Virus record (IMG/VR): IMGVR_UViG_2671180294_000008
Length of the DNA stretch: 4,095 bases
From: a virus
Lineage: Duplodnaviria; Heunggongvirae; Uroviricota; Caudoviricetes
Reading direction: 5' to 3' (one strand)
In this document: in pieces, positions 1 through 4,095 of the stretch
How positions within the stretch are numbered: the first letter of the stretch is position 1
How the letters are laid out: each line of letters begins with the position of its first letter
The notes under the pieces: model-generated
What the model saw: the letters and a program-made list of their open reading frames with translations, nothing else
Database searches by the model: none
What the model was told of the DNA's origin: nothing
Made by a program: the position numbers and the translations under genes

Positions 1-137
1 TAACAGGTGTCTGGAAATATAGGGGCAAATCCAGCGTTCATCAGCCCCCGCATTGCCGACAGGATCACAGACGGGGGGCGCAACTGGTTGTCGTTCAACT
101 GGCCCAGCTACCGTTCTTGTATCAGAGGTGTGGCTGC

Positions 138-1529
138 ATGACAACACCAGTCTGGCGTAATGATGACCTGGAAGGCGCTGTCATTGGCGCATTCTTTCTG
201 CGTGGGGCAGATCATGAAGTGATGGATATTCTGATCACACTACCGGCGGACATTTTTTCTGTACGAGCGTATCGGGATATCTACACAGGCATCTGCAGAC
301 AGGCCCGTGTTTCAGGAGTGATTGACCCCGTGCTGTTGTGTAATGAGATGCCGGAACTTGCCCCGGTGATTACTGATACCGGGCGTAAAACCTGGGTGAA
401 GTCTTCACTGGAGCACTATGTTGCAGCGTTGCGGCGCAATGCCGCACTGCGCGATGCAGAAAAAACACTGAATGAGGCGCTGCAGAAATTACGTGATGCG
501 CATACCTGTGAAGCAGCTGAAGATGCCCTGAAGGATGCGCAGAACATGATGGTCACACTGTCGACAGGAAAGGGCGTCATTCAGCCGGTACATATTGATG
601 ATGTGCTTCCGGAAGTGGTTGAGCGTGTTGAATGCCGGAATCAGGGGCTGGAGAAATCCAGGACGTTGATGACCGGTATTGATGAACTGGACGCAAAAAC
701 AGGCGGTATGGAGCCCGGAGACCTGGTATTCATTGCCGCCCGTCCTTCGATGGGGAAAACCGAACTTGCGCTGGACATCATCGACAAGGTGACTGAGCAG
801 GGGCATGGTGTGCTTCTGTTCACCATGGAGATGGCGAACATCCAGATTGGTGAACGTATGGTGTCTGCGGCTGGAGGGATGCCAGTATCACGCCTGAAAT
901 CTGTGGCTCACTTTGAAGATGAAGACTGGGCGCGTTTCTCACAAGGGGTGGGGCGGATGACCGGGCGCAATATCTGGATGGTGGACCAGGCGAACCTGAC
1001 CATTGATGAGATATGCGCAACAACGAAACACCATCTGATTAAACATCCGGAAACGGCGCTGGTGGTGGTTGATTATCTCGGGCTGATAAAAACCCGAACC
1101 ACGGGGCGTCATGACCTTGCCGTGGGTGAAATCTCAAAGGGGCTTAAAGGCCTGGCAAAATCCGGTGGTTTTCCGTTGATTGCGCTGAGCCAGCTCTCCC
1201 GCGGTGTGGAGTCCAGACCCAATAAACGTCCCATGAACTCAGACCTGAAAAATTCCGGAGAAATAGAGGCGGATGCAGACATCATTCTGATGCTTTACAG
1301 GGATGAAGTGTACAACCCGGATACACAGGCTACAGGCATAGCAGAAATTAATATCACGAAACAACGTAACGGTTCTCTGGGGACGATTTACCGGCGTTTT
1401 TATAACGGACATTTTCTGCCTGTGGACCAGGAAAGCGCACAGGTTCTTTCCACCCCAATGCGGCAGCCCCAGCCGCGCAGATACAGCAATACACGTACCG
1501 ACAGCAGTAAGATGGAGCGTTTCTTTTGA
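138..1529 (+). CDS. DnaB-family replicative DNA helicase, phage-encoded (lambda P position / P22 gp12-like)
   Basis: Long ORF in frame 3. Translation carries DnaB signatures: N-terminal LEGAVIGAFF (cf. DnaB LEAEQSVLG), Walker A AARPSMGKT (nt 735-761), Walker B-like LVVVDYLGL, the H3 block ALSQLSRGVESRPNKRPMNSDLKNSGEIEADADIILMLYRDEVY, and GIAEINITKQRNGSLGTI. ATG at 138 chosen over the track's TTG at 117 because it forms an ATGA overlap with a frame-1 stop; the frame stays open to the window edge so the true start is not certain. Stop TGA 1527-1529. Confidence 0.9.
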   Translation: MTTPVWRNDDLEGAVIGAFFLRGADHEVMDILITLPADIFSVRAYRDIYTGICRQARVSGVIDPVLLCNEMPELAPVITDTGRKTWVKSSLEHYVAALRRNAALRDAEKTLNEALQKLRDAHTCEAAEDALKDAQNMMVTLSTGKGVIQPVHIDDVLPEVVERVECRNQGLEKSRTLMTGIDELDAKTGGMEPGDLVFIAARPSMGKTELALDIIDKVTEQGHGVLLFTMEMANIQIGERMVSAAGGMPVSRLKSVAHFEDEDWARFSQGVGRMTGRNIWMVDQANLTIDEICATTKHHLIKHPETALVVVDYLGLIKTRTTGRHDLAVGEISKGLKGLAKSGGFPLIALSQLSRGVESRPNKRPMNSDLKNSGEIEADADIILMLYRDEVYNPDTQATGIAEINITKQRNGSLGTIYRRFYNGHFLPVDQESAQVLSTPMRQPQPRRYSNTRTDSSKMERFF

Positions 1530-1700
1530 ACAACCAGACAATGACTTTTACCTCTGAACAATTGCGTAAACACGCGCAGGAAATGTTGCGACAGGCGGAA
1601 CAACTGGAAAAAACAGGTGTAACAAAAGATGCCATTCGTCGGGATATGGTGCCAGCGCTCAGGGAACTGATGCAGGCGAAACATCGCGCACAAAAAGCGG
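1467..1700 (+). repeat. Diverged direct repeat, copy A (helicase 3' tail plus 5' part of small gene), truncated by the N-run
   Basis: Aligns by eye with 1866-2098 at roughly 85-90% nucleotide identity; the block around the helicase stop and small-gene start (about 1503-1552 vs 1901-1950) is identical in both copies. Confidence 0.85.
1526..1700 (+). CDS. Small helical (coiled-coil-like) hypothetical protein, paralog A; partial, 3' end lost in N-run
   Basis: ORF begins at TTG 1526 with GGAG (1514-1517) 8 nt upstream; alternative ATG at 1541. The 58 resolved codons are 54/58 identical in amino acid to paralog B. The track's fusion to 1927 is an artifact of translating N as X. Confidence 0.55.
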
Positions 1701-1865
1701 NNNNNNNNNNNNNNNNNNNNNNNNNNNNNNNNNNNNNNNNNNNNNNNNNNNNNNNNNNNNNNNNNNNNNNNNNNNNNNNNNNNNNNNNNNNNNNNNNNNN
1801 NNNNNNNNNNNNNNNNNNNNNNNNNNNNNNNNNNNNNNNNNNNNNNNNNNNNNNNNNNNNNNNNN
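1701..1865. other. Run of 165 N (unresolved or masked sequence; assembly/scaffold gap)
   Basis: Directly visible: 165 consecutive n characters. Content and true length unknown. Confidence 0.95.
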
Positions 1866-2098
1866 GCAATCCGCGCAGATACAGTAATAAACGAACTGAC
1901 AGCAGTAAGATGGAGCGTTTCTTTTGAACAACCAGACAATGACTTTTACCCCTGAACAATTGCGTAAACACGCGCAGGAAATGCTGCGTCATGCTGAACA
2001 ACTCGAAAAAACGGGCATAACAAAAGACGCTATCCGTAAAGATATGGTACCCGCGCTTCGGGAACTGATGCAGGCGAAGCATCGCGCACAGAAAGCAG
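1866..2098 (+). repeat. Diverged direct repeat, copy B (helicase-tail-like remnant plus 5' part of small gene)
   Basis: 1866-1927 encodes ..NPRRYSNKRTDSSKMERFF-stop, matching the helicase C-terminus ..QPRRYSNTRTDSSKMERFF-stop at 1470-1529; it is followed by the same small-gene start context as copy A. Confidence 0.85.
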
Positions 2099-2181
2099 TA
2101 GATGAGCTGGTGGACTGTGTGGCAGAGCTGGAAACCAGAGTCGGAAAGTTTGAAAAACTGGTGCAGGAGGTGCTGCGCTGA
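1924..2181 (+). CDS. Small helical (coiled-coil-like) hypothetical protein, paralog B (85 aa from TTG 1924; 80 aa if ATG 1939 is used)
   Basis: Complete ORF; GGAG at 1912-1915 lies 8 nt before TTG 1924; stop TGA 2179-2181 shares its A with the rusA ATG. Product is rich in E/K/Q/L/A with heptad-like spacing. Differences from paralog A are mostly synonymous (16 synonymous vs 4 non-synonymous codon differences in 58 codons), which supports real coding. No family recognised. Confidence 0.65.
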   Translation: MNNQTMTFTPEQLRKHAQEMLRHAEQLEKTGITKDAIRKDMVPALRELMQAKHRAQKAVDELVDCVAELETRVGKFEKLVQEVLR

Positions 2182-2552
2182 TGCGCCATGAGTTTATTTT
2201 ACCTTATCCGCCGACGGTGAATACTTACTGGCGACGTCGTGGCAGCACATATTTTGTATCAAAAGTTGGTGAGCGTTATCGCCGTGATGTGACGCTAATT
2301 GTTCGCCAGCAGCGGCTGAAATTAAACCTGTCCGGAAGGCTGGCGATAAAGATTATTGCAGAGCCACCGGATAAGCGCCGTCGTGACCTGGACAATATCC
2401 TGAAAGCACCACTGGATGCGCTGACGCATGCCGGACTACTCATAGACGACGAGCAGTTTGATGAAATCAATATTGTGCGCGGTCAGCTCGTTCCTGGTGG
2501 GCGACTGGGCGTGAAGATTTATGAAATCACAGGTGATAACGATGGCGCGTGA
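2181..2552 (+). CDS. rusA: RusA-family Holliday junction resolvase (crossover junction endodeoxyribonuclease)
   Basis: 123-aa product with RusA hallmarks: [15 protein letters not shown] (cf. E. coli RusA LPWPPSNNRYYRHNRG), [29 protein letters not shown] (acidic catalytic cluster, cf. [29 protein letters not shown]) and [16 protein letters not shown] at 2166-2170 sits 10 nt before ATG 2181. Position between the replication genes and Q is typical of lambdoid nin regions. Confidence 0.88.
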
Positions 2553-2928
2553 TATTCAGCAGGTTATGGAACGGTGGGGGGCTTGGGCTGCAAACACTCA
2601 TGAAGATGTATCCTGGGCGTCGATCGCTGCTGGTTTTAAAGGGTTAATTCCGTCGAAAGTGAAATCACGCCCTCAGTGTTCTGATGATGATGCAATGATA
2701 ATTTGTGGCTGTATGGCCCGGTTGAACAAGAAAAATCAGGATTTGCACGATTTGCTGGTGGATTATTACGTAGGTGGAATGACTTTTATGAGTCTGGCAC
2801 GGAAACATGGGTGTTCGGATACCTGTATTGGCAAGCGCCTGCAGAAAGCGGAAGGGGTTATTGATGGCATGTTGATGATGCTTGATATCCGGCTGGAGAT
2901 GGACAGATACGTAGAACGAATTATGTAG
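2542..2928 (+). CDS. Q-type late-gene antiterminator, compact about 128-aa Cys-rich family (resembles the short Q of E. coli cryptic prophages, e.g. QuuD-like)
   Basis: ORF ends 2928 immediately upstream of a promoter-like element, the canonical Q/pR' arrangement. Product [17 protein letters not shown]... contains C-x8-CGC and GCSDTC cysteine clusters (putative Zn site). ATG 2542 preferred over the track's 2521 because AGGTGA (2531-2536) lies 5 nt upstream; this gives an 11-nt overlap with the rusA stop. Family assignment is from memory of similar short prophage Q proteins, not a search. Confidence 0.72.
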
Positions 2929-2932
2929 GTGC

Positions 2933-2962
2933 TTGACCAGACACATTGTCCGGGGCTATATT
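2933..2962 (+). promoter_or_regulatory. Sigma70-type promoter, candidate late promoter pR' (Q-utilisation region)
   Basis: -35 TTGACC (2933-2938), 18-nt spacer, -10 TATATT (2957-2962), starting 5 nt after the Q stop codon. Predicted TSS about 2969. Confidence 0.5.
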
Positions 2963-3023
2963 CCTCACGCGCCAGCAAAATCTGGCGTCGGGATTGGAAC
3001 CCCGGATAGAGACCGCGACAGAC

Positions 3024-3048
3024 ACACGCCGCGAGCGTGTTTTTTATT
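3024..3048 (+). terminator. Intrinsic terminator, candidate tR' (ends a roughly 75-80 nt pR' leader RNA)
   Basis: Stem ACACGC (3024-3029) / GCGTGT (3035-3040), 5-nt loop CGCGA, followed by TTTTTATT (3041-3048). Confidence 0.5.
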
Positions 3049-3173
3049 GTCGTATGCACGCGCACATCTGAATTATGGTGGGGCGCATGGGGGAGCTGAA
3101 AAGCTCGCCGGTCGGTTTCCCGGTAGTTCCAACCCTGTGCGTCTCACCACCCGATGATTGGAACCTGACGGTG

Positions 3174-3202
3174 TTGACAGTTTCAGGTTTGCAGTTTACA
3201 TT
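3174..3202 (+). promoter_or_regulatory. Sigma70-like promoter candidate upstream of the ORF6N gene
   Basis: Perfect -35 TTGACA (3174-3179), 17-nt spacer, -10 TACATT (3197-3202; 4/6 to consensus, with A2 and T6 conserved). Confidence 0.4.
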
Positions 3203-3237
3203 TCCCCGCGGTGCTCAAAACACCTCGAAAGCGGTAT

Positions 3238-3265
3238 CCACACCCGATAGCCATGTGGTTTTTTT
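3238..3265 (+). terminator. Weak hairpin plus T7 tract (possible attenuator or leader terminator)
   Basis: CCACA (3238-3242) / TGTGG (3254-3258) with an 11-nt loop, followed by TTTTTTT (3259-3265). Stem is short and the loop large, so terminator activity is uncertain. Confidence 0.3.
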
Positions 3266-3408
3266 GTGTCCAGAATTCTTGGTTTATGACCGGGTGTGCG
3301 GCTAATACAATACCAGCAATGGAAATACGCCCGCCGACTTTCGACGGTTTTGAGCGCCCGGTCACCCTCTCAAAAGGGGTAAATCAAAATATTCGAAAGG
3401 ACATGTCT

Positions 3409-3972
3409 ATGAATCGCACGTCTATTGAAAAACTCCCGTCACTTACGCATAACCATCTTCCTGTCATGACAACAGAGCTGCTGGCTGATTTGTACGGAAC
3501 AGAGCGCCAGCGTTTGACAAACAATTTCAATCGAAACAAAGAACGGTTTATAGAAGGTAAACATTTTTTCCTGATAGAAGGTGATGCGTTACGAGAGTTG
3601 AAGAACGAAAACTCTTTAAGAGTTTCTGTGAAAATTGCCCGTAACGTTCGCTCCCTCATCCTCTGGACAGAACGTGGCGCAGCCCGTCACGCCAAAATGC
3701 TCGAAACCGATCAGGCGTGGGAAGTGTTCGAAAAACTGGAAGACTGTTATTTCAACCAGAAACAGCCACCAGCGGCACAAAACACATCTATCGAAAATGA
3801 TGGATGCGCATTACTGAGCCACTTCGATAAACACGGTCAGGTTGAGTTCACGGAAAAGGTACCCGCCGATGCGATGGTATGTACTCTGGAACGGTTTAAA
3901 TTTTATCTGGAGCAACACGGGTGGATCGTTGCCCGTAAAGAGCAACTGGTGGAGCGGTTGATGCGGTTTTAA
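3409..3972 (+). CDS. ORF6N-domain (KilA-N-related, antirepressor-like) protein with uncharacterised C-terminal half; moron in the Q-to-lysis position
   Basis: ATG 3409 has AAGGA (3397-3401) 7 nt upstream; the track's start at 3211 and the in-frame ATG 3403 lack a usable SD. The N-terminal roughly 95 aa show the ORF6N pattern LADLYG..(x)..NFNRNKERFIEGKHFF.L.G..L..(x)..LWTERGA..AKML..D.AW. Stop TAA 3970-3972. Domain call is by eye. Confidence 0.68.
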   Translation: MNRTSIEKLPSLTHNHLPVMTTELLADLYGTERQRLTNNFNRNKERFIEGKHFFLIEGDALRELKNENSLRVSVKIARNVRSLILWTERGAARHAKMLETDQAWEVFEKLEDCYFNQKQPPAAQNTSIENDGCALLSHFDKHGQVEFTEKVPADAMVCTLERFKFYLEQHGWIVARKEQLVERLMRF

Positions 3973-4047
3973 AAATTTTTTCCGAAAACTTTACGATCGT
4001 AAAAAGTTGAATATCCTGTTAAGAGTGGTTACTACGCCACACAGCTT

Positions 4048-4073
4048 AAACCCGCCGATGAGCGGGTTTTTTT
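4048..4073 (+). terminator. Strong intrinsic (Rho-independent) terminator
   Basis: AAA-CCCGC (4048-4055) / GCGGG (4062-4066) GC stem with 6-nt loop CGATGA, followed by T7 (4067-4073); 76 nt downstream of the ORF6N stop. Confidence 0.75.
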
Positions 4074-4095
4074 ATACCTGAAAAACGGCACAGGA

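Follow-up and report, generated by a model that had tools for sequence, protein, structure and literature searches.

The window, meaning the whole 4,095-nucleotide (nt) stretch of viral DNA analysed here, opens with the end of a multicopy IS3-family insertion sequence (positions 1 to 33) and then carries a series of phage genes on the plus strand. The first of these, intact, encodes a DnaB-like replicative helicase of 463 amino acids (138 to 1529; Pfam DnaB_C, E = 7.8e-73). It is followed by two copies of a small 85-aa gene, by rusA (2181 to 2552; Pfam RusA), by the gene for a Q antiterminator (2542 to 2928; Pfam Phage_antitermQ), and by an ORF6N-domain gene (3409 to 3972; Pfam ORF6N). The first copy of the small gene, designated hypA, is represented by its 5' part, 175 of 258 nt (1526 to 1700), whereas the second, hypB, is a full ORF (1924 to 2181). 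Between them lies a scaffold gap of 165 N at exactly 1701 to 1865, the single non-ACGT stretch in the window. A tRNA scan of the window found none.

The original prediction placed this N-run at the junction of a duplicated unit, and the flanks of the gap are indeed paralogous. Positions 1471 to 1700 match 1869 to 2098 at an offset of 398 nt, with 88.3% identity over 230 positions and no indels. At the remaining offsets between 380 and 419, identity is 20 to 34%, so the match at 398 nt is far above chance. Comparison with related prophages, of two types that we call X and Y, resolves the window into X sequence (1 to 1700), the 165 N, Y sequence (1866 to 2158), a stretch shared by both (2159 to 2241), and X sequence again (2242 to 4095).

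Prophage X is the type found on records that encode the helicase and RusA of the window residue for residue, as retrieved by exact-protein look-ups; each of these exact proteins is encoded on many records, chromosome-length ones among them. Such look-ups list near-identical places once, and Shigella sonnei Ss046 and similar genomes were viewed solely in this way. The X set consists of 20 loci from 17 distinct assemblies, among them that of S. sonnei 53G (HE616528.1; PMC5447701). The gene order in X is IS3-family transposase, helicase (463 aa), one 85-aa (or 80-aa) gene, RusA (123 aa), Q (128 aa), and ORF6N (187 aa), with the Q gene uncalled in two loci (L015 and L027). Positions 1 to 1700 of the window are 100% identical over their full length to 15 X loci, for example to L014 (3864 to 5563). 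Four further X loci are 100% identical where they overlap this segment, one of them beginning at window base 36 and three carrying an extra insertion in the helicase gene, and one more differs by a single gap. On the other side of the N-run, 2159 to 4095 shows no mismatch to L014.

The left edge of the X sequence is formed by the insertion sequence. Positions 1 to 33 have 100% matches in 3046 of 5426 complete Escherichia coli genomes, at up to 39 places per genome, under features annotated as "IS3 family transposase," and the X loci have HTH_Tnp_1 and rve ORFs immediately upstream. We presume that this element resembles IS2. E. coli relatives of the prophage align from window base 34 only, and where X has the insertion sequence these relatives have a gene for a DnaC-like "ATP-binding protein" before the helicase. 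By this replacement, prophage X is truncated upstream of the helicase gene and probably defective.

The second prophage type, Y, was retrieved with the exact 85-aa protein encoded at 1924 to 2181. Its gene order is helicase, or an IS-truncated 125-nt helicase tail, followed by the 85-aa gene, RusA (124 aa), and Q (273 to 284 aa). Window positions 1866 to 2241 are 100% identical to Y-type loci (L002, from 4943). The Y-specific part of this segment, 1866 to 2158, comprises the last 62 nt of a Y-type helicase gene (1866 to 1927) and most of hypB, and has 36 mismatches against X. This 293-nt block is present once in nine of the ten Y loci; the 20 X loci all lack it. The 83 nt that follow (2159 to 2241), which span the end of the 85-aa gene and the start of rusA, are identical in X and Y and form their longest exact match in the region; the switch from Y back to X lies somewhere within them. 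X and Y are found on the same chromosome-length record, in the same orientation and about 1.6 Mb apart, in both CP104423.1 (L002 and L022) and CP045526.1 (L008 and L026), and the extra copy in the window is traceable to this co-resident, paralogous prophage.

In most Y loci, the helicase gene is cut to its 125-nt tail by an IS end adjoining an IS21-family element (L002, about 4667 to 4879 and 4880 to 5004), while the full 463-aa helicase is kept in the Y-type loci L005 (3613 to 5004) and L011. Taken with the insertion sequence at X, these truncated tails show that both prophages of the lineage are IS-damaged at or near the helicase gene. The helicase and rusA-Q halves of the window had been suspected of coming from different prophages; this does not hold, as 1 to 1700 and 2159 to 4095 are both 100% identical to contiguous X sequence and only about 293 to 376 nt are foreign. 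The helicase, rusA, Q, and ORF6N genes can be trusted as parts of a single, ordinary lambdoid prophage of the S. sonnei type that is truncated by an IS.

The X loci permit a direct test of the duplication. Every one of the 20 X loci has 144 nt between the anchors 1641 to 1700 and 2242 to 2301. The window has 542 nt there, exactly 398 nt more. After position 1700, all 20 loci continue with an identical 60 nt (TGGATGAGCTCG...AAAAAA) that has no match in the window. The single-copy X candidate sequence, composed of window 1 to 1700, TGGATGAGCTCGTTGATTGTGTGGCAGAGCTGGAAACCAAAGTTGGAAAGTTTGAAAAAA, and window 2159 to 4095, is 3697 nt long. In homologous coordinates, the left flank of the gap ends at X 1700 and the right flank begins at the equivalent of X 1468, giving a 233-nt overlap. 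The N-run therefore stands for no missing sequence, and there is no place in it for the second helicase-like gene that, it had been suggested, it might hide.

The same single-copy state is seen more widely. Of the complete E. coli genomes, 19 cover 80% or more of window 1200 to 2400; in all of these the corresponding span is 801 to 803 nt, 398 nt shorter than the 1201 nt of the window, and is annotated as helicase, one hypothetical protein, and RusA. The repeat period of 398 nt that had been proposed thus corresponds to a repeat present in no other assembly examined, and a PCR with primers near 1300 and 2300 would be expected to yield about 0.6 kb from a single-copy locus, rather than the anticipated product of about 1.0 kb. 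The arithmetic offered for the gap was nearly right as a count, with 83 nt needed to finish copy A, 82 nt left over, and a "helicase tail" of 144 nt, but it has no evidential weight because any N-run of at least 83 nt would fit. The accompanying caution that the length of the gap is uninformative stands.

The window is an X/Y/X mosaic, and the locus is single copy in 17 other assemblies. We conclude that the apparent duplication is most likely an artifact of assembly and not biology, and we think it probable that it is a false duplication that arose in the assembly or scaffolding of a genome with two related lambdoid prophages, X and Y. An assembly problem involving two similar prophages had been anticipated in the original prediction, and the mosaic together with the 20 single-copy X loci upholds it. 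A gap between two copies is a recognized hallmark of false duplications (Ko et al., Genome Biol 2022, PMC9516828). Here, an N gap separates the copies, independent and better assemblies have no second copy, and the extra copy is traceable to a paralogue that shares a genome with X in CP104423.1 and CP045526.1. Moreover, the two copies are not each other's closest relatives, as copy B is 88% identical to copy A and 100% identical to prophage Y elsewhere.

We infer the following order of events. The real locus would be X with one 85-aa gene, reading IS3-family element, helicase, 85-aa gene, rusA, Q, and ORF6N. The right-hand contig would be X from rusA onward, its left end having been extended leftward through the shared 83 nt (2159 to 2241) and then along Y reads (1866 to 2158) instead of X. 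As the identity between this Y-type end and the X-type end at which the left contig stops (1700) is just 88%, the 233-nt overlap would have gone undetected by the assembler, and the scaffolder would have placed 165 N between the contig ends. The sole X sequence missing from the window would then be the 60 nt after 1700, and the true stretch would be 398 nt shorter than shown.

Some observations speak against this reading. The edges of the N-run (1700 and 1866) lie off the exact-match runs common to X and Y, whereas a simple de Bruijn-graph break would be expected to leave contig ends at such runs; a break of this simple kind was rejected, as the edges and the repeat boundaries do not coincide. 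In addition, 165 is no conventional placeholder length, and a true overlap of 233 nt should have led a scaffolder to a negative gap estimate. Lastly, most drafts of the lineage assemble straight across the region (contigs L020, L021, and L029 to L031), which implies a source assembly out of the ordinary in its method or coverage.

These points leave room for three alternatives. One is a real heterologous tandem in a single strain, where a segment derived from Y and made up of the helicase tail and hypB would have been placed behind X's own 85-aa gene. Such a tandem would take one homologous exchange within 2159 to 2241 and one illegitimate join under the N-run, and its period would be 398 nt if the N length is literal. 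The N-run might in that case be a length-preserving mask over contiguous sequence. The clean offset of 398 nt without indels, the location of the N-run edges away from repeat boundaries, and a gap length that is no placeholder value, and so could be measured or length preserving, are all in keeping with it. Nevertheless, we consider a real tandem improbable. The arrangement is absent from 17 of 17 independent assemblies with identical flanks and from 19 of 19 full-coverage E. coli genomes, and two recombination events are needed, one of them illegitimate. That copy B is identical to a prophage elsewhere but differs from copy A by 12% is not what a simple duplication would leave. With this degree of divergence and no exact run longer than 83 nt, a real junction should have assembled, yet there is no base of sequence for the head-to-tail junction between the copies: it would fall within the N-run, which replaces exactly the only sequence able to prove a tandem.

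A search for both gap flanks with a spacer of 150 to 180 nt, a pattern outside which other spacings fall, gave no match in three collections (species-representative genomes, IMG/VR, and JGI metagenomes). Recurrence in related genomes, by which a genuine tandem might be known, is likewise lacking: none of the 20 X loci and none of the 19 full-coverage E. coli genomes has the arrangement. If true, the tandem would be a snapshot of a small phage gene duplication through prophage-prophage exchange.

A chimeric join of two real loci by repeat collapse deserves more weight, though we judge it unlikely. The second locus, which could stem for instance from gene conversion of Y by X, would combine a Y-type left part (IS, helicase tail, and hypB) with X-type rusA-Q-ORF6N; the right part common to both loci would have been assembled once, and the X-type left contig set before it with an N spacer. 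The join across the N-run would still be false, while the Y-to-X junction at 2159 to 2241 would be real. Consistent with this, the right block passes unbroken from Y-specific to X-specific sequence across the 83-nt identical stretch, a natural site of recombination, and the left contig stops 60 nt short of it. Mosaicism is typical of lambdoid prophages, and one locus in IMG/VR, L032, joins hypB to yet another rusA allele. However, among the places listed, hypB is always followed by the 124-aa Y-type RusA and never by the 123-aa X type. Furthermore, X and Y have the same orientation and are 1.6 Mb apart, so that a simple crossover would cause a 1.6-Mb deletion or duplication, and the hybrid could come only from a conversion tract of 1.85 kb or more.

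The hybrid is found in no record searched beyond the short junction itself. An exact 108-nt pattern over the Y-to-X switch (2140 to 2247) is absent from species-representative genomes and JGI metagenomes and has one match in IMG/VR, L032 (IMGVR_UViG_2526164651_000008). This locus was rejected as the same hybrid, since its rusA is a different allele that soon diverges, the match as a whole is 93.8% over 468 nt, and it has no N-run. A BLAST search with the hybrid block 1866 to 2560 against complete E. coli genomes and phage records returned nothing above 95%, and the best full-length match, at 95%, is an ordinary Y-type locus. Overall, the searches of species-representative genomes, JGI metagenomes, IMG/VR, phage records, and complete E. 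coli genomes yielded no record with the tandem or with this Y-to-X hybrid locus.

L032 has features of its own. At 6723 to 7190, its Y-type 85-aa gene is cut on the 5' side by a further insertion sequence of the IS3 family, with minus-strand ORFs of 272 and 100 aa lying immediately upstream, and the third rusA allele joined to the gene carries an in-frame stop. L032 is a further case of IS erosion of the same module.

A mixed sample or population could also place diverged alleles side by side. Here, X variants with the X allele and with a Y-converted allele would have formed the arms of a bubble that were laid in series around the N-run. Diverged alleles in tandem around a gap, or heterotype duplications, are the commonest kind of false duplication described in PMC9516828, but this scenario is unnecessary, as Y is already a separate prophage in genomes of the lineage, and a converted X locus occurs in 0 of 20 X loci; we regard it as very improbable. 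Under every alternative other than the real tandem, the adjacency across the N-run is false.

The mechanical ORF list has four ORFs that span the gap, at 1354 to 2082, 1400 to 1939, and 1659 to 1931 on the minus strand and at 1526 to 1927 on the plus strand, and each passes through a block of residues written as X, of which it is largely made up. Their earlier dismissal as artifacts was correct. The read-through ORF at 1526 to 1927 exists only because 398 leaves a remainder of 2 on division by 3, which sets the helicase-tail frame in register with that of the 85-aa gene. An exact look-up found this ORF, with its X residues, nowhere on record. Copy A is 83 nt short (to 1783) where it meets the N-run, and the X loci carry those 83 nt.

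The X and Y alleles of the 85-aa gene differ at about 29 of 258 nucleotides yet at only 6 of 85 residues (window 1526 to 1700 and 1924 to 2181; L014, 5389 to 5646), which suggests a genuine protein-coding gene under purifying selection. The protein matches no Pfam family above threshold and gives weak coiled-coil-like matches only. The gene overlaps the stop of the helicase gene at its own start (TTGA) and the start of rusA at its own stop (TGATG), suggesting translational coupling. Some annotations begin the gene at an internal ATG, giving 80 aa.

Downstream of Q, four Rfam matches above gathering scores lie on the plus strand between 2956 and 3371, in the region earlier called a "moron": c4-a1b1 targets (2956 to 3008), isrK (2969 to 3045), C4 antisense RNA (3071 to 3154), and sRNA-Xcc1 (3288 to 3371). 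The ORF6N gene (3409 to 3972) follows. Together, the sRNA region and this gene presumably resemble an sRNA-plus-antirepressor module of the P1/P7 immI-like or Gifsy-1 isrK type. Terminator-like hairpins are located at 3024 to 3040 and 4048 to 4069, and promoter-like sites at 2933 to 2962 and 3174 to 3202.

Known systems provide points of comparison for both the locus and the proposed artifact. Phage phiP27 and Stx1a-converting phages share the gene order, have a single small ORF, and match window 1200 to 2185 at about 93%, but in them Q comes immediately after the small ORF, without rusA. E. coli prophages likewise have a single small ORF, in the order helicase, hypothetical protein, RusA. The Y-to-X switch within an 83-nt identical stretch at a gene boundary is like the mosaic recombination that takes place at short conserved stretches between co-resident lambdoid prophages. 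Real mosaic exchange, however, swaps modules and does not leave two alleles in tandem with an unsequenced junction, and this hybrid is in no independent record.

The false duplications described in PMC9516828 share with the window similar copies side by side around a scaffold gap, the lack of a second copy in better assemblies, and the resulting false genes and chimeric ORFs. They differ in that they concern diploid vertebrates, in which the extra sequence represents the other haplotype or a copy full of errors, whereas the genome here is haploid and the copy is borrowed from a paralogous prophage elsewhere on the chromosome.

The value of the finding is one of quality control only, and it has no bearing on open questions in biology. 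A literal reading of the window implies that a phage gene is duplicated, that a remnant of a helicase gene is present, and that there are several long ORFs, none of which is likely to exist. Recognizing the X/Y/X mosaic keeps a spurious gene gain and a spurious "tandem repeat" out of annotation and comparative analyses.

What the first reader, a model, noticed from the sequence alone, without database searches (positions are those of the whole stretch)
2933..3048. Q-dependent late promoter module producing a short terminated leader RNA
Five nt after the Q stop there is a near-consensus sigma70 promoter (TTGACC-18-TATATT). The predicted transcript begins with a perfect 6-bp hairpin (CGCCAG 2970-2975 / CTGGCG 2982-2987, loop CAAAAT) and ends about 75-80 nt later at a stem plus T-tract terminator (3024-3048). 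This matches the lambdoid pR'-qut-tR' arrangement in which unmodified RNA polymerase makes a short RNA (lambda 6S RNA; StxS-type sRNA in Stx phages) and Q-modified polymerase reads through. The early hairpin and the A-rich CAAAAT loop lie where sigma-dependent promoter-proximal pause elements sit in characterised Q systems. Because this Q is a short, less-studied type, its qut determinants here would be informative.
Basis: partly seen in the sequence, partly recalled or inferred. Interest (0 to 1): 0.45.

Follow-up and report, generated by a model that had tools for sequence, protein, structure and literature searches.

The report
IsrK decoy RNA, not late promoter
The promoter, hairpins and terminator just after the phage Q gene are real, but they make a known small RNA (IsrK) that heads an inserted antirepressor-control cassette; the phage's real Q-dependent late promoter lies about 1 kb further downstream.

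Summary
TTGACC-18-TATATT (2933-2962), the 5' hairpin (2969-2988) and a hairpin plus T-tract terminator (3024-3045) define a roughly 77-nt RNA.

The interpretation does not hold. The RNA is a full-length member of Rfam isrK (RF01394, 77.5 bits, E 5e-16) and overlaps c4-a1b1 (RF03163). A C4 antisense RNA (3071-3154) and an ORF6N antirepressor gene (3409-3972) follow. This is the antQ-isrK-orf45-anrP layout characterised in Salmonella prophage Gifsy-1.

The promoter belongs to this cassette and not to Q:
- The same promoter and RNA sit after NinE in VT2-Sakai and Nil2.
- They sit near the integrase in 933W-like phages.
- They sit after an unrelated Q82-type Q in Gifsy-1.

Two IsrK segments covary perfectly with the C4 RNA (29 of 29 unique cassettes, six b-element types). 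IsrK therefore carries the upstream C4 target sites, acting as a decoy.

The element tied to this Q family is at 3990-4075: TTTACGATCGTAAA, -10 TATCCT, hairpin, terminator. It is homologous to the Stx-phage pR', whose start site is mapped. It abuts Q in relatives that lack the cassette. Four tRNAs and lysis genes follow it in a contig identical to the window's Q-to-pR' stretch.

Side finding: a second, tandem module built on an sRNA-Xcc1-type RNA appears to work the same way.

The parts
2542..2928 (+). Q antiterminator gene. An alternative ATG lies at 2521. It belongs to the Q21/933W family, and its C-terminal tail is replaced at the cassette junction after ...RYVER.
   Evidence: Pfam PF06530, E 2.7e-52. 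Distant match to Q21 structures 6jnx/6p18, E 2.7e-7. 78% identical to VT2-Sakai Q up to residue 133, then divergent.
2933..2962 (+). PisrK, the cassette's own sigma-70-type promoter (TTGACC-18-TATATT). The predicted start is G2969.
   Evidence: Both hexamers are invariant in 30 unique cassette heads whatever lies upstream. Homology between contexts begins about 5 nt upstream of the -35. The Gifsy-1 counterpart is TTGACA-18-TATATT. PisrK drives transcription in Gifsy-1.
2969..3046 (+). IsrK-family small RNA. It is both the leader of the cassette transcript and the carrier of the upstream C4 target sites.
   Evidence: Rfam RF01394, 77.5 bits, full length; RF03163 c4-a1b1, 50.1 bits at 2956-3008. 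Predicted fold.
2969..2988 (+). Hairpin 1: a 7-bp stem with the nearly invariant loop CAAAAU. Its function is unknown.
   Evidence: Compensatory changes at 3 pairs; the loop is unchanged in 25 of 27 unique sequences.
2989..3004 (+). Hairpin 2 (CGGG/CCCG). Its loop carries recognition element b1; the variable pentamer GGAAC is at 2996-3000.
   Evidence: b1 equals the reverse complement of b' in 29 of 29 unique cassettes, across six types. Positions 2996 and 2999 correspond to G28 and G31, which were mutated in Gifsy-1.
3009..3015 (+). Recognition element a1 (GAGACCG) in the single-stranded linker.
   Evidence: It pairs over 6-8 bp with the cognate C4 hairpin loop in every a-type. The a and b types reassort independently.
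3024..3045 (+). Intrinsic terminator of IsrK. By homology it is only partly efficient.
   Evidence: Each variant keeps a GC hairpin plus T-run. Partial read-through was shown in Gifsy-1.
3071..3154 (+). C4-type antisense RNA. The a' loop CGGTTTC is at 3113-3119; b' GTTCCAACCC is at 3126-3135. ATGs at 3075 and 3087 lie at +107 and +119, as for Gifsy-1 orf45.
   Evidence: Rfam RF01695, 71 bits. Folding z = -5.0. Covariation. Gifsy-1 numbering.
3156..3165 (+). b2, the downstream copy of the b target (GATTGGAACC).
   Evidence: Identical to b1 in every b-type. The a2/Shine-Dalgarno/ATG segment that follows b2 in ordinary cassettes is missing here.
3174..3202 (+). P2, a promoter-like site (TTGACA-17-TACATT) at the head of the second module.
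   Evidence: Homologous modules in other contexts each have a -10-like hexamer 7-9 nt before GGTGCTCAAAACACC.
3210..3265 (+). Leader 2, an analogue of IsrK. It has a 5' hairpin GGTG/CACC with a CAAAA-containing loop, site 1 TCGAAAG (3225-3231), and a weak terminator-like hairpin 3238-3258 plus T7.
   Evidence: Site 1 matches the Xcc1 loop in four specificity types. The hairpin is weak.
3288..3371 (+). sRNA-Xcc1-family RNA. Its hairpin loop CTTTCGA (3338-3344) is complementary to site 1 and to site 2.
   Evidence: Rfam RF02221, 77.4 bits. Three-way covariation in 15 unique sequences of four types.
3393..3401 (+). Site 2 (TCGAAAG), overlapping the Shine-Dalgarno AAGGA of the antirepressor gene.
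3409..3972 (+). ORF6N-domain antirepressor gene, the AnrP counterpart.
   Evidence: Pfam PF10543, E 8.8e-21. RefSeq annotates the homologue with the same start.
3990..4075 (+). The late promoter unit of this Q family: -35 TTTACG 3990-3995 within the palindrome TTTACGATCGTAAA 3990-4003; -10 TATCCT 4012-4017; start about 4022-4024; hairpin 4025-4040; terminator 4048-4069 plus T-run.
   Evidence: Homologous to the VT2-Sakai promoter TTTACG-16-TATCAT, whose start matches the dRNA-seq pR' start 258 nt before tR'. Found after Q in 84 of 90 loci. Core invariant in 36 unique units. Folding z = -3.6. Four tRNAs and a P21-type holin, lysozyme and Rz follow it in a contig identical to the window's Q-to-pR' stretch.

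Best explanation
Region 2933-3048 is the promoter and small-RNA head of a mobile antirepressor-control cassette. The cassette is of the P1 immI / Gifsy-1 isrK kind and sits between the Q gene and Q's own late promoter.

Shown by sequence:
- PisrK starts transcription at about 2969.
- Most transcripts would end at the 3024-3045 terminator, giving the roughly 77-nt IsrK RNA.
- IsrK carries two elements complementary to the C4 RNA: b1 in the loop of hairpin 2, and a1 in the linker.

Shown in Gifsy-1 and inferred here:
- A fraction of transcripts read through and carry the C4-type antisense RNA and the antirepressor message.
- In cis, IsrK pairs with the C4 segment and locks the long transcript in an untranslated form.
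- In trans, free IsrK competes for the same C4 sequences and relieves the block. It is an anti-antisense decoy that tips the prophage towards antirepressor production and induction.

Specific to this copy:
- The first module has kept IsrK, C4 and b2.
- It has lost its a2/Shine-Dalgarno/start segment to a second module of the same logic: P2, leader 2, an sRNA-Xcc1-type RNA, and a target over the ORF6N ribosome-binding site.

The Q-dependent late promoter is the separate unit at 3990-4075.
For: Family membership:
- isrK 77.5 bits, c4-a1b1 50.1 bits and C4 71 bits, all above their gathering scores.
- Collinearity with Gifsy-1 holds to the nucleotide. The ATGs lie at +107 and +119. G28 and G31 fall in b1 and C159 and C162 fall in b'.

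Pairing between IsrK and C4:
- b1 = reverse complement of b' = b2 in 29 of 29 unique cassettes, across six types.
- a1 and a' pair over 6-8 bp in all cassettes, and the a and b types reassort.

Independence from Q:
- The same promoter and RNA follow NinE, lie near the integrase, or follow a Q82-type Q.
- 45 loci have a homologue of this Q with no cassette after it.

The late promoter lies elsewhere.

Experimental basis in the homologue:
- PisrK drives anrP transcription (280 versus 3 Miller units).
- Read-through is partial.
- IsrK supplied in trans raises anrP translation about 140-fold.
- Compensatory mutations support the pairing.
Against: - Nothing in this window was tested experimentally. 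The start site, termination efficiency and RNA processing are all inferred.
- Predicted IsrK-C4 duplex energy is not better than shuffled controls (z = -1.0). The support for pairing rests on covariation only.
- In this copy the first module lacks a2 and the ribosome-binding site it would control. IsrK/C4 may therefore be partly vestigial here, or may act only in trans.
- The nearly invariant CAAAAU loop is left unexplained.
- One paper describes IsrK as coming from an antitermination-regulated promoter.
Confidence: 0.85

Rival explanations
1. PisrK/IsrK is the pR'-qut-tR' unit of this Q. Unmodified polymerase makes the short RNA. Q loads at a binding site and a sigma-dependent pause near CAAAAT, and polymerase then reads through 3024-3045.
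For: - The promoter begins 4 nt after the Q stop, and a terminated short RNA follows.
- The same adjacency occurs in Gifsy-1.
- CAAAAT at +8 to +13 has the A2 and T6 of a -10 hexamer and is nearly invariant.
- The true pR' unit also has a -10-like sequence in the loop of its first hairpin.
- Sy et al. describe IsrK as coming from an antitermination-regulated promoter.
Against: - The identical promoter and RNA occur far from Q, and next to two unrelated Q families whose binding sites should differ.
- The motif that tracks this Q family (TTTACGNNCGTAAA) is absent from 2933-2968. It occurs once in the window, at 3990.
- The -35/-10 spacer varies with context.
- Downstream lie C4 and ant, not late genes.
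- Read-through in Gifsy-1 occurs from a plasmid fusion in an uninduced lysogen.
Confidence: 0.04
2. The IsrK-C4 pair in this window is a remnant left by recombination with the Xcc1-type module. IsrK no longer controls the adjacent antirepressor. At most it acts in trans on cassettes of the same specificity in co-resident prophages.
For: - The a2/Shine-Dalgarno/ATG segment of ordinary cassettes is replaced from about 3166-3180 onwards.
- The ant gene has its own promoter-like site, leader and antisense RNA.
- E. coli genomes with any match to 2100-4095 carry a median of 2 matching places.
Against: - a1/a' and b1/b'/b2 are still perfectly matched.
- The same hybrid junction occurs with a different a-type and a different Xcc1 loop type in E. 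coli EC12. The tandem arrangement has therefore persisted through diversification.
- Read-through from PisrK would still supply transcripts to module 2.
Confidence: 0.2
3. IsrK acts mainly as an Hfq-dependent trans-acting small RNA on host mRNAs, as StxS does. Its link to the cassette is secondary.
For: - Rfam names the family an Hfq-binding RNA.
- The A-rich loop and the U-tail terminator are typical of Hfq ligands.
- There is a precedent for phage leader RNAs acquiring host targets.
Against: - The variable positions of IsrK covary with C4, not with any host sequence.
- The Gifsy-1 phenotypes require the intact isrK locus.
Confidence: 0.08

Closest known systems
IsrK sRNA and the antQ-isrK-orf45(STnc1160)-anrP-isrJ locus of Salmonella prophage Gifsy-1 (Rfam RF01394; Hershko-Shalev et al. 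2016, PMC4825925)
   Same: - Full-length covariance-model match.
- Promoter directly after the Q stop.
- Three-hairpin RNA ending in an intrinsic terminator.
- A C4-type RNA 25 nt downstream, with ATGs at +107 and +119.
- An ORF6N antirepressor gene, followed by a second short terminated RNA unit.
   Different: - The neighbouring Q is Q21/933W-type here and Q82-type in Gifsy-1.
- Specificity is GGAAC with GAGACCG here, against GGCGT with TCACCG in Gifsy-1.
- The ant translation-initiation region is replaced by an sRNA-Xcc1-type module here.
- The unit after ant is unrelated in sequence to isrJ.
immI operon of phages P1 and P7: c4 antisense RNA with targets a1/b1 and a2/b2, then icd and ant (Citron & Schuster 1990, cited via PMC8201110; Rfam RF01695, RF03163)
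   Same: - An antisense RNA processed from the same transcript as its target.
- Two recognition elements, each with one copy upstream and one downstream.
- It controls an antirepressor.
- Specificity types differ by matched changes.
   Different: - Here the upstream targets sit in a discrete terminated small RNA with its own documented trans activity.
- There is no icd gene.
- The host is a lambdoid prophage rather than a plasmid prophage.
- The a1 element mapped here by covariation lies in the linker after hairpin 2.
Lambdoid pR'-qut-tR' units and their short RNAs (lambda 6S RNA; StxS of Stx phages, PMC7547250)
   Same: A constitutive promoter next to Q, a short terminated RNA, and read-through that gives expression of downstream genes.
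   Different: - The 2933-3048 unit is not linked to the Q type, lacks the Q-linked promoter motif and precedes no late genes.
- The true homologue of the Stx-phage pR' is at 3990-4075.
P4 CI RNA with seqA/seqC (Rfam clan CL00128)
   Same: A processed antisense RNA flanked by upstream and downstream complementary sequences. The Gifsy-1 authors call IsrK a structural homologue of seqA.
   Different: The P4 system causes premature termination of replication-gene transcription and does not control an antirepressor. No sequence match was found here.

Membership tests
IsrK (Rfam RF01394) | Covariance-model score at or above the gathering score over the full model | tested here: met
   77.5 bits against 50, model positions 1-77 of 77, E 4.6e-16.
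IsrK (Rfam RF01394) | Own sigma-70-type promoter placing the start at model position 1 | tested here: met
   TTGACC-18-TATATT ends 6 nt before 2969. Invariant in 30 unique homologues. The start site itself was not measured.
IsrK (Rfam RF01394) | Rho-independent terminator at the 3' end | tested here: met
   Stem 3024-3040 plus T-run.
IsrK (Rfam RF01394) | Middle part complementary to the downstream orf45/STnc1160 (C4) segment | tested here: met
   b1/b' and a1/a' are matched in 29 of 29 unique cassettes. The positions are the same as the Gifsy-1 mutants.
IsrK (Rfam RF01394) | Partial read-through into an antirepressor gene, and trans-activation of its translation | not testable with these tools
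   An ORF6N gene is present downstream. The function is shown only for Gifsy-1.
IsrK (Rfam RF01394) | Hfq binding | not testable with these tools
   Known only from the family name.
c4 antisense system (P1 immI type; RF01695 and RF03163) | C4 RNA and a1b1 motif both above their gathering scores, in the order targets, C4, targets | tested here: met
   c4-a1b1 50.1 bits against 46.7; C4 71 bits against 45. b2 lies at 3156-3165.
c4 antisense system (P1 immI type; RF01695 and RF03163) | Downstream target overlapping the ribosome-binding site of the controlled gene | tested here: not met
   Ordinary cassettes have a2 (GAAACC) just before the Shine-Dalgarno GAGGG of ant. In the window this segment is replaced after about 3166-3180. 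The role is taken by the Xcc1-type RNA and site 2.
Q-dependent late promoter unit (pR'-qut-tR'), for 2933-3048 | Located immediately downstream of Q and makes a short terminated RNA | tested here: met
Q-dependent late promoter unit (pR'-qut-tR'), for 2933-3048 | Promoter carries a Q-binding element that is specific to, and inherited with, the Q type | tested here: not met
   The same promoter lies next to a Q21-type Q, a Q82-type Q, NinE and integrase-side genes. The Q-linked motif is absent from it.
Q-dependent late promoter unit (pR'-qut-tR'), for 2933-3048 | Sigma-dependent pause element (-10-like) in the initial transcribed region | tested here: inconclusive
   CAAAAT at +8 to +13 has the A2 and T6 of a -10 hexamer and is conserved. 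It also forms a hairpin loop. Pausing cannot be assessed from sequence.
Q-dependent late promoter unit (pR'-qut-tR'), for 2933-3048 | Late (lysis and morphogenesis) genes lie behind the terminator | tested here: not met
   C4 RNA and the antirepressor follow. The tRNAs, holin, lysozyme and Rz follow the 3990-4075 unit.
Q-dependent late promoter unit (pR'-qut-tR'), for 2933-3048 | Read-through depends on Q | not testable with these tools
   Gifsy-1 fusions show basal read-through in an uninduced lysogen. Q dependence was not examined.
Q-dependent late promoter unit, for 3990-4075 | Homology to a late promoter with a mapped start, linkage to the Q family, a terminator, and late genes downstream | tested here: met
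   Aligns with VT2-Sakai TTTACG-16-TATCAT, whose start fits the dRNA-seq pR' start. Found in 84 of 90 Q loci. Terminator at 4048-4069. Lysis genes downstream. Action of Q was not tested.

The most novel reading that the evidence does not exclude
The short terminated leader that carries antisense target sites may be a general design, and it appears twice in tandem in this window. The first copy is IsrK with C4. The second is leader 2 (3210-3265) with the sRNA-Xcc1-family RNA (3288-3371).

The Xcc1 hairpin loop matches a site in leader 2 and a site over the ORF6N ribosome-binding site. This match holds in four independently varying specificity types.

If the reading is right, sRNA-Xcc1 is a cis-encoded immunity antisense RNA of phage antirepressor modules, with its own IsrK-like decoy. 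The papers I could read treat it instead as a trans-acting virulence sRNA of Xanthomonas and Xylella. I found no paper stating the cis-encoded reading.
Probability: 0.5. Interest if true: 0.5.

Novelty: already known. Interest (0 to 1): 0.22.

Why it matters
For annotation: a strong promoter and a short terminated RNA right after Q are not enough to call a late promoter. The Q/pR' junction is a hot spot for inserted cargo. In 39 of 90 loci it holds this cassette, and in others it holds different genes. The real qut region can therefore lie about 1 kb away.

For biology: the copy here adds nothing basic to what is known about IsrK. The comparative data do give a clean natural mutagenesis table for IsrK-C4 recognition, with six b-element variants and several a-element variants that reassort independently. 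They also suggest that a second RNA family, sRNA-Xcc1, works the same way.

Tried and rejected
- tRNA search of the window found nothing. The GC-rich block after 3048 is therefore not a tRNA cluster.
- RNAduplex energies for IsrK against C4 were no better than shuffles (z = -1.0), and for C4 against the downstream region they were uninformative. I dropped energy in favour of covariation.
- The E. coli Sakai chromosome accession was not in the collection. The pR' start was therefore placed on VT2-Sakai by counting 258 nt back from the tR' T-run. That leaves an uncertainty of 1-2 nt.
- The supplementary start-site table of Sy et al. is not held. I could not check for a mapped start at the VT2-Sakai copy of PisrK.
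- The Q21 binding-site sequence is given only in figures. I made no direct comparison with the palindrome at 3990-4003.
- The genome-contig scan with Q returned only 8 loci. The viral-contig scan supplied most of the comparative set.
- The original sRNA-Xcc1 paper is not held.
- I considered that the 76-codon ORF at 3075-3305 might be a real gene. It has no Pfam hit and overlaps the C4 RNA. I treated it only as the positional counterpart of orf45.

Full report
**The observation**

The window encodes the following, in order:
- a DnaB-like helicase;
- a small coiled-coil ORF, interrupted by a run of N;
- RusA;
- a Q antiterminator (2521/2542-2928, Pfam PF06530);
- about 480 bp of non-coding sequence;
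- an ORF6N-domain gene (3409-3972).

Four nucleotides after the Q stop lies TTGACC-18-TATATT (2933-2962, 10 of 12 matches). A 6-bp GC-rich hairpin followed by a T-run ends at 3045. The description is correct.

These signals alone are not above chance.
- The scan finds as many promoter-like and terminator-like sites in shuffled sequence.
- The RNA's folding energy is unremarkable (z = -1.25).

**What it is**

A scan against Rfam gives four strong hits in a row.

| Family | Accession | Coordinates | Bits |
|---|---|---|---|
| isrK | RF01394 | 2969-3045 (full length) | 77.5 (E 4.6e-16) |
| c4-a1b1 | RF03163 | 2956-3008 | 50.1 |
| C4 antisense RNA | RF01695 | 3071-3154 | 71 |
| sRNA-Xcc1 | RF02221 | 3288-3371 | 77.4 |

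IsrK was characterised in the Salmonella prophage Gifsy-1 (PMC4825925). The published findings are these.
- The gene lies directly downstream of a Q-like antiterminator, AntQ.
- It has its own promoter and a Rho-independent terminator.
- Part of the transcripts read through into orf45 and the antirepressor gene anrP. The orf45 region also yields the stable RNA STnc1160.
- The long transcript is translationally silent because the middle of IsrK pairs with the 3' part of orf45.
- Short IsrK supplied in trans competes for that pairing and activates anrP translation about 140-fold.

The window is collinear with Gifsy-1 to the nucleotide. With +1 at 2969, the two ATGs of orf45 fall at +107 (3075) and +119 (3087). 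The mutated residues G28/G31 and C159/C162 fall in the segments I call b1 and b'. I fetched Gifsy-1 and confirmed the same order of Rfam hits there: isrK, C4, antirepressor, isrJ.

**The promoter belongs to the cassette, not to Q**

BLAST of 2925-3160 against phage genomes finds the whole unit, promoter included, in 251 records. In most of them it is not next to Q.
- In VT2-Sakai, Nil2 and many Stx phages it follows ninE, about 2.5 kb upstream of Q.
- In 933W-like Stx2a phages it lies near the integrase.
- In Gifsy-1 the neighbouring Q is a Q82-type protein, unrelated to the Q21/933W-type Q of the window.

I aligned 30 unique cassette heads.
- The -35 and -10 hexamers are invariant.
- Homology between the Q, NinE and other contexts begins about 5 nt upstream of the -35.
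- The distal half of the spacer varies.

A Q-binding element specific to one Q family could not behave this way.

**Where the late promoter is**

I collected 90 loci encoding homologues of this Q and compared window segments with them.
- The last 123 bp of the window (3973-4095) have a homologue downstream of Q in 84 loci.
- In about two dozen loci this unit overlaps the Q stop codon. They include VT2-Sakai and a contig labelled Photorhabdus. In contigs labelled Providencia and Martelella it begins 9 and 24 nt after the Q stop.
- In 39 loci the isrK cassette (780-1062 bp) lies between Q and the unit.
- In others a different insert does: a 498-bp insert encoding a small secreted protein, or a 1051-bp insert encoding a CPBP/Abi-like membrane protein.

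The core of the unit is invariant in 36 unique versions: TTTACG(AT/TA)CGTAAAA, N5-6, TATnnT, TGnTAAGAGTG, a hairpin and a terminator.

In VT2-Sakai the promoter is TTTACG-16-TATCAT. Counting 258 nt back from the tR' T-run puts the published dRNA-seq pR' start 6-7 nt after that -10.

By homology, the window's late promoter has these parts:

| Part | Coordinates |
|---|---|
| -35 TTTACG | 3990-3995 |
| -10 TATCCT | 4012-4017 |
| Transcription start | about 4022-4024 |
| First hairpin | 4025-4040 |
| Terminator | 4048-4069 |

In a viral contig identical to the window's Q-to-pR' stretch, four tRNA genes and a P21-type holin, lysozyme and Rz follow this unit. This is the Stx-phage late-region layout. 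The E. coli EC12 homologue shows the same order.

The window's Q is 78% identical to VT2-Sakai Q up to ...RYVER and then diverges. The cassette therefore replaced the Q tail that normally overlaps pR'.

**How IsrK most likely works**

The alignment of cassette heads shows natural specificity swaps. The five or six variable bases in the loop of IsrK hairpin 2 are b1. In every one of 29 unique cassettes, b1 is the exact reverse complement of b' in the C4 RNA and is identical to b2 just after C4.

| b1 / b2 | b' |
|---|---|
| GGAAC (this window) | GTTCC |
| AGGAAC | GTTCCT |
| CGAAC | GTTCG |
| TGCAC | GTGCA |
| GGCGT | ACGCC |
| AGCAC | GTGCT |

- The linker after hairpin 2 (a1, GAGACCG at 3009-3015) pairs over 6-8 bp with the loop of the C4 inner hairpin (a') in every a-type.
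- The a and b types reassort independently.
- Hairpin 1 keeps pairing through three compensatory changes, and its loop CAAAAU stays nearly invariant.

This is the logic of the P1/P7 immI operon, where the c4 antisense RNA has targets upstream and downstream and controls the antirepressor.

Shown here:
- family membership;
- the complementarities and their covariation;
- the position relative to Q and pR'.

Inferred from Gifsy-1 and P1:
- the start site;
- partial termination;
- processing of C4;
- the decoy action of free IsrK.

Predicted duplex energy does not add support.

**What is unusual in this copy**

Ordinary cassettes continue after b2 with a small hairpin, then a2 (GAAACC), the Shine-Dalgarno GAGGG and the ant start. 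In the window, and in E. coli EC12, this is replaced from about 3166-3180 onwards by a second module:

| Part | Coordinates |
|---|---|
| Promoter-like site TTGACA-17-TACATT | 3174-3202 |
| Leader 5' hairpin GGTG/CACC with a CAAAA-containing loop | 3210-3224 |
| Site 1, TCGAAAG | 3225-3231 |
| Weak terminator-like hairpin plus T7 | 3238-3265 |
| sRNA-Xcc1-family RNA | 3288-3371 |
| Site 2, TCGAAAG, overlapping the Shine-Dalgarno of the ORF6N gene | 3393-3399 |

The loop of the second Xcc1 hairpin (CTTTCGA, 3338-3344) is complementary to both sites. Among 15 unique homologues there are four types, each matched at all three places.

| Sites 1 and 2 | Xcc1 loop |
|---|---|
| TCGAAAG | CTTTCGA |
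| TCAGTAG | CTACTGA |
| CAAGTAG | CTACTTG |
| CAGATAG | CTATCTG |

The sRNA-Xcc1-type RNA therefore appears to be a second kind of c4-like antisense RNA, with its own IsrK-like leader. Published work notes that sRNA-Xcc1 sits upstream of ORF6N genes in APSE phages, and that it lies next to isrK and C4 in Xylella. That work treats it as a trans-acting virulence sRNA.

**Comparison with the known, and verdict**

The feature at 2933-3048 is a member of a described and curated family. Any Rfam-based annotation would label it. Its mechanism has been worked out in a homologue.

The Q-dependent late-promoter identity fails two defining tests: linkage of the promoter to the Q type, and late genes behind the terminator. 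A better candidate for that role lies at 3990-4075.

The remaining open points are the function of the CAAAAU loop and whether the first module still acts in cis in this hybrid copy.

Interest is low for the finding as stated and moderate for the tandem Xcc1 module noticed on the way.

Noticed in passing
window 3174-3408: There is a second, tandem antisense module. It consists of promoter-like TTGACA-17-TACATT, a short leader with site TCGAAAG and a weak terminator, an sRNA-Xcc1-family RNA whose loop is CTTTCGA, and a second TCGAAAG over the ORF6N Shine-Dalgarno. All three positions covary in four specificity types among 15 unique homologues. This suggests sRNA-Xcc1 is a c4-like immunity RNA.
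   Followed up: partly
window 3990-4003, and 36 unique homologues in L003-L092: The late promoters of this Q family share an invariant 14-bp palindrome, TTTACG(AT/TA)CGTAAA, that includes the -35 hexamer. It is a likely Q-binding element. Its two-fold symmetry differs from the direct repeat of two 8-bp subsites reported for Q21.
   Followed up: partly
L093 (Gifsy-1) 33406-33513, minus strand: IsrJ has its own promoter, TTGCAA-17-TATATT, right after anrP. Homologues of this promoter and RNA sit at the 3' end of Q-like genes in Klebsiella, Enterobacter and E. coli phages. IsrJ therefore looks like the pR'-derived leader RNA of the Q82-type AntQ, displaced from Q by the isrK cassette.
   Followed up: partly
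L051 800-1296; L058 3891-4940: In other relatives the gap between Q and its late promoter holds different cargo. One is a 124-codon ORF for a small secreted-looking protein. Another is a 274-codon CPBP/Abi-like membrane protein. The Q/pR' junction seems to be a hot spot for inserted genes.
   Followed up: partly
window 2976-2981 and 3214-3220: Both leader RNAs (IsrK and leader 2) begin with a 5' hairpin whose loop contains CAAAA, at about +6 to +13. The IsrK loop CAAAAU stays fixed while its stem covaries. Nothing I did explains its role. Hfq binding and a sigma-dependent pause are both possible.
   Followed up: no
window 1472-2100: A run of 165 N (1701-1865) is flanked by two copies, 88% identical, of the same roughly 230-bp segment (helicase 3' end plus the start of a small coiled-coil ORF). 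Otherwise-identical viral contigs lack this extra 398 bp. It is an assembly join, a masked stretch or a tandem duplication.
   Followed up: partly
window 3075-3305: A 76-codon ORF starts at the same +107 and +119 ATGs as Gifsy-1 orf45 and overlaps the C4 RNA. It ends about 100 nt before the ORF6N start. The translational coupling described for orf45-anrP cannot operate in the same way here.
   Followed up: no
L014 3620-5631: One otherwise identical contig has an insertion of about 2 kb inside the ORF6N gene, possibly an insertion sequence.
   Followed up: no
L004 (VT2-Sakai) 9080-9107: The Stx-phage pR' transcript has a strong terminator-like hairpin plus T7 only about 25-50 nt from the start. 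The published StxS transcript nevertheless runs 258 nt to tR'. A roughly 50-nt species may have been missed, or this hairpin may be read through efficiently.
   Followed up: no

Follow-up and report, generated by a model that had tools for sequence, protein, structure and literature searches.

The TTGGAAC repeats of the window (the whole 4,095-nt stretch of viral DNA analysed here), two of them extended to the 10-mer GATTGGAACC, are very probably the three 'a' elements of a P1-type C4 antisense RNA module that lacks its b2/ribosome-binding-site part and is joined to a complete sRNA-Xcc1 module. Read in this way, the repeats are mostly ordinary: they would be the textbook a1, a' and a2 sites of a C4 system that decides antirepressor production and hence prophage silence. 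RNA-RNA recognition through a elements is already known from P1/P7 and from Gifsy-1 IsrK. The features of the region are collected in Table 1.

Table 1. Coordinates of genes, RNA elements and signals in the window
Feature	Position	Strand	Basis or remark
Q-family antiterminator gene	2521-2928	+	Pfam Phage_antitermQ, 176 bits; likely start codon 2544
Sigma-70-like promoter TTGACC-18-TATATT	2933-2962	+	Consensus scan, 10/12 matches
IsrK-like short leader RNA	2969-3045	+	Rfam isrK and c4-a1b1, terminator scan, fold
a1 (TTGGAAC; first copy of the 10-mer)	2994-3000	+	Shown in a hairpin loop; P1 a1 counterpart
b1 (GAGACCG)	3009-3015	+	7 bp, one G-U, with C4 hairpin-2 loop CGGUUUC
C4 antisense RNA	3077-3151	+	Rfam match 3071-3154, 71 bits
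b' (CGGUUUC)	3113-3119	+	Inside hairpin-2 loop 3112-3119
a' (GUUCCAA; inverted copy)	3126-3132	+	Single-stranded junction between hairpin 2 and C4 closing stem
First CACCCGAT	3148-3155	+	Last two C4 closing-stem pairs, ACC tail, variable linker to a2
a2 (TTGGAAC; second direct copy of the 10-mer)	3158-3164	+	Starts 7 nt past the C4 ACC tail
Module junction	3166-3183	.	Likeness to ordinary C4 modules stops; Xcc1 module replaces the b2/RBS segment
Second sigma-70-like promoter TTGACA-17-TACATT	3174-3202	+	7 nt before the first Xcc1-leader hairpin
Xcc1 leader RNA (inferred), 57 nt	3209-3265	+	Fold; duplex with Xcc1
sRNA-Xcc1	3288-3371	+	Rfam RF02221, 77.4 bits (gathering 53), model positions 1-87 of 87
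Hairpin ACCCU-CUCAAAA-GGGGU	3364-3380	+	Loop 3369-3375, downstream target of the Xcc1 junction element
UCGAAAG	3393-3399	+	Downstream target of the Xcc1 hairpin-2 loop; overlaps ORF6N Shine-Dalgarno AAGGA (3397-3401)
ORF6N-domain gene, antirepressor type	3409-3972	+	Pfam ORF6N, 74 bits; alternative ATG 3403

Repeats and RNA elements downstream of the Q gene

The 10-mer occurs in direct orientation at positions 2992-3001 and 3156-3165, and its TTGGAAC core is found a third time as an inverted copy between them, as the initial annotation had described. The same annotation held that three copies of the core exceeded chance, and shuffles of the whole window reached three in 8 of 200 cases. The direct-inverted-direct pattern was a stronger statistic than the copy count. 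The 480-nt intergenic region contained three 7-mer triples of this kind (TTGGAAC, CTCAAAA and TCGAAAG), whereas shuffles averaged 0.19 and 0.5% of 2000 shuffles reached three. An 8-mer, CACCCGAT, is also present twice (3148-3155 and 3241-3248) in the similar contexts reported for it, the 15-nt surroundings being 80% alike. Its second copy does lie inside the hairpin that precedes the T7 tract (CCACA, 3238-3242, with UGUGG, 3254-3258; U7 at 3259-3265), where the fold placed it partly in the 5' arm and partly in the 11-nt loop. The stem of this hairpin is weak (5-bp). Since shuffles of 480 nt gave on average 2.0 repeated 8-mers, the duplication of CACCCGAT alone is compatible with chance and is probably coincidental, though each copy sits in a conserved element. 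The two copies are not positional homologues. Relatives keep CACCACC at the first and vary in the bases that follow; the second lies in the terminator hairpin of the Xcc1 leader and forms part of its conserved loop.

The Q-family gene is followed by a sigma-70-like promoter from which, judging by its sequence, the IsrK-like/C4 transcript likely starts near 2969; promoters and terminators are given here as consensus matches only. The Rfam isrK model starts at the same nucleotide, and if 2969 is taken as +1, ATG 3075 and ATG 3087 coincide with the Gifsy-1 landmarks A107 and AUG119-121, respectively. Matches to isrK (77.5 bits against a gathering score of 50) and to c4-a1b1 (50.1 bits against 46.7) lay within 2956-3045, so that a score above gathering, a promoter-like site with a terminator and a location right after a Q-like gene were found together for isrK. 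The leader folded into a first hairpin (2969-2988) with the conserved loop CAAAAU, an a1 hairpin in which CGGG (2989-2992) and CCCG (3001-3004) enclose ATTGGAAC, and an intrinsic terminator at 3024-3045 that was located by the terminator scan. The loop GCAAAAUC (2975-2982) was also tried as a1 and was rejected, as its complement in C4 was only a weak 5-bp one and the P1 annotation pointed to the TTGGAAC-type loop. This GCAAAAUC hairpin loop is conserved.

Downstream of the leader, the C4 model (Rfam RF01695) was matched along its full length (model positions 1-87 of 87) with 71.0 bits against a gathering score of 45 and with no non-canonical pairs. The minimum free energy fold was identical to the Rfam structure, with an outer stem (3076-3092 with 3133-3149), hairpin 1 (3093-3106) and hairpin 2 (3107-3124), and compensatory changes were observed at 20 of the 26 pairs among 50 homologues, P1 C4 included. 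As in P1 C4, the RNA begins with GGU and has an ACC tail at its 3' end. The sequence also has RNase P-type features, namely U3076 followed by G3077-GU, an acceptor-like stem and the ACC tail at 3149-3151, and by analogy with P1 and Gifsy-1 we infer that the 5' end of C4 would be matured by RNase P. C4 imitates a tRNA acceptor stem for RNase P, according to Hartmann 1995 as cited in PMC5320573, and this imitation may explain the tRNA-like look of the region.

The proposal that the repeats are tRNA remnants did not hold, with 0 genes called by ARAGORN and no match to the Rfam tRNA models at E<=10, against the 71 bits of the C4 match. There is hardly any probability that degenerate tRNA genes, recombination scars or chance account for the repeats. 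Related prophages such as that of E. coli SCU-125 do have tRNA genes near this position, repeated 8-mers are common by chance and a real module junction follows just past the second copy of the 10-mer (~3166-3183). Against this, neither a tRNA gene nor a remnant was found by ARAGORN or by the models, and the triple is both rare in shuffles and conserved as a unit in about 100 loci. The 10-mer itself is no scar, and what survives of the scar proposal is the junction; chance is the best account only for the CACCCGAT duplication.

The 7 bp between a1 and a' extend to a duplex of -16.6 kcal/mol, while a' with a2 reached -8.8 kcal/mol; these energies were computed on loop and junction segments, full-length RNAduplex giving unrealistic end-to-end duplexes.

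Covariation of the a and b elements in related loci

We compared 104 non-redundant related loci, in which 25 different a1 loops were present. An exact reverse complement of the 7-nt a1 core was found in the C4 junction, 130-240 nt downstream, in 100 of the 104 loci, and an exact direct copy (a2) lay 29-36 nt beyond a' in 96. When cores from other loci were used as control, the complement was present in 28 of 2483 cases (about 1%) and the direct copy in 10 of 2483 (0.4%). Similarly, the scores of b' with b1 (scored in 98 loci) and with b2 far exceeded those of foreign-loop controls; in these relatives b2 overlies the downstream gene's Shine-Dalgarno, and the b' loop pairs with that region. Because the a copies vary in step, one as the complement and the other as the identical copy of a1, while the downstream families differ, we attribute them to RNA-RNA pairing. 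As to whether relatives conserve the repeats as a unit, the triple pattern was kept in about 100 loci, and no loss of the repeats was seen in orthologous loci. Several IMG/VR contigs, among them L037, L115 and L232, carry the region unchanged, and EC12 was its best complete match in E. coli, at 88.9%.

These data bear on the proposal that the 10-mers and the inverted core are DNA operators for the ORF6N protein, Q or a repressor, which we consider very improbable. The repeats do have a regulator gene on one side and, on the other, a gene whose product is of a DNA-binding type, and P1 has a C1 operator at its c4 promoter. Nevertheless, the copies are arranged direct-inverted-direct and occupy an RNA loop, an RNA junction and an RNA 3' flank, they covary over the 104 loci through 25 variants while the RNA structure stays constant, and comparable modules precede unrelated protein families. 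What stands of the regulatory reading in the initial annotation is its view of the repeats as non-random sites of regulatory recognition, connected with the adjacent ORF6N gene; all three of its concrete proposals (operator, tRNA, scar) failed.

A further alternative, which would complement the C4 interpretation and which we regard as possible though rather unlikely, is an activation switch of the IsrK type. Pairing of a1 with a' in cis within the long transcript, known from Gifsy-1 as 'structure A', would silence a small ORF (ATG 3075/3087) and, through translational coupling to this orf45 equivalent, the antirepressor gene, and short IsrK acting in trans would open the structure; the repeats would mainly serve a structural switch of the mRNA instead of a C4 repressor that diffuses. 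Such a switch is favoured by the Gifsy-1 experiments (compensatory mutagenesis, activation in trans), and the window keeps the AUGs at +107 and +119 as well as the a1:a' helix. However, the ORF that begins with the conserved ATGG is anywhere between 3 and 416 aa long in 93 loci, its stop having no fixed relation to the downstream gene. In the window it runs from 3075 to 3305, comprises 76 aa with no Pfam match and stops within Xcc1, some 100 nt short of the ORF6N start. Coupling of the orf45 type to the antirepressor gene was not found for this 76-aa ORF, whose frame is not conserved among relatives. The region is instead conserved as a covarying RNA, and a stable processed RNA, STnc1160, was detected at this position by the Gifsy-1 authors.

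Returning to the C4 reading, we combined the observed family assignments, structures, complementarities and covariation with a mechanism whose transcription, RNase P processing, repression and decoy action are taken by analogy from P1 and Gifsy-1. The promoter at 2933-2962 would start a transcript near 2969, and most transcripts would end at the terminator (3024-3045) to give a 77-nt IsrK-like RNA carrying the a1 loop and then b1. Read-through transcripts would carry C4 (about 3077-3151), exposing the b' loop and the a' junction. In ordinary members, a' would pair with a2, and b' with b2 over the antirepressor Shine-Dalgarno, so that translation would be blocked. The short leader with a1 and b1 could act as a decoy for C4, since it binds C4 more strongly than a2 does, and would lift the block.

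The window departs from this scheme at its 3' side, as no b2 was found at a ribosome-binding site. The best b' duplex in the 68 nt past a2 scored 4.5, the lowest of 98 loci, compared with at least 7.5 in 87 of them, and pairing of b' with the ORF6N ribosome-binding site reached only -5.3 kcal/mol. A perfect b' complement inside the ORF6N coding sequence, GAAACCGA (3703-3710), was examined as a displaced b2. Two other tandem loci also matched at first, but no covariation was observed when more tandem loci were included: L250 and L252, whose b' is of the L006 type, differ in the wobble base, and L256 has no site. The match was rejected as a coincidence. At the junction, BLAST matches to Stx and lambdoid phages stop at ~3183, and its position was also supported by the alignment with E. 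coli SCU-125 and by the tandem loci. The C4 RNA of the window may be a relic, may act in trans on another prophage or may modulate read-through.

A non-translational role for C4 is plausible because b2 is absent here, and one version of it is termination control as in P4, where C4 would act on nascent a1/a2 to cause premature termination and would govern, in place of translation, how far transcripts from the Q-proximal promoter run on into the Xcc1/ORF6N unit. The layout of target, processed antisense RNA and second target is the same, and the Gifsy-1 authors called IsrK a structural homologue of P4 seqA. We nonetheless give this control a low probability: the terminator scan found no terminator-like element after a2, b' lies clearly over the Shine-Dalgarno in most relatives, and co-expression of the Gifsy-1 C4 region strengthened the growth arrest caused by IsrK, which misfits a termination factor antagonised by IsrK.

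The sRNA-Xcc1 module upstream of the ORF6N gene

Directly past a2, the C4 module of the window is followed by a further complete module of the same design, which consists of a promoter-like site, a 57-nt leader with two target copies, Xcc1 and two downstream targets (3174-3399). Stand-alone Xcc1 modules have a comparable -35/-10 at the same distance as the promoter-like site of the window. The inferred leader contains, in this order, the hairpin GGUG-CUCAAAA-CACC (3210-3224), UCGAAAG (3225-3231) and the terminator hairpin (3238-3258) with its U7, and it forms a near-continuous duplex with Xcc1 positions 3332-3356 (-29.8 kcal/mol). Of 56 loci, 35 had the loop motif CCCG[AT][CT]AG upstream of Xcc1, and in 32 it was followed by a T-run. 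Of the two antisense elements of Xcc1, CUUUCGA (3338-3344) belongs to hairpin 2 and UUUUGAG (3348-3354) to the junction. The segment around the ORF6N ribosome-binding site (3383-3400) paired with Xcc1 at -14.0 kcal/mol.

Both Xcc1 elements showed three-way covariation. In 39 of the 56 loci, each was part of a target-antisense-target triple 6 nt or longer, a test made on k-mers and not on a curated alignment, with about 30% of the loci having no triple of at least 6 nt. The distinct cores numbered 31 for one element and 14 for the other, with controls at 4.7% and 3.4%, and all 17 loci checked with Rfam were Xcc1. At the three positions of the TCGAAAG set, E. coli EC12 has CTACTGA, TCAGTAG and TCAGTAG, so that the window and EC12 differ concertedly. 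In Xcc1, too, the closing stem is acceptor-like and an ACC tail forms the 3' end, and on this account it may be excised by RNase P in the same way as C4. The C4 covariance model gave no match to the Xcc1 region even at E<=10, and only a shared design, not homology, is therefore supported for the two RNAs. Cross-talk between them was limited to weak split helices, whether C4 a' was paired with the Xcc1 targets or the Xcc1 elements with the C4 targets.

The genes downstream of Xcc1 in 48 loci encode P22_AR, KilA-N, Bro-N, Rha, AntA or ORF6N domains. C4-type modules precede genes annotated as 'antirepressor' or 'regulatory protein' or with an ORF6N domain, and in relatives it is compact C4 modules that are followed by a gene annotated 'antirepressor'. 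In E. coli SCU-125, tRNA-Ile and two tRNA-Arg genes are located about 1.3 kb downstream of the ORF6N gene. We propose, with moderate confidence, that C4-like 'immunity' modules include a second widespread family, with sRNA-Xcc1 as its antisense core, that silences the translation of phage antirepressor-type genes. In modules of this type, the short terminated leader with near-perfect copies of both targets would be a built-in decoy. As the Xcc1 targets include the ORF6N Shine-Dalgarno and b2 is absent, the ORF6N gene is most likely kept translationally silent by Xcc1 and not by C4, by analogy with the C4 systems. A C4 module with no ribosome-binding-site target of its own, stacked on an Xcc1 module, would possibly place a single antirepressor gene behind Q under two layers of RNA control.

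Comparison with known systems

The immI region of P1/P7 comprises the c4 antisense RNA, icd and ant (Citron and Schuster 1990; P1 GenBank annotation NC_005856). It shares with the window the order a1, b1, terminator-like hairpin, C4 and a2, a' being placed in the junction and b' in the loop of hairpin 2. In P1, a1 is TTGACAG within the hairpin CCGG-TTTTGACAG-CCTG, to which TTGGAAC corresponds in the window, and a2 lies 3 nt past the C4 3' end, with b2 at the icd ribosome-binding site (NC_005856). The P1 hairpin-2 loop CACUAAC, the counterpart of b' in the window, pairs with this b2. The a1 and b1 sites are annotated there only as 'putative' targets (NC_005856). The regulated genes are of the antirepressor class, of which the ORF6N gene of the window would be a putative member. 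In contrast to P1, the window lacks both a b2 at a ribosome-binding site and a leader gene resembling icd. Its C4 module follows a lambdoid Q gene and is not part of a plasmid prophage, no C1-type operator was identified at the module promoter, and the module is fused to an sRNA-Xcc1 module adjoining the gene.

In Gifsy-1, antQ lies directly upstream of isrK, which is followed by orf45 (STnc1160) and anrP (Hershko-Shalev 2016, PMC4825925). The Q-family gene of the window occupies the position of antQ, and both loci have the order Q-like gene, IsrK, C4 region and antirepressor-type gene, with AUGs at +107 and +119. The a1:a' helix of Gifsy-1 was proven by compensatory mutations at G28/C162 and G31/C159 (PMC4825925). 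The first pair corresponds to G2996/C3130 of the window and the second to 2999/3127, which is A-U here, a natural compensatory change. Short IsrK acting in trans activates antirepressor translation in Gifsy-1, and its authors ascribed the activation to a structural switch plus translation of the small ORF and not to titration of C4 (PMC4825925). The window differs in that its ORF is 76 aa, compared with 45 aa, and does not adjoin the antirepressor start, and in about 240 nt of inserted sequence (promoter-like site, leader and Xcc1). The protein encoded after the Gifsy-1-like module of the window has an ORF6N domain, as given by Pfam for the window protein only, and the Rfam search found no isrJ match downstream in the window. 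The pairing described for Gifsy-1 IsrK is the a-site pairing of P1 C4, and this equivalence joins literatures that a 2025 review treats apart.

The CI RNA of satellite phage P4 is a processed antisense RNA lying between upstream and downstream complementary sites of the same transcript (seqA/seqC), as C4 does in the window. Its outcome in P4 is premature transcription termination, whereas the window has no terminator after a2. The free but concerted variation of the a and b sequences (25 a-types in 104 loci) makes them behave like immunity specificities. Such specificities could predict cross-talk among co-resident prophages, including Stx phages, where the module is common.

Reportedly, sRNA-Xcc1 was characterised as a trans-acting sRNA by Chen in 2011. 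The family (RF02221) comes from Xanthomonas campestris and is described as an integron-borne trans-acting sRNA, and the searchable papers present it as trans-acting and virulence-linked, with predicted distant targets. A copy of Xcc1 upstream of an ORF6N gene had been noted in APSE phages; local antisense control of antirepressor-type genes by Xcc1 was not found in the searchable literature. In the window and in the 56 viral loci, Xcc1 looks like a cis-encoded regulator with targets on both sides, of which one lies at the ribosome-binding site of the gene that follows. If true, this reading would move a widely annotated 'virulence sRNA' family to the local control of phage induction.

Antisense RNA elements in the Q-ORF6N gap

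The window is a segment of a lambdoid prophage, and its repeats lie in the 480-nt intergenic gap between the Q and ORF6N genes. When re-located in the sequence, the two direct 10-mers (2992-3001 and 3156-3165), the inverted TTGGAAC core and the two copies of the 8-mer CACCCGAT (3148-3155 and 3241-3248) were all at the positions given in the initial annotation. As for its claim that three copies of TTGGAAC exceed expectation, 8 out of 200 shuffles reached three in the window. The direct-inverted-direct pattern is a more telling measure than this count: the intergenic region contained exactly three such 7-mer triples (TTGGAAC, CTCAAAA and TCGAAAG), and shuffles averaged 0.19, with three or more in only 0.5%. 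The 8-mer is indeed duplicated but this is not unusual by itself, since shuffles averaged 2.0 repeated 8-mers.

An Rfam scan of the window returned four matches exceeding the gathering scores. Because the layout of the elements matches that of the annotated P1 genome, the TTGGAAC repeats are identified as the a1/a′/a2 set of a C4 module, that is, an upstream target in a short leader, an antisense element in the C4 RNA and a downstream target. The b set is partly present, as b′ and b1, whose pairing comprises 7 bp with one G-U. The a′ duplex was stronger with a1 (-16.6 kcal/mol) than with a2 (-8.8 kcal/mol). ARAGORN detected no tRNA in the window, which argues against the tRNA remnants initially suggested.

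Features of the window
Feature	Coordinates	Basis or placement
DnaB-type helicase gene		Pfam
RusA gene		Pfam
Q-family antiterminator gene	2521-2928	Pfam
c4-a1b1	2956-3008	Rfam, 50.1 bits
isrK	2969-3045	Rfam, 77.5 bits
First direct TTGGAAC	2994-3000	Loop of CGGG-ATTGGAAC-CCCG hairpin, IsrK-like RNA
b1 (GAGACCG)	3009-3015	
C4 antisense RNA	3071-3154	Rfam, 71.0 bits
b′ (CGGUUUC)	3113-3119	
Inverted TTGGAAC	3126-3132	Single-stranded junction, C4 hairpin 2/closing stem
Second direct TTGGAAC	3158-3164	Begins 7 nt 3′ of C4 ACC tail
Promoter-like TTGACA-17-TACATT	3174-3202	Placed as in stand-alone Xcc1 loci
Xcc1 leader		Hairpin GGUG-CUCAAAA-CACC, UCGAAAG, T7 hairpin
sRNA-Xcc1	3288-3371	Rfam, 77.4 bits
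Hairpin ACCCU-CUCAAAA-GGGGU		3′ of sRNA-Xcc1
UCGAAAG		On ORF6N-gene Shine-Dalgarno; last element of module
ORF6N-domain protein gene	3409-3972	Pfam

In the IsrK-like RNA, hairpin 1 (2969-2988) carries the loop GCAAAAUC, conserved across lambdoid relatives and with GCAAAUUC as its P1 counterpart. This loop lacks complementarity to C4, and it is possibly an A-rich Hfq or ribonuclease site. Elsewhere (1476-2080), a stretch made up of the helicase gene's 3′ end and the next small ORF (85 aa, 1924-2181) was present twice with ~85-90% identity, flanking a run of 165 N (1701-1865). This run could be a masked tandem duplication or a scaffold gap where two related copies of a prophage were joined; in the latter case, the parts of the window on either side of it may not be contiguous in nature. 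Past the ORF6N gene lies a strong intrinsic terminator (within 4002-4075; stem 4048-4069 and T-run), and the weak Trp_leader and Leu_leader Rfam matches at this site merely reflect it.

Covariation of the C4 module among relatives

IMG/VR loci were fetched by a pattern in which the adjoining hairpin was fixed and the a1 loop left free, resulting in 104 non-redundant loci, among which 25 different a1 loops were represented. The repeats were conserved as a unit: the exact reverse complement of the 7-nt a1 core occurred 130-240 nt downstream in 100 out of 104 loci, and an exact direct copy 29-36 nt past the complement in 96. When cores were swapped from other loci, the complement was found in 28 and the direct copy in 10 out of 2483 trials. 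In the same loci, the hairpin-2 loop (b′) was complementary both to b1, a few bases 3′ of the a1 hairpin, and to b2, which overlaps the following gene's Shine-Dalgarno. Compensatory changes at 20 out of 26 pairs supported the C4 fold (50 sequences, P1 included). Since the three sites covary as complement and copy while the RNA fold stays constant, a DNA-binding protein cannot explain them, which speaks strongly against the operator sites proposed in the initial annotation. The small ORF of the locus (76 aa in the window, where it had no Pfam match) varied between 3 and 416 aa across relatives, without conservation of its frame, arguing that the conserved object is the RNA rather than the reading frame.

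The C4 module was also seen as a travelling cassette (phages PhiR12_1, L001, and PA2, L002, and locus L124). Its sites were the nin region (ninE-roi), the vicinity of the early-left region of Stx phages and the position after Q, each with a different antirepressor-type gene downstream. GenBank records often overlay the C4 RNA with 'hypothetical protein' CDS calls.

The Xcc1 module upstream of the ORF6N gene

Likeness to ordinary C4 modules ends at ~3183. In the compact form of E. coli SCU-125, the a2 hairpin is followed by ATCAACCA (b2), GAGG and the ORF6N-gene ATG, whereas ~200 additional bases stand in place of this end in the window and in E. coli EC12. No downstream partner was found for the window b′ loop, whose pairing score was the lowest of 98 loci. 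GAAACCGA (3703-3710, in the ORF6N CDS) is a perfect 8-nt complement of this loop; it was rejected as an internal C4 target, showing no covariation in other tandem loci, and the complementarity is probably due to chance.

The inserted segment constitutes a complete second module. Within 3174-3408, each Xcc1 element is matched by two complementary copies: one in the short terminated leader that precedes Xcc1, the other on the 3′ side, in one case in a hairpin loop and in the other on the ORF6N Shine-Dalgarno; CUUUCGA (hairpin 2) and UUUUGAG (next junction) are the complements of the UCGAAAG and CUCAAAA sites. At the same three places as the TCGAAAG set, EC12 carries CTACTGA, TCAGTAG and TCAGTAG. 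Pairing of the leader with Xcc1 3332-3356 was near-continuous (-29.8 kcal/mol) and that of the RBS region weaker (-14.0), and Xcc1 is thus predicted to share the 'strong decoy, weaker target' relation of the C4 module.

In IMG/VR, the elements and their complementary copies covaried over 56 structured, non-redundant Xcc1 loci. For either element, 39 of these loci contained a triple (target, antisense, target) no shorter than 6 nt. Distinct cores numbered 31 for one element and 14 for the second, and controls gave 4.7% and 3.4%. The downstream target adjoins the Shine-Dalgarno or overlaps with it, Rfam confirmed Xcc1 in 17 out of 17 loci checked, and the genes 3′ of Xcc1 are of antirepressor type, encoding P22_AR, KilA-N, Bro-N, Rha, AntA or ORF6N domains. 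These comparisons indicate that Xcc1 has a C4-like design. The searchable literature presents Xcc1 as a trans-acting, virulence-linked sRNA, and one paper notes only that in APSE phages it precedes an ORF6N gene. Besides EC12, 17 contigs of IMG/VR carried C4-then-Xcc1 tandems, which came in four or more sequence variants. Stx2a phage P13374 from E. coli O104:H4 (L125, 1060-2880) also carries both modules in series, with one gene each: isrK and C4 precede ORF29 ('regulatory protein'), whose annotated CDS start overlaps C4, and an Xcc1 copy, partly annotated as the small CDS antB2, precedes antB2/ORF26. This outbreak-strain phage would therefore have two antisense-guarded genes in series. The IMG/VR viral contig L149 has three CRISPR-DR4 repeat matches (2202-2349), ~140 nt away from where the gene 3′ of Xcc1 ends; they may constitute a mini CRISPR array carried by a phage.

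The first CACCCGAT copy runs from the final part of the C4 closing stem through the ACC tail into a variable linker, and the second lies within the Xcc1-leader terminator hairpin. Because these module positions are non-equivalent, we regard the duplication as coincidental. The loop motif of this terminator hairpin, CCCG[AT][CT]AG, was found upstream of Xcc1 in 35 out of 56 loci, followed by a T-run in 32.

Comparison with P1 and Gifsy-1

The P1 c4 leader contains TTTTTGTGTCC and a loop, CCGAUA, resembling that of the Xcc1-leader terminator. Its end (L243, 3280-3320; CCGCAGAUUUCCGAUAUUGCGG then UAUUUUUGUGUCC) is closer to the Xcc1-leader terminator of the window (3236-3272; CCACACCCGAUAGCCAUGUGG then UUUUUUUGUGUCC) than to the window's IsrK terminator, a likeness hinting at common ancestry or an exchange of parts between C4 and Xcc1 modules. 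As in the window, P1 carries a1 (TTGACAG) in a hairpin loop followed by b1; within its C4 RNA, a′ (CUGUCAA) occupies the junction and b′ the loop of hairpin 2, and a2 lies 3 nt 3′ of C4. P1 differs in that b2 lies on the icd ribosome-binding site, whereas the window b′ lacks a downstream partner.

The Gifsy-1 isrK locus (antQ, isrK, orf45, anrP) has the same gene order as the window (Hershko-Shalev 2016, PMC4825925), although no isrJ match was found by Rfam 3′ of the window's ORF6N gene. Taking 2969 as +1, the Gifsy-1 AUGs at +107 and +119 are ATG 3075 and ATG 3087. The genetically proven G28-C162 pair (PMC4825925) equals G2996-C3130, and G31-C159 equals A2999-U3127, a natural compensatory change. 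On this exact mapping, 'helix b-I' of that study is the a1:a′ pairing. STnc1160, a processed RNA reported in Gifsy-1, occupies the C4 position (PMC4825925). Since short IsrK in trans activated antirepressor translation in Gifsy-1 (PMC4825925), and C4 represses in the P1 model, with b′ occluding the RBS (PMC5320573), the analogy suggests that the short leader is a decoy: an IsrK-like leader would titrate C4.

Follow-up and report, generated by a model that had tools for sequence, protein, structure and literature searches.

Positions 3174-3972 of the 4,095-nt window, by which we mean the whole stretch of DNA analysed here, probably form a portable unit that locks an antirepressor gene by antisense RNA, with the small RNA sRNA-Xcc1 as its core. 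Judged from the sequence, this lock most likely keeps the antirepressor gene silent. Complementarity, three-site covariation, a recurrent anatomy and the antirepressor cargo together suggest that Xcc1 works like c4, from outside the C4 family. The unit is part of a 1,061-bp block (2929-3989) that lies between a Stx-phage-type Q gene and a homologue of the PR' promoter of that Q, and that contains two tandem antisense cassettes. The features are as follows.

2521-2928, plus strand: Q antiterminator gene (Pfam PF06530, E 2.7e-52).
2933-2962, plus strand: IsrK promoter, TTGACC, 18-nt spacer, TATATT (promoter scan, 10/12).
2969-3045, plus strand: IsrK-type short RNA (RF01394, 77.5 bits; gathering score 50).
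3071-3154, plus strand: C4 antisense RNA (RF01695, 71 bits; gathering score 45).
3075-3305, plus strand: counterpart of Gifsy-1 orf45, 76 aa (ORF list; numbering from PMC4825925).
3156-3164, plus strand: b2 target of C4, GAUUGGAAC (read from the sequence).
3174-3202, plus strand: predicted cassette-2 promoter, TTGACA (3174-3179), 17-nt spacer, TACATT (3197-3202) (10/12 matches; predicted start G3210).
3210-3265, plus strand: putative leader short RNA of ~56 nt (nhmmer profile, target spacing, covariation).
3288-3371, plus strand: sRNA-Xcc1 (RF02221, 77.4 bits; gathering score 53; model positions 1-87 of 87).
3369-3401, plus strand: target region over the translation start (read from the sequence).
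3409-3972, plus strand: ORF6N antirepressor gene, 187 aa (Pfam PF10543, E 8.8e-21; PHROG anti-repressor, E 4e-85).
3990-3995 (-35) and 4012-4017 (-10), plus strand: homologue of PR', the Stx-phage late promoter, TTTACG, 16-nt spacer, TATCCT (85% identity).
4048-4076, plus strand: strong hairpin and U-run (stem-loop 4048-4069, U-run to 4076; 8-bp stem, -12 kcal/mol, z = -3.4).

A sequence-only reading of this DNA had described the ORF6N gene, a promoter before it, a hairpin with a T7 tract in its leader and a 3' terminator, and all of these are in place. It had missed three curated Rfam families (IsrK, C4 and sRNA-Xcc1), whose matches take in half of the leader as well as the stretch immediately before it.

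By homology, the ORF6N product is a phage antirepressor. It is 49% identical to AnrP/STM2616 of Gifsy-1, likewise a protein of 187 aa, and AnrP induces the Gifsy-1 prophage (PMC4825925). Such a gene with a c4/IsrK-style antisense lock in its leader would thus belong to the regulatory machinery of the phage. Translation likely starts at ATG 3409, which lies 7 nt after the Shine-Dalgarno sequence and was called as the start in 37 source contigs; the in-frame ATG at 3403 is too close to the Shine-Dalgarno sequence. An N-terminal extension from GTG 3211 was rejected because homologues and gene callers start at 3409; the frame of this GTG is closed in Escherichia coli EC12, and the region is conserved as RNA. 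The identical ORF6N protein was found in contigs from 3,937 collection blocks. The representative genome of the source species is without the prophage, and a scan of genome contigs for the gene returned distant relatives only (63% or less).

Xcc1 is encoded on the same strand as the ORF6N gene, 38 nt upstream of its start codon, and no ORF lies between the two. It consists of a closing stem, two hairpins and a CACCC tail. Two of its segments, b' (CUUUCGA, 3338-3344) in the loop of hairpin 2 and a' (UUUUGAG, 3348-3354) in the 3' junction, are complementary to sites on both sides. Upstream, these are a1 (CUCAAAA, 3214-3220) and b1 (UCGAAAG, 3225-3231) in the leader RNA; downstream, they are a2 (CUCAAAA, 3369-3375, and UCAAAAU, 3384-3390) and b2 (UCGAAAG, 3393-3399), which overlaps the Shine-Dalgarno sequence AAGGA (3397-3401). 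The complementarity to a2/b2 is short, just 7 + 7 nt, and the best duplex there (3338-3353 with 3384-3399) has a predicted energy of -21.5 kcal/mol; the Xcc1-leader duplex has -36.3 kcal/mol. An 8-bp match in the MFE fold between the terminator loop (3239-3246) and the Xcc1 closing stem (3291-3298) was set aside as incidental because it is not conserved in other loci. The C4 covariance model did not match 3288-3371 even at E = 10; Xcc1 was therefore not filed as C4, and homology with c4 is not established. Identity of Xcc1 with the CA RNA of N15 was rejected as well, the N15 region being of the C4/IsrK type in Rfam.

For comparison, we gathered ~90 distinct viral loci by sequence pattern from viral contigs, a set that is consequently biased toward phage contexts; published Xcc1 copies also occur in Xanthomonas integrons and Xylella tandem arrays, and these may lack a downstream antirepressor gene. 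RF02221 scored above its gathering score in 15/15 family loci tested, and most of 102 loci have an (R)CC(A/C) tail after the closing stem. Within the ~90-locus set, 62 cassettes had a readable gene, and in these Xcc1 lies in the leader of the downstream gene in the same arrangement. Across the family, b2 ends at a median of 9 nt before the start codon. Of 62 domain matches among the cargo genes, 57 were to antirepressor-type N-terminal domains (Rha 11, P22_AR_N 10, KilA-N 10, AntA 9, ORF6N 9 and Bro-N 8).

For the b sites, we asked whether the hairpin-2 word has its reverse complement both upstream and downstream over a length of at least 6 nt. Among 89 non-redundant viral loci, which hold 73 distinct b words, this three-way match was present in 74% of cognate and 5% of non-cognate sets. 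The corresponding values for the a sites were 66% and 15%. By eye, the joint change of all three b sites can be followed through three relatives, as UCGAAAG/CUUUCGA, UCAGUAG/CUACUGA and CAAGUAG/CUACUUG. Cognate duplexes were also the more stable ones, both at the translation start (-19.0 vs -13.8 kcal/mol for non-cognate, p = 4e-15) and in the leader (-24.6 vs -16.4 kcal/mol, p = 4e-23), and the leader duplex was the stronger of the two in 47/56 loci. Pair counts for 30 cassettes aligned with MAFFT gave 76.8% paired cells compared with 69.2% after shuffling, a level reached by 0/500 shuffles, and covariation was 0.254 compared with 0.149, with its peak at slide 0. A riboregulator had been among the earlier suggestions for the leader, and the comparison supports this, in the form of Xcc1 with co-varying target sites.

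The leader RNA has a 5' hairpin (GGUG/CACC) that carries a1 in its loop, and would end at a terminator with a stem of CCACA (3238-3242) and UGUGG (3254-3258), an 11-nt loop and U7 (3259-3265). Thermodynamically this terminator is weak (5-bp stem; z = +1.1 for the 59-nt RNA). Nevertheless, a T-run follows b1 at a fixed 28 nt (IQR 27-29) in 65/77 related loci, and the stem has compensatory changes at 3/5 pairs, which favours the earlier suggestion that the hairpin and T7 tract terminate a separate RNA, here of ~56 nt. An nhmmer profile of 39 related leaders matched 3210-3263 (E 6.8e-10); a search of 1.6 Mb with this profile gave 110 matches, 104 of which precede a same-strand Xcc1 core by 20-200 nt. 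The Rfam scan returned no family over 3210-3265. RNAalifold gave no consensus structure on the MAFFT alignment of leader RNAs because the register shifts in weak hairpins, and leader pairs were assessed by explicit pair counts and the nhmmer profile instead. A homology block shared by 163 E. coli genomes runs from the predicted start at 3210 to 3392, just short of the variable b2 site.

Comparison also supports the claim that the unit has its own promoter. On its own, the hexamer match does not exceed chance (the window holds 2 such sites vs 3.9 expected from shuffles), but a σ70-like pair of hexamers precedes the first target site by no more than 60 nt in 42/72 related loci, and occurs in only 3/144 control segments. 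As here, the -10 element of the related loci ends 12-13 nt before that site. The hexamers are retained in EC12, Nil2 and the loci L075 and L101, where the spacers differ. The -35 element of cassette 2 is two substitutions away from GGTGAT, the tail of canonical C4 cassettes.

From these observations we propose the following course of events. Transcription would begin at about G3210 at the σ70 promoter of the unit, and most transcripts would end at the weak terminator (3238-3265), yielding the ~56-nt RNA with a1 and b1 on display. Read-through RNAs, started at this promoter or at the upstream IsrK promoter, would contain Xcc1, which is probably freed as a stable RNA of ~85 nt. Pairing of its b' and a' segments with a2/b2 at 3384-3399 would mask the Shine-Dalgarno sequence and block ORF6N translation. 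The leader RNA, whose match to the a'/b' segments is longer and stronger, would compete as a decoy, and the leader:Xcc1 level ratio would accordingly decide on antirepressor synthesis. Once made, the putative antirepressor would inactivate a prophage repressor. We infer that Xcc1 represses and the leader RNA activates; the complementarity itself fits either assignment of these roles.

The immunity RNAs of P4 and N15 act via premature transcription termination, and Xcc1 might do the same: copies produced by previous rounds of transcription would bind a1/b1 on the nascent leader and promote termination at 3238-3265 in the manner of the P4 CI RNA and the N15 CA RNA. The a1/b1 sites would then be the main target rather than a decoy, immunity would equal premature termination, and the contact with the ribosome-binding site would play a secondary role or serve as a back-up. 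Both the frequent superiority of a1/b1 as Xcc1 partner and the fixed distance between these sites and the T-run are in line with this explanation, as are the C4/IsrK type of the anti-immunity RNA region of N15 in Rfam and the fact that such termination was considered for STnc1160 of Gifsy-1 (PMC4825925). However, no co-varying anti-terminator was found: one candidate, pairing of a conserved GCGG after b1 with the 5' strand of the terminator, was rejected because the GCGG does not track the stem in subfamilies that carry CCAAC/GUUGG. Nor would termination control alone account for b2, which in most loci overlaps the Shine-Dalgarno sequence at a constant spacing. We regard this explanation as unlikely.

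We give still less credence to a switch that operates purely in cis, with a leader that alternates between a1b1:a'b' and a'b':a2b2 pairing in one molecule and without trans-acting short RNAs. The MFE fold of 3209-3425 does form the a1b1:a'b' helix (3210-3234 paired with 3336-3358) and leaves the Shine-Dalgarno sequence free, and cis conformations (A and B) matter in Gifsy-1. Yet the conserved terminator between a1/b1 and Xcc1 would part the two partners in most transcripts. Moreover, Xcc1 of Xanthomonas is a discrete 88-nt RNA according to Northern blot and end mapping (PMC2996969), and activation in Gifsy-1 requires the short IsrK acting in trans (PMC4825925).

The antisense lock that we favour has a close counterpart in Gifsy-1, where the IsrK promoter drives isrK-orf45-anrP (PMC4825925). 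There, a C4-like RNA and anrP are parts of a read-through mRNA whose translation the short IsrK activates (Hershko-Shalev et al., 2016; PMC4825925). As in that operon, the region here follows directly after Q and combines a promoter, a short terminated RNA, an embedded antisense-type RNA and a 187-aa ORF6N antirepressor; action of the short RNA on the read-through mRNA would be a further likeness. In contrast to Gifsy-1, the IsrK/C4 module of the window is geneless, and the ORF6N gene sits behind a second cassette with Xcc1 instead of C4. The window also has no orf45-type coupling ORF with an AUGA overlap, the targets lie directly on the Shine-Dalgarno sequence of the gene, and the Q proteins of the two phages are unrelated in protein comparison. 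As for isrJ, which follows the antirepressor gene in Gifsy-1, Rfam gave no match in the window and alignment revealed no real similarity 3' of the ORF6N gene.

The geneless module, cassette 1 (2933-3164), is the IsrK/C4 module already known from Gifsy-1, N15 and P1. Its IsrK start is G2969, the position at which the Rfam isrK model also begins, and c4-a1b1 (RF03163) matched 2956-3008 with 50.1 bits, at or above its gathering score in the Rfam scan. The short RNA holds a1/b1 sites (b1, GAUUGGAAC, at 2992-3000) and has its own terminator at 3024-3045 in the terminator scan. The C4 RNA carries b' (GUUCCAA, 3126-3132) and has an MFE of -44.9 kcal/mol (z = -5.0); the order of isrK and C4 on one strand is that of Gifsy-1 and N15 in Rfam. 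Canonical C4 cassettes run on ...GGTGGTGATAGTTTAGAAACC...ATG, with co-varying b'/b2. In the window, blastn homology to the C4 module stops at 3183, the cassette-1 tail gives out near 3190, and the cassette is without an antirepressor gene of its own.

The orf45 counterpart of cassette 1 has ATGs at 3075 and 3087, i.e. at +107 and +119 from the IsrK start, and stops inside Xcc1, 104 nt before the ORF6N ATG. Its length is not conserved, and the extension is probably fortuitous. Since the ORF of EC12 comprises 44 aa and ends before cassette 2, we rejected, as a conserved mechanism, the unfolding of the cassette-2 terminator and Xcc1 by ribosomes on the extended ORF.

The arrangement of the unit also resembles immI of P1/P7 (c4, icd, ant), in which, as Citron & Schuster reportedly described in 1990 and 1992, an antisense RNA is encoded in the leader of the operon that it controls. 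Both have two short antisense segments and duplicate targets (a1 b1 and a2 b2), the downstream pair lying over the ribosome-binding site; both have antirepressor cargo and a specificity that is set by the site sequences. Xcc1 further shares with c4 a closing stem and two hairpins, a UUAUG 5' flank and a CACC(C) 3' tail. The c4 RNA is excised from a precursor by RNase P and blocks translation and downstream transcription in trans; for Xcc1, the tail behind the closing stem and the discrete species in Xanthomonas are indirect hints of such excision. Unlike C4, where the order is reversed, Xcc1 has the variable specificity site in the hairpin-2 loop and the semi-conserved one in the junction; and unlike immI, the unit is without an icd-like ORF and has a terminator between a1/b1 and the antisense RNA. 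N15 CA RNA and P4 CI RNA are likewise processed leader RNAs that pair with flanking sites and control an anti-immunity or replication operon, but they belong to a different RNA family and their control is termination-based, whereas the downstream target of the present unit overlaps the Shine-Dalgarno sequence.

In published work, Xcc1 (Xanthomonas campestris; Chen et al., 2011; PMC2996969) figures as a virulence-linked small RNA that acts in trans and whose predicted targets are distant. A preprint notes that in APSE phages an Xcc1 copy precedes an ORF6N gene, and gives no mechanism; in the literature searched we found no description of Xcc1 with flanking co-varying targets, of the leader RNA or of a link to antirepressors. 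Tentatively, and with somewhat less than even confidence, we suggest from the sequence comparison that sRNA-Xcc1 is in general the core of a widespread modular antirepressor lock with a reprogrammable hairpin-2 address, and not primarily a free-standing virulence sRNA, that it represents a second c4-like lineage, and that the leader RNA is a new family. If true, this lineage would either have arisen independently or have diverged very far from C4, and the anti-immunity gene of each phage would have an RNA key that is private and orthogonal (at least 73 words in 89 loci). The c4/IsrK logic would have a second structural solution that travels with six antirepressor domain families. For sRNA-Xcc1, which is annotated in many genomes and has so far been read via genome-wide target prediction, this suggests a testable job, its real partners apparently lying within 150 nt on either side. 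Antirepressors decide on the waking of a prophage and of its neighbours, a matter of consequence for the release of toxin and the transfer of genes in Shigella and Shiga-toxin E. coli, and the co-varying address sites are a natural library of orthogonal RNA locks that may interest students of hetero-immunity and synthetic biology.

Phage morons are promoter-gene-terminator insertions, a concept derived from HK97/HK022 comparisons. The sequence-only reading had taken the ORF6N gene for a moron, a single non-essential gene that a repressed prophage can still express. On this view it would be an accessory gene that benefits the host, with a constitutive promoter, a terminator behind it and an ordinary attenuator as its leader. 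The insertion itself is real, as Q and PR' are contiguous in the Stx1 phage and split here by the whole block 2929-3989, which brings its own predicted promoter. The gene does stand between this promoter and a terminator, but the terminator is borrowed from the neighbouring PR'-proximal segment, and the GC content of the block (0.42-0.56) is like that of its flanks. The cargo is not a host-conversion gene: AnrP and PHROG similarity identify an antirepressor homologue, in other words a piece of the regulatory machinery of the phage, probably locked by RNA. The leader contains an antisense-type RNA from a curated family, whose co-varying targets include the ribosome-binding site, and the same leader precedes six antirepressor domain families. 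We consider a moron highly improbable.

Hardly any more plausible is a decayed remnant, with the tandem as debris of a deletion that removed the first antirepressor gene, an accidental promoter-like site and nothing regulated: cassette 1 lacks cargo, its orf45 counterpart is aberrantly long and the prophage carries IS elements, but the fused two-cassette arrangement persists with hexamers, a/b sites and gene intact in five E. coli genomes at only ~87% identity, and the ORF6N protein recurs unchanged across the collection.

Co-transcription of the ORF6N gene from pR' under Q had also been proposed, and finds no support in the map: the promoter just after Q is the IsrK promoter, and the PR' homologue is outside the unit, downstream of the gene, where it marks the right boundary of the unit. 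With the late promoter behind it, the gene is not a late-operon passenger. Of the two expression modes envisaged, the second does appear to exist, via read-through from the IsrK promoter and not from pR'. The start of the PR' homologue, at about A4024, was positioned by means of the 258-nt distance from PR' to tR' and the RNase E site at +173 (PMC7547250). Positions 3990-4078 are 85% identical to a Stx1-phage stretch that begins 13 nt before the Q stop codon, and cover PR' and the first ~54 nt of its transcript, as in the PR'/StxS region of Stx phages (Sy et al., 2020; PMC7547250). Unlike in Stx phages, PR' is parted from Q by the 1,061-bp block, and the rest of the 258-nt StxS region is outside the window. 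The hairpin at 4048-4076, which corresponds to +25 to +53 of this conserved segment, is the first terminator after the ORF6N gene and probably also ends the antirepressor mRNA.

The left junction of the block coincides with the 3' end of Q. The Q protein of the window is 78% identical to that of the Stx1 phage over residues 5-133, and its C-terminus is 22 aa shorter. ARAGORN predicted no tRNA genes within 2940-3160. The host prophage is full of IS elements and may be inactive; about 1.2 kb downstream, the chromosomes of the source carry four tRNA genes, after which come those for holin, lysozyme and Rz.

The window belongs to a lambdoid prophage, and four curated Rfam families, each above its gathering score, lie within 2956-3371.

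Genes and Rfam families of the window
138-1529, DnaB-type helicase gene
adjoining the helicase gene end in source chromosomes (helicase stop overlapping ORF start), 85-aa ORF
2181-2552, rusA
2521-2928, +, Q antiterminator gene
2956-3008, +, c4-a1b1 (50.1 bits)
2969-3045, +, isrK (77.5 bits)
3071-3154, +, C4 antisense RNA (71 bits)
3288-3371, +, sRNA-Xcc1 (77.4 bits)
3409-3972, +, ORF6N gene

The isrK, c4-a1b1 and C4 matches (cassette 1) form the module studied in Gifsy-1, where, as in the window, isrK and C4 are followed by a 187-aa gene; its product, AnrP, is 49% identical to the window ORF6N protein. By Rfam, the anti-immunity region of N15 is of the same isrK/C4 type. In Gifsy-1, IsrK is a short terminated RNA made from a promoter directly 3' of Q, while read-through by some transcripts yields a bicistronic mRNA (orf45-anrP), silent in translation, on which short IsrK acts in trans as an activator (PMC4825925). 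With G2969 taken as the IsrK start, the in-frame ATGs of Gifsy-1 orf45 (+107 and +119) correspond to window 3075 and 3087. The orf45 counterpart (3075-3305) starts inside the C4 RNA and has 76 open codons in the window, spanning the second promoter and leader RNA and extending into Xcc1; the E. coli EC12 version has 44 codons.

The fourth family, sRNA-Xcc1, belongs to a second cassette in front of the ORF6N gene, whose coordinates were checked by hand on the window sequence. Its elements comprise leader-RNA sites (a1, b1), antisense segments of Xcc1 (a', b') and target sites near the translation start (a2, b2).

Elements of cassette 2
3174-3179, +, -35
3197-3202, +, -10
3210, +, predicted start (G)
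3210-3213 / 3221-3224, +, 5' hairpin GGUG/CACC
3214-3220, +, a1 CUCAAAA, in the hairpin loop
3225-3231, +, b1 UCGAAAG
3238-3242 / 3254-3258, +, terminator stem
3259-3265, +, U7
3338-3344, +, b' CUUUCGA, hairpin-2 loop of Xcc1
3348-3354, +, a' UUUUGAG, 3' junction of Xcc1
3369-3375 and 3384-3390, +, a2 CUCAAAA and UCAAAAU
3393-3399, +, b2 UCGAAAG
3397-3401, +, Shine-Dalgarno AAGGA, overlapped by b2
3409, +, ORF6N start codon

Every feature named in the sequence-only reading was found in its place: a promoter-like site in the promoter scan (TTGACA, 17 nt, TACATT; 3174-3202), a hairpin of 5 bp with U7 (3238-3265), the ORF6N gene, identified by domain match, and a strong hairpin with a U-run (4048-4076). 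Promoter-scan sites in the window were not more numerous than in shuffled sequence, and the short hairpin RNA folded no better than its shuffles (z = +1.1). Each being weak alone, the promoter-like site and the hairpin derive their significance from comparison with relatives.

An initial hint came from three relatives in which all three b sites had changed together. Xcc1 loci were gathered from viral contigs by their core sequence pattern, and Rfam confirmed RF02221 membership in all 15 of the loci checked. For the b site we took the longest hairpin-2 word with a reverse complement both upstream and downstream. Among 89 non-redundant loci, carrying 73 different b words, matches of at least 6 nt were present in 74% of cognate sets versus 5% of mismatched sets; the corresponding a-site values were 66% and 15%. 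Duplex energies agreed with word matching for both the translation-start region (p = 4e-15) and the leader (p = 4e-23), and identified the leader as the stronger Xcc1 partner in 47 of 56 loci. The spacing of the elements is likewise regular: a median of 9 nt separates the end of b2 from the start codon, 65 of 77 loci have a T-run 28 nt (IQR 27-29) 3' of b1, and a sigma-70-like pair occurs within 60 nt upstream of a1 in 42/72 loci versus 3/144 control segments, its -10 ending 12-13 nt before a1. Explicit pair counts, made on an alignment not fitted to the structure, placed pairing and covariation above 500 of 500 shuffles, with a peak at slide 0 and compensatory changes in the terminator stem and the a1:a' helix. 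A leader-RNA sequence profile gave 110 matches in 1.6 Mb, 104 of them just upstream of an Xcc1 core, a partly circular result in that the training sequences were searched too; the window match spans 3210-3263. Homology to 163 E. coli genomes extends from 3210 to 3392, ending at the variable b2 site.

The best-supported reading is that cassette 2 is a c4/IsrK-like lock. Xcc1 would prevent translation of the antirepressor gene by pairing with its ribosome-binding region, and the cassette's own promoter and weak terminator would give rise to a short leader RNA that matches these Xcc1 segments better and so competes for them. A second input would come from transcripts reading through from the IsrK promoter. 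In the window, the best predicted duplex of the Xcc1 antisense zone with the leader RNA has -36.3 kcal/mol, compared with -21.5 kcal/mol (7 + 7 bp, 2-nt internal loop) for the translation-start region; when the whole leader is folded, its MFE structure has 3210-3234 paired with 3336-3358 and the Shine-Dalgarno free. The chief alternative is that Xcc1 controls termination, as the P4 and N15 RNAs do, and that its real target is a1/b1. Such control would account for a1/b1 being the stronger site and for its position beside the terminator, but not for the fixed Shine-Dalgarno overlap, and the two may both be at work. Overall, we hold the lock mechanism to be reasonably probable. Which way regulation runs, Xcc1 release from its precursor and promoter activity are predicted from the Gifsy-1 experiments, the P1 c4 paradigm and the Xcc1 species in Xanthomonas. 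This last is an 88-nt RNA (PMC2996969), and the c4-like UUAUG 5' flank of Xcc1, together with the (R)CC(A/C) tail after its closing stem, suggests c4-like processing. Related leaders with differing stems strongly conserve CCCG(U/A)(C/U)AG in the terminator-hairpin loop (window 3243-3250); this motif has no explanation in the lock model and may serve for recognition by a protein or an RNase.

The genes directly 3' of 62 cassettes carry the Pfam domains Rha (11), P22_AR_N (10), KilA-N (10), AntA (9), ORF6N (9) and Bro-N (8), all classical antirepressor-type N-terminal domains, and for the window ORF6N protein the PHROG matches are to anti-repressor families. Cassette 2 would extend the antisense-RNA control already known for phage antirepressors to a new structure, built on an RNA family whose function had been open. 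Published work treats sRNA-Xcc1 as a trans-acting or virulence-linked small RNA with predicted distant targets (PMC2996969, among others), and one preprint, which proposes no mechanism, mentions that APSE phages have a copy in front of an ORF6N gene. A search thin on subscription journals found nothing further linking Xcc1 to antirepressors, c4 or ORF6N, and an earlier description is possible. Xylella fastidiosa is reported to have five Xcc1 copies with a period of ~381 nt in one genomic island, and another strain to have Xcc1, isrK and C4 adjacent (PMC12189769, Table 4); a simple lock model would not accommodate tandem Xcc1 cassettes packed too tightly to hold a full antirepressor gene.

In blastn against E. 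coli genomes, 3046-3410 fell into two blocks of independent homology, 3046-3183 and 3210-3404. Most phages with an ORF6N gene have it directly after the C4 module (...GATTGGAAC CTGACGGTGGTGATAGTTTAGAAACC...ATG), and there the C4 junction segment and the b2 target co-vary. Phage Nil2 has the order isrK, C4, orf57, antA and then a second unit of annotated promoter, Xcc1 and antB; a further relative, L190, has the same tandem order. The first antirepressor gene is absent from the window and from five E. coli genomes (~87% identity), and in all of them the tail of cassette 1 is joined to cassette 2 near 3190. The -35 TTGACA of cassette 2 differs by two substitutions from the canonical C4-cassette tail GGTGAT. 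In the GenBank record of Nil2, ant is "disrupted by a putative bacterial retrotransposon" and the position of the cassette-2 promoter bears a promoter annotated "by homology"; the supposed disruption is two complete tandem antirepressor cassettes, one C4-type and one Xcc1-type.

The right boundary was defined against a Stx1 phage (L233), whose Q is 78% identical to that of the window. Window 3990-4078 is 85% identical to Stx1-phage sequence beginning 13 nt before the Q stop codon. For StxS, 258 nt are reported between PR' and tR', with GU|AUU at +173 as the RNase E site (PMC7547250). Combining these numbers with the L233 sequence, we found that both fit only a PR' start at L233:1535, with -10 TATCAT and -35 TTTACG.

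PR' homologue, from the L233 alignment
3990-3995, +, -35
4012-4017, +, -10
~4024, +, start

This predicted position puts the late promoter downstream of the ORF6N gene and makes 2929-3989 an insertion between Q and PR'. The proposal of a moron thus holds for placement only, and late-operon expression from pR' is not supported, the PR' homologue lying 3' of the gene; the observations of the sequence-only reading stood, its interpretation in part. Segment 3990-4078 comprises the PR' homologue and ~54 nt at the 5' end of its transcript, the StxS precursor. The strong, terminator-like hairpin at 4048-4076, with U7, occupies +25 to +53 of the predicted transcript; since transcription in Stx phages reportedly continues to tR' at +258, the hairpin must be read through or serve another role. 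The left junction of the inserted block lies inside the Q 3' end. The window Q C-terminus is 22 aa shorter than that of the Stx phage (2900-2928 versus L233 1450-1513), and in Stx phages the PR' -35 element lies within this same part of Q.

On either side of a 165-N run (1701-1865) stand the two copies of a 226-nt direct repeat (1473-1698 and 1871-2096, 89% identical), so that the helicase gene end and the 85-aa ORF start appear twice; as source chromosomes carry a single copy, masking or an assembly artefact looks a likelier cause than biology. Many IS-rich enterobacterial chromosomes of 4.8-5.0 Mb encode an identical ORF6N protein; on them the same genes are followed by four tRNA genes and, after these, by holin, lysozyme, Rz and terminase genes, which confirms the suggested Q-to-lysis position. 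In the source genome (L023) the four-tRNA cluster (Met-CAT, Arg-TCT, Thr-TGT, Gly-TCC; 8754-9064) lies ~700 nt past the window end, with the PR'-like segment on one side and holin on the other, and resembles the tRNA genes downstream of PR' in Stx phages.
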